Positions 1 through 64,000 of a stretch of DNA of 64,000 nucleotides are shown piece after piece; within the stretch, counting starts at the first letter, position 1, and each line of letters begins with the position of its first letter. Location: assembly GCA_963713615.1 (NCBI GenBank), contig CAVQMM010000001.1, forward strand, positions 2,688,001 to 2,752,000. Reading direction: 5' to 3'. Both the position numbers and the translations under genes were made by a program. This DNA comes from an uncultured Chlamydiae bacterium. GTDB lineage: Bacteria > Chlamydiota > Chlamydiia > Chlamydiales > JAJFMA01. The notes beneath the pieces are model-generated. The model had not been told where the DNA came from and did no database searches. It worked only from the letters and a program-made list of their open reading frames with translations.

Positions 1-1041
1 TTCAGGAAGATGATGAAACACGCGATAGAGGCTACGCGTCGAGAGCTTCCAGCCCATAAGGGCTCGCCACATCAGGCTCGGATTCAAGGTAGGAGGATCC
101 TTGCGATAGATTTCGTGTAGATGCTGAGCAAGATTAGGCTGTGAAAGATGCCACCGGCTCAAATGTCGCAGTAAAGCCCCTGGACTAGTCACAAACTGCC
201 CCATCCAAAAGCCGCCACGGTCATATCTAAATTGATAATCATAGACAGTGAGGTAATCGGCATCTGGAGCCACCTTCTCAACCTTCGACAACACATGTTG
301 GGCAAACCAAGTGGCCCACCAGTGGTTCTGGGGTAGTAGACGAACACCCTCAGGAGCCTGATGCCGATCTATGCGGTTTCCGCGCATGATGACGATACGC
401 CCATCGGCCAAGGCCATAGCATCGAGATAATCAGGTCGTTCCAGACATAATCGCTCTAGTTGTGTGATAAAGTCTTCAGCATGCTTCGTGACGATGTAAT
501 CGAGTCGTACATAATCCCTAGATGGTTCTAAAGCAATCTTTACAGCGGTCAAATGCGCTAAAGTACCATAAGAACCTGCTAGACCATAAAACAAATCGGC
601 ATCGGCCTGAGGGGAAATACGCTTCAGCGTTCCATCAGCCAACAAAACCTCATACTCGAAGCAAATATCGTTGAACTGTCCATGCGCAAATGAACCACTC
701 TCCAGACCAGCTCCCATGATCGCGCCGCCAACGGTGATCCCTTTACATTCGGGCAAAACACTTGGTATTAGATGTTCTGTGAGACAGGCAGTTGCCAAAG
801 CATCCATTGTCACACCAGGCTCGACCCAGGCGTAGGCAGCAGTATGGTATACCTCAAGGACGCTATTGAGAGCGCGAAAGGAAATAGGCTTCTTGCCGGG
901 AACTCGACCACGCGTCACATGGGAAACTTCGGAAGGATCACGCCCACGCACAACAGTCTTACCAGCAGCAGCTGCCCCTTTAAGCTGCTCGCTCAACAAA
1001 GCAACCTGTTTATTATGCGTCTGCCAAAGCGATGTTGTCAT
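1..1041 (-). CDS. FAD-binding oxidoreductase, delta(24)-sterol reductase (DHCR24)-like; runs off window start; paralogue of 1038..2549
   Basis: Not in ORF track. Translated by hand from ATG at 1041, which overlaps the upstream TGA (ATGA): MTTSLWQTHNKQV...WVEPGVTMDAL...PECKGITVGGAIMGAGLESGSFAHGQFND...DLFYGLAGSYGTLA, collinear with the upstream paralogue. Confidence 0.85.
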   Translation of the reverse strand, partial: MTTSLWQTHNKQVALLSEQLKGAAAAGKTVVRGRDPSEVSHVTRGRVPGKKPISFRALNSVLEVYHTAAYAWVEPGVTMDALATACLTEHLIPSVLPECKGITVGGAIMGAGLESGSFAHGQFNDICFEYEVLLADGTLKRISPQADADLFYGLAGSYGTLAHLTAVKIALEPSRDYVRLDYIVTKHAEDFITQLERLCLERPDYLDAMALADGRIVIMRGNRIDRHQAPEGVRLLPQNHWWATWFAQHVLSKVEKVAPDADYLTVYDYQFRYDRGGFWMGQFVTSPGALLRHLSRWHLSQPNLAQHLHEIYRKDPPTLNPSLMWRALMGWKLSTRSLYRVFHHLPE

Positions 1042-2549
1042 GCCTTAGCCTCAGCAGCAAGTCGTGTATGGCTATGTGTCTTTTCGTAGAAATCCTCCCA
1101 TAGCCCTTCGCCAGCATATTCCCTACGCAAGGCTAGATAGCGAACGCGATCGTATGTTCTCCAAAACTCCGCTTCAGGAATGTAGTTAAGAGCATAGAGC
1201 ATCTTACGACCACCAAGGTGATGAGCCAATGACTCCAAGGCTCGGGTTGTCTCCGGAGCCTCACGACCATGATGTGGGACCCCATAGACTCCCACATTCA
1301 CAAAATCCGGTAACGTTGACTGTGAAGCATTTTCATGAAAATGTGGCGATAAAAATTGACCATTTTGCGTGCCACGCACTGGGCACAACCAAAGCGGATA
1401 GATACCCACTTCGCGCCGCACATGTTCTAAAAACGCCCGGAGAGATACCATCGGAATATAAAAGTCTTGAATGACATATTTACGCGCGAGCACGTCAGTC
1501 GGCAGTGCATGCAGCCCTTTGTACAGGGAGCCGCTAGACATTTTCCAACCGCATAGCAAACGAAAGAGCAAACTGGGGGATAACGTGGTGGATCCCCTTT
1601 CTTCTGCACTACGAAGCGATTGAATCATCTCTGGCGAAGAAACATTCCAACGCGTCATGTAACGAACAAAAAGCCTCCAGTCAGTACAAAACTGGCCCAT
1701 CCAAAAAGCCGAACGGTCAAAGCGGAAAATATAATCCCATAAGGGGAAGAAGTCCTCGATAGTCTCCCCAAGGGATTTAGACTTTATCCTATCAAGGATA
1801 TGTTGAATGAACCAAGGTCGCCAAAAACCCTCTAGACGCTCCAAGCGCGCCCCAGCAGGAAGTTTATCAGCAGCAACCTGGTAACCCGCCATCAATACCG
1901 CGCGTTTGCTGTCTAAGACTATGCCATCTAAAAAATCGGGACGCAGATCATTCTGGCATAGCCTCTCTATCTCATCTTTAAGGCGCTCGAGGTCTTCTAC
2001 GATGTGATAGCATAAACGTACCATGCCCTTAGCAGGCACCAAGCGTACTCGAGCAGCTGTTAAACTTGCCAAAGAGCCATATGACCCCGATACGCCATAA
2101 AAGAGATCCTGATTTTGCTCGGATGAGGCATGGAGAATTCTGCCGTCGCCTAATAACAACTCGTAAGCATCGCATGTATCGCTAAACTGTCCCTCGCGAA
2201 ACGATGAGCTTTCCAAAGCAGCACCCATGACCGCTCCGCCAACGGTAATACCCTTAAATTCGCAGACGACCTCAGGAATAAGCTTACGTTTCAACGTCCA
2301 GCGGCATAGCCGCTCCATGGTAACCCCAGGCTCTACCCAAACGCTGTTACCTTCCAAGCCTAAAATACTATCCAAGGACGAAACAGAAACCACGCGCTTA
2401 CTTTCATTAGGTACGGGACGTCGGGTGACATGAGGTAGTTTTCCTGACCCTCTACCACGTGAAACCAAGGTGTTCTCGCCGTGTGTGTTTTGTAGCAGCA
2501 GCTGTAGCTGCACCACTTGTTGTTCATGTCGCTGCCAATCAACGTTCAT
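1038..2549 (-). CDS. FAD-binding oxidoreductase, DHCR24-like (FAD_binding_4/VAO fold)
   Basis: VEPGVTM, EFKGITVGGAVMGAALESSSFREGQF, DLFYGVSGSYGSL, QDFYIP, YPLWLCP, GGRKMLYA motifs. Start moved to ATG 2549 (MNVDWQRH), just after the tex stop. Confidence 0.8.
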   Translation of the reverse strand: MNVDWQRHEQQVVQLQLLLQNTHGENTLVSRGRGSGKLPHVTRRPVPNESKRVVSVSSLDSILGLEGNSVWVEPGVTMERLCRWTLKRKLIPEVVCEFKGITVGGAVMGAALESSSFREGQFSDTCDAYELLLGDGRILHASSEQNQDLFYGVSGSYGSLASLTAARVRLVPAKGMVRLCYHIVEDLERLKDEIERLCQNDLRPDFLDGIVLDSKRAVLMAGYQVAADKLPAGARLERLEGFWRPWFIQHILDRIKSKSLGETIEDFFPLWDYIFRFDRSAFWMGQFCTDWRLFVRYMTRWNVSSPEMIQSLRSAEERGSTTLSPSLLFRLLCGWKMSSGSLYKGLHALPTDVLARKYVIQDFYIPMVSLRAFLEHVRREVGIYPLWLCPVRGTQNGQFLSPHFHENASQSTLPDFVNVGVYGVPHHGREAPETTRALESLAHHLGGRKMLYALNYIPEAEFWRTYDRVRYLALRREYAGEGLWEDFYEKTHSHTRLAAEAKA

Positions 2550-2553
2550 TGTA

Positions 2554-4785
2554 TCACAGACTGCTGAAGGGATTGTGCGCAAAGGCTGTTGTCTTCTTAG
2601 CTCCACTTACTGGCTTTGCAACAGCCTTTTCCTCCAGACGAGCCGTCAAAGAAATACGCTTACGGGGAATATCGATTTCCATGACCTTTACTTTTAGACG
2701 GTCACCTGCTTTGACAACCTCACTGGGATCTTTTACGTACCGATCCGACAGCTGCGAAATATGAATAAGACCGTCTTGGTGAACACCAATATCTATAAAG
2801 GCCCCAAAGGCAGTCACGTTAGTAACAATGCCCTCTAGGATCATCCCTAGCTTGAGGTCTTCCAAGCCTCTGACATCTTCGCGAAATCGTGGAGGTTCAA
2901 AGCTTTCGCGAGGATCACGACCTGGCTTCTTAAGTTCATCCAAGATATCTCTAAGAGTCGGTTCGCCCACTTCAGCACTAATATAGCGTCTAATATCTAT
3001 GCGTCCCACCAGGTCGGATCTACCGATAAGATTTTCTAGTGAAACTCCCAGGTCATTAGCCATTGCTTCTACAAGCTTGTAGCGTTCTGGGTGCACCGCC
3101 GATGAATCCAAGGGATGCTTTCCACCACAAATGCGTAAGAAACCAGCAGCTTGCTCGAAGGTGCGAGCACCCAATCCGGATACCTGTGTGAGTTCATTGC
3201 GACTAGTAAACCGACCATGCTGATCGCGGTAGGAGACAATCTTCTTGGCTATTGACGGGCCAATCCCCGCCACATAAGATAATAACGGGGCGCTAGCGGT
3301 ATTGAGCTCTACCCCAACACGGTTAACACAGCTCTCTACAACTTCATTTAGCTTAGAATCAAGTAGGGGCTGATAGACATCATGTTGATACTGTCCAACA
3401 CCAATGGCCTTGGGTTCTACTTTGACCAATTCCGCTAGAGGATCTTGAAAACGCCTGGCGATGGAGATGGCTCCACGAATAGTCAAATCCAGCTCGGGAA
3501 ATTCTTCACGAGCGATATCGGAGGCGGAGTAAACGCTGGCTCCAGCCTCGCTAACTTGTACAACAACAATATCACTCTTGCCAGAAGCAGAGAACAGCTG
3601 CCGAATAAAAGCCTCTGTTTCACGACCTGCCGTACCATTGCCGACAGCAATCGCCCAAGGTTTGTACTTTTCCACAAAAGCTATAAAAGCTACTTTAGCT
3701 TTAGCCAACGATTGCTCTCCTTGAGATAGATAGATGGTGATGGTATCCAAAAATTTACCAGTCTCCGCAATAGCCGCACATTTGCAACCTGTACGCAAAC
3801 CAGGGTCCACGCCAATCACTGCCCTACTGCCTGCTGGGGCAGACAGCAATAAAGTTCTTAGATTTTGAGCAAAGACATCCACAGCAGCGCGATCGGACTG
3901 CATTTTTAGATCTACATGGATGTCTGTTTCCACTCCAGGAGCTATCAAGCGCTTATAGCTATCTTCCACAGCCATGCATAACTGGGATCCAAAAGGGGAA
4001 GAAGGTGAATAGCCCATGCGTCGCTGAATCTCAGCGACAATCGGAGGACTATCCAGATCGAGAGACATCGACAAAATCCCCTCTTTTTCTCCACGACGAA
4101 TGGCGAGATAGCGATGTGAAGGAATCTTAGACACGGGTTCCTTAAAATCGTAGTAACGATCGAATTTAGTCACTGCCTGAGCATGCTCAGAGCGCACTTT
4201 CGAAATCAATAACCCTTGCGTGGCAAACGCTTGACGAACCAAACTACGCACTTCAATACGTTCCGAGGTCATTTCAGCGACAATGTGACGAGCGCCCTCC
4301 AATGCTTCTTCAACGGTCGTGACGCCCTTCTCTGCATCGATGAAAACGGCAGCCTCATCAATAGGATTGCCCGCTTTAGGTTGCTCCGCAATACGTAATG
4401 CAAGAGGTTCTAGCCCCTTCTCCCGAGCGATCATGGCCTTAGTGCGACGCTTCGGTTTGTAAGGTAAATACAAATCCTCCAACGAATTCTTACATTTACA
4501 CTGCAAAATCTTCTTCTTCAGATCCTCGGTGAGCTTGCCTTGAGATTCAATCGAGCTAAGAATGGTATGACGCCGCTCTTCCATCTCCGTGAGATAGTCC
4601 AGACGTTCTTGAATAGCTCTAATAGCCACTTCATCAAGATTACCAGTTGCCTCCTTGCGATAGCGAGCTATGAAGGGAACGGTATTTCCAGCCTGCAGTA
4701 ATTCGACAACGGCGATGACTTGGCTGATAGGTATATTCACATCATTGGCAAGGATCGGTACGAGCAGGTTCCATTCTTTTGTCAT
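2554..4785 (-). CDS. tex: Tex family transcription accessory protein with C-terminal S1 domain
   Basis: GNTVPFIARYRKEATG, GVDPGLRTGCK, SEAGASVYSAS, GVGQYQHD, FGAFIDIGVHQDGLIHIS. Confidence 0.95.
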   Translation of the reverse strand: MTKEWNLLVPILANDVNIPISQVIAVVELLQAGNTVPFIARYRKEATGNLDEVAIRAIQERLDYLTEMEERRHTILSSIESQGKLTEDLKKKILQCKCKNSLEDLYLPYKPKRRTKAMIAREKGLEPLALRIAEQPKAGNPIDEAAVFIDAEKGVTTVEEALEGARHIVAEMTSERIEVRSLVRQAFATQGLLISKVRSEHAQAVTKFDRYYDFKEPVSKIPSHRYLAIRRGEKEGILSMSLDLDSPPIVAEIQRRMGYSPSSPFGSQLCMAVEDSYKRLIAPGVETDIHVDLKMQSDRAAVDVFAQNLRTLLLSAPAGSRAVIGVDPGLRTGCKCAAIAETGKFLDTITIYLSQGEQSLAKAKVAFIAFVEKYKPWAIAVGNGTAGRETEAFIRQLFSASGKSDIVVVQVSEAGASVYSASDIAREEFPELDLTIRGAISIARRFQDPLAELVKVEPKAIGVGQYQHDVYQPLLDSKLNEVVESCVNRVGVELNTASAPLLSYVAGIGPSIAKKIVSYRDQHGRFTSRNELTQVSGLGARTFEQAAGFLRICGGKHPLDSSAVHPERYKLVEAMANDLGVSLENLIGRSDLVGRIDIRRYISAEVGEPTLRDILDELKKPGRDPRESFEPPRFREDVRGLEDLKLGMILEGIVTNVTAFGAFIDIGVHQDGLIHISQLSDRYVKDPSEVVKAGDRLKVKVMEIDIPRKRISLTARLEEKAVAKPVSGAKKTTAFAHNPFSSL

Positions 4786-4944
4786 AAATAGCAGGACTCA
4801 CAGCATAAGGTTAGGGTAATAATGAAAGAGATAGGCTATACGGTCGGCCTAAAAAAATACAATACGAAATAATGTGCAGCGCCATTCGATGGCTGCAAAA
4901 TTATCTTTCATGCTACAAATGAGAAATTTACAATTTCGGTATAT

Positions 4945-5763
4945 ATGGCTAATTCACCAAGCTGCTTTCGCCTGCCTTCTAAAGCCATTATTGGCATGGT
5001 TCACGTTGCCGCCCTTCCAGGAACTCCCCACGGAATGTTGCCTGTACGAGAAATTGCGCGTTTGGCTGTCGAAGAAGCCGAGGTTCTTGCAACTGCTGGT
5101 TGCGATGCAATCATGATTGAAAATATGCACGACCGTCCCCATCTTTTTGGCGATGTCGGACCCGAAATCGTGGCTGCAATGACAGCTGTGGGAATAGCAG
5201 TTCGCCAGAAAATAACCATTCCATTGGGTATCCAAATTCTTGTAGGGGCTAACGAAGAAGCCTTGGCCGTAGCACAAGGGTGCCAGGCACAGTTTATCCG
5301 TGCTGATGCTTTTGTTTTTGCACACATTTCAAATACAGGCTTTACACAGAAGGCCGATGCAGGCCCCTTATTGCGCTACCGTAAGCAAATTGAAGCCACG
5401 GACATCGCTATTTTTGCCGATATTAAAAAGAAGCATAGTAGTCACGCCATCACCGCTGATCTGTCTATCAGCGATGTCGCCCGTGAAGCTGAATATTATG
5501 GAGCTGATGGCTTGGTCGTCACCGGTCTCGCTACAGGCCTACCGACAAGCCCCCAGGACGTTCAAAACGTAAAAAATTCAGTCTCCTGCCCTGTCCTCGT
5601 AGGCAGCGGTGTCACTCCACGAGATATCGGTGCTCTCTGGGAACATGCCGATGCCTTCATCGTCGGGTCCTACTTCAAGCAAGAAGGGCTTTGGTATAAG
5701 AAAATTGATCCTCGACGACTTGAAGCTTTCATGGGCTCCGTCAATGAGCTGCGTGTGGTATAA
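4945..5763 (+). CDS. BtpA/SgcQ family protein
   Basis: IIGMVHVAALPGTP, IENMHDRP, DIKKKHS, GADGLVVTG, PVLVGSGVT, DAFIVGSYFK. Confidence 0.9.
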   Translation: MANSPSCFRLPSKAIIGMVHVAALPGTPHGMLPVREIARLAVEEAEVLATAGCDAIMIENMHDRPHLFGDVGPEIVAAMTAVGIAVRQKITIPLGIQILVGANEEALAVAQGCQAQFIRADAFVFAHISNTGFTQKADAGPLLRYRKQIEATDIAIFADIKKKHSSHAITADLSISDVAREAEYYGADGLVVTGLATGLPTSPQDVQNVKNSVSCPVLVGSGVTPRDIGALWEHADAFIVGSYFKQEGLWYKKIDPRRLEAFMGSVNELRVV

Positions 5764-5765
5764 CA

Positions 5766-8021
5766 TCAATAGGGACGCAAGCCTACATCACCCAAAACGA
5801 TAACCCACGATGAAGTTCGATCAAACACAAAGCGAATACCGGCAAGTTTGGTAGGATCAAAGGCCGGTGTGACTTTCACAAAGTCCTTTAGGGGGAAAAC
5901 AAAACTCTGATAGACGATATCCGTGGACTCATCACTTTCTAAAAAGTCAGCCTTCCAAAGTTTAGCCCCTAAGGAGGGTTGCAAGGCACAGCAGTGACTC
6001 AAGGGCAGTCGCGCTTGATGGCCATCGCGGTCGATCACTTCAACCGTTAAGTCCACAGGTTCATCACTTCCCTCATAAGGCAATCCCATATTTGGGATGG
6101 GATGCTCTTCTGCATCGGCCATAACAAAAATCAGAGAGCTTTCAGGATTAATCACAACATCACTTTTCTCAGGAAGCTCAATCGTGTAACTAGGAGTGCC
6201 ATGCCCTGCGGAATGGTCCCATCCCAGAAAAACGGCTCTGGTATCCATGCAACCATACTTAAGGCACACTTCATGTTGCCGCCAGAGTGTCAGATTTTTG
6301 CCATACTGATGCCCCCCGGGGAGGCTCGTTTGGCTAACATCCAAGCCATTGTCAAAAGTGCTAATATAGCGATAGGTGGGATCAGCATATTGGGTAATAT
6401 AGACTGTTTTGGGCAGCCAATGCCCTCCCCAGCGATGATCGCGAAATAACTCTCGGTAGCCAATTTGTTTTTTTAATGTGGAATCAAGAAAGGCGCTAAC
6501 ATAGACCTGTGCAATGCGTCGTTGCTCTTCAGGGGGTAAGATGGGGCGTACATTTAACAGGTAGGCTTCGAGGGGCCATTGATCATACCTGCCCCACTTA
6601 GTATTGAACTGGCCGTGATTAGCTCCATAAATATATAGACTCGCCTTAAACCAATCTCCGCCATCATCAAGAACCACACGTTCATATTGCGAAGCCCCTT
6701 GAAAGGCGCGCACATCACCGTCATAGACGCCGTGCATGACTAAGTAGTTAATGTTTGATAAGGGCGTATGACGTCCAGTAGGTTGATATTGTGCGTCCAC
6801 AGGTGCAATGGCTATAACCGAGCGGATTCCAAAGTTGAAATCAAAGGAGATCATGCAGTCATCGGGATAGTAGGGTAAACGGTTAAATGCGGCAGCCAAC
6901 GCAACCGCCTCACCGCCTCTGGAATGCCCGATGAGGGCAACGTTGTTCATATCCACTTGTTCAAACAAGGGATTGTCGGAGCTTTTGTTCCAGTCGCGCC
7001 AGAGCTTCAGGTGCTGAAGGATGATCCAGGCCCGCGCATTATTGCGGCTAATGCCTTGCCAAAGACTATGCCAGGAACTGTTAAGGAAATTTTCGTCTAT
7101 GGAAGCAACGATATAGCCACGACTAGCGAGAAGTTTTCCGAGGTATTCATAGCCTGCGTCAGAGCTCATCTCCATCAATGAATTGCCATGCACAATAACG
7201 ACAAGAGGGAATGGTCCCTTTCCCTCAGGCATATAGACTCGTCCATTTAACGGCAGGGCATCTGGGCCGAAACCCCAGTAGTAAGTGCGCAACCATCCAG
7301 CCCACCCATACCAATCGTCAACGAAAGCAGTTCCATCGATTGGGGAAGTTATGATGGTTGCATGAGAATTAAACTCGGGTCGACGGATATCCTTACCAGA
7401 GCCATAGTACAAGGTACGTATCGCATACGGCCCCACCTCATCAGGACTTTCAAGAGTTGATGCCACTACCGAGTGAGTCGCTGAAGCATCGGTAGGAATC
7501 TGAATGTCTTCCCCTTCACTAAACGTCCAGATGCCAATGCCGACCAAAGCTACAGTACTCGCCAGAAAGGCAATGCCTACCAAAATATTCCTGAAAAATC
7601 CGGTAAAGCGCCAGCGACCCTTGATGTAAAAGGCCAATCCTGCGCCGAACAAAGCTACTGGTGGAAGAAGGTAGGCAGCTAGGATGAGGACAGTAGTGTT
7701 GTCTAATGTATCGAAAGCGACACACATCAGCAATACAGCAACCACCACCGACCAGCTAAAATAGGCGGGAAGCGCATAAATGATTGCCCAAAGCAGCAAG
7801 CCAAAAAAAACGGTTATGCCAGCTAGAGCGAACCCTCCAAAAGTGGCCAACCAAGGCACCAACCAGCGTGGAGGCGTGAGAAAATAACCGTGCACAAAGA
7901 TAGCCCATAACAATATCCCAATACATAAAATAGCCAGGGTGGCGCCTTTCCAAAATAAAGACGTCCTAACACCCAATCGATGTAACCACTCCGTGCTGTT
8001 TCGGTACCAATTCGAGCCCAT
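5766..8021 (-). CDS. Membrane-anchored alpha/beta hydrolase (chlorophyllase/lipase-like)
   Basis: N-terminal TM segments, then GPFPLVVIVHGN, LASRGYIVASID, nucleophile elbow GHSRGG, GANHGQFN. Likely start ATG 8021; the ORF-track extension is translated repeat DNA. Confidence 0.8.
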   Translation of the reverse strand: MGSNWYRNSTEWLHRLGVRTSLFWKGATLAILCIGILLWAIFVHGYFLTPPRWLVPWLATFGGFALAGITVFFGLLLWAIIYALPAYFSWSVVVAVLLMCVAFDTLDNTTVLILAAYLLPPVALFGAGLAFYIKGRWRFTGFFRNILVGIAFLASTVALVGIGIWTFSEGEDIQIPTDASATHSVVASTLESPDEVGPYAIRTLYYGSGKDIRRPEFNSHATIITSPIDGTAFVDDWYGWAGWLRTYYWGFGPDALPLNGRVYMPEGKGPFPLVVIVHGNSLMEMSSDAGYEYLGKLLASRGYIVASIDENFLNSSWHSLWQGISRNNARAWIILQHLKLWRDWNKSSDNPLFEQVDMNNVALIGHSRGGEAVALAAAFNRLPYYPDDCMISFDFNFGIRSVIAIAPVDAQYQPTGRHTPLSNINYLVMHGVYDGDVRAFQGASQYERVVLDDGGDWFKASLYIYGANHGQFNTKWGRYDQWPLEAYLLNVRPILPPEEQRRIAQVYVSAFLDSTLKKQIGYRELFRDHRWGGHWLPKTVYITQYADPTYRYISTFDNGLDVSQTSLPGGHQYGKNLTLWRQHEVCLKYGCMDTRAVFLGWDHSAGHGTPSYTIELPEKSDVVINPESSLIFVMADAEEHPIPNMGLPYEGSDEPVDLTVEVIDRDGHQARLPLSHCCALQPSLGAKLWKADFLESDESTDIVYQSFVFPLKDFVKVTPAFDPTKLAGIRFVFDRTSSWVIVLGDVGLRPY

Positions 8022-8129
8022 TGGCAAAATGCTCCTGTTTCTTTCTGTGATACCATAGCTGCGTACAAGATCAAGAAACTTTTTATGATGAGAGGTAGGA
8101 AGAGAGGAAGGGGAGGAGGAGAAGAGGAA

Positions 8130-9103
8130 AATAGGATTTTTACCACAGAGAACGCCGAGATAGAAGAGAGAAGAAAGGAAAGAAAAGGACAAATGGTTCA
8201 TCCGGTTTTGTAGGACTTGACTACACAGGCAGGCGTGAGCCCAAAAACATGATTCATAGGATATGAGGTAATTGCAGAAGTCCGATTTTCCGAAGTCAAT
8301 TTCCTGAAAATCGGATGCCGGTGAAGAGAGAGTCATTCCCTTCCGAGGCCCGAAGGGTCGATATTGCAACAGGCCATGGCATCGCCACATAGGCCTCAAC
8401 CTAAGCCTAACAATCGTATCTCGGCGCGCAGCGCTTTGGAGTGCGGTCGCTTGCGACCGCTTTGGGTTCCTTGCGACGGTCGTGTGCAACGGCATCACTA
8501 TAATTCCCTAAGGGTAAAATAGTTAGTACATGCAGCCTTCGACGAATCCATACAATGCCGTTTAGCATTGCCGTCCCAAGGAACGAAAAGCGGTCGCAAG
8601 CGACCGCACTCCAAAGCGCTGCGCGCCGAGATACGATTGTGAAGTCCTAAGTCATTGAGATATAAGCTCAAAAGACCTGTTAGGTTGAGGCCTATGTGGC
8701 ATCGCCATGGTATATGCCAAAACGGTTTTAGCAGCCTGTAGGGCTGCCATAAAGCGCATGCATAAATGGTGTTTGTAAACTGGCGTCTTGTAGCAGTCCT
8801 TCAGACTGCGAAATCCCTTCCTGGCATATACCATGGCCTGTTGCAATATCGACCCTTCGGGCCTGGGAAGGGAGTTTCCAGACTGGATAATGCCATACCA
8901 CTTAAGCTCTCCAGAATCGCCTTCTCACAAAAAAAAGTGATTTTTTTTCAAAGAATCGATCCATGAGAGCCCAAATACTTCTGCAATTACCTCATATGGA
9001 CATCTATTAAACAATAAACAAAAACCATTCGATTTTTCTTCTCCTTCCTCTTCCCTTTCCTCTTTCTCTCCTATCTCGGCGTTCTCTGTAGTAAAATCCT
9101 ATT
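8130..9103. repeat. Nested inverted-repeat composite, copy 1
   Basis: Outer AGGATTTTTACCACAGAG...GAGATAG inverted pair. Inside it, perfect 17-bp TIR GAGGTAATTGCAGAAGT (8265) / ACTTCTGCAATTACCTC (ends 8993), flanked by ATAT, then further IR layers. Related copies at 36908, 61372 and 12208. Confidence 0.9.
8388..8696 (+). mobile_element. 309-bp non-autonomous element (IS4/IS231-like MITE) carrying a REP-like hairpin doublet
   Basis: TIR CATAGGCCTCAACCTAA/TTAGGTTGAGGCCTATG; 11-bp direct repeat TGGCATCGCCA at 8377-8387 and 8697-8707. Confidence 0.85.
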
Positions 9104-9114
9104 CCTCACAAACC

Positions 9115-9143
9115 TTGACAAAAAATAACTGCATAGGTAAAAT
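9115..9143 (+). promoter_or_regulatory. sigma70/sigma66-type promoter
   Basis: TTGACA-N17-TAAAAT; predicted TSS about 9150-9151, at the ATG of uORF1. Confidence 0.75.
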
Positions 9144-9150
9144 TGTGGCT

Positions 9151-9228
9151 ATGAAAGCAAAAACTCAGGTTCACATCCTCGCACCCTCGGTAGTCTTCGG
9201 CTCCATGTCCTGCTTGATGCGCGGCTAG
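9151..9228 (+). CDS. Putative leader peptide 1 (MKAKTQVHILAPSVVFGSMSCLMRG)
   Basis: Starts at the predicted TSS; homologous to uORF2; stop lies within hairpin ATGCGC-GGCTA-GCGCAT. Confidence 0.6.
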   Translation: MKAKTQVHILAPSVVFGSMSCLMRG

Positions 9229-9243
9229 CGCATATCATTTTTT
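9215..9243 (+). terminator. Candidate attenuator terminator overlapping the uORF1 stop
   Basis: TGATGCGC-GGCTA-GCGCATATCA followed by TTTTTT. Confidence 0.45.
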
Positions 9244-9297
9244 CCTCTTAGCCTCATTTTGTCCCAACTTAGTGGTTTTGAAAAAGCAGGAACCCAT

Positions 9298-9360
9298 ATG
9301 AAAAAAGCATATCAAAATATTTCGGTTTTTAGCGTAATGCACTCGATCATGCGCACTTAG
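9298..9360 (+). CDS. Putative leader peptide 2 (MKKAYQNISVFSVMHSIMRT)
   Basis: AGGA upstream; same VFxxMxx[LI]MRx-stop motif and ATGCGC-N5-GCGCAT hairpin as uORF1. Confidence 0.6.
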   Translation: MKKAYQNISVFSVMHSIMRT

Positions 9361-9429
9361 CGCATATAATCAATACCACTCCAGCGTTATTACATTTCGA
9401 ATATTTTATTAGAGGTTTATAATTATATC

Positions 9430-10821
9430 ATGCACATTCGTACACTTAGTATCATTCTTGCTTGGGCCACTTCAGCACTTTGTGCCGATTGGCGGCCAGA
9501 CATCTACATCTATTCCGACTTTGGAGGAGGGCAAAACCATGCCCATGAGCCAATTGCTGACTGGCAGACAGCCATTGAATTAGCAGAAGAGGGCTGGAAG
9601 CTGACTCATCATCCAAAAATTTTCATCAACGACGCAGCAACCCCGCTTCATCCTCAAAGAGCTGCAGGTCAAGTCGCGGCAACCTTTCCTTATTTGGGCC
9701 CAAAGGAGACCTCGACGATTGAACGCATTGTCGTTCACGTGGTGGATCCTTCGGTCGGCAATGCAAGTCAGCATCGACGGGCATTAGTTTTGCGCCGCGA
9801 TGGAACTCTGTTCATCGGTCCCGATAATGGAACTTTGAGCGCAGCATGCCCACCCGGTTCGCTAGCGATGATCTGGGAGATCGATATCCCACGTCTCAGC
9901 GCTTCGACGGGTCTAGATGTAGCGGCAGGAGGAACCTTTCATGGACGCGACGTCTTCGCAGCAGCAGGATACCTTTTATCCGCTGGACGTTTATCACCTG
10001 AAGACATTGGCAAGCCCTATCAAACGGCTGAGTTGGCCGTCCGTGTTTCTCCAATAGGGGAGAGTTCTAAATGCATCACTTTTCAAGAGCTTCCCACAAC
10101 ACGATGGATGTTAGAGGTGGGTTCGGACTCGTTATTCTCCGACGCCTATTTCTTAGCTATCGTACAGTCACCCCTCTATGTTGATGCTTCGCATGCACAG
10201 CTATTTATCGTAGATGACCGCACGTTGACCGAACGTGTAGCCATACTGAACCGCAAAACCCAGAATCTTTATATCGGGCCCAACAATGGCTTGGGAACAG
10301 GTTTCTTTATGGGATTTGATAAAGAGGATATTTGGATGGCTGAAGTATCCCAGGCCGTTTATGAGATAATCAAGGCTACTTCAAATGTCGCTCTGGTACG
10401 TGACCTCATTTTTAGACAGCCCAGGTTTAAGGAGGAGCTGGTTGTGGTGGACCTGCTAGCCAGAGAAAATGAGAGTAAACATATCTCAGGACACGTGTGG
10501 GCAGATGCCTATGGCAATCTCAAAACAACTCTTGATAGTGAGTTATATCAAAGCTTAATCGATGAAGGTTACACCAATTTAACCGTTGCACTGAATGGAG
10601 TATCCAAACAGGTGCGTATAGCAGACTCTTTTGCTGATGTCCCTGCAGGGACTCCGTTCGCCTATGTGGGCAGCTCTGGAGCTGTAGGACCAAATCCGCA
10701 CCGTTCTCGTCGTTATGTCGAATTGACTACCAATGGCATCAACGGGCAATTCGGGGTTGATCTATTTGATAATCCCCAATCTGGACAAGTCATCGAATTT
10801 TATTTTACAAAAAACATTTAA
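9430..10821 (+). CDS. SAM hydrolase/SAM-dependent halogenase (DUF62) family protein with predicted signal peptide
   Basis: YSDFG, HVVDPSVG, FIGPDNG, TFHGRDVFA, DAYGNLKT motifs; N-terminus MHIRTLSIILAWATSALCA. Confidence 0.8.
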   Translation: MHIRTLSIILAWATSALCADWRPDIYIYSDFGGGQNHAHEPIADWQTAIELAEEGWKLTHHPKIFINDAATPLHPQRAAGQVAATFPYLGPKETSTIERIVVHVVDPSVGNASQHRRALVLRRDGTLFIGPDNGTLSAACPPGSLAMIWEIDIPRLSASTGLDVAAGGTFHGRDVFAAAGYLLSAGRLSPEDIGKPYQTAELAVRVSPIGESSKCITFQELPTTRWMLEVGSDSLFSDAYFLAIVQSPLYVDASHAQLFIVDDRTLTERVAILNRKTQNLYIGPNNGLGTGFFMGFDKEDIWMAEVSQAVYEIIKATSNVALVRDLIFRQPRFKEELVVVDLLARENESKHISGHVWADAYGNLKTTLDSELYQSLIDEGYTNLTVALNGVSKQVRIADSFADVPAGTPFAYVGSSGAVGPNPHRSRRYVELTTNGINGQFGVDLFDNPQSGQVIEFYFTKNI

Positions 10822-10839
10822 GTTTAGGAGCTCATAACC

Positions 10840-12192
10840 ATGAAACGTGAATCATGGCGTAACCATGCAGGTTTCGCGCTGGCAGCAATGGGATCAGCAA
10901 TTGGCCTGGCGAGCATCGTCCGCTTTCCCTATATGGTAGCCGATCACGGCGGTGCAGCTTTTATCGTCGTGTATCTATTAAGTTTACTGATCATTGGCAT
11001 CCCCATCTTACTCGGTGAAGTAACTATGGGGAGGGCGACGCAAAAAAATCCTTACGGGGCCTTCTCTAAACTAGGTAAGGCACCTTTTTGGAAAGCAGGT
11101 GGTGCCTGGGTGCTCATGACAGCCTTCCTTGTCAGCGCCTTTTACAGCGCCTTGTCAGGGTGGATCTGTGGGTATCTCGTGGAGGCAGTCATGAATAATC
11201 TGTCAGGTCTCCACACTTCCGAATTAGCCACAAGCCATTTTAAGGGCCTTCTAGCAAGTCCCCTATGGGCTCTTGGATATCACTTTGTATTTCTGACTGT
11301 GAGCGTAATGGTCGTCTACGCAGGTCTGCGGGATGGCATCGAGCGCGGTTGTAAAGTCATGATGCCCTTGCTTCTAGTGACATTGCTATTGCTCGTCCTT
11401 AAGGGAATAACGCTGAATAACTCTAGCGAAGCGTTGCATTACTTATTCACGCCTGACTGGAGTCAAATTACCCCCAGTGTCGTTCTACTTGCCTTGGGAC
11501 AATCCTTCTTTAGCCTAAGCCTTGGCCAGGGAACGATGATTACTTACGGTAGCTATCTACCTAAGGGCACTCCCTTCGCATGGAACTGCATCGCTGTCGC
11601 CTTATCGGTAGCGTTGATTTCTATCATGGCCTCTATAGCGGTCTTTACGATTGTTTTTTCCGCGGGAATGGAAGCTCAGGGTGGATTAGGACTCATGTTT
11701 CAAACGCTCCCTGTTGTTTTTAGCAACATGGCCGGTGGATATATCCTGGGTTCCGTCTTTTTCGTATTAGTAGCTTTGGCTGCATTGACGTCAGAGATCT
11801 CAGCTCTGGAACCTGCCATAGCCTTTCTAGTGGATGAGCGGGGCTGGACGCGAAAGAATGCTGCAATAGGCGTAGGAACCGTAGCCTTTCTGATTGGAGT
11901 GCCCTGTGCCTTGTCTACAAACATTCTCGCTAATTGGACTGTGTGGGGTAGCAACATCTTAGAACTCTTCGATCTGGTTGCAACCACCATCCTAGTGCCC
12001 ATCGGTGGACTTCTCGGAGTCTTGCTAGTAGCATGGCGTTGGGGCTTTGGATATGCCTTTGAGGAACTGACTGGTGGATCACCGCAAGGGTATGAAGCGG
12101 GCCGCCTCTATTGGAAGACATGCTTAAAGTACTTGGCACCTGCTTTGATTTTGGTCATCTTCTTCAGCAACCTAGGTTTTTTTGGAGCATAA
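10840..12192 (+). CDS. Sodium-dependent NSS/SNF family amino-acid transporter
   Basis: RESW, AAMGSAIGLASIVRFPY, GGAAF, GIER, ALGQSFFSLSLG, ITYGSY, AALTS; RBS AGGAG. Confidence 0.92.
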   Translation: MKRESWRNHAGFALAAMGSAIGLASIVRFPYMVADHGGAAFIVVYLLSLLIIGIPILLGEVTMGRATQKNPYGAFSKLGKAPFWKAGGAWVLMTAFLVSAFYSALSGWICGYLVEAVMNNLSGLHTSELATSHFKGLLASPLWALGYHFVFLTVSVMVVYAGLRDGIERGCKVMMPLLLVTLLLLVLKGITLNNSSEALHYLFTPDWSQITPSVVLLALGQSFFSLSLGQGTMITYGSYLPKGTPFAWNCIAVALSVALISIMASIAVFTIVFSAGMEAQGGLGLMFQTLPVVFSNMAGGYILGSVFFVLVALAALTSEISALEPAIAFLVDERGWTRKNAAIGVGTVAFLIGVPCALSTNILANWTVWGSNILELFDLVATTILVPIGGLLGVLLVAWRWGFGYAFEELTGGSPQGYEAGRLYWKTCLKYLAPALILVIFFSNLGFFGA

Positions 12193-12371
12193 CAACGAAT
12201 ACACACGCAAAACGGTTTTAGCAGCCTGTAGGGCTGCCATAAAGCGCATGCATAAATGGTGTTTGTAAACTGGCATCTTGTAGAAGTCCTTCAGACTGCG
12301 AAATCCCTTCCTGGCATATACCATGGCGATGCCATGGCCTGTTGCAATATCGACCCTTCTACCATAGGATT

Positions 12372-12580
12372 TTGCAAACGATTATCGACGGTAATAGGAA
12401 AAGACAAAAAACATTTCTCTAAGGTATCATTTTGGCCGACGAAGGTGTGGCCGTGTGCCCTTAGCGAATGTTTGTTCGCCTGGCCCGATATGCCGCCTTC
12501 GTCGTTTGCATCATCCAATAATTCCGTTCGGGATGGTGCCAATCTTCTGATTGTGGCTCTGTAAGTAGAAGTGGAATTTG
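12372..12580 (+). ncRNA. Predicted IS110 bridge RNA (target-binding and donor-binding loops); 5' end approximate
   Basis: Stem 12437-45/12496-504 encloses CCCTT and GGCCCGA (target guides); stem 12520-25/12573-78 encloses CGGGATG and GTAGA (donor guides). Confidence 0.8.
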
Positions 12581-12622
12581 GGTGAAATTTAACGCTCACA
12601 AACACTTAACAGGGCATTTATC

Positions 12623-13819
12623 ATGCAAAATCAGTCCGAACTTCGTATTTGTCTAGATATCGGTAGCGTTCGACACTATGTAGCCATAGGCTTGTCCACA
12701 GGAGAACGCATCGATGGATTTTATCTAAACCACACTTCTGAAGACATTGAGCAGTTTTTTGAGAAAATTGAGAAGCTTAGAATTTCCTATAACATGCCTG
12801 TTGTCATGGCTATGGAGGGGTTTAATGGCTATGCTAGACCCATCGATAGATATGCTCTTGATCACGGATATTCTTTGTATAGTGTCAACAACATGAAATT
12901 GGCTAGATTTAAGGAAGTTTTTCCTGGTCCAGCCAAAACAGATCCAATTGACGCTTGGGCTATTTTTAGCTTGTTTCAAGTTCAAGAGACCTTACCGTTG
13001 GCAAAAAATATTCTGCAGAAAGTAGAGCCTCCACCGGTATGCAACGAGCAACTTAAACATATTTCAAGGCGTCGTAGAGAGTTGGTAAAAGAAAAGACAA
13101 GAATCATAAATCGACTTCAAGGGGATCTACAGGCTGTTTGCCCCGGTCTACTGTCTATTACAAAAAATCCAGCAAATCTTTGGTTTCTACGATTTCTTGC
13201 TTCGAAGGAAGACATGACCATGTTGCTTCGAATGCAAAAAAGAAGCCTGTTGCAAATCAAGGGCGTTGGAGAGGTTTATGCAGAGGAAATTCAGAAATGG
13301 CAAAAGACGGCTAAGTTCTCTTCAAAGGTTGAGTGGATAGGAAAATTAATAGTACGAGATGTCAGAAGGCTACTCGAGATGCTAGATGAAATAGCGCAGT
13401 TGGAGGTATTGATAGAGGGTTTGATCCCACAATCCAAGATAGCATCTCGGATTGAATCTATTCCTGGATATGGTTCCATTTGTGCCGCAGAACTCGCTGG
13501 AGAGATTGGTAGTATCGATCGGTTTAAGTCGGAGGCTAGTCTAGCGCTCTACTTGGGAATAGGAATTCTGAACAAGAGTTCTGGCCAATATGAGGGGTCT
13601 CGATCGCCTCGAAATATTAACTGGAGGGGAAAGGGAGCTATGATGACCGGAGCTGCTCGACATATACAACTATGTGATGAGGCTGCACAGTACTACAAGA
13701 AGAAGAGAGCAGAGGGAAAAAAACATAACCAAGCAGTACGAGCATTTGCCCGTCATATGATAAGAGTAATATGGTCGATACTCATACATGACAGGGATTA
13801 CCGTCAGAAGGAAGACTGA
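12623..13819 (+). CDS. IS110-family recombinase/transposase (DEDD RuvC-like plus Tnp20 domain)
   Basis: CLDIG, AMEG, KTDPIDA (DEDD); SIPGYG, F.SEASLA.YLG, NKSSG (candidate catalytic Ser), YYKKKRAEGKKHNQA. Confidence 0.95.
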   Translation: MQNQSELRICLDIGSVRHYVAIGLSTGERIDGFYLNHTSEDIEQFFEKIEKLRISYNMPVVMAMEGFNGYARPIDRYALDHGYSLYSVNNMKLARFKEVFPGPAKTDPIDAWAIFSLFQVQETLPLAKNILQKVEPPPVCNEQLKHISRRRRELVKEKTRIINRLQGDLQAVCPGLLSITKNPANLWFLRFLASKEDMTMLLRMQKRSLLQIKGVGEVYAEEIQKWQKTAKFSSKVEWIGKLIVRDVRRLLEMLDEIAQLEVLIEGLIPQSKIASRIESIPGYGSICAAELAGEIGSIDRFKSEASLALYLGIGILNKSSGQYEGSRSPRNINWRGKGAMMTGAARHIQLCDEAAQYYKKKRAEGKKHNQAVRAFARHMIRVIWSILIHDRDYRQKED

Positions 13820-14408
13820 GTTAGTTTAGCAAACGGGCTTTGTTCTGTTTGGCCTGAATGAACAAGGTCAGCAAATTCGGCGATGTTAGCTGAGCAGAAA
13901 AGGAGCACGGCTACTCTGCTTCGGCAACCCCATAGGAGTTGTATACAACCTTCCTAAGTAAATTCACCGTGTCCCTTCGCAGTTGAAAGGAGCACGGCTA
14001 CTCTACTTCGGCTCTATAAATTTAGCAAAATTAGAAAATAATTAAAAGTTTCAAAACCGAAGGAATTGGCATCGAAAAATCGCCTGAAAGCTACGAAAAA
14101 TCTTGAAAAATTCTAGCGGGATGTCGGGCCTGGGAAGGGAGAAAAGCCTGTCTTTCCAGACTGGATAGTGCCATACCACTTAAGCTCTCTAGAATCGCCT
14201 TCTCACAAAAAAAGGTAACCTTTTTTCCCGAGAATCGATTCTCAAGGGCTCAAATAATTTTGCAATTACCTCAAAGGGACAAAAAGGACTCAGGAGGCAT
14301 ACTCTACAAGTCCTTTATGTCTTTTATGTTCCTTTGGTCCTTTAGTCCAGTCCATCCAAGAGCGACACGCACTTCTGAGGGCCTTGTGCATGCTATTCGC
14401 CCGGCACA

Positions 14409-15290
14409 CTATAAATTTGAATAGGATCGAATAATCTCCGCCAAGATGCCATCAGCATCTATATCACTGTTGTGCGCTTTTATTTGTAGGGCTTCTTGAT
14501 CGCTGATAACTCTATCGTGGAGAAGCAGCTCTCGTATTTGGATCAAGGCGATGAGGGGGTCAAAATGAACCTTTGTTTGCGCAATGCGTCTGTACCAAAC
14601 TCCATCAAAAGGAATGCCCATGTGCTTCATGGCATGTTCTACGGATTCCACTTGCTCCAATTTGTCATCCACAAAAATGACCTTTGTCGGCTCATAACCG
14701 GTATCCTTTAAAATATCGGCCAAAAAAGGCCCCTTGGTAAAGGAACCACAATAAATAACACCGGCCTCAAAATATGGCATTGGCTTTGCTGCAAGCTGCA
14801 GAGGTACCTTCGATGCGGCAAAATTCAATCCAATACTACACAATTGACTTGTGGTCAAAGTGTCAATGCCAGGGATGTCTGTCGTGTACCACTTAGATTC
14901 ACCTCGTGCGGTGAAGACAAAAACCGGTTGCCCATCTGTCTGAAGAGCATGCACAACTTGTGGTATGGCTTGCTCTACCAATTCGACCGGAACCCTCTTG
15001 GCGATTTGGTAGGAGATGAGATCATAGAGGTTTCCTTGCCAGGTCTTTCCATGTTTCTTTTCATAGGATGCAATCGCTTTCTTGAGGTATGCGCGCGAAG
15101 ACGCCGTGCCTGCGCTGATCGAGCTATCCGTCAAAGTATCATCCATATCGAAAAGGACCAAGGTATTGGGCCTTTCGACTAGTTTTAGAACCTCTGATAT
15201 ATCATTTGTTTCAAAGATCTCTGCTGAACAAATTCCAGCAATGTATATAAAAATTGTAACAAAAAATAGTCGTATGCTTTGCCTTACCAT
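14409..15290 (-). CDS. Secreted HAD-like protein (DUF2608-like)
   Basis: Signal peptide; LFDMDDTL, FTAR, KG, IFVDDK motifs. Confidence 0.75.
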   Translation of the reverse strand: MVRQSIRLFFVTIFIYIAGICSAEIFETNDISEVLKLVERPNTLVLFDMDDTLTDSSISAGTASSRAYLKKAIASYEKKHGKTWQGNLYDLISYQIAKRVPVELVEQAIPQVVHALQTDGQPVFVFTARGESKWYTTDIPGIDTLTTSQLCSIGLNFAASKVPLQLAAKPMPYFEAGVIYCGSFTKGPFLADILKDTGYEPTKVIFVDDKLEQVESVEHAMKHMGIPFDGVWYRRIAQTKVHFDPLIALIQIRELLLHDRVISDQEALQIKAHNSDIDADGILAEIIRSYSNL

Positions 15291-15575
15291 CTTTTAGACT
15301 CCAATTGGGCCCTATTCCAAAGATAATTAATCTTATTGTAATTCGATGATATCATACCATATCAATGGCCGCCAAGCCCATTAAATTATACTGACTTGAA
15401 ATATGCAAACTCGATCGCATGAATTGAAAGTCCGATAATGAACGGTCGAATTTGGCCGTATTTATAAATACGGCCAAAACGACGTTAATTTTTTCCGTAT
15501 TAGGAAGGATCATCGATGAGGACGAGAGACCTGAAACTAGTTGTATTGCATGCATTAGGTCAAGAGTCCGATTTT

Positions 15576-15735
15576 GGCCTTATTCACCTTTGCGGTCAGT
15601 TTTCGGTCGACTGCAAAAGGATCGTCTGTCGCGTTTTGCTCCTCGGACATAGCTGGCGCTATGCCCTCGTCACAAACCACGACATCCGACCTTTTTCGTC
15701 CGACCGAAATTCTGACCGTAAAGGTGAACAAGGCC
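15576..15735 (+). mobile_element. 160-bp MITE, family B, copy 1
   Basis: TIR GGCCTTRTTCACCTTTRCGGTCAG; 8-bp TSD CCGATTTT. Confidence 0.9.
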
Positions 15736-15793
15736 CCGATTTTATTACCCAATCCTTAGAGTAAAAGCTGAAAAGGTCCCTCTCCTCTTTGCG

Positions 15794-16711
15794 CTAGTCA
15801 TTGGGCGGGGCGGTTTTTGTGATACTGAAGTCTAGCATGCTCAGGTCAACCTCGGCATTAGTCTGGTCTTGAAAGCGTTGCGCGAATTCACTGCTGGCGT
15901 CTTGAGCGGTCACGGCACCTTGGTCAAGCTGCTGATAGAGTTCCTTACGCCGATCTATAATAGGCTGAGGGTCACGAAAAAGAGACTGCAACAGAGCCTT
16001 GCGAGCCAAAAACACACGAATCTTGGTCGGTTGTTGGCTCAGCATGACATAGTCCAATAGCGATGGATAACCATTATTTGTTTTGACTTCCTTGCCATGT
16101 TTGTCGACCGTGTAACTGGCCTTCTGCCCATTCAGCATGTTGTAGTACACCTCTCGAAGGTCTTCATCGATCAATGGAATGTTGGCGAGGTCTTTTTTGT
16201 TGGTAAATTTCAGTGGACAGGGCGCTTTAGTGATCGATTCGATCATTTGCCTGACAATGTCTTCAGATAGCTGTGGATGCGTTTTTAGGGCTTCTTTGTA
16301 AAAGCGCTTGTCACTATAAAGGTTTTCCATTATGCGCTGGAACACCTTTACCGTATCCCCCGCATTTGAAATAATAGACTGTGCATCCACGTTTTGCATA
16401 TTTGGCGTCACTTTACCTACAAGAGGATAGAGATTAAGCAGCGCAAAGGTGTTTTTGGGAGGAGGAGGGGGGGTAGGCGTTTGTCCTTGCGTGCTGGAAG
16501 AATCCGTCTTCTGTTGATTCGTCGACTGCTTAGCCCTTGTTGTTTTGTATTTGCGTTCCTCAATAGAGTTCAAGGCATCGCGCTCTGAGTGGGCCATATA
16601 CTTTTCGTACTCAATGCGGACCCCGGCATTATCTAGATATGTCTGTAAACGCGTGTACGTGGTTATCGTCAGCAGGGTGAGGATAGTGAACACTAAAAGC
16701 AGGATATTCAT
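15794..16711 (-). CDS. Last gene of the chlamydial T2SS operon; single N-terminal TM, possibly GspK-like
   Basis: N-terminal hydrophobic helix; position after the pseudopilin genes. Confidence 0.55.
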   Translation of the reverse strand: MNILLLVFTILTLLTITTYTRLQTYLDNAGVRIEYEKYMAHSERDALNSIEERKYKTTRAKQSTNQQKTDSSSTQGQTPTPPPPPKNTFALLNLYPLVGKVTPNMQNVDAQSIISNAGDTVKVFQRIMENLYSDKRFYKEALKTHPQLSEDIVRQMIESITKAPCPLKFTNKKDLANIPLIDEDLREVYYNMLNGQKASYTVDKHGKEVKTNNGYPSLLDYVMLSQQPTKIRVFLARKALLQSLFRDPQPIIDRRKELYQQLDQGAVTAQDASSEFAQRFQDQTNAEVDLSMLDFSITKTAPPND

Positions 16712-16718
16712 GCTCTCC

Positions 16719-17531
16719 TCACGGAATGATAATCGGTTTTTTTGAGTTGGGAAGGGGATAAGCTAGGACAATGGGTTCTGAAGGAGGCACCAGCCCGGTT
16801 TGTACGCTGCGTTTGAGGCTGATCTTGACTACTACAGGTAGTTCTCCATAAGCCATCTTCCAATTGTCTACCCACTGATCCCGAGGAGGCGTTTCCTTAG
16901 GCGTTGTAGGGGTCGTATTCTGCTGTTGCTGCTGATTGTCTATGTTATTTTGGTTAGACTGACCATTTGCATTGCTTTGGTTAGACTGATTGTCTTGCTG
17001 ATTCTCTTGCACTGTAGGACTAAAAAATTGATAACTTATGTCAGTAACTTTGCTGATGAGTATTTCCTTCTTCATCGGAGGTGGAAAGGTCCCTTTTGTG
17101 CAGCGAGGAACAGGCCATGTCAGAAGAACCAGACTACTTTCACCGTTTCTACTTTCGACCAAAAGCCTGCCCAAAACATGATTACAGAAGGCTGGGTCAA
17201 TATCGATTCCATTGTCGTAGGTAAATACAAGACTGGGCCCTTCTACACCTGACTCTAGATTGGTACTGGTATAAAAATAGAAATCATTTTTCTTTTCCGT
17301 TTCTTTGGTAGGTGGCTTAGCAGATATGGCAGAGGGGATGACCTGAGCTAATCGCGCTTCGAGATAACGCAGCTCAAAGCTCTCGTCGCGGGCTCGATCA
17401 ATCTGTCCATGCAGAAACTCGATCTGGCTGTAATAGCCCATTAGCACTGTCATGAGGATAGAGATAAGCCCCATGGCGATCATCACTTCGATGAGAGTGA
17501 CATACTGGCGGCGGTTAACCATTCTCCTCAT
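16719..17531 (-). CDS. T2SS minor pseudopilin (GspJ-like)
   Basis: Prepilin-type N-terminus RRQY-VTLIEVMIAM; Q/N-rich loop. Confidence 0.75.
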   Translation of the reverse strand: MRRMVNRRQYVTLIEVMIAMGLISILMTVLMGYYSQIEFLHGQIDRARDESFELRYLEARLAQVIPSAISAKPPTKETEKKNDFYFYTSTNLESGVEGPSLVFTYDNGIDIDPAFCNHVLGRLLVESRNGESSLVLLTWPVPRCTKGTFPPPMKKEILISKVTDISYQFFSPTVQENQQDNQSNQSNANGQSNQNNIDNQQQQQNTTPTTPKETPPRDQWVDNWKMAYGELPVVVKISLKRSVQTGLVPPSEPIVLAYPLPNSKKPIIIP

Positions 17532-17997
17532 CCTCTTTTTCCTCTACATTGGGTGTGCGCTGGATAAACAGATCGTAATTGTAGACTATCGGCGTACCGC
17601 CGAGAGATGAGTTGAAGGTAAAGGTTATTTTGAGCAAATCCAGAGGGCTATCCGCCTGTTCTTCTTGCTTTTTGGGAAGTCGTACCGCCGTCATGTAAGA
17701 GCCCGTATACCCTAGCCTGGTCAATTCCGGGCTATCCAGAGGATTAGGTCGTCCTGAAGTGATATCCTCCCAAGTAATAGGAGGAGAGCGATAAAAGCGA
17801 TTGACAAGCAGGTCACAGTAGAGCACATTGGCTACCCTGTCTAGCTCAACTTCACGGATGAAACGCTTCTCCTCCATCAGCATCGCAAGGTGAGGCTGCA
17901 GCATCGGCACGATGCAGACCAAGACGATACCAAGGGCTATGAGTACTTCAAGGAGTAGGAAGTGGCGTTTACGTACTCTGCTGATTTCCCTGCTCAT
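17515..17997 (-). CDS. T2SS minor pseudopilin (GspI-like)
   Basis: RKRH-FLLLEVLIAL prepilin motif; overlaps both neighbours. Confidence 0.75.
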   Translation of the reverse strand: MSREISRVRKRHFLLLEVLIALGIVLVCIVPMLQPHLAMLMEEKRFIREVELDRVANVLYCDLLVNRFYRSPPITWEDITSGRPNPLDSPELTRLGYTGSYMTAVRLPKKQEEQADSPLDLLKITFTFNSSLGGTPIVYNYDLFIQRTPNVEEKEDEENG

Positions 17998-18781
17998 TTC
18001 TCTTTAGCTCTTCTTCACGTACTTCACGGGGATATAGTTGCGAAAGGTCCTCCGGGAACTCTCCGCCCTTCTGGATCTGTTGGTTGCTGGGCTCTCCTAT
18101 TTCTATGGGACTTGGATAACCCGATAAAAAGATCTGCCTACGAGCAGCGCTGGCGTTGCTCAATTTGTCCTCGCTGATCAAAAGGCTTCCCGATGTCATT
18201 TTGCCCCCACCGGAAAGAAAGTCCAAGGTCACGTTGTTCGTAGACGTTTTCCCTTGAAGATCGGTAAACTGAAAATCCTTGATTCCAACGACAATAATGG
18301 GCTGACCACTAGCAGCAGCAAGAGCTGGGGTAAGCCCTCCCTCCGCCAGGAGGGTAACTTGCAACCCCTTATCTTGCTGCTCTAACTTGACTCGAACGCT
18401 AGTGCGGAGGATGAGCATGATGTCCTGCGCCAAGCGTAATTTATCGACCAACAACGTACCACTCGCGCGAAAGCGCTCAGTCTGTACAGCGGTGCCAATT
18501 CCAACGCCGACAATCCCCAAAATCATCATCAACATACCCATGACGATCAGAAGTTCAATCAGTGTCAGGTATACCACGCGCGCTCTAAATTGGCGATTTT
18601 GTGGCACGCCAAAGCCCCGGGGTTGGACGATCTCAAGTCGCCCAATATTAGAAATATGGGGTGACTTGCGATCGTCCAACCGCGGAAGCTTTCGCGCACC
18701 ACAAAATCGCAAATTTAAAGCGCGCGTGGTATCACGTCGGACCGGAGCTCTTTCTGTACTACTTCGTCTTTTCGTATGCAT
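17969..18781 (-). CDS. T2SS minor pseudopilin (GspH-like) with a palindromic insert in the leader
   Basis: YLTLIELLIVMGML prepilin helix; start codon uncertain because of the insert. Confidence 0.7.
   Translation of the reverse strand: MHTKRRSSTERAPVRRDTTRALNLRFCGARKLPRLDDRKSPHISNIGRLEIVQPRGFGVPQNRQFRARVVYLTLIELLIVMGMLMMILGIVGVGIGTAVQTERFRASGTLLVDKLRLAQDIMLILRTSVRVKLEQQDKGLQVTLLAEGGLTPALAAASGQPIIVVGIKDFQFTDLQGKTSTNNVTLDFLSGGGKMTSGSLLISEDKLSNASAARRQIFLSGYPSPIEIGEPSNQQIQKGGEFPEDLSQLYPREVREEELKRNEQGNQQST
18571..18732. repeat. 162-bp imperfect palindrome inside the pseudopilin ORF
   Basis: ATACCACGCGCGCT...AGCGCGCGTGGTAT ends; inner TTGGACGATC.CAAGTC / GACTTG.GATCGTCCAA arms. Confidence 0.9.
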
Positions 18782-19148
18782 CTAAACGATCCGACCGCAC
18801 CACAATGAGATTATTGCCGTCAGCAGATTGCTCCACAGTTACCTTAAATTCATTGCCCCAGCCGTCATTGACCATTTTGTCAGGGTTGACAACGAGAGGT
18901 GAAGACTTAATATAGTCCTTCCACTTAGAGGGAAGATCATCGATCGCTGAAGGATCGTTGGCTATTTTGAGAGTAAGGATGGTACGGATTTTCTCAATGT
19001 TCGCTTTAGTCTCAAAGGCACGACCTTCTTCAAGGGCTCCTTGGTAGTTATAGGCAACGACACCGAGGATCATGGCAATGAGTGTCATAACAATCATGAT
19101 CTCGATCAGTGTTATATAGTGGCGAGTCGACTTCCAAACGGTTTTCAT
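18759..19148 (-). CDS. gspG: T2SS major pseudopilin
   Basis: HY-ITLIEIMIVMTLIAMILG, DGWGNEF; directly after gspF. Confidence 0.75.
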   Translation of the reverse strand: MKTVWKSTRHYITLIEIMIVMTLIAMILGVVAYNYQGALEEGRAFETKANIEKIRTILTLKIANDPSAIDDLPSKWKDYIKSSPLVVNPDKMVNDGWGNEFKVTVEQSADGNNLIVVRSDRLDAYEKTK

Positions 19149-19169
19149 ATTATCCTCCTAAAGAGCTTG

Positions 19170-20357
19170 TCACTGGTGAGCCAAAGACGCCACATTGGCG
19201 ACAGGCAGCAGGATTGCAATCATAACAGTACCTATTATAGCACCCATAGCCATCAAAATTACAGGCTGAGCAAAGGAGAGCAAGCGTTCAAGCGTTTGCT
19301 CCAACTCCCCCTCATACATACTGGCAATCCGATTAAGCATTTTTACCGAAGTTCCGGCCTCTTCACCAACGAGAAGCATCCGCGAAGCCATAGAAGGGAT
19401 GAGGTCAGACTTAACGAGTTCCTTGGCAAGAGTGCTACCAGCGCAGATAGCTTCTTCGGCATTAGTAATCACCTTCTCAATAACGACATTGCCAACCGTA
19501 TTTCGCGCAATGCGAAGGGATTCAATCATTGGCAAGCCGCCTTCCTGAAGCGTGCTCATGGTGCGGCAAAAGCGCGCAGTAGAGGCCTGAATGACCAAGT
19601 TCCTAAAGTAAGGAAGCCGAATAAAGGTGCGTTGTCGCCAGAGCTTTCCTTTTTCGGACCTCATGCGAACGATGATAAAAACGATCAATCCAATGGTGAT
19701 TGGAAAGTAATACATCCAATAGCCACGGGCAAAGTGGCTTAGGTCAATGATCGTAGTGGTGAAAGCATTCAGCTCTCGTCCCTGAAAAATCCCCTCCATG
19801 CTGGGTACAACAAAACCGAGTAGCATGCTGATGATCAGCAGGCAAAAGCAGGCCAGGATGCTAGGATATATCATTGCGGTGACGATCTGACTTCGCAGCT
19901 CCATCTGCTTCGTGAGCAGCTCTCCCAAGCGCTCCAGGACGTTACCGAGAGAACCCACAGCTTCTCCGGCTGCAACCATGGCACAATAAAGACGGTCGAA
20001 GCTATGTGGAAAGGTCCCCATAGCGACAGAAATTGGAGTACCCGCCTTGATCTGGTTTCCTAAGCTCATGACAATGCGGTGGGCAGACTGCCCACGATAC
20101 TGGTGTTCCATAGCCGTTAGGCTTTCATATAGAGGTAAGCCTGCGTTCAATAGCTGTGATAGCTGCAGTGTAAAGGATACGAGCTCCTCACCTCGAAGAT
20201 TCTCGCGAGATGCAACACCTTTACGCTCACTGATCTGGGTAACCATCAGATCCTGAGATCTTAGACGGTCCTTTGCCTCATTAGCACTAAACCCTTCAAT
20301 GGTACCTGTACGTCTGGCGCCTTTGCTATCAATAGCTTGATATCGGTATGTAGGCAT
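19170..20357 (-). CDS. gspF: T2SS inner-membrane platform protein F
   Basis: MPTYRYQAID, QLLNAGLPL, AGEAVGSL, AMIYP, VGEEAG. Confidence 0.93.
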   Translation of the reverse strand: MPTYRYQAIDSKGARRTGTIEGFSANEAKDRLRSQDLMVTQISERKGVASRENLRGEELVSFTLQLSQLLNAGLPLYESLTAMEHQYRGQSAHRIVMSLGNQIKAGTPISVAMGTFPHSFDRLYCAMVAAGEAVGSLGNVLERLGELLTKQMELRSQIVTAMIYPSILACFCLLIISMLLGFVVPSMEGIFQGRELNAFTTTIIDLSHFARGYWMYYFPITIGLIVFIIVRMRSEKGKLWRQRTFIRLPYFRNLVIQASTARFCRTMSTLQEGGLPMIESLRIARNTVGNVVIEKVITNAEEAICAGSTLAKELVKSDLIPSMASRMLLVGEEAGTSVKMLNRIASMYEGELEQTLERLLSFAQPVILMAMGAIIGTVMIAILLPVANVASLAHQ

Positions 20358-20358
20358 A

Positions 20359-22011
20359 TTATCGCTCAGCCTCCACAGTACGGGTTACTCTCACAATTTC
20401 AGCAATTGTCGTAATTCCTTGCTTAACCAGATCTGCGCCATGGTGTCTCAAACTGGTCATGCCTTGGTCTAGCGCAATCTGACGCAAAACGACAGCGTCG
20501 GGGCTTTTGACGACTTGCTTACGGATTTCGTTATTAACAGTCATCAGCTCATAAGCACCATGACGACCCTTGTAGCCTGTGCCAAGGCAGACCTCGCAGC
20601 CTGCACCCTGGTGAACACGGCCTCCTGGGACTTCCTCGAGGGTAAGTCCAATGCTTGCTAACTCCGCCGGTGTGGCCTCAACGACTTTTTTGCACTGTAA
20701 ACAGATTGTTCGCACCAGACGCTGTGCAAGTACTCCAATCACGCTAGAAGAGAGCAAATAGGGTTCCACTCCCATATCAACAAGACGCGTAATAGCCGAT
20801 GGGGCATCATTGGTATGTAGGGTGCTTAAGACCAAGTGACCTGTCAAGGCCGCCTGAATGGCAATCTCAGCCGTCTCAAAGTCTCTAATCTCTCCCACCA
20901 TGACAACATCAGGGTCTTGACGTAGGATGTGACGCAATCCTCTGGCAAAATCCAGCTTGATTTTTGGCTGCACACCGATCTGTGCAATGCCCTTAAGGTT
21001 ATATTCAACAGGGTCTTCGATGGTCATGATATTGATTTCATCGTTGTAAAGGTCGGTGACAGCGCTGTATAGCGTTGTCGTCTTACCACTACCTGTAGGT
21101 CCTGTAACCAATACAATACCCTCTGGCATCTTGATGAGCCGGCGAAATTCGTCGAAGTCCTTGGTAAGCATTCCTAAACGTGTTAGGCCCAGGGCGACAC
21201 TGCCTTTATCCAGAATACGTAATACGATGCGCTCACCACCCGCTACTGGCACGGTGCTTACCCGGAAGTCGATCTCACGTCGTCCCATCTTCAGTTTGAT
21301 ACGACCATCCTGGGGTAGACGTCGCTCCGCAATATCCAATCGCGACATCACCTTAACCCGACTCATTAACGGCCCTTGGTATTCCTGAGCGGGTGAATGG
21401 CGCAGCTGCAATACACCGTCAATGCGATAGCGCACGCGCAGACCATTTTCATAGGGCTCAAAGTGAATATCTGAAGCTCGCTGCTGAATGGCTTCAGTAA
21501 GGATCAGGTTTAGGAGCTTGATGACAGGTGCTTGGTCGCGGCGCTCTTCTAGAAGGTCATGGACAGCAACATCTTCGTCTTCGGCACCTTCAACACTTTT
21601 CTTAGAAGCTATCTCAGCAATAAGTTTAGAAGCCGCTCCTGTCTCGGTATTGTAGCACTCATTAATGGCCGAGAGAATGACTTCCTTAGGAGAATAAACA
21701 GCCTTGATCTCCTGATTCAGCATGTACCGCAGATCCTGCAGCGAGTCAAGGTTGAGCGGGTCGGCAATGGCTACCACGATACGGCCATCTTCTTGGTCAA
21801 ATGGCAGCACGGTGTGTCGCTTTACAAACGAATAGGGAACTTTGTCGTAGATTTCCTTGGATAAGTTGAAACTGGTGATCTGCCGAACCACAGCCATACC
21901 AAACTGTTGAGCCAGCGATATGTTGATATCGTCACTGCTAATAATGCCCTGGCGAATGAGCTCTTCGCTTACATCGCGCTTCGGAGGTTGGGTGGTAGGC
22001 TCAGCCATCAA
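20359..22011 (-). CDS. gspE: T2SS ATPase E
   Basis: ASDIHFEP, LDIAERRLPQDGRI, GPTGSGKTT, LRQDPDVVMVGEIRD, GHLVLSTLHTN, CxxC pairs. Confidence 0.95.
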   Translation of the reverse strand: MMAEPTTQPPKRDVSEELIRQGIISSDDINISLAQQFGMAVVRQITSFNLSKEIYDKVPYSFVKRHTVLPFDQEDGRIVVAIADPLNLDSLQDLRYMLNQEIKAVYSPKEVILSAINECYNTETGAASKLIAEIASKKSVEGAEDEDVAVHDLLEERRDQAPVIKLLNLILTEAIQQRASDIHFEPYENGLRVRYRIDGVLQLRHSPAQEYQGPLMSRVKVMSRLDIAERRLPQDGRIKLKMGRREIDFRVSTVPVAGGERIVLRILDKGSVALGLTRLGMLTKDFDEFRRLIKMPEGIVLVTGPTGSGKTTTLYSAVTDLYNDEINIMTIEDPVEYNLKGIAQIGVQPKIKLDFARGLRHILRQDPDVVMVGEIRDFETAEIAIQAALTGHLVLSTLHTNDAPSAITRLVDMGVEPYLLSSSVIGVLAQRLVRTICLQCKKVVEATPAELASIGLTLEEVPGGRVHQGAGCEVCLGTGYKGRHGAYELMTVNNEIRKQVVKSPDAVVLRQIALDQGMTSLRHHGADLVKQGITTIAEIVRVTRTVEAER

Positions 22012-22162
22012 TATCCCGTACTTTTCAAGTTATACTCATCATGCCGTGCGAGGCTTTTTTAGTCCCGCCCATTTATAGTGCACCTGTTTAGGTTATACCG
22101 CACCTGCTTAGGCGCAGGGATCGCATTTAAAATTATACACACACTTCAACACTATAAACAGA

Positions 22163-22191
22163 TTGACAAACCCTCAAATTAAAGTTAAAAT
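22163..22191 (+). promoter_or_regulatory. sigma70/sigma66-type promoter for the chaperone operon
   Basis: TTGACA-N17-TAAAAT. Confidence 0.7.
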
Positions 22192-22255
22192 TAACATGGG
22201 GTTAGTTATATTATATGTATAATATAATTTATTGGAAAAGCAAAAGGAAGAGAAA

Positions 22256-22810
22256 ATGAACAACATCCAACTAGAAGTTGAGGAAGCGTTGGCAAAGTTG
22301 CAGAATGGCCCCGATGGAGATGCTTTGTATCAGTTTTTCGGCAGATTGATAGGAAATTGTGGCAATACTGGGCTGCCACCTCTTGGGGCCATGGGTTTTA
22401 CGGCAGCTTCTCTGGAGTGCTATTACGATGAAGCCTTCAGAATGTACAACTCAGGTCAATATGAGAATGCGACAAAAATCTTTTTAGTCATGACAATACT
22501 AGCCCCAACCGAACACAAATTTACCTTTGCCTTGGCGGCTTGTCACCACCGCATGGCCGACTACAAGCAAGCGCTAGCTTGCTATTATGCTTCAACAATC
22601 TCTGATCCCACAGATCCTCTACCCTATTACCACGCAGCGGATTGCCTATTAAAGCTGGGCCTGGTTCCTGCAGCCTGCGAATCACTCCGCACAGCTATGG
22701 AACTCTGCGGAAAACAAGAACAATATCGCGTGATTCGCGACCGCAGTGAAATAGAACTTAAAAATGTGCAGACAGGAGGGACTACTAGCAAGGAGACCAC
22801 ACACGGTTAG
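22256..22810 (+). CDS. SycD/LcrH family type III secretion chaperone (TPR)
   Basis: LECYYDEAFRMYNSGQYENA, FALAACHH, DPLPYYHAADCLLKLG. Start placed at ATG 22256. Confidence 0.85.
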   Translation: MNNIQLEVEEALAKLQNGPDGDALYQFFGRLIGNCGNTGLPPLGAMGFTAASLECYYDEAFRMYNSGQYENATKIFLVMTILAPTEHKFTFALAACHHRMADYKQALACYYASTISDPTDPLPYYHAADCLLKLGLVPAACESLRTAMELCGKQEQYRVIRDRSEIELKNVQTGGTTSKETTHG

Positions 22811-22879
22811 AATTGGCGCTAGTCGAATGCCCCAAAGCTAACCACGCATGGTATTAACGAGTCCTCAAGGAGGTTATTC

Positions 22880-25018
22880 ATGACCGGACCAATCAGTGGA
22901 GGCAGTGACCTTAGCTATCTCTATCAAGCTCTTGCCGCACAACAAACGGATGCAACAACAGCCACCGCTGACGTCACTTCTGTGCTCCAGAATACGCCCG
23001 ATACCATTACGCAATCACCTCAAACTGTGTCTGTTGCAGGACAGAACTCAACTGAACCTAGTTCTCCACAGCTCTTTCCGGTGAATGCCAATGCAGCAGC
23101 GGCCTCAGCCCAACAAGTGCAACAGCTACACGCTAATGTTCAGCAGCAAACCACACAAATTATTCAATCAAGGATTAATGGACTGTCTCCGGCACTACAG
23201 CTCCAGATTGCTAAGGGCTCCTCCGATCCTGCAGTACAGAATCTTGTCGGTCAAATCACTGGACATGCCCAGATTCAGGCAGCTGCCACGACTGCTTTAC
23301 AAGCGACTACATCAGTAAAGCCCGCTAATTTAGATAATACGCAGGGACCCCTCCCACCCGGGCCGATTCAATCGACTACCTCTTCCACGCAACAGACAAT
23401 TCAGCTGTTTACGAATTCGATTACTTCGACAGCGAAAGCGACGACCATCGCCCAGTCACAGGTAGCAGCGACTGGAGGAGCAAATTCGGTTACTTTGATG
23501 GCCTTCCTGGCAGCCATTGGTAACGCTATTAATAGTTTACAAGCATGCGTTACAAAGATGGATAACACTAAGGTAGACCAGAGACCCTGGGGGCATGATA
23601 TTACCAGTTTAATGGACTGGAATTGGCAGGCTGCTGAACAGCTGCAACAGATAACTGCAGCGCAGCAAGCGGCATCATCAGGTGGATTATTTGGTGGACT
23701 ACTGCACGATCTTGGCCCAATCGGAGATGTCATTGGTGGCATTATCAGCTTAGCCTCATCATTGTTTAACGGACTGCCTTTCATGGTGAATCTGTTTAGA
23801 GGGCTTTTCGGAAATAATGTGGCTAGTGGCGAGGCTTTTGCCGATTTGATGAAAACAGAAGTTGCTGGCGCAAGCGCCATTTTACAGACGTGTGCAACGG
23901 TCCTGGCATCGATCCCAATTGCAGGCCCTATACTGAGTGAAATGGCTGACAATGCTCTACTCGTGGTACTTGGATTGGGGGCATCAGCCATCTGTATGGC
24001 AACGGGATCTCTAGGACCTGTCATTGCTGCCACAATCATGAGCGCCTTTGGTGGCGGTATGCAGCTAGCGGGAGCTGGCAACAATACTCCCTCTACGGGA
24101 AGCACGCCAGGCTCCAACTCCAGCTCAACAACGACAAGTTCCACTCCAGCAACGACAAGTTCCAGCCCAGGAACAACAGGGACCGCTCAAAGCGCCGGTG
24201 AGACTCAAGCTCCTCTCCTCACGCCGCTTTTTCAATCTATTAGCAACATTACAAAAAACCTACCTATTGTTGGACCTATGGCTCAAATGGCAGCTAAAAA
24301 CCCAACAGTAGCAGCAGGTGCAGTAGGGATGGCAGGAGCCGCAGCGCTGATACCAGGCCCCGGAATCCTTATGGCTACGGCAGCTATGGCCCTATTTGCT
24401 ACAAATACGATTATGCAGGGGAAGGGTTCATCGATTCCAATCATCGGTAGTCTGTTTACCCAAGATAACGGCACTAGCCCGACCACAAGCACAAGCCCAT
24501 CTACAAGCACAAGTCCATCTACGAACGCACAACAGGAGGGACAGGTTGCTGCAAGCATTCAGGCGATGAGCTATGCTGCTGAACAGGTAGCCAAAAAAAA
24601 TGTTGGTACCAGCGCTGACAAAGCCAAGATGATAGCGTTATTTGTTCAACTCATAGCAGTACTCATGCGCATTAAAGCAACTGCTGGCAAAGGTGGTAGT
24701 GGAGCTGCCATGGGCTCCGTTGCACCAGGCTCTGCGAACGCAAGCCAACTTCTCGATACTGTCAAACAACTCAATAGTACTGGCATAAGTAACCTGCCAG
24801 GAAATCTAGCTAAATTTGCCACTCAATGTCAAATAGCACAACAAAAGGGTCAGCAGGGTAATGACATGGCCATGCTAGATGCCGTCATGAATGGAGTCGG
24901 TCACCTTGCCACTGATCCCAAAAAGTTGGCTGAAGCCTTTACTATGATTCAGGAAACAGTCGGCCTTCCGGATCCAAGACCGGAGACTGATCCTCTTGGA
25001 GCTAAACAACCCGCCTAA
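22880..25018 (+). CDS. Putative T3SS translocator-like or secreted protein, S/T/Q/A-rich with hydrophobic segments
   Basis: Follows the LcrH-type chaperone; RBS AGGAGG; low-complexity N-terminus and several hydrophobic stretches. Confidence 0.55.
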   Translation: MTGPISGGSDLSYLYQALAAQQTDATTATADVTSVLQNTPDTITQSPQTVSVAGQNSTEPSSPQLFPVNANAAAASAQQVQQLHANVQQQTTQIIQSRINGLSPALQLQIAKGSSDPAVQNLVGQITGHAQIQAAATTALQATTSVKPANLDNTQGPLPPGPIQSTTSSTQQTIQLFTNSITSTAKATTIAQSQVAATGGANSVTLMAFLAAIGNAINSLQACVTKMDNTKVDQRPWGHDITSLMDWNWQAAEQLQQITAAQQAASSGGLFGGLLHDLGPIGDVIGGIISLASSLFNGLPFMVNLFRGLFGNNVASGEAFADLMKTEVAGASAILQTCATVLASIPIAGPILSEMADNALLVVLGLGASAICMATGSLGPVIAATIMSAFGGGMQLAGAGNNTPSTGSTPGSNSSSTTTSSTPATTSSSPGTTGTAQSAGETQAPLLTPLFQSISNITKNLPIVGPMAQMAAKNPTVAAGAVGMAGAAALIPGPGILMATAAMALFATNTIMQGKGSSIPIIGSLFTQDNGTSPTTSTSPSTSTSPSTNAQQEGQVAASIQAMSYAAEQVAKKNVGTSADKAKMIALFVQLIAVLMRIKATAGKGGSGAAMGSVAPGSANASQLLDTVKQLNSTGISNLPGNLAKFATQCQIAQQKGQQGNDMAMLDAVMNGVGHLATDPKKLAEAFTMIQETVGLPDPRPETDPLGAKQPA

Positions 25019-25120
25019 CAAATCTAATCGCGCGTGGTATAGCTTTTTCAACCTCACAATCCCATGCAACTATAAACCCACCAGTGATATTTATTAAAAT
25101 AAACTTCTATAATAAAACAG

Positions 25121-25149
25121 TTGATTAATATCGCTTAAATATTTATAAT
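25121..25149 (+). promoter_or_regulatory. sigma70/sigma66-type promoter
   Basis: TTGATT-N17-TATAAT in an AT-rich intergenic region. Confidence 0.6.
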
Positions 25150-25189
25150 TAAAATTTAAAACACGAAAAAAACAAACAGGTGTAATATA

Positions 25190-26317
25190 ATGGATTATAA
25201 TATGAACGCAATCGCGCCATTTGTTGGCGATAGTTACAATTCTATGCAAACAGATGAAAAACAAGACGCTATACTAAATATCGCCAGTGATATTTATGAC
25301 AACATAAAGTCGATTCGCAAAATAGTATTCAAGTGCTACAATAAACAAGTAAAAAGTGATGTGCTACCAGAAATAACGCCAAAAATAGAATTAAAATTAA
25401 ACGACATCGCCAAAAGCATCTATGATTCGATAGAAATATTTAACGATAGAAGTAGCCAAAACCCAGAATCAATAGACAAAAAGCGCATTAAACAAATCAC
25501 ACTTTCTCTATTTGACAAGAAATTAAAAAAAGAACGTAAATGGTTAAAAGAATCCATAAACGAATTCGTGTCACAACACATGGATGAAGTAAAAAAAATG
25601 GCTTCAAATTACGTTGAGTCTCTATACAAAAATGGAAAATACAGAATTATCTTTAATTCTTGTAGAACTAAAATCGATCTCGCTGTAAAAGAAGCACTAG
25701 AGGAATTGCATGGTATCTATGGACCAGAAACCATAATCGCTTCATGCGACCCCAACCTTATACAACTAGATAGTAACTTTCAGAAAGTACATGATCGCTT
25801 TAAAAGAGCACTTGATGGACGATTTGAGGTTCATTTTAAGGATGAAGGTTTAAATCGGCCTGATCAACACTCTCAAATCTTGAAAAATGAAGTACTCCGT
25901 ATGGTGATCATAGCCTCTGCATTTGCTCTGGCTATAATTGGCTCGAATAAACTCGAAGAGGCGTTTGCTGCACCGTCTACCGCTCTTACTATTCCCGAAC
26001 GGGCTGTTTCTTTCGTCCGAGACAAAGAAGTCCCAGCAGAGGCTATCATCTCTGTTTTTACAGCAATTATCTACGGTGTTTCCTTCGTAATGTTCCATTC
26101 AATCACCTCCATAGTTCAGGACGTACTGAGTGTGAGCAGTCAGAAGACTATGTACAGCGCGTCAGTCAAGGCTTCGCTGGCGATTACTGCGGCAATTTCT
26201 TTGAGATTTCTATGGGAGACAAGCCAATTTCCCCTGTGCTCTTTTGCCCTCGGGGTGATAGCCTACGCGGGATTGAGTTACGGCATTCTGCGAAATACAG
26301 GCACTGCTGTTGCTTAG
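25190..26317 (+). CDS. Hypothetical protein: charged helical N-terminus, hydrophobic C-terminal segments (Inc-like candidate)
   Basis: 375-aa ORF with its own promoter; AT-rich 5' half. Confidence 0.6.
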   Translation: MDYNMNAIAPFVGDSYNSMQTDEKQDAILNIASDIYDNIKSIRKIVFKCYNKQVKSDVLPEITPKIELKLNDIAKSIYDSIEIFNDRSSQNPESIDKKRIKQITLSLFDKKLKKERKWLKESINEFVSQHMDEVKKMASNYVESLYKNGKYRIIFNSCRTKIDLAVKEALEELHGIYGPETIIASCDPNLIQLDSNFQKVHDRFKRALDGRFEVHFKDEGLNRPDQHSQILKNEVLRMVIIASAFALAIIGSNKLEEAFAAPSTALTIPERAVSFVRDKEVPAEAIISVFTAIIYGVSFVMFHSITSIVQDVLSVSSQKTMYSASVKASLAITAAISLRFLWETSQFPLCSFALGVIAYAGLSYGILRNTGTAVA

Positions 26318-26623
26318 CTAGGTTCCATAATGGACTGATTGAGGAAGGCTTTTAGGGATTATCTTTCAATGCTTTAAGGCCTTTCAAGTAACTCAAAAAA
26401 CTGGCTGGCGCAATTTCCTATGTGGCGCAGTCATTCCATGACCGCGAACAATCCGTTGCTATTGTGGAGACTTGCAAAACAAACGTCCCATGTGATGCAA
26501 ACGGAATCTGTTTCAACCGTTCTCGCAGTCATGGAATGACTGCGCCACATGGGAAGCCTCGTTACTTTCGGATATTGGCGACGCAATCGGCTGGGGCTCC
26601 AAAAGCGCTGCGCGCGTGTTACT

Positions 26624-29317
26624 TTAACGGCACTGGTTCCAAGTACAGCCACGATCATAGTCTCCAGGGTTGCCCATGCAATCGCTCTCTATGAACCAAG
26701 GCGACCCACCAGGAATAAACTCTGAATGCATTCTACGACAAGAATCCTCGCCATAGGGGACTGCTCTGGTGCGCTCACGACCAAACAGCATTTGCATCCC
26801 TAAATGGAACAAAGCCTCTCGTTCAGCCCGACGGGCATCATCCAATGCGGCCATGAAATCTGGAATATCTCCAGGTCGATGAGAAAGTTGAAAGCGGCGC
26901 ACCTTCTCCATGCTTTCGCAATGATCATAAATAATCGTCGGGGTGATAAAAATAAACGTCTCCTGACTATTATCTGCTAGATTCGTCATGCTGAAGACCT
27001 TGCCAACGCCTGGTAGCTCTCCGAGGAAGGGAATCCCCTGCCAAGAATCGGAAATGGCTGACCTTCTTAATCCACCAATGATCACTGTTTGCCCATCAGC
27101 GACGCTGACTTTATTCTTAACCTGTCGACGCAATACATCCGGCCTACTAGCCGAATCAGTACCGGGAACAACATCGTCAAACAGGATGTAGTTTTCCAAA
27201 GTCACATAGTCCGGTCCCGCATCCCAGAAATCCTCGGGATCATCCCCACGCGTATGAATAGAAGGTGTGATATCTATTTGTGTACCATACTGAGCACGTG
27301 TGAAAGCATCCTTAGGACCAACGTTTTGGTTGGTACCCACGACTTCCACGATACCCGTACTGATTGAGGTTTCTGTTTTAATCTGGATGGAAGCTTTCTC
27401 TTCGTTTTCCGTCATCACCGATGGGTTAGAATTAATCGTGCTATCACCTTGCGTCATCAACCATCGATAAGAAAGATCGAAAGCTGGGAAGGCGGACGTC
27501 TTAGGGCGAGTGATCAGAAACTCCAAAACCCCCGACATTAGCGATGGTACACCATTGGCGGCAGCGGCAGTGGAACCTACAACCTGCCCAACGTCATCAA
27601 AACGCAGGCAAGTATGTCGTGCATTGCTGGCACAACCTCCGATAGACAAAAGATTCAAGCCATAATTGGTAACGTGTTGGTTGGTGAATTCCAACAACAA
27701 GACATCGAGTTGAACCTGTTTCTTAGGTACGTCAATGCGCTTAAGAAGTGCTTTCAGACGAGGCAAGAGAACTGGATCAACGACCATGACCAGGATCGAA
27801 GTACGAGGATCAACCAAGAAGTTATCCCTCCCTTTGTTAATCTCCTCAGGTTTGGTAGGTGCATAACGAATGGGAGTGGGGTTAATGCTCACTTGACCAT
27901 TCTGGAAGAAGCCCGGTGTGTCGTCAACAACAGTCGGAAAGGCAGCGTGGTACATTCCTGGATGCTGTGCAGGAGGTTGAACTAAATTGATTACAGGAGA
28001 TGCTGTCTGTACTTCCGTATTGGTGGTTTTCTGGTTCTGATTCTGATTCTGAGCCAGAATACCACCGGGCAGTATCGGTCCAACTATAACCTGATTTCCA
28101 ATACCCTCAGAGACTAATAAGCCATAAATCTGATTAATGAGCTTACCAATGGCTTCAGGATCGGAATGTTTGATCTTATAAGTATACACAACCTTATCGC
28201 GTGCATTACCTACAGCATTTTCTACCTCGGCAATAATTGTCTCAGCACGCTCAATCTCGTCCCGAGTGCCAACTAAAAAAACGGCTCTTGCGACATCTTT
28301 AAGAGGAATAACCTTGAGTCCGTGACCCTCATTTTTAGCCAGTGGAGGAGGAGCTTTGCCTCCTTTTGCATCACTAGCAAAAACCTGCTCCTCTTGCGAA
28401 AACTGCTCAAACATGGCCTGAAGGACTTTAGCCATTTCATCGGTGTCTGTTTTTAACAGCGGCACCAACTTGTACTCCGTTTGCCCACGCGTCGCACTGA
28501 CGAAGTCATAAAGTTTCAAAAGCTCCTTGACCTCGCTAACCGTGCTGACAATCAGCATATCACGGCCAACCATCTGCAAACTGGTTGTCTTGGGATTCAT
28601 AAAGCGTTCTAAGAAAAAGCCAACCCGACGCACCTCTGAAGGGTCCGGAGATACCAGATAACCTACACGTGCATTAATAGGCATATATTCCAAGTCTTCA
28701 CGCCTATTAGTGATCAGTGCTAAACCGGACTGATTCTTCTCCAATGTATAGAGCAAACGTACATAAGGGTTAAGCTGACGGATTCCTACGCCATTTTGGG
28801 CCAAAATCATCTCTAACATCTCGCCCCAGAGCGCTCTAGGAACAGGAATTGTTGAGGCAACACCTATCTTTGCGGCGCCGATATCAGGAGGAATAATATA
28901 GACATATTCTTGCGAACCAAAGTCGATAACAAGTTGTCCAAGAGTCGTCTGAGGCTGGTTCCACAGCGCATATCCCTCGCCGTGCTGACTTTTATCAATC
29001 GTGGTACGCCAGCGGTCAGCAATGTCGCCTATCTGAGCGCGAGTAGCATTAATTTCCTGTAAAAGGGCCTGAAAGTCAGCAGGAGAGGCATTGTTGGCAT
29101 ATAATACCTGAACCTGTTGATAGAGATTGTTAAGCTCATGTTCCTTACCAACAAGATCGGTGTTTACGCTCTGAAGAACTCCAAGGGTTTCTTTGTCGAA
29201 TTCAGTGCCTCCACCAGTGATTCCAGCTTTCTTTTCAGCAATGGTTTGTGCAGCTAGAAACGAACTGGTGCAAAGCACTGCTATCGCCAGCCATGATGTT
29301 GCTCTGCGAAAGAACAT
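26624..29317 (-). CDS. gspD: T2SS secretin D
   Basis: Signal peptide MFFRRATSWLAI; IDVPKKQVQLDV, GTQIDITP, DGQTVIIGGL, GIPFLGELPGVG, FIFITPTI. Confidence 0.9.
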   Translation of the reverse strand: MFFRRATSWLAIAVLCTSSFLAAQTIAEKKAGITGGGTEFDKETLGVLQSVNTDLVGKEHELNNLYQQVQVLYANNASPADFQALLQEINATRAQIGDIADRWRTTIDKSQHGEGYALWNQPQTTLGQLVIDFGSQEYVYIIPPDIGAAKIGVASTIPVPRALWGEMLEMILAQNGVGIRQLNPYVRLLYTLEKNQSGLALITNRREDLEYMPINARVGYLVSPDPSEVRRVGFFLERFMNPKTTSLQMVGRDMLIVSTVSEVKELLKLYDFVSATRGQTEYKLVPLLKTDTDEMAKVLQAMFEQFSQEEQVFASDAKGGKAPPPLAKNEGHGLKVIPLKDVARAVFLVGTRDEIERAETIIAEVENAVGNARDKVVYTYKIKHSDPEAIGKLINQIYGLLVSEGIGNQVIVGPILPGGILAQNQNQNQKTTNTEVQTASPVINLVQPPAQHPGMYHAAFPTVVDDTPGFFQNGQVSINPTPIRYAPTKPEEINKGRDNFLVDPRTSILVMVVDPVLLPRLKALLKRIDVPKKQVQLDVLLLEFTNQHVTNYGLNLLSIGGCASNARHTCLRFDDVGQVVGSTAAAANGVPSLMSGVLEFLITRPKTSAFPAFDLSYRWLMTQGDSTINSNPSVMTENEEKASIQIKTETSISTGIVEVVGTNQNVGPKDAFTRAQYGTQIDITPSIHTRGDDPEDFWDAGPDYVTLENYILFDDVVPGTDSASRPDVLRRQVKNKVSVADGQTVIIGGLRRSAISDSWQGIPFLGELPGVGKVFSMTNLADNSQETFIFITPTIIYDHCESMEKVRRFQLSHRPGDIPDFMAALDDARRAEREALFHLGMQMLFGRERTRAVPYGEDSCRRMHSEFIPGGSPWFIESDCMGNPGDYDRGCTWNQCR

Positions 29318-29400
29318 GTTAGCTTCGCCCCCTGTTAACCTAGTCGAGTTATTGGAAATCACTATTCTTAAGCGAATAACGATTATCTTGCAGCAACAAT

Positions 29401-31197
29401 TTATATCATACCTGGTGGTGCCGATGACGGTAAGGCATCATCCTGGAATAAATAGCGTACATCCTTACGTAGTCTTGCAGGCTCTTCCTTGGTCTTAGGT
29501 ATGATGACGAGATCGGCAACCTGCCCATGACTACTATGATCCAATCCCTGCGGATGTAACGGCATCCTTCTTTCTGAATTCTCGTGGCTCTTCTCATCAC
29601 GATCTTCGTCGTCTTCATCTTCGTCTTCATCCTCTTCAAACTCATCTTCATCATCCGCTACATCGCCATCAATATAGCCATGAAAACGCGAAGCAGCTGA
29701 TAAGTCGGGGCGGACGCCCCGCGGCGAAATGCCCTCCTGACCTTCATGAACATCGGTGGGAGGCTCCTCATCCTCAGAGGGTACAGGTGGAGTGTGAATT
29801 TCCCCTTCTCGCGATTGATGGTGTTTCGGTTGATCAAGCTTGAGATCCTTATCGACCGGTTTCTCTTCCTCAGGCTTCTTGGCGTTAGCACCTGAGCCTT
29901 CGGCGTGGAAGGGACTGCCCAGGACAGGTTGGTCGAGTGCATACTCCACCACATCCATCTCTGTGCGGGCCGGGCTATAAATTATCGCTTGCAAAACCTG
30001 CTTATCCTCTTTCTGTACCGGACCCACAAACACATACAATGGACCCTGCGTCTTACGGTCAACATAGTCGTCAATTTGTTCTGGAGTTGTCAGCGGTACC
30101 CAAGCCTTATCGACCAGCAATAACCAGTCATAGGGGCGCAGAACCATACGTTCCTTTTTAACTTCAAAGACATACTGAGACAACGTACGGGTGGAGATGA
30201 ACTTAAAATCTTGCTCTAGAGTCTTAGGAGTCCAAGCCTCTTTGGATTTGATTAGGTTGAGTGTGACGTGTCCCTGCCCACCAACATCCCACAAATCAAG
30301 CGTCATCACTCTGTCATCAATTTTGGAAATGCAAAGCAGTGGAAACCCGCGCGAGCCGTCCCCTAAACGAACATTTTGCCAGCGCTGACCATCCCAAATA
30401 AGGCAATCGCCAGACTTCACGTACACAGAATAGCGGTCATTGCCCTCGCCAAATTCGATACGTTCTTTGTCTTTAAAGTCGGCGTATTCCTCGCCCCCAT
30501 GAGTGTTTAAAAATTGGTCCTGTCCCAACCAACGAGCTCTCTGCCGAGCCAACAACGTGCCATCAACTTTCCACTTGCCGATTTCCCATGTGCCCCCTCC
30601 CAGACGTGCGAAGGTGCTTGCAGTCAGAACGATATTCGCGCGCTGGGATGGCTCTGAAACGACTTCCCCATTATCATTGACCATGCGTACTTTGACATTG
30701 GCCTTGTTAGCATCCTTTTCAGCCTCTATCCAAAGGCGTGTCTGCTGGTTATCCGCGCTAAAAACATAGGCTCCGGGTCTTTTGGAGTTATCATACTTCA
30801 AATATAGACGCGCACCGGGTGCAGCACTAGCCACAGTGTCGCTGCCTTTAAGACCGAAGTGCAGCACGGTAGCGGTTGCTGAGATATCTGGACGATCGTT
30901 GATACCATAATAAACGAGGTAGGGACGAAGGTCAGGAAGCTCAATTTTTGGCGGAACCAAAAGAACAGTCAGGATCGGGCCTCCAATCGCATTGTAAGCC
31001 TCAGGACTTTGTGCAAAGGCGTTCTTTGGCAACTGATCAAACTTCTCAGCTTCTTCTTGTAGGGCGACCTCAGGAACCGTGCCACCCCTGTGAAAAAGCT
31101 TAAGAAACACCAATAGTGCTAAGAGAAGGACGCACACTAGCAAAAAATAGTTGACCCAACGCAGGATCTTTCTGATCATTCCAAGCCCGCCATTCAC
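29401..31197 (-). CDS. Membrane-anchored protein upstream of gspD with acidic disordered C-terminus
   Basis: N-terminal TM, 598 aa, D/E tract; co-oriented and adjacent to gspD. Confidence 0.7.
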   Translation of the reverse strand: MNGGLGMIRKILRWVNYFLLVCVLLLALLVFLKLFHRGGTVPEVALQEEAEKFDQLPKNAFAQSPEAYNAIGGPILTVLLVPPKIELPDLRPYLVYYGINDRPDISATATVLHFGLKGSDTVASAAPGARLYLKYDNSKRPGAYVFSADNQQTRLWIEAEKDANKANVKVRMVNDNGEVVSEPSQRANIVLTASTFARLGGGTWEIGKWKVDGTLLARQRARWLGQDQFLNTHGGEEYADFKDKERIEFGEGNDRYSVYVKSGDCLIWDGQRWQNVRLGDGSRGFPLLCISKIDDRVMTLDLWDVGGQGHVTLNLIKSKEAWTPKTLEQDFKFISTRTLSQYVFEVKKERMVLRPYDWLLLVDKAWVPLTTPEQIDDYVDRKTQGPLYVFVGPVQKEDKQVLQAIIYSPARTEMDVVEYALDQPVLGSPFHAEGSGANAKKPEEEKPVDKDLKLDQPKHHQSREGEIHTPPVPSEDEEPPTDVHEGQEGISPRGVRPDLSAASRFHGYIDGDVADDEDEFEEDEDEDEDDEDRDEKSHENSERRMPLHPQGLDHSSHGQVADLVIIPKTKEEPARLRKDVRYLFQDDALPSSAPPGMI

Positions 31198-31285
31198 GTC
31201 AAATAAGGAAGCGGGATCTTATCCGATGCCCCATAAAATTAGGGAGAGAATTTTGTTCGTTTCCTCTTTTTTTTTTGGACGCTCC

Positions 31286-31637
31286 GTAATCGTTCAAGGG
31301 GTAAAAGAATCCGAGCCCGTGTGCGTGCCCATATGCGTTAAGCTAAGTGAATTAGGAATTTTTACCGCCGAGACGCAGAGATAGGAGAGAGAGGATTAGG
31401 AGAGAATCGTATTCCTGCGGGAACCCTTAGACTGGATTTTGTCCAGAGTCGGTGGTAACTGAACATTCTTCCCTCTTCCCCCTCCTCTCTTTCCTATCTC
31501 GGCGCCTCGGCGGTAAAAATCCTAAAAAAGCCCCACGAACTTCTATGCGTCTCGGCGGTGAAAATTTCTAATTCTCTTAGCTTAAAGTGTATGGGCACGC
31601 ACACGGGCTCGGATTCTTTTATCCCTTGAACGGTTAC
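31286..31637. repeat. Long inverted-repeat element, family C, copy 1
   Basis: About 95-bp imperfect arms GTAATCGTTCAAGGG...CCGCCGAGACGCA / TGCGTCTCGGCGG...CCCTTGAACGGTTAC. Confidence 0.88.
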
Positions 31638-31759
31638 CCGAATTCTTCAGAAAAACCATTAAAATTGAGTTTATAATGAATAATTTGCTTTTGTGAAGGC
31701 TATTTTTGTATAATTTAATTGTACAGCGCAGGATATGTAAAATCATAAGGAGCAACGGT

Positions 31760-32194
31760 ATGGCCAACCCACCGTCCGAAGATCCAAGAACCCCCAACTC
31801 CGAAGAACCCGATGGCCAGAAAAACAAGGCCTCCAATCAAACAGATGCAAAAAATCCAGCAAAAGAGGTCGTACAGAATATCTACCTCATAGCGAGGAGT
31901 GTGCAACGCGATACTATAGCTTATGCTGTGTTAGTCATCGGCCTTTTGCTGACACCCTGGATACCACTATGGGGAGGAGCTCTGGTGGGAATTGTTTTTG
32001 GAATCTATTTCTGTGACGAGATGTTAAGCCGCGTCAAGGGCTTCCGTAAGTATTTGGAAGAAGAAGGTACAGCCAAGTCGATCGTCTTTGCCGGCGCCAT
32101 CGTGGCGATTCTCATTTGGTTACCCACACTCGTTCTAGGAGCTATTGCTGCTGTAGGCATTATGGCCTTGGTGCGTCGTTCCTCTGGGGCCTAG
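31760..32194 (+). CDS. Small integral membrane protein
   Basis: RBS AAGGAG before ATG 31760; two hydrophobic hairpins. Confidence 0.7.
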   Translation: MANPPSEDPRTPNSEEPDGQKNKASNQTDAKNPAKEVVQNIYLIARSVQRDTIAYAVLVIGLLLTPWIPLWGGALVGIVFGIYFCDEMLSRVKGFRKYLEEEGTAKSIVFAGAIVAILIWLPTLVLGAIAAVGIMALVRRSSGA

Positions 32195-32221
32195 TTCTAA
32201 TATGGACCCACTTGCGATCGT

Positions 32222-33103
32222 TCAACCCCGGGGCTTTGGCGCAGTCGAAATGTGCAAAATCTGCCCGCGTGTAGTATAACCGAGCAATTGTGCTGCTGGC
32301 AAAACAATCAGCGTTGCTACCATCGCTAGCGGATGTATCCCGGTATGATAGTGCAAACGGCTGAAATCGTTACTCGAGAGTCCTGGCCTTTCAGCTAAAG
32401 ACATCAAACCATAAAGGATATGGTCGAGAAGCTGAACATAAGCAAAAAGCTCAAGAATTCGGCTTATCGTTGGATGTGATTCTCTCAAAGCATTCGAACC
32501 CGCAAGCGCTGCCATAGCGACTAACATGGCGGCTACTATTCCACCTGCAATCACCAAAGATGTTGAAGCTTCTATCCCTATAAGTCTTCCAAAAAAGGTA
32601 AGAGACCTCATCGGGGCCAATTGAGTGCTTCCCCCTCGGAAGGGATAGATGTGAATGCAAGGATTAGCTCCCTTATAGCAACTTAATGCTGCGAGAGCAT
32701 GACCAGACTCATGCACCAACGCTGTAGCGCCCGCCTGCCCCGCGACATTTACCAGGGAAAGCTCCGAAAGAAATCTCGACTGAGAAACCGTTTGAGCGCT
32801 CAGGCCTTTTTCGTTCGAACACGTGGGTATCCACCCCATTCTTTGCGCGGCATAGGCAGACAGTTGACAGACAAGTTCACCAACCAAACCCACCAAAGCA
32901 GTCGAAATAATCACCATCCCAAGAGGTGCGGCCACGAACGACATAATGATGCAATTAACCGACAATGAAGCCACCAATGCTCCCAAAGCACGGGCAGCAA
33001 CCTGGATAACCTGGGCATCGTTGGCGGTGTCGCGGCTCTGACGCTTGAGTTCACCCATCCATGGAATTGTCGGAAACCATGGGACATTTCTGATCCCTTC
33101 CAT
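32222..33103 (-). CDS. M50-like membrane metallopeptidase
   Basis: HESGH (HExxH), IAGG, SNDF; AGGAGG before ATG 33103; the longer ORF runs into the MITE. Confidence 0.7.
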   Translation of the reverse strand: MEGIRNVPWFPTIPWMGELKRQSRDTANDAQVIQVAARALGALVASLSVNCIIMSFVAAPLGMVIISTALVGLVGELVCQLSAYAAQRMGWIPTCSNEKGLSAQTVSQSRFLSELSLVNVAGQAGATALVHESGHALAALSCYKGANPCIHIYPFRGGSTQLAPMRSLTFFGRLIGIEASTSLVIAGGIVAAMLVAMAALAGSNALRESHPTISRILELFAYVQLLDHILYGLMSLAERPGLSSNDFSRLHYHTGIHPLAMVATLIVLPAAQLLGYTTRGQILHISTAPKPRG

Positions 33104-33240
33104 ACTCGACCTCCTGGCCAAATATGCTACCTGAGCCTCATTAAGTTTGGTTAAACGCTGTAAATATGAACGGCTTTGGCGCGGTCCAAATTCCAAATTT
33201 ATGACCGAGTATGGTATAGGTTTTCCTCTATACAAAATTA

Positions 33241-33401
33241 GGCCTTGTTCACCTTTGCGGTCAGAATTTCGGTCGGACGAAAAAAGTCGGATGTCGTGGT
33301 TTGTGACGAGGGCATAGCGCCAGCTATGTCCGAGGAGCAAAACGCGACAGACGATCCTTATTGCAGCCGACCGAAAACTGACCGAAAAGGCGAACAAGGC
33401 C
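33241..33401 (-). mobile_element. MITE family B, copy 2 (inverted, more diverged)
   Basis: Same TIRs; flanks CAAAATTA / TAAAATTA. Confidence 0.88.
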
Positions 33402-33419
33402 TAAAATTAAAGGAGTACC

Positions 33420-34784
33420 ATGGTACACATCAAAATCACTAAAGGCCTGGATATTCCTATCAAAGGTCAGCCGAAGGGAGCCGTCCAAGATCTTGCTCGC
33501 CCCGATACCGTATCGCTCAGCCTACGTGCGTTTGAACAGGTGAAATTTAAGGTACTGGTCAAGACTGGTGATGTTGTTAAAATCGGTCAACCACTCGCCC
33601 TGGATAAGGACCACCCCGATCGTGTCTTTGTAGCGCCAGCTTCGGGAATGATCATCGATGTCCTGCGCGGACACAAGCGCCACCCCACAAACATCACGAT
33701 CCGCATGAATCGTGCTGATGAATATATCGAGGGAACTCCTCACCCGATTCAGAGCGCAAACCGCGATGAACTTATGAAAGCGCTACTAGCAGGAGGATTA
33801 TTCTGTCATATTCGCCAGCGCCCTTTTAACACTTTAGCGGATCCGACAAAAATGCCTCGTAGCATTTTTGTGAAGGCTTTGGAGTCGGCTCCCTTCGCCC
33901 CTCCCGCTGAATTGCAAGTTGCCGGTAACGAAAAGGAATTTGCCGCTGGGCTACAGGCCCTTTCCAAGCTTACGCCCGGAGCCGTTCATCTGGTCTATCG
34001 CCAAGATACACCCTGCAAGGCCTTCACGGAGGCCACCCATGTTCAACACCATACCACCGAGGGGCCTCACCCCATCGCTAACCATTCGCTCCATATTCAG
34101 ACCATTGACCCCATCACAGCTCCTGAAGATGTTATTTGGACTGTTTCAGCTCTAGACGTCGTCGCTATCGGCCATTACCTACTTACCGGTAAGCCTTATA
34201 TCTATCGCGTTGTCAGCGTCGCTGGGCCAGGAATCGTCGAAGAACGGGCTGGTTATTTCAAAGCTCGCGCTGGGCATCCCGTCTCAGGACTAATCGCCAA
34301 CAAAATCCCTAGAGGCTACTTTCGATTCATCTCCGGAGACCCTCTTACCGGTGAGAAAGTTGATGCCGAAGACTACTTAAATTTCTACGACACCACATTC
34401 TCAGTGATCCCTGAAGCTGTAACTAGGGAATTCCTGCACTTCTTCCGACCAGGACTCGAAAAATATACAGCTAGCAAATGCTACGTTTCGGGACATCTTC
34501 ACGGATCACACCGTCAATACGATTTCACTACCAGCTTGCATGGGGAACACCGAGCTTTTGTCACCAACACTCCCTATGACAAAGTCATGCCCCTACGGAT
34601 ATCCACAATGTTGCTGTGTAAGGCCGTCATGGCAGAAGATTACGAACTCGCCGACCAAATGGGCCTGTTGGAAGTCGCCCCAGAAGATTTTGCCTTGCCA
34701 ACGTTCGTTTGCCCATCAAAAATTGAGATCATGGACATCATCAAACACGGCTTGATCACCTACAAACAGGAAGTTCTACCTTAA
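33420..34784 (+). CDS. nqrA: Na(+)-translocating NADH-quinone reductase subunit A
   Basis: IKITKGLDIPIKGQP, APASG, IRQRPF, GPHP, ISGDPLTG, EDFALPTFVCPSKI. Confidence 0.93.
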   Translation: MVHIKITKGLDIPIKGQPKGAVQDLARPDTVSLSLRAFEQVKFKVLVKTGDVVKIGQPLALDKDHPDRVFVAPASGMIIDVLRGHKRHPTNITIRMNRADEYIEGTPHPIQSANRDELMKALLAGGLFCHIRQRPFNTLADPTKMPRSIFVKALESAPFAPPAELQVAGNEKEFAAGLQALSKLTPGAVHLVYRQDTPCKAFTEATHVQHHTTEGPHPIANHSLHIQTIDPITAPEDVIWTVSALDVVAIGHYLLTGKPYIYRVVSVAGPGIVEERAGYFKARAGHPVSGLIANKIPRGYFRFISGDPLTGEKVDAEDYLNFYDTTFSVIPEAVTREFLHFFRPGLEKYTASKCYVSGHLHGSHRQYDFTTSLHGEHRAFVTNTPYDKVMPLRISTMLLCKAVMAEDYELADQMGLLEVAPEDFALPTFVCPSKIEIMDIIKHGLITYKQEVLP

Positions 34785-35431
34785 GGATAGTTTAGCCACA
34801 TCGTCGTATACAGGTTGTACAGGAGCCAAATCATGATCGTGCCGACAACTCCATCGAAGACTCGTGCACCAATAGGATTGAGGATAACCTTGCGGAGCGC
34901 ACGTGCGCAATATCCTAACGCGATAAACCAGACGATAGAGGCGATTATTGCTCCAATAGCAAAGGAAATACGGTCATCAGCCTCTTCATAGCGCAGCGCC
35001 ATTCCTCCAATAACGACTACAGTGTCCAAGATAGCATGCGGATTCAAGATGCTAAAGCCAATGGCAGTTAGAATAACCTTACCCCTAGACGCAATATCTG
35101 AACCTCCCGTCGCGAAGGCTTGAAAGTAACCGCCCATGATCGCGCGACGCCACGATTTGATGGCATATCCTCCGATGAATGCAATACCACCCCAGAGCAG
35201 CAAGCTGCGAAGCCACCAAACTCCGGCAATAAAATGCGATAACCCAATGGCGCCCATGGCAATAAGAAATGAATCACATAAGCTGCAAACGATAATGACT
35301 GTAGGAACGTGAAGGCCTAAGGCTCCCTGACGCAAAACGTAGGTGTTTTGCGGTCCGATTGCCAAAATCATGCTGATGGACAGGGCAAAACCTTGCCCAA
35401 ATGGCCCATATAAAAACTCATACATGATCAT
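34781..35431 (-). CDS. LysE/ArgO family amino-acid exporter
   Basis: ILAIGPQNTYVLRQG, CD, LNPHAILDTVVVIGG, ASIVWF. Confidence 0.9.
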   Translation of the reverse strand: MIMYEFLYGPFGQGFALSISMILAIGPQNTYVLRQGALGLHVPTVIIVCSLCDSFLIAMGAIGLSHFIAGVWWLRSLLLWGGIAFIGGYAIKSWRRAIMGGYFQAFATGGSDIASRGKVILTAIGFSILNPHAILDTVVVIGGMALRYEEADDRISFAIGAIIASIVWFIALGYCARALRKVILNPIGARVFDGVVGTIMIWLLYNLYTTMWLNYP

Positions 35432-35601
35432 ACCGATTGTGGATCCAGGGACCCTAAGGGAATCAGACTAGGTTTCAGAGTACGCCAAAAATGATTTTTT
35501 GACAAATGAGGACCCTCAGGGAAAACACAGTGCTAAACCTTCATTTTCAGTTAGATAACATAAAAAAAGAGGAAGAAAAACCCGCTAATTCCCTGAAGGA
35601 T

Positions 35602-36834
35602 TCATGCCCGAACAGCATAGTATAACATCGCTACCGCAGACATTCCAGCTGCTAGGACGAGAATAAGTTTAGATGACAGCAGCAGCAGAACACCCCCGAG
35701 CAGGCAAATAACGGCATCTCCCAAGACGCGTAGGGATATTTGGACACCCATAACTTCGCCTTGAACCACGTCCGAAACAGAATCCGAAATTCTTACGGTA
35801 ATAAATGTTACCCCAAGTCCGATTGCTAAACCACTAACGGCGAATAACACTATCATCAAATAGATGGAGTCAGTCAGTACCATGCCTATTAAAAAAAGGG
35901 CCAAACCACCAGTGGCACAAATGATCGTGAGTCGGCTGGAAATCCTTGAAAACAGAAATGTGGACATCCATCCATTTCCTACAGCAAGAGCGACACACAG
36001 CACACTATTGTAGAGAATGAGCTGCACCGGATCAAGAATCCACTTTGCCGTAAGATAAACTGGCCCAAACTCATAAAAAATATCGACTGCCAGAGTAAAA
36101 CAGGTAGAGGCTATCATGAGAAACTGGAGCTGCTTATTGAAAAACAAGACGCGCATCCTCTTGACAAGGTTAATGCGGTGCCAGAAATTCCGAATCTCAC
36201 CTGATGGACTATTGACAGGTCGTTTTTGCAGCACTACAGCGGACAGCCCAGCGAGGCAGAAAAAGAGAATACAAATGAAATAGAACGGTGTTGAAGTCGT
36301 CAAGCCTTCCACGAGTTTACCATCGGTCATCAAACCACCCAAAAGAGGTCCAAGAAGATAGGCTATGGAGGCAACAGCATTGATTTTGCCAAATGTCTCG
36401 TGTTTGGAGATGGTTTTGATATCGGCAGCCATGGCACGCGCAATGGCAATGTTCCCTTCCATCAGACCTGCGGCAAAGCGACTTGCAATCAGCAGCCAGA
36501 GCTGCTGCCATTCCAGCGATAACCCAGTTAATAGGTTGCAAACTGCTGTAATCACTAAACTTCCTGAAAGCAGCCGCTTGCGACCAAAATCATCTGATAA
36601 AGCTCCCAGAATCGGCGATCCTATAAACTGCCCTAGCGGATAAGCAGCCAGGGTGATTCCAAGAAATAGGGCATGACTGGATTCGCTCCAACTTGCAGGT
36701 AGAATCGAGTAGGCAGGGTTCAAGAATAGTGCAGGAAAAATCAGGTAAGGCATTGAAATGCCGATAAAACCTAAAAAGACGATGATCAGAATGACCCAAA
36801 GCTGGCGTCTGTGAGTTATTTCGAGATTCACCAT
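35602..36834 (-). CDS. MFS transporter (DHA1/TetA-like)
   Basis: GALSDDFGRK motif A, SRFAAGLMEGN, LGPLLGG; about 12 TM segments. Confidence 0.88.
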   Translation of the reverse strand: MVNLEITHRRQLWVILIIVFLGFIGISMPYLIFPALFLNPAYSILPASWSESSHALFLGITLAAYPLGQFIGSPILGALSDDFGRKRLLSGSLVITAVCNLLTGLSLEWQQLWLLIASRFAAGLMEGNIAIARAMAADIKTISKHETFGKINAVASIAYLLGPLLGGLMTDGKLVEGLTTSTPFYFICILFFCLAGLSAVVLQKRPVNSPSGEIRNFWHRINLVKRMRVLFFNKQLQFLMIASTCFTLAVDIFYEFGPVYLTAKWILDPVQLILYNSVLCVALAVGNGWMSTFLFSRISSRLTIICATGGLALFLIGMVLTDSIYLMIVLFAVSGLAIGLGVTFITVRISDSVSDVVQGEVMGVQISLRVLGDAVICLLGGVLLLLSSKLILVLAAGMSAVAMLYYAVRA

Positions 36835-36907
36835 TTTTCCTCAATGTAGTGCATCAAGTATGCACCACGTGGACTTAAAAGGTAAGCGCAATAGGAAAGG
36901 ACCTTGA

Positions 36908-37597
36908 GAGGTAATTGCAGAAGTCCGATTTCCGAAGTCAATTCCTGAAACTCGAATACAATCGAAGAGAGAGAGAAGCGATTCCCTTCCTAGGCCCGAA
37001 GGGTCGATATTGCAACAGGCCAGGGCATCGCCCCATAGGCCTCAACCTAAGCCTAACAATCGTATCTCGGCGCGCAGCGCTTTGGAGTGCGGTCGCTTGC
37101 GACCGCTTTGGGTTCCTTGCGACGGTCGTGTGCAACGGCATTACTATAATTCCCTAAGGGTAAAATAGTTAGTACATGCAGCCTTCGACGAATCCATACA
37201 ATGCCGTTTAGCATTGCCGTCCCAAGGAACGAAAAGCGGTCGCAAGCGACCGCACTCCAAAGCGCTGCGCGCCGAGATACGATTGTGAAGTCCTAAGTCA
37301 TTGAGATATAAGCTCAAAAGACCTGTTAGGTTGAGGCCTATGGGGCATCGCCCTGGTATACGCCAGGATAGGGTTTCGCAGTCTGAAAGACTGCCACAAG
37401 ATGCCGGTTTGCACACACCATTTATGCATGCTTTCTATGGCAGTCCTTCGAGGCTGACAGGAAATATCCCTTGGCCTGTTGCAATATCGACCCTTCGGGC
37501 CTAGGAGGGAGTAAGGGCCTGTGTCTCCAGGCCAGATAGTGCCATGCCATCTGAGTTCTCTAGAATTGCCTTCTCGCAAAAAAAGGTAACATTTTTT
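36908..37597. repeat. Nested composite repeat, copy 2 (diverged host, right TIR missing)
   Basis: GAGGTAATTGCAGAAGT start; same layers as copy 1, with the second module inverted. Confidence 0.88.
37034..37342 (+). mobile_element. 309-bp IS231-like MITE, copy 2
   Basis: Same TIRs; 11-bp TSD GGGCATCGCCC. Confidence 0.87.
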
Positions 37598-38846
37598 ACT
37601 CAAGGTCCTTTCTTAATACGCTTGGGGGCTTCAGCGAGGCATAGATAGCGCTTAGCTTTTGCACGGTAGCTTCCCAGCTGTATTGTTTAACAGCCTTTTG
37701 ACCTGCAGCAACCAATCGCTTCCCAAGGGCTTTATCTGTAGCTAATTTAACCATTTGTGCAAGAAGCCCCTCTTGGTCATTGTCTTCGAAAAACAAAACG
37801 TCCTCATCCGAGTGTGTAAATCCCGGAATTCCGCCGACTCGGCTGGCAATCACAGGAACTCCGGCAGCCCAAGCCTCAAGAATGACGATGCCAAACGGCT
37901 CCATGCGCGAGGGCAATACAAACATATCGGTAGCTCGGTAAGCACTCGGTAACAAGGGATCATCGGGTTGTAATCCGGGAATCAACAGCACTCGGTCGGA
38001 AATGTTTAGCCGCGCGGCCGTAGAACGAATCTCCTCGGCATAGCTTTCCACATTAATAGGCCCAATAAGAACAAGTTTGTATCCGGGAAAACGCTGGGCA
38101 AATTCAGCAAAAGCCTTAACCAATAGAACTTGATTCTTTTGAAAATCGATTCGGGATACGCACAAAATCAGGCGTTCGTCATCCTCAATGCCATATTGCC
38201 GACGAAATTGACCTGGGTCCGCCGTGCAAAATTTGTCTTCATGTACGCCATTGGGAACATAGCAGACTTTTTTACTAGGAAAACGTTTTTTCATCTCCTC
38301 ATATTCATCCTGTCCCACACAGATGATTGCGTCAGCATCTTGCAATGTACGTCGGGCCCCTAGCAACCATCCAAAAACCTTTCCCCACTCCCAATTGTTT
38401 TTGAATGGTTCTTGCATCTTGGCAGCATGCTCTGCTGGCATCGTGAATACCCCGCCATGAACACTGACAACATATGGGATACGCCTGAGACGCGCTACAG
38501 TGCGAGCTATACCCCCTAAACGGTGCTGCACATGGGTGTGGATAAGGGACAGATTGGGTTCACGTAGAAGAGAAAGAAACAGTGAAAATGAAAGTGGACT
38601 TCCACCCTTGAGACGCATCTTAGCTTGCGCATCATCGCTAAGTCCAATCCAAGGAAAAGTATAGCTAAAGCGTCTTACTGGAACTCCTTCAATGACTTCT
38701 TGGCCTGATTGACTGAACATGTCTGTACAAAAGATAACGTTGGAAACGCCTTTTTTAGACAGCTCTTGGCATGTATTAAAAACCACAGTCTCTGTTCCAC
38801 CCCACTTAGCGGGGGTAAAGCGGCGCATGACATGTGCAATCTTCAT
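37596..38846 (-). CDS. Glycosyltransferase family 4
   Basis: GGTE, SRIDFQKNQ, PSRMEPFGIVILEAWAAGVPVIAS. Confidence 0.92.
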   Translation of the reverse strand: MKIAHVMRRFTPAKWGGTETVVFNTCQELSKKGVSNVIFCTDMFSQSGQEVIEGVPVRRFSYTFPWIGLSDDAQAKMRLKGGSPLSFSLFLSLLREPNLSLIHTHVQHRLGGIARTVARLRRIPYVVSVHGGVFTMPAEHAAKMQEPFKNNWEWGKVFGWLLGARRTLQDADAIICVGQDEYEEMKKRFPSKKVCYVPNGVHEDKFCTADPGQFRRQYGIEDDERLILCVSRIDFQKNQVLLVKAFAEFAQRFPGYKLVLIGPINVESYAEEIRSTAARLNISDRVLLIPGLQPDDPLLPSAYRATDMFVLPSRMEPFGIVILEAWAAGVPVIASRVGGIPGFTHSDEDVLFFEDNDQEGLLAQMVKLATDKALGKRLVAAGQKAVKQYSWEATVQKLSAIYASLKPPSVLRKDLE

Positions 38847-40420
38847 CTCTTGCCTGTCCCTACGCTAACCCCAGTCATGAAGTCTAACGCTTTGTTAAGA
38901 CCCCTTATATTGATCGATTTGAAGTGCCTAATGTCACTAGGCCGAATGACCTTGAAGAACCTGATCATGGCGATCCATAGCACAGCATAAATCCCTGCCA
39001 AGGCAAACAGTCCCAATAGATTGGGTGAAGGGATGAGCAGGAATAGCATCGCACCAAGAACCACCGAAGGAATCAAAACTCGTATAAAAAAAGACAGAGG
39101 GAAGAAGATGCCACCCAATAGACCGCGAATGACCCATAGCTTCAGCGGACTTACCAGAAGAAAAGTAATCACTATCGCCGCTAAAGCACCGGCCAACCCA
39201 AAATGTTTGATGAGAATGTAATCGAGGCTAAGGTTAATCCCCAGATGCACTACGTTTAACCACATCGTATTGGCTACCTTTTCTGTGGCTGTCAGGGCCA
39301 TGGAAAGAGGTATCCAAATCATTGGCAGAAGACGAAAAATACAAAAAAACGAAGCGATTAGTCCTGCAGGGGCCATTGCACTTCCATACACGACCTCCAC
39401 GCCTCTGTGGGCGAAAAAGGCACCGAAGCAGGCTAGGGGGACCGTTATAATGATAAGAGCCTGGAAAACACCTGCTGTCAAGTCTCCCAAGCTAGCTTTG
39501 TGTCTTGAATAAGCCTCTGACAATGCCGTCGTAAACAGCGTTTGTAAGGCCATAGGGACAAAGGTAAGCAGCTGGTTCGCCAGCATCAGTCCTAGCGAAT
39601 AGTAGCCTAAAATAGCATGTGATGCAAAGTAGCCTAGAAAAAATATCTCAGAGTATTGCGAAAGCAACTTGTTGGTAATGGCCATGAAGGTCATTGGCAA
39701 GGTCAATTTCAGCACCCGACGCCGTCCAATACCTGGGCGAACGACATGATCTTTCCAAGCTTTGAAGAAACGCTGTAGCTTCGACAGGCTCAGAAGAGCC
39801 ATGAGGGCTATGGAACCACTAAAAGCAATCAAGACAGCCTTCACAGAAAAGCTACCAGTGAAATAGAGCACCACAAGCCATATGATGAAGATAATAGCCT
39901 GCCCTACACTGGTGACGGCCAAGAAGCGCGCCATAAATAGAGAGGTAAATAGATTATTCAAAAACTCTTTGGTTACAAGCATAGCAGTGAACAGCACGAC
40001 AACAAGAACGTAGGGGCCAAATGCGATATGAAAAAGCTGCGATATCCAAGGTACCAAGGCATATAGAAGTGTTCCTGTCAAAAGAAGAGCTGCTCCTTGC
40101 ATCAAGACAGAATTAAGCAAAAAACGTCTCAGCCCGGCCCGATTGGCCGAGGTCGTTAACTCAGGAACAAAGCGCAGTAAACTCTGATTAAGCCCCATCG
40201 TACAAAATACCATGAGATAATCAGCCATACTCCCTAACAGCGAATAGACACCATAATCCGTGGGACCAAGGCTGCGTACGATAATGATGGATATGGCGAA
40301 GTAGAGGAAAAATGTAAGGATCTTGCCAATCAGTAACCAAGGTACTGATGACAAAGCCTCACGCGAGAAGAACGCTCCCGGCGGCGCATCGCCACCGGGT
40401 TGGCTGGAATTCACGTCCAA
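38843..40420 (-). CDS. Wzx-like polysaccharide flippase
   Basis: RSLGPTDYGVYS; about 14 TM segments; LIKHFGLAGA. Confidence 0.85.
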   Translation of the reverse strand: MDVNSSQPGGDAPPGAFFSREALSSVPWLLIGKILTFFLYFAISIIIVRSLGPTDYGVYSLLGSMADYLMVFCTMGLNQSLLRFVPELTTSANRAGLRRFLLNSVLMQGAALLLTGTLLYALVPWISQLFHIAFGPYVLVVVLFTAMLVTKEFLNNLFTSLFMARFLAVTSVGQAIIFIIWLVVLYFTGSFSVKAVLIAFSGSIALMALLSLSKLQRFFKAWKDHVVRPGIGRRRVLKLTLPMTFMAITNKLLSQYSEIFFLGYFASHAILGYYSLGLMLANQLLTFVPMALQTLFTTALSEAYSRHKASLGDLTAGVFQALIIITVPLACFGAFFAHRGVEVVYGSAMAPAGLIASFFCIFRLLPMIWIPLSMALTATEKVANTMWLNVVHLGINLSLDYILIKHFGLAGALAAIVITFLLVSPLKLWVIRGLLGGIFFPLSFFIRVLIPSVVLGAMLFLLIPSPNLLGLFALAGIYAVLWIAMIRFFKVIRPSDIRHFKSINIRGLNKALDFMTGVSVGTGKR

Positions 40421-40424
40421 CTGC

Positions 40425-41669
40425 TTATGGACTCGTTATGGGTGCTGGCGGCTGAACTATCCCGTTTACATTGATGTTTGGTATCACGTTAACAGGTGTA
40501 TTAGTGACGGCTTCACCGGTGATATTGGACCAGGCTATTGAACCAAAATCTGATGCCGCCGTCGATACATATATCCTTATGGCATACTGCACCAACTCGC
40601 GGAATGATGTAAATGTCCTAGGTGGAACATAAACAATATCGCCTGGTCTCAGCAAAAAGTCCGGTTCGCAGCCTCTGAGAATGAGGTTGAGGTCAATATA
40701 GAAGGTATAGGGCTCATTGAGAGACCCGCGCACAACTAAGACCCTCGAGCTGGCATTAAAGGTCATGCCACCAGCTAATGCTATCGACTCAGCCAATGTG
40801 ACTTTATTGAGGTATCCTAGTGAGGAAGGCAGTGCTACCTCGCCCATCACATAGATCTCCTTCTCCAGAGCGCTAGGGACGTAGATGTAGTCGCCGGGTT
40901 CTATCACAACATCATGCTGAGTATCTCCCTCAACTACCAACTTCTTAAAGTCGACCGAAACATACTGCCCTTTACGCAATAGAAAAGCGCGGCTAAGGTC
41001 CGCTAAGTCAACCGTCATCGTGCGAAAACTACCCGATGGAAAACCACCAGCTCGACAAAGCGCTGATAGAATCGTCTCTCTACCTAAAAGTGACTTGCGA
41101 CCAGGCACATTGACCCATCCTAGGATAGTATAGGATTGGCCTCCAAATTCAACCGGGCTCAAACTCACAAAAGTATAGCGATAGACCTTGCGGATGCGCG
41201 CGTTCATTTCCTTGCGAACTTCATCGATATTCTTACCAACAACATCCAAAGTGCCAATAATAGGATACGTGACTGTACCTGCCGCATCGACAGTGACGTC
41301 ACGCTCCGTATTAGGTTCGCCATAAATGGCAACGGATAGGCGATCGCCAATTTGAAGTTTATATAAGGCACTGGTGGGATCGGTGTGTCGCGGATCTTTA
41401 GAGGGTTCCTTGATGGCAACTTTATCTGGCGAGATATGCTTCAAAGGCCTGATGACAGGACTATTGGTAGCAGGTGCTTCCACAAAGCGAAAATTATCGT
41501 CACCCCCATCAGACTGTGACTGCGCCATTAGGGCCCTATCGACCCAATAAGGCCTAGCATCCGCAGCCAACGATTGTTGACCTACTATAAGCAGCGCAAG
41601 GGACAAGAGAGCACGCCGAACCCAATTGATACCAACTATACCAACGCCTGTTTTTATCACGTCGAGCAT
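40425..41669 (-). CDS. Polysaccharide export protein (Wza-like, SLBB domains)
   Basis: YKLQIGDRL, GTVTYPIIG, IYVMGEV, LRPGDIVYVP. Confidence 0.85.
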   Translation of the reverse strand: MLDVIKTGVGIVGINWVRRALLSLALLIVGQQSLAADARPYWVDRALMAQSQSDGGDDNFRFVEAPATNSPVIRPLKHISPDKVAIKEPSKDPRHTDPTSALYKLQIGDRLSVAIYGEPNTERDVTVDAAGTVTYPIIGTLDVVGKNIDEVRKEMNARIRKVYRYTFVSLSPVEFGGQSYTILGWVNVPGRKSLLGRETILSALCRAGGFPSGSFRTMTVDLADLSRAFLLRKGQYVSVDFKKLVVEGDTQHDVVIEPGDYIYVPSALEKEIYVMGEVALPSSLGYLNKVTLAESIALAGGMTFNASSRVLVVRGSLNEPYTFYIDLNLILRGCEPDFLLRPGDIVYVPPRTFTSFRELVQYAIRIYVSTAASDFGSIAWSNITGEAVTNTPVNVIPNINVNGIVQPPAPITSP

Positions 41670-41688
41670 CGCCCAAGGTCTCCGTTAC

Positions 41689-42885
41689 TTAGTTTACAAT
41701 CTTGTTCACGTGGTATAGCGCCGCCGAACCCATGAAGGCCGAGACGAAGGACTCGATAGCAAGTTTTACCAGTGCCTTGCCAAATCGCAGTTCTTGAGCT
41801 GGTATATATACAATGTCTCCAGCCTGCAAATAGACGTCCTTGGCTTCACCAGTCAGAATAGCCATAAAGTTTGCCCTGATCACACAGGGACAATCCAAGG
41901 AGCCTCTAAGGATCAATATCTCGCGCCAGTTTCCGTTAATATAGGGATCCCAACTCCTAGGCCCATATACCGGTGACAAAGCGCTAATGAGCGTTAGGTC
42001 ATCCCGGAAGGGCACTACGCGCCCACCAACCACACCGATAAGATAAACTTCTTCATCCAATGCCGATGCGATATATACATAGTCACCGGGCTTGAGGTAA
42101 ATATTCTGCGAGTCATCGCCTCTTTGAATCAAGCCTTCGAAGTCGACGTTGAGGAGCACACCTTTACGAGCAACAAAAGACTTTGTCAGGTTGGCGATAT
42201 GCATGGTGGATCCGCGATAACCGCCGTCATTAAGGCCACCAGCCTCACCGATGGCACTACGGAGGTCAACAGCGGTGTTCAAGGGGTAGACACCAGGCCT
42301 CATGACCTTACCCAAAACCATGAAGTAATCAGCAGCCTTGACTTTTGGTACTACAGCGACATTTGGCGACGTCAGCATCACCCCCAAGCCCTTTTCGATA
42401 TCAGCTGCTAGCTCTTCGGGTGTGCGTCCCTCAGCTTTAATGCCGTCCAGGTACATGAAGTAGATATAGCCATCGGGAGCGACAACGACCTCACCCAGGC
42501 CATTTTCGTCGTTTGTGAAGATAGAGACTTCTAACACATCACCTTTGTTAATACGGTAGGGTTCCTTTCTGAGTTGTAACTTCTCCAAGTACTCAGGAGG
42601 CACCTTTCCCTTATTCGCATCAGGTGCGTGACCGCAGGGATCGAAATCTACAATCACCTCAGGGTAATGAACCATGACAGGAGGACGACGCCCACAGCAG
42701 GTAAGTGCGCATGTCTCGGGGACAACACGCACAGTACAACCCCGCTTATAGATTGTGCAGCTGGTAAAGGATGATAAACAGCTCGCGGTCATGATGACCA
42801 GCAACAAACAGGATCTCAGCCAACAGCTTCTTTGTGACATTTCTATGGTCATCCCTTGTCTCCCTACCAGCTCATCGCTACGCAT
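41689..42885 (-). CDS. Polysaccharide export protein (second Wza-like); start uncertain
   Basis: YRINKGDVL, VAPDGYI, VLGKVMRPGVY, LQAGDIVYIP. Confidence 0.85.
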   Translation of the reverse strand: MRSDELVGRQGMTIEMSQRSCWLRSCLLLVIMTASCLSSFTSCTIYKRGCTVRVVPETCALTCCGRRPPVMVHYPEVIVDFDPCGHAPDANKGKVPPEYLEKLQLRKEPYRINKGDVLEVSIFTNDENGLGEVVVAPDGYIYFMYLDGIKAEGRTPEELAADIEKGLGVMLTSPNVAVVPKVKAADYFMVLGKVMRPGVYPLNTAVDLRSAIGEAGGLNDGGYRGSTMHIANLTKSFVARKGVLLNVDFEGLIQRGDDSQNIYLKPGDYVYIASALDEEVYLIGVVGGRVVPFRDDLTLISALSPVYGPRSWDPYINGNWREILILRGSLDCPCVIRANFMAILTGEAKDVYLQAGDIVYIPAQELRFGKALVKLAIESFVSAFMGSAALYHVNKIVN

Positions 42886-42893
42886 GTACTGTG

Positions 42894-45023
42894 TTACTTA
42901 TTGCTAAACCAGGATTTAAGCCCTGACGCGTGGTCACTATCTGACTGTCTTCCTTCTACCTGAACTCTAACATCATCGATAAAGATCTTGAGAGCACGGT
43001 TAAGCACTAGCCCAATAGGCCGGATGTCTACCAGTTCACATTCATGTAAGCTCGCATCCACATATTCTCGTTTTACCTTGTTCGAACCAATGATGAAGAC
43101 AAAGTCCTTTACATGGTCTAAGATATTTAAAGCGTAGTCTCGCTCAATGATACCAGGGCAGTCCATCAAAACAACATCGAACTGACGCTGAAGCTCCTCC
43201 ACGAGCTGAGCCATCTTACCCCTTCTGATGATATCCTTAAGGTCGCTTTCAGCCCCAACAGTCACACGGCAAGGTTCACCTCGGTAAATAATCTCATCAA
43301 GATTAGCCTGTCCGCGAAGATAGTCCACTGCCGTCTTGCTAGCAACCTGATGTGGCTCAAAGAGTGAAGCACTAGAAGGATCCCATTCCACAACGACAAC
43401 TTTTTTTCCTAAGCGCTGCCATAAACATGCTAAGCAATAGGTTAAAGTACTCTTACCCTCGCCCCCTATAGAACTCGTAATGGCAAGAGTGAACTTTTCA
43501 CGACCGTGCAATAGTCTATGAAGGCTTTCTTCAAGGTAGCTTACATAGGGCTTTAAGCGCTCTTCGGCATTTCTGGGCGTCGTGCGGGCCAATTCAGGAA
43601 TGGTCAGCAGGCAAGGCACTGTATAGAAACCGTCCAGTTCTTTAGAAGTACGAATCTTCGGATCGAGAACCTCAAGCATAGCCGCCAGGCACAATCCAAA
43701 ACCGATACCAACCAAGAAACCTATCAGGGGTAATAGGTCGACAAGAATGTTATCCTGTGCCTGAGCTTTACCAGCTGGAAGGTAGAGATCGATGTCACCC
43801 TTACCCAGCTTCAGCATCATGTCAGTAGCTTTCATGACGGCTTCGGTGTCTTTAAGATCTTGCTCATAGCGAGTCTTCTCATCGAGCATGCGGGAGAACT
43901 GCATTTCCTCGGCTGGAAGGTTATCCATGTTTTTCTTCTGGGCGTCGTAGGCTGCAGTCAGATCATCTTTAAGCATCTGAGCGGAACGCACTTTTCCTCG
44001 AAGACCAACCAGGTTAAGGTTGAGCTGTTCTTTAACGGGGTTTTTCTCCCATTGTTGAAACGGCCTGTTGGCAGGGTTCTGATCCTGCGGCTTGGCAAGC
44101 ATCGCATGCAATTCTGTAAGCTCAGCTTCCAAAACTTTTATTTTGGGGTTTTCAGGAGCATAACGCGTTTTGGCTTCTAATAATGCTAGCTCTGTCTGCA
44201 AAAGCCTACGTTGCATAGGATTGTCTTCAACGGTGCTCCTGACGACGGTATCAGGCATCCGCGCTGTTTCACGTCGTAGATTCTCATATTCGATGAGCAT
44301 GCCATTGTATGTCATAATAGCATCTTGCAAACGCTTTTCCGAATCGACCATCCCTTTCACTGCTATCAACCCTTCAGGGGTAACATCGATGAAAGAATGC
44401 GCTCTGCGGAAGTCGGCAATCTCTTGAATTTTCTCACTAATTTTCTGCTCAAACGTTGTAGCCTGACTCGCAAGGTAGTCATACGCCGACTTCAATTGGC
44501 GCTTGGCATACTCCTGACCATCCTTTACAACCACAGAAGCAAGGGTATTGGCAATGTCAGTTGCTAGGTTTGGATTGCTTGCCGATACAGTAATGTCGAT
44601 CAGGTTAGAGTCTCCTAAAGGTGGTTTGACGTCGATCAGTTTACCAAGCTCCTGTTCAGACATATCCAAACCAAGAATCGAACGAACCGCATTTAGGTGC
44701 GCTGGTAACGTGACCATTTCCGTAGCCGACGTCATCGTAAAGTGACCTAAGGGCAAATTCTCGGGAAGAAACTTAGAAGTTTGAACCTCAAACATCAAAT
44801 AAGCATCTGCCACATAGATATTTTGCAGATGTAGCGCCAAGGCGCCAAAAACGAGCGCGAAGGCAATCGAGCTGGCAACAACCAACCATAAACGCCTTAG
44901 AATACCTCGGAATATTTTGACGAGGTCAAAGCGGCGAGCGATGTCTTCAATTCCGCCCCTACGGACTATGGAACGCCCTGGGCGAGCTTCTTCAGGTCCT
45001 AACTCCACAGTCTGATCAGACAT
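42894..45023 (-). CDS. Polysaccharide co-polymerase, Wzc/GumC family
   Basis: Two TMs flanking a coiled coil (RYAPENPKI); Walker A TSSIGGEGKS; DVVLMDCP. Confidence 0.87.
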   Translation of the reverse strand: MSDQTVELGPEEARPGRSIVRRGGIEDIARRFDLVKIFRGILRRLWLVVASSIAFALVFGALALHLQNIYVADAYLMFEVQTSKFLPENLPLGHFTMTSATEMVTLPAHLNAVRSILGLDMSEQELGKLIDVKPPLGDSNLIDITVSASNPNLATDIANTLASVVVKDGQEYAKRQLKSAYDYLASQATTFEQKISEKIQEIADFRRAHSFIDVTPEGLIAVKGMVDSEKRLQDAIMTYNGMLIEYENLRRETARMPDTVVRSTVEDNPMQRRLLQTELALLEAKTRYAPENPKIKVLEAELTELHAMLAKPQDQNPANRPFQQWEKNPVKEQLNLNLVGLRGKVRSAQMLKDDLTAAYDAQKKNMDNLPAEEMQFSRMLDEKTRYEQDLKDTEAVMKATDMMLKLGKGDIDLYLPAGKAQAQDNILVDLLPLIGFLVGIGFGLCLAAMLEVLDPKIRTSKELDGFYTVPCLLTIPELARTTPRNAEERLKPYVSYLEESLHRLLHGREKFTLAITSSIGGEGKSTLTYCLACLWQRLGKKVVVVEWDPSSASLFEPHQVASKTAVDYLRGQANLDEIIYRGEPCRVTVGAESDLKDIIRRGKMAQLVEELQRQFDVVLMDCPGIIERDYALNILDHVKDFVFIIGSNKVKREYVDASLHECELVDIRPIGLVLNRALKIFIDDVRVQVEGRQSDSDHASGLKSWFSNK

Positions 45024-45338
45024 GGTCTTTCTCCCATTCGTAGATACTCAGATGTTACGCCTTTACTGTGTACCCGACCACGGCAACTCATGCTACCGCG
45101 GCGAGTTTGAACGTAAGACAATCCAGATCTCATTTTTTCCCATTTGTATGCAAACAATAAACTTCAAATCATTTAAATTCTTGTTCCGCCAGGTCAATGG
45201 AACCGCGATGACATGAACTCCCAATTGCGTTCCAAAGAAATGTGTTTGTGGTACACATTCCTATAGGATTCACTGTGCACTTGTCAATGTCAAACTCAAA
45301 ATTTAGAAATTTAATGCAAGATCTCTCGTAAAGGACCC

Positions 45339-47477
45339 CTAGCCCCTCTTGGGAACAATGGCAGGCTTTAGAGAAGGATCAATTGTCGGACCAAAAACCT
45401 GATTTGGTGATGCTGTCAGGTGATAAATCTGTATGCGGCGCTGATGGTCATCTTTGGTTTGAAAGACCAATTTCATCCCTGGCAACCCCACCTCCAAGGC
45501 AGGTAGAAGCTCTGGGTTGACCTTGAGGAGGAAGGGTTCATATAGAATGAGCCAGTGGCTGTTATGTTCTCTCACGAAGTTTACGATACGTCTTGGATCG
45601 TAATGGATCAAGCGATTGATTGTGGGGTGCTGGGCGAGGAATCCTGTTGTAGATATAAAACCATAACCACAACCAACCAACGTGTCACCAGGTGGTACAT
45701 GGTTGTCGATCCAATCGGCCAATACTCTGTTATATGCATAACCCTGCTCAATCTGCTGACCCCGCCAAAAAATTAGAACCAGACACAAGGCCAGAACAAA
45801 ACTAGCCACCCAAAAATAAGCGTTTTCCATGTATTGATTTCGAGCCAAGAAGCAGCTGAGCGCAAGCAAACCAGCGGCTCCGAAAAGGTGCACTGGAAGA
45901 AGGCTAGCAAATAATAGACGCGGCTCCACGTATAGAAGGGGATAGGCGATGATGGGAAAGAATAACATCACCAACCAAGGCCATTCTGGCATCAACGTAC
46001 GATTAATGCCTCGGGTAAACAAAGGCAAGCAAAAAGCAAAGAACCAAAGCGGTGTGAGCAATACTCCTGGAGTACTTTTTAAAGTATGCAGGAGGTTGGC
46101 AGGAAACCTATATAGCCAGATTAATATATGTTGCTCTATCCCTGTTTCGGGCCACTTACCCGTCGTCATTCTGCCCGCGAAACCATAAACCTCTCGGGCA
46201 GAACTCTGCGGATCAAGCTGTTCAGAGTATTGTTGTGAAAACACCGATACCTTTTTGAATAGTCCAATATCTCCTAAAAGGACCTTTGACGTGGTCGAGT
46301 ACATAATCACGACTGCAAAAAAGCCTGCCAGAACTAGGCCCAAACAACGCCAAGGATCGGTATACCATGGGGATCTGCTAGGAATTTCCTTACTACGGGC
46401 ACGCTGGGCCAGTATGAGCAAGCCGATGAGAGAGCCAAGAAAGAGGATGAAGCCTTCATTCCGAACGCAGAAATGAACACCAAAACCGACACCGGCGATC
46501 AAAAGGGTAATTTTGGAACATTCCTTCCAACTACTTCGCGCTAACAATGCTGTGCCAACAGCCAGAGCAAGTAGATAAAAGGTTTCAGAGTACCCGTTGC
46601 ACGAGTAGATGACCAAACGTGGATGCAGCACTGTCAACCACCCCGCCAACCATGCTACTCTCTCACCATAGTAACATCGAGCTATCCAGGCTACGGGCAG
46701 GGCCAACAAAACACCAGGAATAAAGGATGCGCTGATGGCGCTTTGAATCGGACTCATTCCAATATAAAAGAAAATAGCTTCCCAGAAGCAGAAAGGATTT
46801 GTCCATCCCGATTGCGCCTTATCCCATTGCCCTTTAGCAATAGCTTCCGCTGTCCAACCATAGTTGACGGCATCGCCATAGACAGCGGTTGTGACTCCCA
46901 GGTAGAGCAAACGCACCACCATCGCCCCGACCGCTAAAGTGGTCAACTGTGCTGCCAGCGAAAAACCCAAACTTTGTGCCTCGAAACGGAAGTTCCTTCG
47001 AAAGGCCTCAACAACAATGGGACGAAAAACACTAATCCTATAGCCAAGGAATGCGAAAATGCTGGCAGTGGCTACACCTACGAGCTTAGCCATGTTTATA
47101 CCGGCCAATCGCGAGACATCAAATTCATCTTGCAGAAATTGATAGACAAACAAGAAGACCGAGGTGTTGACCATCATAGCCAAAAAGGCAACGCCAAAGT
47201 ACTTCATCATGGTGGAATGAGGCAAAGGCTTATCGCTAAATCCAAACGTCCAGGTTTTATTGATGCGATAGCTATTCAGTGTTGCTACGAAGCAAGCACT
47301 CAAAGAGATGACGAATAGAGCAGCGGAACTACTGGCTCCGGTGATAATCACCAACGTATTCGTAAGAGTAAAGTCGATGAGGGTATTAAGCAAACCGACG
47401 AGCCCATACCGAGCGAGCTGTCGCAAGCCATGCTGCACGCTTTCAACGTTTTTGTTTTCCTGCAATGGCTCGTACAC
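45339..47477 (-). CDS. GtrA-domain plus GT-C (ArnT/PMT-like) membrane glycosyltransferase fusion
   Basis: N-terminal RYGLVGLLNTLIDF...SYRINKTWTF (GtrA), then GDAVNY, YSE, VRNEG in a multi-TM domain. Confidence 0.75.
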   Translation of the reverse strand: MYEPLQENKNVESVQHGLRQLARYGLVGLLNTLIDFTLTNTLVIITGASSSAALFVISLSACFVATLNSYRINKTWTFGFSDKPLPHSTMMKYFGVAFLAMMVNTSVFLFVYQFLQDEFDVSRLAGINMAKLVGVATASIFAFLGYRISVFRPIVVEAFRRNFRFEAQSLGFSLAAQLTTLAVGAMVVRLLYLGVTTAVYGDAVNYGWTAEAIAKGQWDKAQSGWTNPFCFWEAIFFYIGMSPIQSAISASFIPGVLLALPVAWIARCYYGERVAWLAGWLTVLHPRLVIYSCNGYSETFYLLALAVGTALLARSSWKECSKITLLIAGVGFGVHFCVRNEGFILFLGSLIGLLILAQRARSKEIPSRSPWYTDPWRCLGLVLAGFFAVVIMYSTTSKVLLGDIGLFKKVSVFSQQYSEQLDPQSSAREVYGFAGRMTTGKWPETGIEQHILIWLYRFPANLLHTLKSTPGVLLTPLWFFAFCLPLFTRGINRTLMPEWPWLVMLFFPIIAYPLLYVEPRLLFASLLPVHLFGAAGLLALSCFLARNQYMENAYFWVASFVLALCLVLIFWRGQQIEQGYAYNRVLADWIDNHVPPGDTLVGCGYGFISTTGFLAQHPTINRLIHYDPRRIVNFVREHNSHWLILYEPFLLKVNPELLPALEVGLPGMKLVFQTKDDHQRRIQIYHLTASPNQVFGPTIDPSLKPAIVPKRG

Positions 47478-47549
47478 TCTGCCTCCTGCATGTCAGCACT
47501 ATCACAGTTATTGCAGAATCGCCAACCATTTTATAGGATTTTCTTCGTT

Positions 47550-47960
47550 GAATCCGAGCCCGAGCCCGTATGCATGCCCATATACGTTAAGCTAAGAGAA
47601 TTAGGAATTTTCACCGCCGAGGCGCCGAGACACCGAGATAGGAGAGAGAGGATTAGGAGAGAATGTGCCGTTTGTGTGTCCTTGGACAGCATTTTGCCCA
47701 AGGACACACAAACGGCACAGGTGCTCAATCTAACTTTTTTTGTTAAATTGAGAACCTGTTCAGTTACTGCTCTGGACAAAACCCAGTCTAAGGGCTCTAC
47801 AGAATCTTATTCTTGCGGGAACCCTTAGACTGGGTTTTGTCCAGAGCAGTAACTGAAAATTCTCTCCTCTCTTTCCTAATCTCGGTGTCTCGGCGGTGAA
47901 AATTCCTAATTCTCTTGGCTTAACGCATATGGGCTCGAGCTCCTACCCAGAACGGTTACC
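47550..47960. repeat. Family C element, copy 2, enclosing three tandem hairpins
   Basis: Arms match 31286-31637; internal perfect 22-bp and 36-bp stems. Confidence 0.88.
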
Positions 47961-48043
47961 AAAAAGCATCTGAATATTAGCTCTTGATGCAAATCATTTT
48001 TTTCGCTAAGCCAATATGCTAGGCGACAAGGTAGGTTGGTTTT

Positions 48044-49483
48044 ATGGTCTATAAAATAATAGTCTTCTGGTTAGGCTCGATTTTCTTCATCCCGTTCGGC
48101 TATTTTGCATGCCGTGTTTTTAAGCCAGCCGTCTATGCCATTTTTGCCCTGATGCTGCTCTCACTGGGCGATGTCGATGACCTTAGTATTACCTTCTTTG
48201 GTCACCAAGAATACAAGATGGCTACCCGGGGTCTGGAGATCGCTCTAGCTGACCTGTGCGCAATCGTCCTATTGCTCTATATCCTTTTTACCACTCCGCG
48301 ACAGGAGTTGATTAAGTTTCCACCTCTAACCCTTCCGCAGTTCTTTTTTATCTTTGTCGCCGTCCTGTCGTGGCTAGCCACTAAGAGTGTAGCTCCTAAC
48401 CCCTTAGCCGCTGAAATTGCATCGTTTAACCCAAATAGCCAAGAATATTCTCACGCATTGGAACCCACATTCCGCCTAGGACTATACCCCCTCTTTGAGA
48501 TTGCCAAACTATTTAGAGGTTTTCTTTTCTTTTGGATTGCGGTAAACCTTTCTAAGGACCCGAACATTATTCGGGTGATGTACGTCGTTTTCTCAGTACT
48601 GATTGTATACTTCACCGCCAAATCATTAATCTTGCGCTACGTGTATGGCGTTAACCGCGTGACAGCAGGCATTGGTCACTACAATAACTTCAATACTTTC
48701 GTAGGGCTAATGGGAGCATTTATGCTACCCCTGGCATTTTCGTCGAAACGTTTTTTAATCAGTGCATTCATATGGATTTTGATGCTTTCCACTGTGGTGT
48801 GTATTATTCTGACCATCAGCCGTTCAGCGCTGGCAGCCTTTGGAATAGCTCTTTTTTTCGGCGTTCCCGTGCTATTGTTAAAGTTCTTCAATGCCAAGAA
48901 TCTCCTTTTTATGATGCTGGGTATTCTCACTATGATCGGACTTCTCGCTAAGGCTGAGAAGACTCTGACGGAGCGTTTTGTCTACAAAAACCCAACCGAA
49001 AAGGCCTGGGCGGAACGCACCGCACTCAACAACGAAGCCAAAATGATGGCTCATGACTTCCCTCTTGGCGTAGGACTTGGCAATTTCTCCGCATGGTCTA
49101 TCTTACGTTATTCGCAGCTAACGGGCGCTGAAATTGGAAACTTTGCTCACAATTCTTTCTACCTGACAATGGGTGAGATGGGTTATCTGGGCCTATTCGC
49201 CTTTATGGTCTTCTGGGGCCGATTTGCGCAACTTGGCTTTATCGCTTTTATATACCGACTTTTAGGTAACGATCGCTTTGCGTTTGGGGCCATTATGGGC
49301 GCTGACTTGGCAATACTATTTCTTTTGCCGCAATTATGGTTCCAATTTACTTATCGAGTATCAGCCGTGTATCTCTTAGTGCACATCATCCTCGGTGTTG
49401 GTATACGACAATATCTGATGGTGATGCAGGAGAAAAAAGTGTCACTCCTTGAATCATTAACTGGAAAACGTGCTGCGGTATAA
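48044..49483 (+). CDS. O-antigen ligase/Wzy polymerase family protein
   Basis: HYNNF, LTISRSA, PLGVGLGNF, AHNSFY...GEMGYLG. Confidence 0.85.
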   Translation: MVYKIIVFWLGSIFFIPFGYFACRVFKPAVYAIFALMLLSLGDVDDLSITFFGHQEYKMATRGLEIALADLCAIVLLLYILFTTPRQELIKFPPLTLPQFFFIFVAVLSWLATKSVAPNPLAAEIASFNPNSQEYSHALEPTFRLGLYPLFEIAKLFRGFLFFWIAVNLSKDPNIIRVMYVVFSVLIVYFTAKSLILRYVYGVNRVTAGIGHYNNFNTFVGLMGAFMLPLAFSSKRFLISAFIWILMLSTVVCIILTISRSALAAFGIALFFGVPVLLLKFFNAKNLLFMMLGILTMIGLLAKAEKTLTERFVYKNPTEKAWAERTALNNEAKMMAHDFPLGVGLGNFSAWSILRYSQLTGAEIGNFAHNSFYLTMGEMGYLGLFAFMVFWGRFAQLGFIAFIYRLLGNDRFAFGAIMGADLAILFLLPQLWFQFTYRVSAVYLLVHIILGVGIRQYLMVMQEKKVSLLESLTGKRAAV

Positions 49484-49485
49484 GC

Positions 49486-50691
49486 ATGAGCAAAATGCGC
49501 ATGCTCTACCTTCACGAAAAGCTTGGCCGCATGGCCGGTGCAGAGCAGCATATCGTCGTTACAGCCCCTTTTCTCAAAGAAGCTTTTGATCTCTATATGG
49601 CCTACTGGACCCGCAGTGGCAAGGATGAGGAACTGGTAGAGCAATGGTTTAGTGGCACCTACCAACTCAATTTCGATGCTCCGGAGGAGACCATTCGCAG
49701 CTCGCTAAATGCCATTCTGGATCAGGTTAAACCCGACATCGTCTATATGCACAAATGTTTGTCAGCGCCCATGATTGAAACATTATTAGCAACAAAGATT
49801 CCTATCGTACGCATGGTCCACGACCATGAAGTCTATTGCATGCGGACATACAAGTACTTTCCTTGGTCACGTAAGATATGTCACAAAAAAGCTGGCCCCT
49901 GTTGCCTCTTCCCTTGCCTAGCTTTCATTCAGCGCGATCGCACCAAGGGGGAATATGGCATTAAGTATGTAAGCTATGACAAACAACAACGGCTGATCCG
50001 TGCCGATCAACAGATCGCCGCCTCATTTGTAGTAACCGAATACATGCGTCAGGAACTGTTACTTCAAGGATACCCTCCGGAACGCGTATTTATCTTTCCT
50101 CCTACCCCACATAACCTCACAGGCAACATCCCCCAACCAACTTTTAGCGATAAGAACATCTTAGTGTTTGCCGGCCAGATCATTCGTGGAAAGGGTCTTG
50201 ATTGCCTGATTAAAGCCCTAGCACTAGTAAAAACGCCATTTAAGCTCATTGTGCTGGGCGATGGTTCTCATAAGGTCTACTGCCAGAGACTTACTGAATC
50301 ATTAGGATTGCAGAACAAGATAGAGTTTCGTGGATTTGTCCCACATGAAGAATTGCAAGAGTTCTATCGCCAGGCAACAGCAGCCATTGTGCCCTCCGTA
50401 TGGCCTGAGCCCATAGCCACGTGGGGTCTAGAGGTCATGCGCTATGGACTTCCTGTAATTGGTTTTAACTCCGGGGGAATCCCAGATTGGCTTAAGGATA
50501 ACCTCACAGGCTACCTGATTCCTTGGATGGACCTCCCCAATATGGCAGAAAAAATCGATTATCTCCTCACACATAAAGAAGAAGCCAGACGATTGGGTCA
50601 AAATGCCCGTCAGTTTATCCTGGAGCATTATAATTTCAATGATTACATCGTGAATCTACGTTCTAAGTTAGTAGAAATAGCGGAACGTTAA
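49486..50691 (+). CDS. Glycosyltransferase family 4
   Basis: AGQIIRGKG, PSVWPEP...LEVMRYGLPVIG. Confidence 0.9.
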   Translation: MSKMRMLYLHEKLGRMAGAEQHIVVTAPFLKEAFDLYMAYWTRSGKDEELVEQWFSGTYQLNFDAPEETIRSSLNAILDQVKPDIVYMHKCLSAPMIETLLATKIPIVRMVHDHEVYCMRTYKYFPWSRKICHKKAGPCCLFPCLAFIQRDRTKGEYGIKYVSYDKQQRLIRADQQIAASFVVTEYMRQELLLQGYPPERVFIFPPTPHNLTGNIPQPTFSDKNILVFAGQIIRGKGLDCLIKALALVKTPFKLIVLGDGSHKVYCQRLTESLGLQNKIEFRGFVPHEELQEFYRQATAAIVPSVWPEPIATWGLEVMRYGLPVIGFNSGGIPDWLKDNLTGYLIPWMDLPNMAEKIDYLLTHKEEARRLGQNARQFILEHYNFNDYIVNLRSKLVEIAER

Positions 50692-50843
50692 TTATGTTTT
50701 TACCCCCAGGGAACACAAAAACCTCTGCAGTTATCTCTATGAATAAGCTGGGACTGCCACTTTGACACTTATTATAAATCAATTGTTAAAATATCTATAA
50801 AATGCCATTATCAACTTTAAATGCTATAAATTAAATAAGGATA

Positions 50844-51182
50844 ATGGACATGCATTTGGATAATCTACTTAATTTTGCTATGGTAAATTTCGCCAAAGTG
50901 CATGAGGTGAACGCCCCCATTGAGCCGACAACAGAAACGCGCAATTTCATTTGGTCCTTGGCTACTATCATTCATTCGCTATGTACGATAGTCATATTAA
51001 AGTCCGGCTCCAACAACGACTCCATACCGAAAGCCGTTCTAGGCGCCTCTATTCTTCTTACAGGCTGCATACTAAATGGGTTCGTTAACCCAGGTGATCT
51101 GTGCGCTCCGATGCCCTTCCTCTTTGAATCAGTTGCAGTGCATGTCCTTCTTGCTTACGTCACTCAAACCTTTGATGGTTAG
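50844..51182 (+). CDS. Small hydrophobic hypothetical protein
   Basis: AAGGA RBS, AT-rich upstream region, 2-3 hydrophobic segments. Confidence 0.4.
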   Translation: MDMHLDNLLNFAMVNFAKVHEVNAPIEPTTETRNFIWSLATIIHSLCTIVILKSGSNNDSIPKAVLGASILLTGCILNGFVNPGDLCAPMPFLFESVAVHVLLAYVTQTFDG

Positions 51183-51295
51183 ATGCTCAAGTAATGGTAT
51201 ATCGCATGGCTTTGGGCTATGAACGAACTTGACGAGCTGGACAAAAATGGACTTCACTTTTGTTGTCCAATTGCGAAAGTCTCGCGCTACATATG

Positions 51296-52795
51296 CTATT
51301 TCTTAATACGCTGATAAACTTCGACATCGCCGCTCTCGGGGTCAATAGCTGAGTGCGGCACACCAAATAGGAAGCGATAGTTTTTCTTAAACTCCTCCGA
51401 GTCCAATACTCCAGGAGCAAATAGCTTTTTCTGGAAAATGATGTAATCGGGAAATGTCTTCTCTATTAGCTGCGCGGTTGCACGGCCGTAGGGCAATCCT
51501 GGAGTCGATTTAGAAACGACTCCAAGATGCGCTAGTGACGGGTTGATGAGCCCTACAGCATCAACAATATGCGACTTGGAAAAATAGCCAATCGCCCCGA
51601 TCTCATGGGTCAGAATAGACTGCTGAGGCGTTAAGGAAGTCTCGGTCTTCAATTTAGCGATAATATCATGGTATTTGCTTACACGATGTGTGTAGGTATC
51701 CAGCAGCGTGCCTTTGGTGAAATAGACCCAACGCACCTCCAAACCTACTAGAACAAGCAAAGCTACAATCACCACCACAGTTCTACCCGCAACAAGTTGA
51801 TAGAGACCATAGTAGAAAATCACGCCAAGCAGAGTCACCATCGGTGCTGGATACCAGAACCACATCGGAGGATTGGCTATGGAATAGAGAAGAAAGTTTA
51901 GTAAGCATACCCCCAAAATAAAAATCTGGGCAAAGTCCCTTCTTGGCCATCGGAGAAGACCATAGACCACTCCAGCACATACCACCAATGAGCGTACGGG
52001 CCAGGGAATACTGCCTAAGGGAATAAGCAGTGCAGGTGCTTTCAAGAAGTATAGGAATGCATGCAAGGGATCTTCTGGGCGAATTAAATGCTTGATCTCG
52101 ACAGAGGAAGGATAGAGAGTGCCATAACCCACTACATAGAAAGACAAATAGGTTAATACAAAGCCAAAGAGAAGCGTGTAGATGGGCAGGTTGCGGGAAA
52201 GATCAATGGAAAAGCGTCCTTCACGAAATAGGGTCAACAAGCCTACCATTCCCATGATGATAGAACCCTCAGGTCTTGTGAGGAGAGCCATACCAGCGAA
52301 TGCTGCCGCAAGCATCATAGACTTGTCGACAAAAGCCATTGTCAGCAGTATCCAGAGTACAAACAGAGGCGTTTCCATTCCACCCTGTGAGCTGGACAGC
52401 AATAAGGGATGCCATACAACAACCAATGCCAATCCGCTGGAGATGAGTAATGAAATGTCAAGCCTGCGAAAAAACCAAACTAAAACAACCACACAAGCAT
52501 ATTCCAAAAAAATGTTGAGACCCATATCGATAACGACGAGGTCAACCGGAGCCCCAACGTGAGGTAGGAACATTTTCAGCAGGGCAAGTACACAAGGATA
52601 AAGCATTGTTGAGATGCCGAAGATGCGATCATTGGCATGATAGCTGAACGAACCGGTATCGGTGAAATTGTCGACATAACGCAAGGTGATGTAGGCATCA
52701 TCAATCAGATAACCCGGACCAAAATAGGCAAGAAGCGTCCGCACGGCGGCAAAGATGACAAAACCGAGCAAAACCCACAGAAAGTTGCGATTCAT
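51296..52795 (-). CDS. GT-C fold membrane glycosyltransferase-like protein
   Basis: DDAYITLRY, GMETPLF, LTRPEG, EIGAIGY, DAVGL. Confidence 0.75.
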   Translation of the reverse strand: MNRNFLWVLLGFVIFAAVRTLLAYFGPGYLIDDAYITLRYVDNFTDTGSFSYHANDRIFGISTMLYPCVLALLKMFLPHVGAPVDLVVIDMGLNIFLEYACVVVLVWFFRRLDISLLISSGLALVVVWHPLLLSSSQGGMETPLFVLWILLTMAFVDKSMMLAAAFAGMALLTRPEGSIIMGMVGLLTLFREGRFSIDLSRNLPIYTLLFGFVLTYLSFYVVGYGTLYPSSVEIKHLIRPEDPLHAFLYFLKAPALLIPLGSIPWPVRSLVVCAGVVYGLLRWPRRDFAQIFILGVCLLNFLLYSIANPPMWFWYPAPMVTLLGVIFYYGLYQLVAGRTVVVIVALLVLVGLEVRWVYFTKGTLLDTYTHRVSKYHDIIAKLKTETSLTPQQSILTHEIGAIGYFSKSHIVDAVGLINPSLAHLGVVSKSTPGLPYGRATAQLIEKTFPDYIIFQKKLFAPGVLDSEEFKKNYRFLFGVPHSAIDPESGDVEVYQRIKK

Positions 52796-52812
52796 AGCAG
52801 GCCCCTTTTTGG

Positions 52813-52972
52813 GGCCTTATTCACCTTTGCGGTCAGTTTTCGGTCGACTGCAAAAGGATCGTCTGTCGCGTTTTGCTCCTCGGACATAGCTGGCGCTATG
52901 CCCTCGCCACAAACCACGACATCCGACCTTTTTCGTCCGACCGAAATTCTGACCGCAAAGGTGAACAAGGCC
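52813..52972 (+). mobile_element. MITE family B, copy 3
   Basis: 160 bp; 8-bp TSD CTTTTTGG. Confidence 0.9.
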
Positions 52973-53183
52973 CTTTTTGGACCTGTCTATCACATCACCG
53001 CAATTAATTACCTCTTGAGATGCACACACCACCTATGCAGTGTCCCGTAGATCAGCTAATAGCTCCTTGAAATCTAAAAGATGTTGTAGACATTACCAAA
53101 TGGACCTTAACAGGTTAATATTTCACCTCATACGGGTCGATTTTAGGGCGGGCTATTTTAAATTCATTAATTGTTCGATTCGT

Positions 53184-54503
53184 CTAAACAAACCTTATTA
53201 AAGGCTCCCCCCTGGGAAGATTACCGATCTCTACAAAGCCTAGCTGTGTGAGAGCCGAGAGTGCACTCTCATGTGTTAGAATTGATGCGAGTAGAGTGTC
53301 TCTGGTGGCACAATTGTAAGCAATTTCGCTGAGACGTTTATATAGCGAAACACAAGTCTTGTTCCGCTTGAGAACATTGCATAGGATTACGAAATTATTA
53401 GGATCGAAGGATTCAACTTTTTGAAAATATCTAGTTTCGACCGCTTGACACAGAGCCTCTTGCCAGCTATCAATGTGATGCTTTCTTCCCTTATCTTGGT
53501 GACTCACCGCGGCGATACTTTCACAAAGCTCGATCCAATCAAGCAGATCCTTCATCGTGGCATTGCTTAAGTCTATTTCTGTCTTAAAAGAATCTGGATG
53601 AGTTCGCACATACCAACGGCATAACCCAAGCAGTATTTCGTCATTCGCATCAAAAGCTTCTTGTGAAATGGCCAATAGACTCTCTGTGTTCAAAGCGATG
53701 TTCAAGTGATAACGACACACTTCGAGTAACGCTGGCGTCTGGGTGAACGAAGCCAGACAATAGAGGGATAACCATCCCCCTAGATCGCTAGGTTCCTGAG
53801 ATAGCTGTCCTGTATAGATAAATTGCAAAAGATTCCTAAATTCATAAACGTTATCGGTAAATTTAAATTCACCCTCGTTTTTATTGGGCAGAGCGACTTC
53901 GCCTAGAAACAGTTTTTCGAAAAATCCAGAATCATAAACCAGACGCTCCTTGTGGACGTGAACCTTAATGTTCTCCCCATTTGCTTCCTTCGGCGGGAAG
54001 ATAAAGGTGTAATTTGTGAGTCTGCCCGCTTGAGCAAGCTCCCATGAAGATGACCCATTTAGCTTGAGCGCCGGTACGAAAGCAGTGATGGGACGAGGTT
54101 GCAAATTCAAATCGTCAGCACTCCAAGACAAATTCGCTGATTTGAGAGCTACCCTCACCATACCGCCGAAATTAACTTGTGGACCATATAGAACATCGTA
54201 CTTGTGGCCGGTTAATTTCCAATGTAAAGTCCCAGGAACAGATTGAAAAGCCCTATTTATGGGGATTACCATGCCCGCAGGGATTTGACAGGCGAGCGTG
54301 GTGCTTAAATCGACATTATTTTTATTGTGAGGACTATGCGCAGCTTGCTGTGCTTCTTGAAATATTTTATTGAACAACTCGAATAAATAAATTCGAGCTT
54401 CATTTGTACCGGACTCTTGAATGGGCGGAAGATCTGCAGCTTGGGAAACTTGAATCGAAAGAATAGTAGAATCGACTCGCTTACAATTTATTAATGAATC
54501 CAT
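53184..54503 (-). CDS. BTB/POZ-domain (eukaryote-like) protein, candidate effector
   Basis: VHVHKERLVYDSGFFEKLF...FRNLLQFIYTGQL...LYCLASFTQTPALLEVCRYHL. Confidence 0.75.
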   Translation of the reverse strand: MDSLINCKRVDSTILSIQVSQAADLPPIQESGTNEARIYLFELFNKIFQEAQQAAHSPHNKNNVDLSTTLACQIPAGMVIPINRAFQSVPGTLHWKLTGHKYDVLYGPQVNFGGMVRVALKSANLSWSADDLNLQPRPITAFVPALKLNGSSSWELAQAGRLTNYTFIFPPKEANGENIKVHVHKERLVYDSGFFEKLFLGEVALPNKNEGEFKFTDNVYEFRNLLQFIYTGQLSQEPSDLGGWLSLYCLASFTQTPALLEVCRYHLNIALNTESLLAISQEAFDANDEILLGLCRWYVRTHPDSFKTEIDLSNATMKDLLDWIELCESIAAVSHQDKGRKHHIDSWQEALCQAVETRYFQKVESFDPNNFVILCNVLKRNKTCVSLYKRLSEIAYNCATRDTLLASILTHESALSALTQLGFVEIGNLPRGEPLIRFV

Positions 54504-54660
54504 AATTATGCCATCTACTTTATAGTTATAGTTTTTATAAACACAAATAATATTTCAGATCTTACATTTTTCTCAAACTAAAAAACACTTAAATTTATTT
54601 ATGATCGCAAAATGCAACCCATCCCGATAATTTGAGTCTCAAATTGCAAGTAAGACCAGC

Positions 54661-54810
54661 ATTCAGCCAGAAGAAATAGGAGGCGCAGCACTTGAGAGCC
54701 TTGTCGCACAGCATATTAGAGCATGGATCGACTTTCAAACTGCACAATTCAATTTGAGCTTTTGGCGTACGCGATCGGGTCTAGAAGTGGATTTTATCGT
54801 CTATGCCGCA
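54661..54810 (+). pseudogene. Fragment of an AAA+ ATPase C-terminal (DUF4143-like) domain
   Basis: Hand translation: PEEIGGAALESLVAQHIRAWIDF...SFWRTRSGLEVDFIVY; no N-terminus present. Confidence 0.65.
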
Positions 54811-54861
54811 CTCCTAGCAGGGGAAGTCAAGTTTCGTATAATGCCTAGTTCGCCCAAATCC

Positions 54862-54912
54862 AAAAGCGGTCGCAAGCGACCGCACTCCAAAGCGCGCCGA
54901 GTGACGATTGTG
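54862..54912 (-). repeat. Solo REP-like arm of the doublet carried by the 309-bp MITE
   Basis: AAAAGCGGTCGCAAGCGACCGCACTCCAAAGCGCGCCGAG..ACGATTGTGA. Confidence 0.85.
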
Positions 54913-55154
54913 ATTCCAAAGCGCCCCCAATTCTTCACAAGAACCCAAATTGAGTCCTCAGAATCCCTTTCCTGAGGCGCCAGAGTGAGCCGAGAAAACA
55001 ATTTTATGCATGGTGCAAATCAGGGGAATAAATAGCCACATTATTGGATCAGAATCACTTTTTTTGACAGATTTTTTTTTCACAGGTTGATTAGAGACTC
55101 GGTGTTAGAGGAGAGAAAAAAAATAGGTCCATTGGAAATAATTGCAGAGGCTCT

Positions 55155-55471
55155 TTAAAATCTAGAAGATGTTGTAGATAAGGTAAAAATGGACTTTATG
55201 CAGGATCGCTTCGCGGCATGATATGCAGGATCACTCCCACCTTCTAAATGCAAATAGAGTCTGACAATGAGCTTATACCCCACTCGGTCATAAATTTGGA
55301 TTTGGGCCCACGCGAATCTATTCCAACTCCATACCATAAATTTTTTAAAATAGCGTTAACCCTATGAATCTGAAGAAGATGGGAGTGATCCTGCATATCA
55401 TGCCGCGAAGCGATCCTGCATATCCGTTACAGTCGATTTTAGACGTATCTAAAACATCTTTTAGATTTCAA
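55155..55471. repeat. Inverted-repeat element, family D
   Basis: Perfect 43-bp arms 55197-55239 / 55380-55422; outer imperfect IR AAATCTAGAAGATGTTGTAGATA / TATCTAAAACATCTTTTAGATTT. Confidence 0.85.
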
Positions 55472-55489
55472 CAAGCTACTGTTTTCTTG

Positions 55490-57697
55490 TTAGCCAAGTG
55501 GTGACAGGGATGCTAATCGCGCAACCAAACTTCGGGTTTGTCCATCTTTGCTGAAATGTACTTTGTAGGTTAGCCCTGCGCTTCCCTCATACACCTCCAT
55601 AATCGTCCCGATGCCAAATTCGCGGTGAAAAACGACATCGCCAGCTGCAAAGGTGCGCTCGGCAGGCTTGGGATTCTTCGAGAAGACGCTAGGAACGTCA
55701 TACACCACGCGTGGTTCATGCTCGACCTCATTCTCCTCATCATCCTTGACCCTATCGCCTGGAGAGGGAGCGGCTCTCATCAGCTGAATATGCTGACGCG
55801 GAATATCCTTCAAAAAGCGGCTGCCACGCATCGCACGACGCACACCCCAGAGGTTTCTCGAGCCCACATGCGAGATATATAGGTACCTTTCGGCGCGTGT
55901 CATGCCCACGTAGCATAGCCGACGCTCCTCCTCAAGAGCCCTGTTATCGTCCTTACTGTTGATATGCGGAAAGAGGTCTTCTTCCATCCCTACCAAAAAG
56001 GTGACGGGAAATTCAAGCCCTTTGCCGCTATGAATTGTCATCAGGCTAACGCGGGGGGTAAACTCATCAACCTCATCGATGCTAGCTTTTAGAGAGAGTT
56101 CTTCTAAAAAGTCCCTCAATGTGCCATCGGGTCTTTGCTCACTCCATTCACTGGCTTTGCTAACCAATTCCTGCAAGTTTGAACTTCGGTCTTCGAAGGT
56201 TTCTTGATCGGCTTGTAGATACTCTAGATAACCGGTGAGGTTGATGGCCGCTTTAACCATATCCATGAGCGGCACTTGCCCCTCAAGGCGTCTTAAACCC
56301 TCTATCAATTCCACATACTTGACAAGGGCCGCTTTCTGCTTTGCAGGTAGGTTTGGAGAGGTATGTTCTCCGCGTATAAGGCCTTGGCAAAACTCAAAGA
56401 TGGGCAACTCATGCGCTTCGGCGGTATTACGAATTTTATCGATTGTAGAATCGCCAATTCCTCTCTTGGGAACGGTCAAAGTGCGTTCCCATGCAACCAT
56501 ATCGGTGCTGGATTGCACCATGCGTAGGTAGGCCATGATGTCTTTGATTTCTCGTCTTTGATAGAAAGAAACACCGCCCACAATAACATAGGGGATTCCC
56601 ATCGACATAAAGCGGTCTTCAAATGCTCGCGACTGAAAGTTGGTGCGATAAAAAATGGCTATTCGATTCAGTGGAACATCGTTGTGTGTGCGATGGTATC
56701 GAATGCAATCAACGACAAAGCGTGTTTCATCGTTTTCATTAGGACCATAGAAAACGCCGATCTTCTCACCAGGCCCAAGATTGCTCCAAAGGTTCTTTTC
56801 ATATCTCGATTCATTTTTCTTGATGACAGCGTTAGCGGCATCCAAGATGTGCGTGGTGCTGCGGTAGTTCTGCTCCAGACGTATTACCTTGGCGCCGGGA
56901 TAGTCCTTCTCGAAATCCAGGATATTGCGCACATCTGCGCCACGCCATGAATAGATTGACTGATCTGGATCGCCCACAACACACAAGTTGCCTCTTTTTT
57001 CCACGAGGGTTCTGATGAGCTCATATTGTGCAACATTAGTATCTTGGTATTCATCGATCAGCAAATAGTGCCAACGACTCTGGTAATAGTCCAAAACTTC
57101 AGGAAACTCGCGAAGCAAACGCACAGGCAGATAAAGAAGGTCATCGAAATCCACCGCGTTGTACTGGAACAATAATTCCGTATAACGCCTATAGATTTTT
57201 TGAAAGAGATCGACATTTTGTGCGTTGCGAAGATTTTCAGTACAGTTGTCGGGACTTCTAAGGGCATTTTTTGCGTGTGAAATGCTATGACGCACATTTT
57301 TGAGGATATCGCGATCACGACCTACGCCGACTTCGTCAAGACATGTTTTGAGAACCTTAGTGACGTCATCTTCATCATAAATGGTGAAATGGCTGCGATA
57401 TCCCAAATGCTGAATCGACTCCCTTAAGATGCGAGCGCCCAGGCTATGAAAGGTCGAGATCAGCACATCGGCATTAGTAGCGGCATTGACACGATTGCGC
57501 ATTTCACCTGCAGCTTTATTCGTAAAGGTAACCCCAAGAATGCGATGGGGATCCACGCCTCGCTCTAATAGGCGAATAATGCGCATGGTCACCACGCGTG
57601 TTTTGCCCGAGCCAGCGCCCGCCAGAACTAAAAGCTGGCCTTCGCCAAAGCCTATGGCTTCTTGTTGCTCTGAATTAAGAATATCTGGGGAATCCAT
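55490..57697 (-). CDS. uvrD: UvrD/PcrA ATP-dependent DNA helicase
   Basis: AGAGSGKT, TFTNKAA, DEYQDTN, VGDPDQSIYSWRGA, LEQNYRS, MTIHSGKGLEF, EERRLCYVGMTRA. Start ATG 57697. Confidence 0.93.
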   Translation of the reverse strand: MDSPDILNSEQQEAIGFGEGQLLVLAGAGSGKTRVVTMRIIRLLERGVDPHRILGVTFTNKAAGEMRNRVNAATNADVLISTFHSLGARILRESIQHLGYRSHFTIYDEDDVTKVLKTCLDEVGVGRDRDILKNVRHSISHAKNALRSPDNCTENLRNAQNVDLFQKIYRRYTELLFQYNAVDFDDLLYLPVRLLREFPEVLDYYQSRWHYLLIDEYQDTNVAQYELIRTLVEKRGNLCVVGDPDQSIYSWRGADVRNILDFEKDYPGAKVIRLEQNYRSTTHILDAANAVIKKNESRYEKNLWSNLGPGEKIGVFYGPNENDETRFVVDCIRYHRTHNDVPLNRIAIFYRTNFQSRAFEDRFMSMGIPYVIVGGVSFYQRREIKDIMAYLRMVQSSTDMVAWERTLTVPKRGIGDSTIDKIRNTAEAHELPIFEFCQGLIRGEHTSPNLPAKQKAALVKYVELIEGLRRLEGQVPLMDMVKAAINLTGYLEYLQADQETFEDRSSNLQELVSKASEWSEQRPDGTLRDFLEELSLKASIDEVDEFTPRVSLMTIHSGKGLEFPVTFLVGMEEDLFPHINSKDDNRALEEERRLCYVGMTRAERYLYISHVGSRNLWGVRRAMRGSRFLKDIPRQHIQLMRAAPSPGDRVKDDEENEVEHEPRVVYDVPSVFSKNPKPAERTFAAGDVVFHREFGIGTIMEVYEGSAGLTYKVHFSKDGQTRSLVARLASLSPLG

Positions 57698-57737
57698 AAC
57701 GCCTGTTTGGGTAAACGTTTGCACAAAACACTCGGGG

Positions 57738-60700
57738 TTAGGGTGAGACGGTTCGCAACGGACTGCGTTTTTCATTTTCTCGGTCACCAAGATTACCATA
57801 ACGGTGGTAGTCAATACTAATCGAAAGTTCGCGCAAGTGATGTAATAACTCCAAACGCCCTGAAGAAAAGACGGGGGCGATCGCTATACGGGCTCCCATT
57901 TCAGCAAGTCCAACTCGAAGTTTCTCGGATGGAGGCTGAAGTAACCTAACCCGCACGTGGGGAATGGCAGCCATGCGCTGAAGAAAGGCTTCGTCAGTTT
58001 CAAGAGTAGCCTCGATCGAGAGCGTAACATCGGAACTGATTTCCAATTTCGCTCCACAAATCCTTGCTGCGGCACAAACACGCAAGTAACCGATCGCTTG
58101 ATCATTGGCTTGTACGCGTAAGATGACGTGGCGTGGTCTATAGGTAAATAAGTTATCTTCACCTTGGATGCGGCTGAAGTCGCAAGCTTTAGAAAATAGC
58201 TGCTTCCAGAAGTGTGCATAGCTGCTTAAGCTGGCACTCCAAACGGCTATATCGTCAGGCGATAGATGCTTTTGTAGGTCGGGCAGAGAAAAAAAATCTT
58301 TCTCTTCGGGTAGGCCAGACTGCTCTGCTTTCATAAAGTTGATGAGATAATTGGGTCCACCGGCTTTGGCTCCTGGACCAAAACTACTGTCTTTACAGCC
58401 ACCAAAAGGCTGGCGCTGAACGATAGCACCCGTGATGCCACGGTTGACATAGAGATTTCCTGCATCAGCACGCTCGATCCAATACTGCTGTTCGCGTTCA
58501 TCTAGGCTGTGTAAACCAGAGGTTAGGCCATAGGGGGTTCCGTTAGCCAATCTGATCGCTTCATCGAGTGAATCTGCCCTCATTAAGGCTAGAACGGGAC
58601 CAAAAAACTCGGTTTGATGAGTAAAGCTGCCAGGTTTCACACCCATTTTAATGCCTGGTGACCACAACTGTGGATTCTGTGAGTCTTGACGGGGTTGAAG
58701 AAGCCACTCTTCGCCTTCTTCAAGTGTTGTGAGCGCGCGTAACAGCGCACCACTTGCAGGGCGAATCAAGGGGCTCAGTCGCGTCTGAAAATTCCATGAA
58801 GAGCCAGCAGCCCAGCTAGCAGCAGCATCGCGCAGTTGTCGTCGGAATTGTGGGTCGTCGTATACCTCGGCTTCGCAAATCAATAAGCTACATGCACTGC
58901 ATTTCTGACCTGCATGTCCAAAGGCTGATTGAATGACATCCCGAATGGCTAGATCACGATCGGCCATGCAACTGACAATCATGGCATTCTTACCGCCGGT
59001 TTCAGCAAGCAGGTCAAGGCCAGGCCGTAAGCGTAGCAGATGACGCGCAGTCTCCGTAGCGCCTGTGAGCACCACGACAGCAACTCGCGAGTCTTGAATA
59101 AGGCGGCTACCAACAGGATCATCCTCACAAGGAATAAAATGCAGCACATCACGACTAATGCCACCTTCCCAAAAGGCATCAGCAACAATATTGCCTACGA
59201 CAATAGCTTCTGGAGCTGGCTTAAATAAGACTGCATTACCCGTTGCTAAAGCCGCTGCTATGCCCCCAACAGGAATAGAACAGGGGAAATTCCAAGGTGG
59301 AGCTATGACAACGATCCCCTTTGCGGACCACTGAACGTTGCTTATTTCGTCTAATGAGATCATCTCGCGACGATAGTATTCCACAAAATCTATCGCTTCT
59401 TGAATTTCGATGTCAGCTTCAGCAGCGACTTTGTTGCACGTGAAAATCATGGCTTCCATGAGTTGTGCACGATGACAACGTAGGGCTTGAGCAACATTCC
59501 AGAGGACTTCCGACCTCTCATGAGTCGCGAGCGCTGACCAATTGAGTTGAGATCGTGATGCTGTATTCAGGGCAGCATCGACATCCTGCCAGGTAGCCAT
59601 TTCTACAGGGGTCGTTGGTTTGGGCTTATGTTCAGCAACAATAGTCTCTAGCCACTTTCGATTTGCGGGAAGAGCCCAATCGGTATCTGGTTCATTTGCA
59701 AAAGGCGATTGGAGCGAAGGTTTCAGAGGGCTCCTCTGCCGATTCTGCTGCCGACGGACATCACTCGAGACGCTATCTGCCTCAGTGCATGAGTTACGAA
59801 ATAGCGTTGCCTGATCTTGCCATGCATGAGATCCAGGATTAAGCCCAAAGGCATGCCTGAGGAAGTTTTGTGGGGCGGTATTTTCGTCTAATCGCCTGAT
59901 GAGATAGGCGATGGCATTTTGAAATTCAGCCTCACTGGCAGCCGGGCAGTACAGCAACATATCGCCGGAAACGTTTTGCACAGCGCGTCGGATATGATCG
60001 GCCATACCTTCAAGCATTTCAAAACAAACTTCTTTTTCGAGACCATTCTCTTGTCTAAGCAATAAGGCGAATGCAATATCAAAGAGATTGTGACTTCCAA
60101 TGCCCAGATGCACCGCACGAGCATGCTCAGGCTTCATACCGTAAAGAATCATGCGTTTGAAATTGGCATCCACCTCACCTTTGTCACTGTAGGGAGCTTG
60201 CTGCCAGCCATGCATAGCCGCTGTAACCTGCTCCATAGCGAGATTAGCTCCCTTAACAATGCGTATTTTAATAGGCGCGCTCTTAGCTGCCATTCGTTGA
60301 ATTGCCCATTGCGTGAGTTTTTGCTGCACTGCAAACGAATCAGGAATATAAGCCTGCAGCACTATGCCTGCTGATAGATCAAGAAATTCTTCTTCACCGA
60401 GTACTCTACAAAATAATTCTACGGTCAATAGCAGGTCGGAGTATTCCTCCATGTCGAGATTGACGAACTTCGGCACTTCGGTGCCATCGGGACGACGATA
60501 TAGATGCTTACGAGAGGCTCGATAGAGCTTTCGCAAAGGCTTTGAAAGTCTGTCTAGGGTATGCTCCCACCCGATAAGATTAATCTGACTGTAGATCGTT
60601 GAGACCTTTACGGAGATATACTCCACTTCAGGCTTAGCAAGATCGTCGAGGTACAGTTGAAGACGGTGCTGCGCTTCTTCTTCACCCAGCACGGCTTCAC

Positions 60701-61205
60701 CAAGATGGTTAAGATTTACGCGTACGCCCTGCTGACGTCGCTGACGCATGTGTTGGGCCAATAACGCTGGTTCAGCGGGAAGGATGACTCGAGACATTTC
60801 CTGACGCAGCAGCCTTTTGACGAGCGGCACAAAGAGACCAGGCAAAAATCGGCCAAACCGGCGAAAGAGGTGAATGCCGGTTCGTTCTAGTAGAGGCAAA
60901 AAATGCGGCACACCAAATTTATCAATAAGATAGGTCAATTGATCTGCAATGCGATGTGGGTCATCACTTCGGAAGCATTGATCCGTCATGCTAGTAGTGA
61001 AGGCCTTGCCCAACGGGTCCTCCATCATGCGCGCCAATTGCCCCTGAACTCGCCGCTCATCGGCTGTCTGGATCTTATTGGCCTCCTGCAAAAGAGAAGC
61101 GGCTAAAGTTATCGCCTCGTCGCATCGCTGAGTCATGGTTCGCGAGGATCTCTGAGCATGAGAGAACAAACGCATGGCAGCGCTCTGATTTTCTTGCTGA
61201 TTCAT
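57738..61205 (-). CDS. putA: Bifunctional proline dehydrogenase / P5C dehydrogenase
   Basis: NLDMEE, LQAY, RIVKGANL, RRLDEN, PWNFP, ETGGKN, GQKCSA, EFFGPV, QPFGG. Confidence 0.95.
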   Translation of the reverse strand: MNQQENQSAAMRLFSHAQRSSRTMTQRCDEAITLAASLLQEANKIQTADERRVQGQLARMMEDPLGKAFTTSMTDQCFRSDDPHRIADQLTYLIDKFGVPHFLPLLERTGIHLFRRFGRFLPGLFVPLVKRLLRQEMSRVILPAEPALLAQHMRQRRQQGVRVNLNHLGEAVLGEEEAQHRLQLYLDDLAKPEVEYISVKVSTIYSQINLIGWEHTLDRLSKPLRKLYRASRKHLYRRPDGTEVPKFVNLDMEEYSDLLLTVELFCRVLGEEEFLDLSAGIVLQAYIPDSFAVQQKLTQWAIQRMAAKSAPIKIRIVKGANLAMEQVTAAMHGWQQAPYSDKGEVDANFKRMILYGMKPEHARAVHLGIGSHNLFDIAFALLLRQENGLEKEVCFEMLEGMADHIRRAVQNVSGDMLLYCPAASEAEFQNAIAYLIRRLDENTAPQNFLRHAFGLNPGSHAWQDQATLFRNSCTEADSVSSDVRRQQNRQRSPLKPSLQSPFANEPDTDWALPANRKWLETIVAEHKPKPTTPVEMATWQDVDAALNTASRSQLNWSALATHERSEVLWNVAQALRCHRAQLMEAMIFTCNKVAAEADIEIQEAIDFVEYYRREMISLDEISNVQWSAKGIVVIAPPWNFPCSIPVGGIAAALATGNAVLFKPAPEAIVVGNIVADAFWEGGISRDVLHFIPCEDDPVGSRLIQDSRVAVVVLTGATETARHLLRLRPGLDLLAETGGKNAMIVSCMADRDLAIRDVIQSAFGHAGQKCSACSLLICEAEVYDDPQFRRQLRDAAASWAAGSSWNFQTRLSPLIRPASGALLRALTTLEEGEEWLLQPRQDSQNPQLWSPGIKMGVKPGSFTHQTEFFGPVLALMRADSLDEAIRLANGTPYGLTSGLHSLDEREQQYWIERADAGNLYVNRGITGAIVQRQPFGGCKDSSFGPGAKAGGPNYLINFMKAEQSGLPEEKDFFSLPDLQKHLSPDDIAVWSASLSSYAHFWKQLFSKACDFSRIQGEDNLFTYRPRHVILRVQANDQAIGYLRVCAAARICGAKLEISSDVTLSIEATLETDEAFLQRMAAIPHVRVRLLQPPSEKLRVGLAEMGARIAIAPVFSSGRLELLHHLRELSISIDYHRYGNLGDRENEKRSPLRTVSP

Positions 61206-61254
61206 AACCTCTTCTGGGGTTTGTTTCCTTAATACGGCAGTGTAACAGGAGGAT

Positions 61255-62278
61255 TAGGATTTTTACCACAGAGGACACAGAGTGCTCTGAGATAGGAGAG
61301 AGAGGAGGGATTTATTTTTTTTTATTTAATAGATGCCCATGGGGTCCATTAGTGTCCATGCTGTCCATTAAGAGGTAATTGCAGAAGTCCGATTCTCCGA
61401 ATTCAATTTCCTGAAAATCGGATGCCGGTGAAGAGAGAGTCATTCCCTTCCCAGGCCCGAAGGGTCGATATTGCAACAGGCCATGGCATCGCCACATAGG
61501 CCTCAACCTAACAGGTCTTTTGAGCTTATATCTCAATGACTTAGGACTTCACAATCGTATCTCGGCGCGCAGCGCTTTGGAGTGCGGTCGCTTGCGACCG
61601 CTTTTCGTTCCTTGGGACGGCAATGCTAAACGGCATTGTATGGATTCGTCGAAGGCTGCATGTACTAACTATTTTACCCTTAGGGAATTATAGTGATGCC
61701 GTTGCACACGACCGTCGCAAGGAACCCAAAGCGGTCGCAAGCGACCGCACTCCAAAGCGCTGCGCGCCGAGATACGATTGTTAGGCTTAGGTTGAGGCCT
61801 ATGTGGCATCGCCATGGTATATGCCAAAACGGTTTTAGCAGCCTGTAGGGCTGCCATAAAGCGCATGCATAAATGGTGTTTGTAAACTGGCGTCTTGTAG
61901 CAGTCCTTCAGACTGCGAAATCCCTTCCTGGCATATACCATGGCGATGCCATGGCCTGTTGCAATATCGACCCTTCGGGCCTGGGAAGGGAGAAAAGCCT
62001 GTCTTTCCAGACTGGATAGTGCCATACCACTTAAGCTCTCTAGAATCGCCTTCTCACAAAAAAAGGTAACCTTTTTTCCCGAGAATCGATTCTCAAGGGC
62101 TCAAATAATTTTGCAATTACCTCATTAATGTCCATTTTTTCTGAAGCAAAAATGGACTTTATAGACAGTAATTGACCTTATAAACATTTATTAAACAAAA
62201 AAAATAAAAAACCTATCCAATGTTTCCTTCTTTTCTCCTATCTCTGTGCACTCTGTGTCCTCTGCGGTAAAAATCTTA
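61255..62278. repeat. Nested composite repeat, copy 3 (GAGGTAATTGC element 61372-62123)
   Basis: Outer ACCACAGAGGACACAGAG pair, about 9-bp-periodic GTCCAT repeats, TIR element flanked by ATTAA. Confidence 0.9.
61495..61803 (-). mobile_element. 309-bp IS231-like MITE, copy 3, opposite orientation
   Basis: Reverse complement of 8388-8696 within same-orientation flanks; TSD TGGCATCGCCA. Confidence 0.88.
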
Positions 62279-62344
62279 TTTCTCTCTCCTTTACAAAAAG
62301 CGACGCCTCTAGGTACCGTAGACGCATCTAAGAACGAGGACCTG

Positions 62345-63604
62345 ATGTTATTACGTATTTTACCGTTTCGTTTGCTATGTATTCTTCTGATGGCCTTTGG
62401 CAGTGCATGTGCTACTCCAGTACAAGTGGGTATTGACGTCCTCCTGAACGGCGAATACGACACCTTACTAAAGGGCAAGCGTCTGGGTCTCATCACCAAC
62501 CAAACAGCTCTCAACAGTCAGCGAATCCATACGATCGATTTATTGAAGTCAAACGCAAAAAAAAAGGGTTACCAACTCGTTGCATTGTTTGCGCCGGAAC
62601 ATGGGATTACAGGCGCAGCGTATGCATCTGCTAAGATTGCCGATGAAACAGATCCTGATGGTATTCCCATCTTTAGTCTTCATGGATCTTCCCACAGGCC
62701 TACTCCTGAAATGCTTCAAAAGATCGATCTGCTACTGTACGACATCCAGGATATAGGCTCTCGTTCCTATACCTTTGTATCGACGTTATTTTACGCGATG
62801 GAGGAAGCCGCGAAGCATTCCGTTCCTGTCATGGTTCTGGACCGTCCTAACCCTCTGAACGGCATCCTCGTAGACGGTCCAATTCTGGAGGAGCAATGGC
62901 GTTCCATTGTCGGCTATATCAATGTACCCTATTGTCATGGAATGACGGTTGGAGAATTGGCTTCCTATTTCAACAAAGAATACAACGTAGGGTGCCAGCT
63001 TACTGTTGTCCCAATGCGTGGATGGCGACGCGCCATGACCTTTCGTGACACAGGCCTTACATGGATCCCAACAAGTCCTAACATCCCTGAAGCGACTACT
63101 CCTTGGTTCTATCCTGCTACGGGAATTTTAGGAGAACTGCAGATCGTCAGCATTGGCATCGGCTACACACTGCCTTTTAAAGTCGTGGGAGCTCCTTGGA
63201 TCGACGCAGAGAGCTTTGCCGCCAAACTGAATGCCCAGAAGTTCCCTGGGGTTGCTTTTATTCCATTTCACTTTCGACCGTTTAGTGGTCGCTTTGCTCA
63301 AGAAGATTGTCACGGTGTGCTTTTGACCATCACAGACCCCCTACGATACAAGCCGGTGGAAACGCAGTACTTGCTAATTGGTATCCTTAAAAGTCTTTAT
63401 CCCGGGCCATTCGCGCATGCCCTAGAAGCCTCTAAGGGACGACGCGACATGTTCGCCAAAGTCAATGGCACCGACGAAGTGTATCGTATTATTAGCGAAG
63501 GTCAATATGTCGTTTGGCAACTCAAGGGTTTACATCAAAAAGAGCGCCAGGCCTTCTTGCAGAAGAGAAAACGATTCTTAATTCCCACCTACTCAGCTAC
63601 CTAA
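62345..63604 (+). CDS. namZ: Exo-beta-N-acetylmuramidase NamZ (DUF1343) family
   Basis: GLITNQT, FAPEHG, DIQDIGSRSYTF, LDRPNPL, HGMTVGELA, TSPNIP; signal peptide; GAGGA before ATG 62345. Confidence 0.85.
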   Translation: MLLRILPFRLLCILLMAFGSACATPVQVGIDVLLNGEYDTLLKGKRLGLITNQTALNSQRIHTIDLLKSNAKKKGYQLVALFAPEHGITGAAYASAKIADETDPDGIPIFSLHGSSHRPTPEMLQKIDLLLYDIQDIGSRSYTFVSTLFYAMEEAAKHSVPVMVLDRPNPLNGILVDGPILEEQWRSIVGYINVPYCHGMTVGELASYFNKEYNVGCQLTVVPMRGWRRAMTFRDTGLTWIPTSPNIPEATTPWFYPATGILGELQIVSIGIGYTLPFKVVGAPWIDAESFAAKLNAQKFPGVAFIPFHFRPFSGRFAQEDCHGVLLTITDPLRYKPVETQYLLIGILKSLYPGPFAHALEASKGRRDMFAKVNGTDEVYRIISEGQYVVWQLKGLHQKERQAFLQKRKRFLIPTYSAT

Positions 63605-63622
63605 GAATAAAAGGAATTGCCA

Positions 63623-64000
63623 ATGGCTACGAGGTTTGTGGATCTTTCGATACCTATCGATAACAACCCTGCTAGCGATCCTACGTGGATGCCTGTACAA
63701 GTCCGCTATTCTAGCCACAAAGAAACTGTGAATCAGCTTCAGCGAGCCTTTCCTGGCCTTACAGCAGACCAGCTCCCCGACAAAGAGGGTTGGGCCATTG
63801 AGCACATAAACCTTTGCACCCACAATGGCACCCACTTAGATGCTCCATATCACTATGCCTCCACTATGGATAAAGGCCAGCGCGCGATTACTATCGATGA
63901 GGTCCCGCTTGATTGGTGCTTTCGGCCAGGGATCAAACTAGATTTTCGTCATTTTCCAGATGGTTATGTCGCCGCAGCCAACGATGTTGCGGAAGAACTT
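63623..64000 (+). CDS. Cyclase family (kynurenine formamidase-like) metal hydrolase; runs off window end
   Basis: Hand translation: MATRFVDLSIPI...THNGTHLDAPYHY...TIDEVPLDWCF. Confidence 0.88.
   Translation, partial: MATRFVDLSIPIDNNPASDPTWMPVQVRYSSHKETVNQLQRAFPGLTADQLPDKEGWAIEHINLCTHNGTHLDAPYHYASTMDKGQRAITIDEVPLDWCFRPGIKLDFRHFPDGYVAAANDVAEEL

Follow-up and report, generated by a model that had tools for sequence, protein, structure and literature searches.

Successive insertions into short palindromes as the probable origin of a five-layer stack of small gene-less mobile elements in a chlamydia-like genome

How five palindromic layers come to lie one inside another within 974 nt, and whether such a nest travels as a whole or is assembled piece by piece, is the question raised by positions 8130-9103 of the window, the 64,000-nucleotide stretch of DNA here analysed. 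An inverted-repeat search of 7900-9400 recovered all five concentric pairs that a previous sequence-only reading had described, namely an outermost pair at 8138-8169 and 9065-9096 (32 nt, 94% complementary), a second at 8261-8281 and 8977-8997 (21 nt, 100%), a third at 8337-8382 and 8828-8873 (46 nt, 96%), a fourth at 8374-8404 and 8680-8710 (31 nt, 90%), and an innermost pair of 86 nt (8410-8495 and 8555-8640, 90%) whose outer 54 nt are perfect, as expected from the 54-bp perfect doublet reported for 8410-8640. HSP ends cluster at 8265/8993, 8337/8873 and 8387/8697, and the folding energy of the 974 nt as single-stranded DNA is -298.7 kcal/mol, 20 shuffled versions giving -118 ± 6 (z = -30). 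The stretch, located between divergent genes, is a genuine stack of nested, small, gene-less mobile DNA elements. Its layers, labelled E1 to E5 from the outside inwards, were proposed to be separable non-autonomous modules, and each of them does occur somewhere without the others.

The second and third layers form a single element, E2+E3 (E23; 8265..8993, + strand), 432 bp long when empty and carrying a 309-bp insert in this copy. Its ends are the 17-bp perfect E2 terminal inverted repeats (TIRs) GAGGTAATTGCAGAAGT at 8265-8281 and 8977-8993, bordered by the 4-bp target duplication ATAT (8261..8264 on the left, 8994-8997 on the right), while its cargo, E3, is a long unstranded hairpin (8337..8873; arms 8337-8382 and 8828-8873) that holds an 11-bp palindromic landing site. 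Genome-wide, 95 full 432-bp copies were counted among 198 chains, five of them arranged as a tandem array, and a perfect duplication of at least 4 bp was observed at the E2 ends in 43 of 92 copies. With TIRs, target duplication, small size, non-coding content and many copies, E2+E3 displays the generic features of a MITE, and E3 moves inside E2, at whose ends the 4-bp duplications lie. E2 TIRs also flank other cargo elsewhere in the genome, delimit 165-bp MITEs in the congener G002, and are present in 12 of 250 other genomes of the same order, only as small pairs in those inspected. No transposase with E2 ends was found near the single-copy DDE genes of the genome or in the same-order genomes inspected; a lone E2 TIR in G002 (contig C17), considered as a possible transposase-bearing element, is followed by ordinary genes and no transposase. 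At another locus of the genome, E3-like hairpins without E2 adjoin an IS200-like gene (NF033573, 57.6 bits, cut-off 55), which abuts an array of them on one side only, this being a single adjacency.

The insert, E4+E5 (8388..8696, + strand), corresponds to what had been described as a 309-bp CATAGG MITE with target duplication, and an 11-bp duplication, TGGCATCGCCA, is indeed present on both sides (8377..8387 and 8697-8707), the 11-mer occurring once in the clean empty E3 sites found elsewhere. IS231A prefers GGG(N)5CCC, a preference that the sites GGGCATCGCCC and TGGCATCGCCA would presumably fit. E3 offers two symmetric sites, and all four site-by-orientation states of the MITE are seen, with 14 and 12 copies in the two orientations at site A and 6 and 3 at site B; an additional 8 copies hold IS66 as well. 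Forty of the 95 full E2+E3 copies are empty. When E4 pairs are considered (n = 95), the 11-bp duplication is perfect in 71, 10 bp long in 3 and absent in 21; at least 81 of these pairs are located in the E3 site KGGC(ATC/GAT)GCCM, whereas E5 arms accommodate 5 and different or variant contexts 9. E5 moves inside E4, the 11-bp duplications lying at the E4 ends. Copies of E4+E5 are nearly identical to one another, and an E4-type MITE of another genome, G023, has no E5 arms inside.

The ends of E4, CATAGGCCTCAACCTAAG, carry the IS231-subgroup signature CAT-------AA--TAA (CAT at 1-3, AA at 11-12, TAA at 15-17), reported for that subgroup together with a 10-12 bp duplication (PMC2266710 Table 1). 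Regarding the cognate transposase, for which IS4 had been suggested, a 1746-bp IS with E4-type ends was found in a genome of the same order (G228, contig C22), and its 488-aa ORF encodes an IS4-family transposase (184.4 bits on NF033592, cut-off 115). In the source genome, on the contrary, protein search returned no homologue of this transposase, the IS4 family model gave only sub-threshold matches, to IS1634-like copies, and no transposase with E2, E4 or E5 ends was detected beside the single-copy DDE_Tnp_1 genes.

E5, the innermost layer (8410..8640, unstranded), is a pair of arms (8410-8495 and 8555-8640) with a small hairpin of 8-bp stem in each, GCGGTCGC-TT-GCGACCGC on the left (8443-8460) and GCGGTCGC-AA-GCGACCGC on the right (8590-8607). 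Adjacent E5-type pairs number 148 genome-wide, with 82 lying outside CATAGGCCTCAACC-type E4 ends (some within variant E4-type ends), and the ends of 137 of the 148 palindromes show no duplication. A RAYT, also suggested from the sequence, is present for this layer: a gene at G000:C1:3256585-3257175 (83.7 bits on NF047646, cut-off 80) has a copy depth of 1, against approximately 359 for the units flanking it, and three E5-type units are found on each of its sides in inverted orientation. E5-type elements are mosaics with mismatched end modules; modules M3 and M4, beginning with CAT, were considered as true E5-type ends and discarded, no duplications being found there and M3 extending outward.

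Several whole IS elements (family names assigned from NCBIfam) land at one exact position in the palindrome of another element, which supports the proposal that these elements target each other's hairpins. For the IS66 element (NF033517, 356 bits, cut-off 180; TnpA and TnpB models also match), 17 of 18 full copies are in the loop of GCGGTCGC-TY-GCGACCGC in E5-type arms, with an 8-bp duplication, GTCGCRAG, and the nested copies occupy both arms, in both orientations and in several E5 subtypes. The seven IS110 copies all follow (C)CCTTC in an E3-type arm, six after CGACCCTTC and one after the variant CTGCCCTTC, and the seven IS1634-like copies are all at a fixed site in E5 arms. Six other IS families, used as control, have 0 or 1 nested copies each, out of 2-10 per family, a pattern that speaks against survival filtering as the only cause.

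Layers 2-5 had been claimed to recur at 61372 and 36908. The claim holds in full at the former, where a second complete stack (61257..62276, unstranded) has E1 cores at 61257 and 62276, E2+E3 at 61372-62123, and the 309-bp MITE, at ~61495-61803, in the orientation opposite to that of the first stack. At 36908..37597 (+ strand), however, the stack of layers 2-5 is shortened, lacking the right E2 TIR; E1 arms are also absent, and the E3 core is inverted. The partial stack noted at 12208 is an E2+E3 part (12208..14272, + strand; equivalent to 134-432 in the 432-bp reference copy) interrupted by a 1764-bp IS110-family element (12360-14123; transposase ORF 12623-13819; NF033542, 173.7 bits, cut-off 140) with the features of its family, i.e., transposase, no long TIR and site-specific insertion.

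The outer shell, E1, consists of a left arm (8132..8169, unstranded; HSP start 8132) in which TAGGATTTTTACC precedes short repeats of CAGAG/CCGAG and a tract rich in purines, and a right arm (9065..9101, unstranded; HSP end 9101) complementary to 8138-8169. E1 shells also enclose other interiors, and an E1-type shell without inner layers is found at 31356..31522 (unstranded), with a related copy at ~47560-47937. In the two E1-bearing stacks of the window the outer arms of each locus are closer to each other than across loci, in agreement with the sequence-only reading, but this does not extend genome-wide, the own partner arm being the best match in just 6 of 40 E1 pairs. Comparison with related genomes, as had been advised, showed that the orthologous promoter region of G002 contains nothing of the stack except a small E1 shell without contents, which occupies the corresponding position, immediately upstream of a TTGACAAAAA box that precedes the orthologous gene (protein only 48% identical). 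Inner layers are absent from this locus in the right part of the region, the part compared, since the contigs of G001 and G002 break off 529 and 377 bp before the gene, respectively; the congener G003 gave no match for the locus with the query used.

Considering these features together, the five-layer stack probably arose by successive site-specific insertions into the short palindromes of older elements, and not because the stack was copied as a whole. An E2 TIR element carrying the E3 hairpin sits within the E1 foldback shell; an 11-bp quasi-palindrome of E3 has received the 309-bp MITE with IS231-type ends, and inside that MITE is a REPIN-like hairpin pair belonging to the family found on both sides of the single-copy RAYT gene; and elsewhere the hairpins of E3 and E5 have further received IS66, IS110 and IS1634, each at a fixed position. 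Outer layers would be the first and inner ones the last, with transposases presumably recognising the palindromes. The E2/E3 and E4/E5 junctions show no duplication, and the route of E3 and E5 into their shells may have been insertion of the Y1/HUH type, which produces none, each then travelling with its shell; the grounds for speaking of insertion at these two junctions are that the modules occur independently and that they are linked to Y1 genes, in the case of E3 through the single adjacency mentioned above.

An alternative is that nesting took place on one or a few occasions, after which complete composites spread through the genome by being copied as units. The early proposal that the nest moves as a unit stands for E3 within E2 and for E5 within E4, which always accompany their shells, and the tandem array also consists of entire E2+E3 units. 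For the whole stack it does not: among 38 composites the median difference is 7.2% between outer elements and 0.3% between the inner 309-bp MITEs, and outer and inner distances are uncorrelated (Mantel r = -0.11, a value reached or exceeded in 1732 of 2000 permutations); the inner layer was thus added afterwards, separately in each copy. The four site-by-orientation states require at least 40 changes on the tree of outer elements, against 45.3 ± 2.1 when shuffled, only 2 of the 95 full E2+E3 elements lie between two E1 arms, and the 40 empty elements and the presence of IS66 in both arms and both orientations are likewise at odds with copying of composites. Filled and empty states do cluster on the same tree (18 changes, against 29.6 ± 2.4 when shuffled; 0 of 1000 shuffles as low), and this may reflect either that some filled composites were copied or a subfamily-specific loss of the target. 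At the level of E2+E3 with E4+E5, unit copying is largely refuted, and as an account of the nest we regard it as unlikely.

The palindromes might instead owe their growth chiefly to recombination, gene conversion or foldback synthesis among related hairpin modules, with transposition playing a minor role. The mosaic E5-type elements with their mismatched end modules, seven E4 pairs with flanks inverted instead of direct, the inverted E3 core at 36908, and E1 arms that vary between copies in their number of 8-mer repeats, often symmetrically, all point in this direction, and recombination also acts here, as judged from those E4 pairs, the mismatched modules and the five-copy tandem array. Nonetheless, exact duplications of 4, 8 and 11 bp at three classes of junction, the clean empty sites and the scarcity of E1 arms that match their own partner best make it a poor candidate for the main process. 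Even less probable is that the stack, or its outer shell, is kept for a host function, as an insulator, terminator or protein-binding array. Its position between divergent genes and the conserved place of the E1 shell in G002 could be understood in that sense, but the G002 locus is without the inner layers, a Rfam scan of 7900-9400 yielded zero families at E up to 1, and copy numbers and duplications are those typical of selfish elements. As for an assembly artefact, with repeats collapsed or mis-chained, the only would-be signal is the highly repetitive nature of the region (repeats at ≥85% identity make up 15.4% of contig C1), and the chance is practically nil given an assembly of 3 contigs with 99.1% completeness, dozens of copies with their own flanks and duplications, and contigs from four peat/soil metagenome runs that carry layer units at ≥99% identity and bridge the E3/E4 junction, with an IS66 end at the same hairpin. 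These contigs concern the layer units, no cover of the unique flanks of the stack being found in the four runs.

Insertion into older palindromes brings several known systems to mind. E4 shares with the IS231 subgroup and MIC231 of the Bacillus cereus group its end signature, duplication length and strong site-specificity, and the 1746-bp relative in G228, with the same ends, encodes an IS4-family transposase. On the other hand, the subgroup is found almost exclusively in B. cereus s.l. (PMC2266710, 2008), whereas the host here is chlamydia-like, the cargo of E4 is a REPIN-like hairpin and not genes, and no cognate transposase was found in the source genome by protein and family-model search. 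E5 recalls the REPIN-RAYT systems or REPtrons (Bertels and Rainey 2011, PMC3116915; Di Nocera et al. 2013, PMC3733652), being likewise an inverted doublet of hairpin units without target duplication whose units flank, inverted, a single-copy RAYT gene. The second report also places REP dimers inside larger palindromes in three species, and describes classical REPs as 20-40 bp long and marked by a GTAG or CGTC tag that is conserved (PMC3733652); E5, on the contrary, has arms of ~60 nt, and at its outer end the base that comes after ACAATCGT varies, with no clear tag of the GTAG/CGTC kind so described. E5 further differs from REPINs in its spacer of ~100 bp, which exists in several unrelated versions, and in that most copies of the subtype at 8410-8640 ride inside a DDE-type MITE.

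Insertion into repeated hairpins has precedents as well, IS1397 and ISKpn1 inserting into enterobacterial palindromic units and IS110/IS1111 members into REP or attC. The IS66, IS110 and IS1634-like elements here similarly keep to a single position within a repeated hairpin, but their targets are themselves mobile and nested in further elements. To our knowledge, the IS66 and IS1634 families have not been associated with palindrome or hairpin targeting, and among the matches listed no publication deals with hairpin specificity of IS66. In plants such as rice and maize, MITEs prefer other MITEs and build multi-level nests; the present case differs in its bacterial genome, in its base-exact insertion points, and in the alternation of DDE elements that leave duplications with Y1/HUH-type hairpins that do not. 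Multi-level nests of MITEs in bacteria were not found among the literature matches listed, the nested-MITE match concerning fungi; MITEs are described in Thiomargarita, with no nesting in the accessible part of that account. No publication on chlamydial MITEs was found by title or abstract, nor any description of such repeats for the chlamydia group.

A wider reading, which we put forward tentatively, is that of a self-assembling hierarchy of landing pads, in which each family might provide precisely the palindrome where the following one lands, and six or more transposition systems could in this way be funnelled into each other and not into genes. Its possible members would be the foldback shell, the DDE element that leaves 4-bp duplications, the Y1-linked hairpin, the IS231-type DDE element and the RAYT-REPIN, followed by IS66, IS110 and IS1634. 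If true, such a hierarchy would explain how mobile and repeated DNA reaches ~15% of a gene-dense genome described as chlamydia-like in view of 12 TLC transporter matches, and the IS66 element here would be the first of its family with specificity for a hairpin loop. Should the account by successive insertions be right, it would be the choice of target, and not selection alone, that concentrates selfish DNA within other selfish DNA in a bacterial genome of compact size. Three candidate transposase-target pairs would then be offered to base precision: the IS231-type end and the 11-bp palindrome, IS66 and the hairpin loop, and RAYT and the 60-nt arms. For annotation, the stacks would also account for falsely extended open reading frames nearby.

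Reading of positions 7900-9400 together with a repeat search confirmed five concentric inverted-repeat pairs where the sequence-only reading had placed them, namely at 8138-8169/9065-9096 (32 nt, 94% complementary), 8261-8281/8977-8997 (21 nt, 100%), 8337-8382/8828-8873 (46 nt, 96%), 8374-8404/8680-8710 (31 nt, 90%), and 8410-8495/8555-8640 (86 nt, 90%, with a perfect match over the outermost 54 nt). The layers of this stack are a foldback shell, E1 (8132-9101); a TIR element, E2 (8265-8993), with a hairpin, E3 (8337-8873), as cargo; and a 309-bp MITE, E4 (8388-8696), carrying a REPIN-like hairpin pair, E5 (8410-8640). Folded as single-stranded DNA, the 974-nt stack reaches -298.7 kcal/mol, versus -118 ± 6 kcal/mol for 20 shuffles (z = -30). 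The reported recurrences within the window were found at 61372, 36908, and 12208, but only the copy at 61372-62123 is complete, with its 309-bp element reversed relative to the first stack; that at 36908-37597 is devoid of the right outer TIR and has its hairpin core inverted, and that at 12208-14272 is partial. A 910-aa ORF on the minus strand (5766-8498) extends into the stack, its true start being probably near 8050 since its first ~130 codons are E2-E5 DNA. ORF calls will be inflated by such stacks, and a 184-aa "protein family" detected among the repeats (fam12) is the same artefact.

The assembly comprises 3.97 Mb in 3 contigs, and 15.4% of contig C1, which holds the window at 2688001-2752000, is repeated at ≥85% identity. 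Genome-wide BLAST of the stack produced 1308 HSPs whose ends cluster where one layer meets the next and, as expected for the successive elements previously proposed, layers also occur separately: the E2 TIR with other cargo, E4-type elements without E5, E5 pairs outside E4, and E1 shells with other interiors.

In its empty form E2+E3 spans 432 bp, is bounded by the TIR GAGGTAATTGCAGAAGT, and is present genome-wide as 95 full copies among 198 chains. Perfect direct repeats of at least 4 bp adjoin the TIR ends in 43 of 92 copies and, being AT-rich and mostly not self-complementary, are true target duplications. The copies lie among arrays in which GGAC/GTCC words recur every 9-10 bp, 57/95 having at least five such words within 120 flanking bp versus 0.4% of random places; these arrays are the preferred landing ground of E2. 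They are often arranged as palindromes, occur also in the congeners G001 and G002, and are found at 61300-61371 and 62124-62200, flanking an E2+E3 copy. The same TIR encloses other cargo in this genome, including minimal forms of 66 and 84 bp, bounds 165-bp MITEs in G002, and is present in 12/250 other genomes of the order, indicating that E2 constitutes a separate TIR family, for which E3 serves as cargo here. No cognate enzyme for E2 was found in the searches made. E3-like hairpins without E2 form an array directly adjoining a gene for an IS200-like Y1 transposase (57.6 bits on NF033573, cut-off 55), a single adjacency that provides a lead, and no more, towards E3 as a putative REP-like module. 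This gene and the tandem array of at least four long hairpins that follows it lie outside the window (C1:3243391-3245800; extracted locus L024, 3242700-3244400), the spacers being ~300 bp long and mutually similar. Five E2+E3 copies also stand in tandem at C1:476526-478848 with 43-bp spacers, and four metagenome runs have contigs with the same head-to-tail joint, its two sides being 33 letters apart.

E4 ends are CATAGGCCTCAACCTAAG, and 71 of 95 adjacent end pairs display a perfect 11-bp duplication (10 bp in 3). Regarding location, the E3 site KGGC(ATC/GAT)GCCM accounts for 81/95 and E5-type arms for 5, the remaining 9 having other or variant surroundings. The 11-mer is present once at each site of empty E3. 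As tabulated in PMC2266710 (Table 1), the IS231 subgroup of the IS4 family has the end signature CAT-------AA--TAA and a 10-12 bp repeat; E4 ends match the former, and their duplication falls within the latter. Elsewhere in the order, 19 of 250 genomes contain the end motif (a reversed control pattern matched 3 times, in 3/251 genomes searched). In one of the 19, G228, it bounds a 1746-bp element whose 488-aa ORF encodes a transposase of the IS4 family (184 bits on NF033592, cut-off 115). No similar gene was found in the genome under study and, though its enzyme is absent there, the MITE looks recently active. G023, from another family of the order, has a 311-bp E4-type MITE without E5 arms inside (L013, 453-763) that holds an E1-like stretch, GGTAAAAA..ACCACAGAG..CACAGAGAG, so that the motifs of the shell move among different kinds of element throughout the order.

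The E5 superfamily consists of ~220-bp elements with ~60-nt arms and several unrelated centres, and counts 430 arms and 148 adjacent pairs in this genome. Of the 148 pairs, 82 are not enclosed by CATAGGCCTCAACC-type E4 ends, some of these 82 being within variant E4-type ends, and 137 have palindrome ends free of any duplication. Unpaired centres contain C or G runs of widely varying length (5 to ~26), sometimes followed by CA repeats (e.g., C1:1820229-1820450, 1077124-1077335, and 1829443-1829680). The search for a RAYT succeeded: C1:3256585-3257175 holds a single-copy gene whose 196-aa product is a REP-associated tyrosine transposase (83.7 bits on NF047646, cut-off 80) and which is flanked on each side by three E5-type units in inverted orientation. 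This layout matches that of REPtrons in REPIN-RAYT systems (PMC3116915 and PMC3733652), the latter paper also recording REP dimers within larger palindromes. A second REPtron (L026, C1:3872450-3873850) has a single-copy Y1 gene (PF01797, 97.9 bits) flanked, in inverted orientation, by another hairpin repeat family of ~25 copies with GCACCGCTTTGCGGTGC... units.

The proposal that the stack moves as a unit fails for the whole but holds for E3 inside E2 and E5 inside E4, the duplications of each pair flanking its outer member. The 95 full E2+E3 copies include 40 that are empty, 8 that contain the 309-bp MITE plus an IS66 element, and a few complex cases; the MITE was found in both orientations at each of two symmetric E3 sites (A- 14, A+ 12, B+ 6, and B- 3 copies). 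In 38 single-insert composites, median divergence is 7.2% for outer parts versus 0.3% for the 309-bp inserts, and both sets of distances are uncorrelated (Mantel r = -0.11; 1732/2000 permutations as high). In a FastTree phylogeny built from the outer parts, weak for its 432 columns, five occupancy states require 40 changes versus 45.3 ± 2.1 when shuffled (18/1000 as low), and filled versus empty requires 18 versus 29.6 ± 2.4 (0/1000 as low), so that some lineage effect remains. Some copies have clearly been reshaped by recombination.

The claim that elements target each other's hairpins proved base-exact for several of them, E4, IS66, and IS110 having fixed sites and an IS1634-like element inserting in E5 arms. 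Full copies of the IS66 element (2295 bp, NF033517, 356 bits) number 18, and 17 of these are inserted, with an 8-bp duplication, into the loop of GCGGTCGC-TY-GCGACCGC, the arm hairpin; since they are found in either arm, in either orientation relative to it, and in several E5 subtypes, they reflect independent events. All 7 copies of the IS110 element (173.7 bits) follow (C)CCTTC in an E3-type arm, 6 after CGACCCTTC and 1 after a CTGCCCTTC variant, one copy being at window positions 12360-14123, and all 7 of the IS1634-like element (290 bits) lie within E5 arms. Such nesting might merely reflect survival of insertions in harmless DNA, but six other IS families, taken as a control, are nearly un-nested (0 or 1 copies each, out of 2-10), which argues against that reading. 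That the stack is an assembly artefact is argued against by contigs of four peat/soil metagenome runs, which, despite leaving its unique flanks without cover, contain layer units at ≥99% identity, span the E3/E4 junction, have the IS66 end at its usual hairpin, and include the tandem E2+E3 joint.

IS elements choosing palindromes are a known kind, as are the other components, an IS231-ended MITE and a REPIN with its RAYT. Unusual features are the depth of the nest and its base-exact chain of targets, the way in which DDE-type layers, which have duplications, alternate with Y1-type layers, which do not, an IS231-type end outside Bacillus, and an IS66 whose hairpin site is fixed. At the level of titles and abstracts, no description of these features was found for the chlamydia group.

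The outermost layer belongs to a foldback-shell family with ~60 arms per strand, each arm containing GGATTTTTACC, next a variable number of CAGAG/CCGAG-type 8-mers, and then ATAGGAGAGAG. Interiors differ, some being GGAC arrays without E2, and only 2/95 E2+E3 copies lie between two E1 arms. Beyond short end motifs, no whole-stack match was detected in 30 relatives. In G002, the gene orthologous to that at 9430 (48% protein identity) is preceded by a small E1 shell that is empty, with the inner layers absent, and that stands directly before a TTGACAAAAA box, as it does in the window. GTCC arrays precede the G001 orthologue, and both congener contigs end nearby. Just past the window end, five TLC nucleotide-transporter genes lie side by side (C1:2754372-2762575), out of 12 matches to this family in the genome. 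Finally, two copies of the palindromic word ATGCGCGGCTAGCGCAT (9217-9238 and 9349-9370) are present in the leader of the 9430 gene, with another upstream of the G002 orthologue (L030, ~240-265), and the word may be a conserved regulatory site.

Follow-up and report, generated by a model that had tools for sequence, protein, structure and literature searches.

The window analysed here, a stretch of 64,000 nt from an uncultured Chlamydiae bacterium, carries upstream of a gene for a predicted SAM hydrolase a leader with two short ORFs, each of which ends inside a hairpin. Comparison with the sequences of relatives identifies this leader as a real, conserved regulatory element. We read it as a ribosomal switch that senses Met-tRNA, acts through a translational gate together with Rho and turns the operon on when methionine is short. 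To this reading as a whole we assign a probability of roughly 0.52; that the element senses codons is, taken by itself, very probable.

The piece considered covers positions 9115 to 9429. At its start is a sigma-70-type promoter on the forward strand (9115..9143), made of the -35 box TTGACA, a 17-nt spacer and the -10 box TAAAAT, with 11 matches to the 12 consensus positions, in agreement with the original prediction. Since chance alone should give two sites that pass a weaker threshold in this region, only the quality and the position of the promoter count. It stands at the same place ahead of the leader in G001, G002 and L151. The first upstream ORF (uORF1, 9151..9228, forward strand) has 25 codons, with its ATG at 9151, TAG at 9228 and internal Met codons at 9205 and 9217. 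Judging its start site from the spacing to the -10 box, it is probably leaderless: 7 nt separate this box from the ATG, as in L151, with 8 nt in L003, and others have SD-like leaders. The second ORF (uORF2, 9298..9360, forward strand; ATG 9298, TAG 9360) has 20 codons, an SD sequence AGGA at 9288-9291 and internal Met codons at 9337 and 9349. Both ORFs are present as had been described, and their peptides match the motif then given for them; neither peptide matched the NCBIfam models. Each contains only two internal Met codons, four apart, with no consecutive run, and runs of 2-3 Met codons are found in several relatives.

The hairpin ATGCGC-N5-GCGCAT that had been predicted over both uORF ends was confirmed, and in the 3.97-Mb genome it occurs just twice, at 9217 and 9349. 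In hairpin 1 (9217..9233, forward strand) the 5' arm begins on the last Met codon and the stop codon lies in the loop. Hairpin 2 (9349..9365, forward strand) has the same design, its 5' arm again beginning on the last Met codon. A C/U-rich, G-poor tract follows hairpin 1 (9234..9263, forward strand), which may be a weak terminator tail or a Rho loading site, and includes the expected T6 (9238-9243, 4 nt past stem 1). The tract after hairpin 2 (9366..9395, forward strand) is also G-poor, with 8 C and 2 G in 30 nt, and has no U run, only 2 U being present in the 8 nt that follow the stem. Within uORF1 a pyrimidine stretch (9208..9215, forward strand) is predicted in the centroid structures to form 8 bp with the RBS of uORF2 (9284-9291). 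The whole leader folds no better than its shuffles (z -0.2); the support for the element is comparative.

In total, 16 Met units were found at 12 loci, distributed over 9 genomes of 5 chlamydial families and 2 metagenome contigs. They stand in tandem at 4 of the 12 loci, and all 16 lie upstream of SAM-hydrolase, NSS-symporter or metNIQ genes. The enzyme is present in 3 of 60 relatives and the element accompanies it in all three (one unit in G002, one in G001 and two in G004). In G001 the enzyme and the symporter are encoded at separate places, each behind a leader unit of its own, and in G160, from another family, two tandem units precede the symporter alone. Three metagenome loci with sufficient upstream DNA, one of them being chlamydial G411, gave four more units; the enzyme contigs G381, L149, L152 and L153, which end too soon upstream, were left out. 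Models trained without the downstream gene yielded three new Met units, all ahead of metN, and a single-protein query for related loci in genome contigs found none. Before the metN gene of G135 (L303) there is a Met-containing short ORF with the loop of the G145 unit and an imperfect stem, perhaps a decayed member, that was left out of the count.

Of the 160 codons that precede the hairpin, 27 encode methionine, compared with 2.0% of codons in the genome, and all 27 are in frame with none out of frame. The conserved stem of 5-6 bp starts on the last Met codon. Its cells are paired in 96% of cases in the first 13 units, which were chosen by eye for Met codons and a hairpin and include kin that are not independent, and in 97% of cases in 25 model matches. 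Four stem pairs show two-sided change, and the stem pairing is reached by none of 500 shuffles, a control that ignores the relatedness of the units. The peptide motif, which the original prediction took for the conserved feature, is not kept across the units; what stays constant is Met codons in frame and the hairpin. Stem variants such as ATGTGC/GCACAT and ATGCCC/GGGCAT keep the pairs and alter the encoded residue. The proposed search with the exact motif recovered the leaders of G000, G001 and G002 but missed most members: the 13-base motif matched in 29 of 401 genomes, with leaders only in those three among the 30 loci inspected, and a 17-base pattern gave 84 stretches in 185,579 genomes, where about 69 are expected by estimate, 2 being genuine out of 80 inspected.

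The same leader design was also found with other codons. A model trained on 13 Met units (R1) matched in 10 of 101 genomes and in 3 of 5 chosen genomes. Its six matches outside the training set lie ahead of metN (one, Met), brnQ (three, Val), an APC permease (one, Lys) and an operon with S-Me-THD and hydantoinase genes (one, His-rich). Model R2 matched in 14 of 149 genomes and in none of the 26 from family f36. Two of its six new matches are at metN, two are at brnQ and two are His units, one of these ahead of an SSF symporter. Alignment A5 includes one junk match (L222, E 1.3). No model match was obtained in 74 control loci, made up of 26 loci of NSS paralogues (about 50% identity), the best 30 metI loci and 18 short DUF62 loci; those best 30 metI loci also gave 0 of 30 through the filter.

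In the brnQ model matches the stem begins on a Val codon in nine of nine cases, and their 90 codons comprise no Met and 34 Ile plus Val. The first stem pair, A-U in the Met form, is G-C in the brnQ form. With a looser filter, 16 out of another 59 brnQ loci were flagged, of which about 12 look family-like by eye, and 0 of 10 in f36; the brnQ counts were drawn from the filter output together with the model matches. This filter also flags two brnQ genes on contig C3 of the source genome, to neither of which R2 gave a score. Three consecutive brnQ genes are present there (G000:C3:40152-44610), the first two behind Ile- and Val-type hairpin leaders. His-rich leaders sharing one identical hairpin were seen at L195/L324 (G110), L332 (G105) and L333 (G173), placed before an unknown 264-aa ORF or an SSF symporter. 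In G110 the 264-aa ORF is followed by a permease-like ORF and the S-Me-THD and hydantoinase genes, and the operons with His leaders are candidates for the salvage of histidine or a histidine derivative. In G038 a Phe/Lys-rich leader (L194, 1501-1573), the stem of which begins on a Lys codon, precedes an APC permease that is closest to basic amino-acid antiporters; this row was left out of the codon tally.

The codon at the start of the stem thus tracks the transporter, which is a mark of charged-tRNA sensing. It is tempting, if a little less than evenly likely, to see here one portable leader design by which environmental chlamydiae run their nutrient importers, the stem-start codon being a sensor that a paired base change re-tunes (Met, Val/Ile, His, perhaps Lys). 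The sensing codon of the Met form would also hide the AUG of the next gene, and in tandem copies leader 1 would gate the translation of leader 2 as in a cascade.

Regarding the output step, in all six Pro-type units a Met codon with its flanks forms an in-register helix of 9-13 bp with the start codon that follows; among 1397 background starts, 0.1-7% do equally well. In the swap matrix, for which only energies, and not helix lengths, were used, five of the six Pro-type rows have their own gene as best partner. The fold of L003 reaches z -4.0 and that of L193 z -2.3. Four of the other 10 units reach a start-codon helix of 7-9 bp (6-9% of background), and in the window the helices of 5 and 4 bp are at chance level. 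According to folding prediction, opening the RBS of uORF2 costs 10.6 kcal/mol with uORF1 free and 7.5-8.1 kcal/mol with uORF1 covered, a gain matched by 2 of 40 shuffles; for the RBS of the enzyme no gain was obtained by covering uORF2 (from 4.0 to 3.8-6.9 kcal/mol). Covering the uORF gains at least 2 kcal/mol in 7 of the first 13 units and exceeds the shuffles in 4 of 13.

We suggest that the two uORFs act as serial sensors of charged Met-tRNA. In a shortage of methionine, ribosomes translating them would stall on the Met codons; a stalled ribosome would stop the leader RNA from covering the start site that follows, and would keep a long, naked C/U-rich stretch from Rho. The predicted SAM hydrolase and the likely methionine importer would then be turned on. 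In the window, the uORF1 helix is predicted to mask the RBS of uORF2, and unit 2 may be closed through Rho. The hairpin could serve as a brake or as a folding nucleus, and the two units could provide an AND-type sharpening of the response. Gate and Rho do not conflict, since Rho would act on a leader 2 that goes untranslated. Conservation, the in-frame enrichment in Met and the codon swap that tracks the transporter all support the ribosome-coupled Met-tRNA attenuator that was one of the options of the original prediction.

Met codons could also be sensed in a purely transcriptional way, through Rho. Here, as in tna, the stalled ribosome would hide a loading site to which both the pyrimidine-rich codons and the C-rich tract contribute; the hairpin between them would be looped out and the RBS pairing incidental. 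Rho is present in the genome, the tracts after the stem of the Met units hold 114 C against 20 G in 480 nt, and the brnQ members have poly-C runs. Moreover, the last 10 codons are depleted of purines at synonymous positions (127 against 156 expected from own-genome codon usage, z -5), 60-76 nt separate 9 of 13 units from the next start, and a like proposal was made for Cys leaders, as described in PMC1262725. The pyrimidine bias, however, equally fits an anti-RBS pairing and the covarying start-codon helix of 9-13 bp in the Pro-type units is left unexplained, which makes Rho acting without a gate rather unlikely. It is quite improbable that the hairpin and its U run are an intrinsic terminator, blocked directly when a ribosome stalls at the last Met codon; at best this suits unit 1. 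Unit 1 does score as terminator-like, and 6 of 16 Met units have at least 5 U among the 8 nt after the stem, but the other 10 have no U run, among them unit 2 of the window and G002 (2 and 0 U), and no conserved pairing partner for the freed 3' arm was found in 13 units. On these two grounds a classical transcription attenuator is unlikely.

Under arrest by the nascent peptide, which had also been considered, free Met or SAM would be the signal, and the C-terminal residues would halt the ribosome on the stop codon. Such an arrest would account for the Met that stands at -4 in 8 units among the first 13 and for a stop located three codons past the last Met in 10 of 16, and yet we strongly doubt it: the last Met is followed by Arg, Cys or Pro, the base changes between these being compensatory so that the RNA pairs are kept, the stop lies 3 to 11 codons further on, and the stem-start codon swaps to Val or His along with the transporter. 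The switch might instead have the opposite sign, stalling uncoupling the ribosome so that Rho terminates and the operon is off when Met is short. Rho polarity driven by stalling is described for C. trachomatis under Trp starvation (PMC7755916), but with this sign the importers (metNIQ, brnQ) would be silenced when they are needed, and the start-codon helix predicts opening on stalling; we regard it as very unlikely. Finally, a small ligand-binding RNA (a riboswitch for SAM or Met), or else an RNA signal with the ORFs as by-products, would fit with the RNA structure being the most conserved feature and with the SAM-using enzyme downstream. Against it, the Rfam search gave only three matches, all at chance level (E 4.8-9.9), the conserved pairing comprises just 6 bp, the upstream ATGs are in one frame in 27 of 27 cases and the same hairpin is found before brnQ. 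Such an RNA is hardly tenable, and the Rfam result and the brnQ hairpin likewise give no support to the earlier suggestion of SAM sensing.

The first gene of the operon (9430..10821, forward strand) encodes a 463-aa homologue of SAM hydroxide adenosyltransferase (DUF62), with PF01887 and PF20257 over cut-off and matches to PDB entries 2cw5 and 1wu8. Its score remains below the NCBIfam equivalog cut-offs (80.7 against 350 bits), and the protein is about twice the usual length. Residues D106, R117 and H171, which we take to be catalytic, are invariant in 55 homologues and were aligned to 1wu8. The N terminus appears signal-peptide-like. Such starts are seen in a distinct, long DUF62 subfamily (about 460-550 aa; 9430-10821 and homologues P0002-P0062), which scores well apart from the ordinary members of 250-310 aa. 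DUF62 enzymes are described as cleaving SAM to Met and adenosine (10.1101/2025.08.29.672840).

The second gene (10840..12192, forward strand) encodes an NSS-family sodium-dependent amino-acid symporter (PF00209), a candidate Met importer, the closest solved relative of which is 4us3 (E 3e-89). Its orthologues in G001 and G160 have Met leaders of their own. The genome is 99% complete and contains Rho and MetK. Neither of the two methionine synthase families searched in it (PF01717, PF02574) was matched and, therefore, this bacterium likely imports Met.

The operon is flanked by IS110 ends. Downstream there is an IS110 element (window 12208-14281, transposase 12623-13819), and directly before the promoter lies a copy of its ends with an internal deletion (window 8718-9002); pieces of this remnant are 98% and 79-92% identical to the downstream element. 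Between the upstream gene and this remnant there is an inverted repeat of 86 nt, 90% complementary (window 8410-8640), and pieces of it recur in several contigs of RNA run X1. Coverage by this run consists of two short coding pieces and does not extend to the leader.

Methionine is normally read via SAM riboswitches, T-boxes or repressors. According to PMC7755916, Chlamydia lacks validated attenuation by cis-acting leader peptides; the element would provide a compact, codon-swappable test case. It also suggests likely substrates for unannotated chlamydial transporters, namely Met for this NSS clade and His for an SSF symporter, and points to a salvage route in which a predicted exported SAM hydrolase would feed a Met importer in an auxotrophic intracellular bacterium.

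In E. coli tnaC, regulatory codons near the stop are combined with a pyrimidine tract and Rho, and TnaC needs a conserved peptide. The chlamydial units differ from an arrest peptide of this type in that both their C-terminal residues and the distance to the stop are variable. With trpL, ilvL and hisL (PMC7755916, PMC8079986) they share, as far as these leaders are described there, a short ORF in which cognate codons close to the end report charged tRNA, but they have neither an antiterminator nor a consistent U-tailed terminator. The literature searched (subscription journals mostly outside) gave no chlamydial leader of this kind, and in it a Met leader was named by PMC8079986 alone. This is metL, located before metNIQ in Streptomyces lividans, which is leaderless, contains Met, precedes a Met importer and has no typical intrinsic terminator. 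It is a single unit, annotated from RNA-seq, with a mechanism that this source states to be unclear. In the actinobacterial Cys leaders, as presented in PMC1262725, regulatory codons near the stop are also followed by a pyrimidine tract and Rho was proposed, whereas a conserved hairpin is lacking; the survey as presented there found no Met element.

The proposed mechanism resembles that of the polycysteine leaderless sORF attenuators of mycobacteria, in the account given by 10.1101/834739: a short, often leaderless ORF with cognate codons, a stalled ribosome that blocks an RNA structure hiding the next RBS, and salvage or uptake genes downstream. Unlike those, the chlamydial units use Met, with 2-4 codons that are often spaced, and occur in tandem; their hairpin is fixed and has the sensing codon at its start and, in the Pro-type units, it is the sensing codon itself that is predicted to pair with the next start codon. 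By comparison with that account, the chlamydial element is not a member of the mycobacterial group, but it would work like it.

Follow-up and report, generated by a model that had tools for sequence, protein, structure and literature searches.

A TC-core IS110-group element with a predicted bridge RNA, probably guided to a host repeat, in a chlamydial genome

The window, a 64,000-nucleotide stretch of the 3.97-Mb genome of an uncultured Chlamydiae bacterium, contains an IS110-group element inserted in a copy of a REP-like host repeat. The chlamydial host, which an earlier note on this DNA had considered probable, is supported by an OmcB-type protein that scored above the Pfam Chlam_OMP6 cut-off (46.4 versus 34.1 bits), and this DNA was found in peat and soil runs. 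The parts of the element and of the interrupted repeat are as follows.

12210..12357, plus strand: left part of the host repeat, comprising the linker, the hairpin, and the left target CGACCCT
12358..12359, plus strand: left TC core, present in 9 of 9 copies
12360..14123, plus strand: IS110-group element between the cores, 1764 bp
12360..12365, plus strand: right donor, which would also serve as the -10 box (TACCAT) of a putative circle-junction promoter
12365..12377, plus strand: left arm of a subterminal inverted repeat that matches at 11 of 13 positions
12623..13819, plus strand: IS110 recombinase of 398 amino acids, with D12, E65, D107, D110, and S320
13820..14123, plus strand: right non-coding end of 304 bp; the copies of a 27-nt direct repeat occupy 13899-13925 and 13986-14012
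14103..14115, plus strand: right arm of the imperfect inverted repeat, holding the predicted -35 box TTGAAA (14103-08)
14117..14123, plus strand: left donor CGGGATG, one T shorter than all 69 parsed homologue ends
14124..14125, plus strand: right TC core, present in 9 of 9 copies
14126..14272, plus strand: right target GGGCC, followed by the remainder of the host repeat as far as its outer boundary

The 3.97-Mb genome carries nine copies of the element, eight with a full-length gene and one whose gene is split by an insertion. The seven uninterrupted copies differ at 0-1 of 1764 bases, indicating that the element has spread recently; the other two hold insertions. All nine copies lie in a single orientation at the same base of the repeat, and their left ends read CCCT-TC-TAC and their right ends GGGATG-TC-GGGC without exception. 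The TC core proposed in the earlier note was thus found at all 18 junctions and in the empty site, and the empty target that it had given was counted, as an unoccupied 12-mer, 258 times in the genome. The hallmarks of IS110 (no terminal inverted repeat or target duplication, a short core at both ends, and site specificity) are apparent across the nine copies and approximately 260 empty sites. One of the two interrupted copies (C1:1751104-1755709) has a multi-copy insertion of approximately 2.9 kb in its right end, with a 524-amino-acid ORF that we take to be IS66-like. The other (C1:3547221-3552230) has a multi-copy insertion of approximately 3.3 kb inside the gene, with ORFs of 498 and 274 amino acids that are presumably IS21-like.

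The assignment of the protein to the IS110 recombinases was supported, with both PF01548 and PF02371 above their cut-offs and NF033542 scoring 173.7 against a cut-off of 140 bits. The gene is intact and encodes the DEDD and serine residues. When the recombinase was aligned with 77 of 120 listed matches, D12, E65, and D110 were present in all 78 sequences, and D107 and S320 in 77. The structures that the predicted model (pLDDT 87) matched best were synaptic complexes of ISCro4 and IS621 (E 4e-12, TM 0.61, 16% identity); a single-sequence search against solved structures returned no match, whereas a profile search did. In the profile alignment, N68, which occurs in 77 of the 78 homologues, aligns to G63 of IS621.

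The right non-coding end, at 304 bp, is approximately 10 times the homologue median of approximately 35 bp, most homologue right ends measuring 25-50 bp, and the copies of its 27-nt direct repeat are 87 bp apart. A second RNA in this end was considered and rejected, as the region had no Rfam match and folded no better than shuffled sequences (z = -0.9). A 16-mer of the direct repeat had five viral matches with unshared flanks, which look like chance. RNA-library contigs from two studies both end near position 14000, where a DNA contig continues, a weak hint of a transcript end.

The target site is concentrated in the host repeat. The pattern [AG]CCCT-TC-GGGC[CT] occurs at 271 sites in the genome, where base composition would predict 1.3, and 267 of these sites lie within the repeat. 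Among 291 repeat copies with up to five mismatches, 252 carry CGACCCT-TC-GGGCC and 14 carry a CTGCCCT variant. The target sites mostly form inverted pairs inside a larger nested repeat, and 260 sites form 145 clusters, of which 68 consist of one inverted pair, a feature that is REP/REPIN-like. At the window locus, the inverted partner copy that usually lies upstream of the linker is absent. Three further members of the repeat family occur in the window, at 8265-8993, 36908-37501, and 61372-62123. The repeats are nested, in that the inverted target repeats lie within an outer element that has inverted ends too and, in approximately 29 genome copies, the inner hairpin contains a second palindromic element, which itself contains a third. 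The approximately 260 copies in 3.97 Mb amount to a large lineage-specific expansion, including tandem arrays with a 473-bp period (e.g., C1:2273585-2277394). The repeat was not found in the 30 related genomes examined, many of which are fragmented assemblies.

At C1:3243391-3248552, a Y1 (IS200-like) gene is followed by approximately 10 inverted variant copies, one of which holds this IS110 element, and the repeat family likely originated here. The gene encodes a Y1 transposase of 150 amino acids and lies directly before the variant array; only one of six Y1 genes has repeat neighbours. By the NCBIfam models, the transposase scores as IS200-like and not as a RAYT, passing IS200 NF033573 (57.6 versus 55) and falling below REP_Tyr_transpos NF047646 (22.4 versus 80). 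An IS200 subgroup with abundant flanking repeats is described in PMC5581495, which we treat only as a lead for the Y1-array locus.

The left non-coding end of the element contains a predicted bridge RNA with two loops and four guides.

12372..12592, plus strand: predicted bridge RNA with putative ends, the start being placed by the putative junction promoter
12437..12504, plus strand: target-binding loop with its closing stem (12437-45/12496-504) and an inner hairpin at 12464-12479
12453..12462, plus strand: left target guide GTGTGCCCT and core T, including CCCTT at 12458-62
12482..12488, plus strand: right target guide GGCCC and core-binding GA
12489..12490, plus strand: predicted target-loop handshake guide UA; once strands are exchanged, its partners would be donor G (by wobble) and T
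12511..12585, plus strand: donor-binding loop with its closing stems (including 12520-25/12573-78)
12529..12537, plus strand: left donor guide CGGGATG (12529-35, identical to 14117-23), followed by G12536 (predicted bulge) and core T
12565..12569, plus strand: right donor guide GTA and core-binding GA
12570..12571, plus strand: predicted donor-loop handshake guide AG, the perfect complement of the target CT left of the core

Each string and coordinate of the earlier note (the stems and the motifs CCCTT, GGCCCGA, CGGGATG, and GTAGA) was recovered in the sequence, as was the IS621-type arrangement that it proposed, a left end with two internal loops, each closed by a stem, and four guides in the known order. 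These strings are short (5-7 nt), and the left target string alone turned up in 18% of dinucleotide shuffles of the left end (the other three in 1.3%, 1.9%, and 0.5%), as would be expected if the matches were fortuitous and the left end were just a leader or promoter region. None of 20000 shuffles contained all four strings, the fourth having been lengthened in this test by the 2-nt handshake, a choice made after looking. Combined with the covariation of the scaffold and guides described below, this largely refutes chance, which we regard as having almost no prospect of being correct. The element RNA had no Rfam match. Folding, the check suggested in the earlier note, gave minimum-energy structures that pair parts of the guides and leave the loops not fully open (z = -2.7), whereas the comparison of homologues supports open loops; it is therefore from this comparison, and not from single-sequence folds, that the open-loop layout is taken. 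In two studies, RNA-library contigs span 12470-12743 at a depth of 2-4 and continue into the gene, and they are uninformative on ends, strand, and level. As the four RNA runs yielded only short low-depth contigs, they were left out of the support for the RNA.

For the comparison, 83 rows were parsed, comprising the best 80 of 438 metagenome loci (47-56% identity), the chlamydial locus L101, the locus L007, and the window copy. They yielded 62 left junctions, 69 right junctions, and 70 target loops with patterns that demanded TC, so that homologues with another core would be missed. In 57 aligned left ends (of 66 parsed sequences, near-duplicates being omitted by eye), 94.5% of the scaffold cells were paired and 19 of 27 pairs showed two-sided changes, compared with 39-54% and 5-12 pairs in slid controls; the structure was derived from the same alignment on which it was scored, and 3 of the 30 consensus pairs were excluded from the covariation count because they lie on guide positions. 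The closing stem of the target loop was 99.8% paired in the 57 sequences, with two-sided changes at five of eight pairs.

The guides also varied with the DNA that they are predicted to read. Left guides agreed with their own left targets at 5.10 of 7 positions, versus 4.54 after shuffling (53 distinct pairs, 0/20000), and right guides with their right targets at 3.59 of 5, versus 2.81 (50 pairs, 0/20000). Both results hold without the window copy, and because the permutations ignore relatedness, their significance is overstated; L024, L047, L051, and L085, the anchors of which were mis-parsed, were excluded. Right-guide matches reached 7/7 in L056, 6/7 in L100, and 5/7 in L082, and L023 and L026 had GGTG and GGAG, respectively, in guide and site alike. 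The right-guide matches fade past 3-5 bases, and several elements (e.g., L094 and L074) lie in sites that mismatch their own guide. On the donor side, the right donor TAT occurred with the guide ATAGA in 4/4 cases and TAC with GTAGA in 56/56, and the left donor GGAATG occurred with the guide GGAATG in 5/5 and GGGATG with GGGATG in 53, with one mismatch (L048) in 59. All four guides thus vary with target or donor in the homologues, the behaviour on which the earlier note had made its reading depend.

The donor-side changes bear on another reading, in which only the target loop works, in a short seekRNA mode of the IS1111 type, and the protein recognises the ends via the subterminal repeat. Such a repeat does exist in the element (11 of 13 positions), and short RNAs suffice for ISEc11 according to PMC11187229. 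However, both donor guides show compensatory changes (4/4 and 5/5), the donor-loop stems covary, and the subterminal repeat (12365-77/14103-15) is weak across the clade, with a median of 8/13 in 52 elements versus 6.5 in shuffled sequences, making this reading highly improbable. The subterminal inverted repeats on which the earlier note remarked are present, although weaker than it implied, and because they are imperfect and weak across the 52 elements, they are probably not an IS1111-type hallmark. In PMC11187229, the IS1111 group (ISEc11 and IS4321) has a subterminal inverted repeat, as our element does, and a junction promoter of the kind predicted here, but its guide RNA usually lies in the right end and its repeat measures 7-17 bp. 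An assignment to this group was rejected, given the conserved RNA in the left end, the lack of a fold signal in the right end, and the weak repeat.

The handshake guides, the junction promoter, the slipped donor end, and the direction of change are additions beyond the earlier note. According to PMC11208158, the two bases after each right guide pair with partner DNA on the left side of the core. In the donor loop, the first such base is C with a target G in 60/60 homologues and A with T here, fitting in 61/61; in the target loop it is A with a donor T in 57/57 homologues and U with G here, fitting in 58/58, a figure that includes one wobble. The second handshake base fits in the window copy alone. 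Across the joined ends, a TTG/TTA hexamer is followed after 17 bp by a TAYCNT-type hexamer in 52 of 52 two-ended elements, and the distance from TTG to the core is 21 in 70/70 ends. The core is preceded by GATGT in 69/69 homologue right ends and by GATG in 9/9 copies here, and an extra A in the upstream A run of this element offsets the missing T, preserving the promoter spacing. With a donor end shortened in this way, the donor guide would need a one-base bulge or slip at G12536. The position is mismatched in relatives, and IS621 tolerates a mismatch at the corresponding position.

The same slippage could be read as a sign that the true crossover uses a shifted, mismatched, or one-base core, with left guides in the family spacing pointing to CT: in a gap-free alignment, the left target guide of the window element has CT where the homologues have TC, and one base is missing from the donor end of this element. 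A CT core, however, predicts junctions that were not observed, the junctions and the empty site all being TC; the core-binding GA is present in both right guides at the family spacing; and the donor-loop handshake has changed from C to A, exactly as the TC register requires. The CT alternative in any of these forms was consequently rejected as very unlikely, and the TC register is retained below.

The left target guide GTGTGCCCT is identical at 9 of 10 positions to the variant of the repeat that neighbours the Y1 transposase gene, and on the common variant one G:T wobble adjoins CCCT; the right target guide matches the common form exactly. G:T wobbles would thus let one RNA read both forms. 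The common repeat, matched by the left guide only at CCCT-T plus wobbles, nevertheless holds eight of the nine copies, and the better-matched variant is not significantly preferred (1/15 versus 8/260, p = 0.40). The repeat DNA, moreover, is predicted to fold into a hairpin that carries the core in its loop, and insertion of ISPpu10 is aided by a target stem-loop according to 10.64898/2026.03.19.712850. These observations would suit a reading in which specificity comes mainly from the protein or from the hairpin formed by the repeat DNA, with the RNA guides making only fine adjustments. In that same text, though, pairing is required for ISPpu10 and the hairpin merely enhances, and the homologue guides track unrelated sites, including a tRNA-like one (L096 and L100, judged by eye). 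We consider a predominantly protein- or hairpin-based specificity to be unlikely and favour guidance by the RNA.

In a FastTree phylogeny of the 83 proteins, rooted on the distant L008, the window copy was sister to the chlamydial L101 (0.99) and fell inside a six-member group (0.99), the other members of which have G-rich sites; it is thus nested among elements with G-rich guides. The element was likely retargeted from GGGG-TC-AG sites to the C-rich repeat, judging from the sequences of its relatives, and this putative retargeting entailed corresponding changes in the two target guides and the two handshakes. Among 400 genomes of the phylum there was one match, and among 60 related genomes none; viral contigs gave no relatives, and plasmids only matches with 25-27% identity. 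A search of named genomes with a single protein gave four loci and one useful right end. Empty sites were present in the short flanks of only 4 of 48 homologue loci, so that most homologue targets were reconstructed from junctions alone; in the one genome of these four that was searched in full, the empty site had no match. By eye, the guides of L096, L100, and L044 suit a site resembling the variable loop and T arm of a tRNA, and L096 and L100 are inserted at such a tRNA-like site. At 7 of 81 homologue loci (L030, L035, L042, L050, L072, L075, and L092), a motif search found near the insertion the start of a gene that we take to be Y1/RAYT-like, and the usual GGGG-TC-AGG site of the clade may accordingly be another transposase-associated repeat.

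Taken together, the element very probably moves by IS621-type bridge-RNA-guided recombination at the TC of the host repeat. Its ends would join at TC to form a circle, creating a predicted sigma-70 promoter (TTGAAA, 17 bp, TACCAT), from which an RNA of approximately 220 nt would be transcribed, starting near 12372. From the covariation, the first loop would pair with the bottom strand of the target left of the core and with its top strand right of the core, and the second loop would pair likewise with the donor, bottom strand left and top strand right. If the homology to IS621 holds for function, the recombinase would act as a tetramer (D12/E65/D107/D110 and S320) that cuts beside the core, and the handshake dinucleotides would then pair with the partner DNA, leading to strand exchange. 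The product of insertion has TC at both ends and a constant orientation. The element would have descended from relatives aimed at GGGG-TC-AG sites and been retargeted by the matched guide and handshake changes. The circular donor junction is predicted from the element ends, and abutted ends were absent from the assembly and from the contigs of four DNA runs, contigs being prone to drop rare forms. The nine near-identical copies are consistent with copy-out of the circle, and copy-type routes are favoured for IS110 elements in 10.64898/2026.08.31.748434 and 10.1101/2025.10.25.684509.

The element has much in common with IS621 as described in PMC11208160, PMC11208158, and PMC13626964 (PDB 8wt6 and 8wt9): the RuvC-like DEDD and Tnp serine protein, the left-end RNA (here predicted), the order of left target, right target, left donor, and right donor, the handshake dinucleotides after the right guides and the junction promoter (both likewise predicted here), the 2-nt core at both ends, and the REP-type target. 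It differs in that the proteins share only approximately 16% identity in a structural alignment, the recombinase here is approximately 70 amino acids longer, the right end is longer, and the donor end is one base short. In addition, IS621 nearly always has T at the second core position, read by G63, in contrast to the TC and the aligned N68 found here. ISCro4 (IS622; 10.1101/2025.05.14.653916; PDB 9t56) gave the best sequence-profile and fold match and has the same loop and handshake scheme as predicted here, but it has a CT core, is 88% identical to IS621, and is distant from this clade. Two Pseudomonas putida elements, ISPpu9 and ISPpu10 (PMC12288879; 10.64898/2026.03.19.712850), likewise belong to the IS110 group and occur in several copies within REP-like repeats, each flanked by a dinucleotide on either side; their cores are AG and CT, respectively, AG being CT on the other strand, which TC is not. 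Because the core is TC and not CT (NT) at 18/18 junctions, the element appears to work like IS621 but to lie outside the IS621/ISCro4 subgroup.

The cores given in the sources consulted are CT for IS621, IS622, and ISPpu10 and AG for ISPpu9, and the IS621 design tool advises against any core not ending in T. In the open-licence literature, the phrase "TC core" did not occur among the matches listed, nor did IS110 or bridge RNA together with chlamydial terms, and the available part of 10.64898/2026.08.14.744561 contained nothing on cores. The clade had already been sampled in the published IS110 tree of 1,054 sequences, as the unnamed proteins at rows 386 and 549 of Supplementary Table 1 of PMC11208160 carry its MEGYNG and NNLKLA motifs. 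The two rows have no ISfinder name, the supplement text searched gave no RNA, core, or target for them, and three RNA and end motifs had only unrelated matches in that text. The mechanism is already known, and the TC core is the useful difference of a clade without a name.

A more specific joint reading, to which we give slightly less than an even chance, is that the clade consists of bridge recombinases with a switched core preference, C at the second position, and that this copy documents a complete natural reprogramming, in which both handshakes changed and a bulge in the donor guide was tolerated. From the alignment with IS621, N68 is a possible cause of the TC preference. If this is true, there would be no cross-reaction with IS621/ISCro4 sites and TC-core targets would be opened, and the one-base bulge of the donor guide would relax the fixed guide-to-core spacing. 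A widespread TC-core clade with a readable RNA would widen the sites for programmable insertion, excision, and inversion, and a TC-core recombinase could run beside IS621 in one cell. As the handshakes and the guide-to-core spacing have changed naturally here, the element offers direct tests of both rules.

Two features elsewhere in the window are also worth recording. On the minus strand, 15794-19148 holds a cluster of genes that, by their N-terminal motif, are presumably pseudopilin-like genes of type II secretion. Finally, 9430-10821 encodes a protein of 463 amino acids, approximately twice the family length, with a weak match to (R)-S-adenosylmethionine hydrolase in its first half only.
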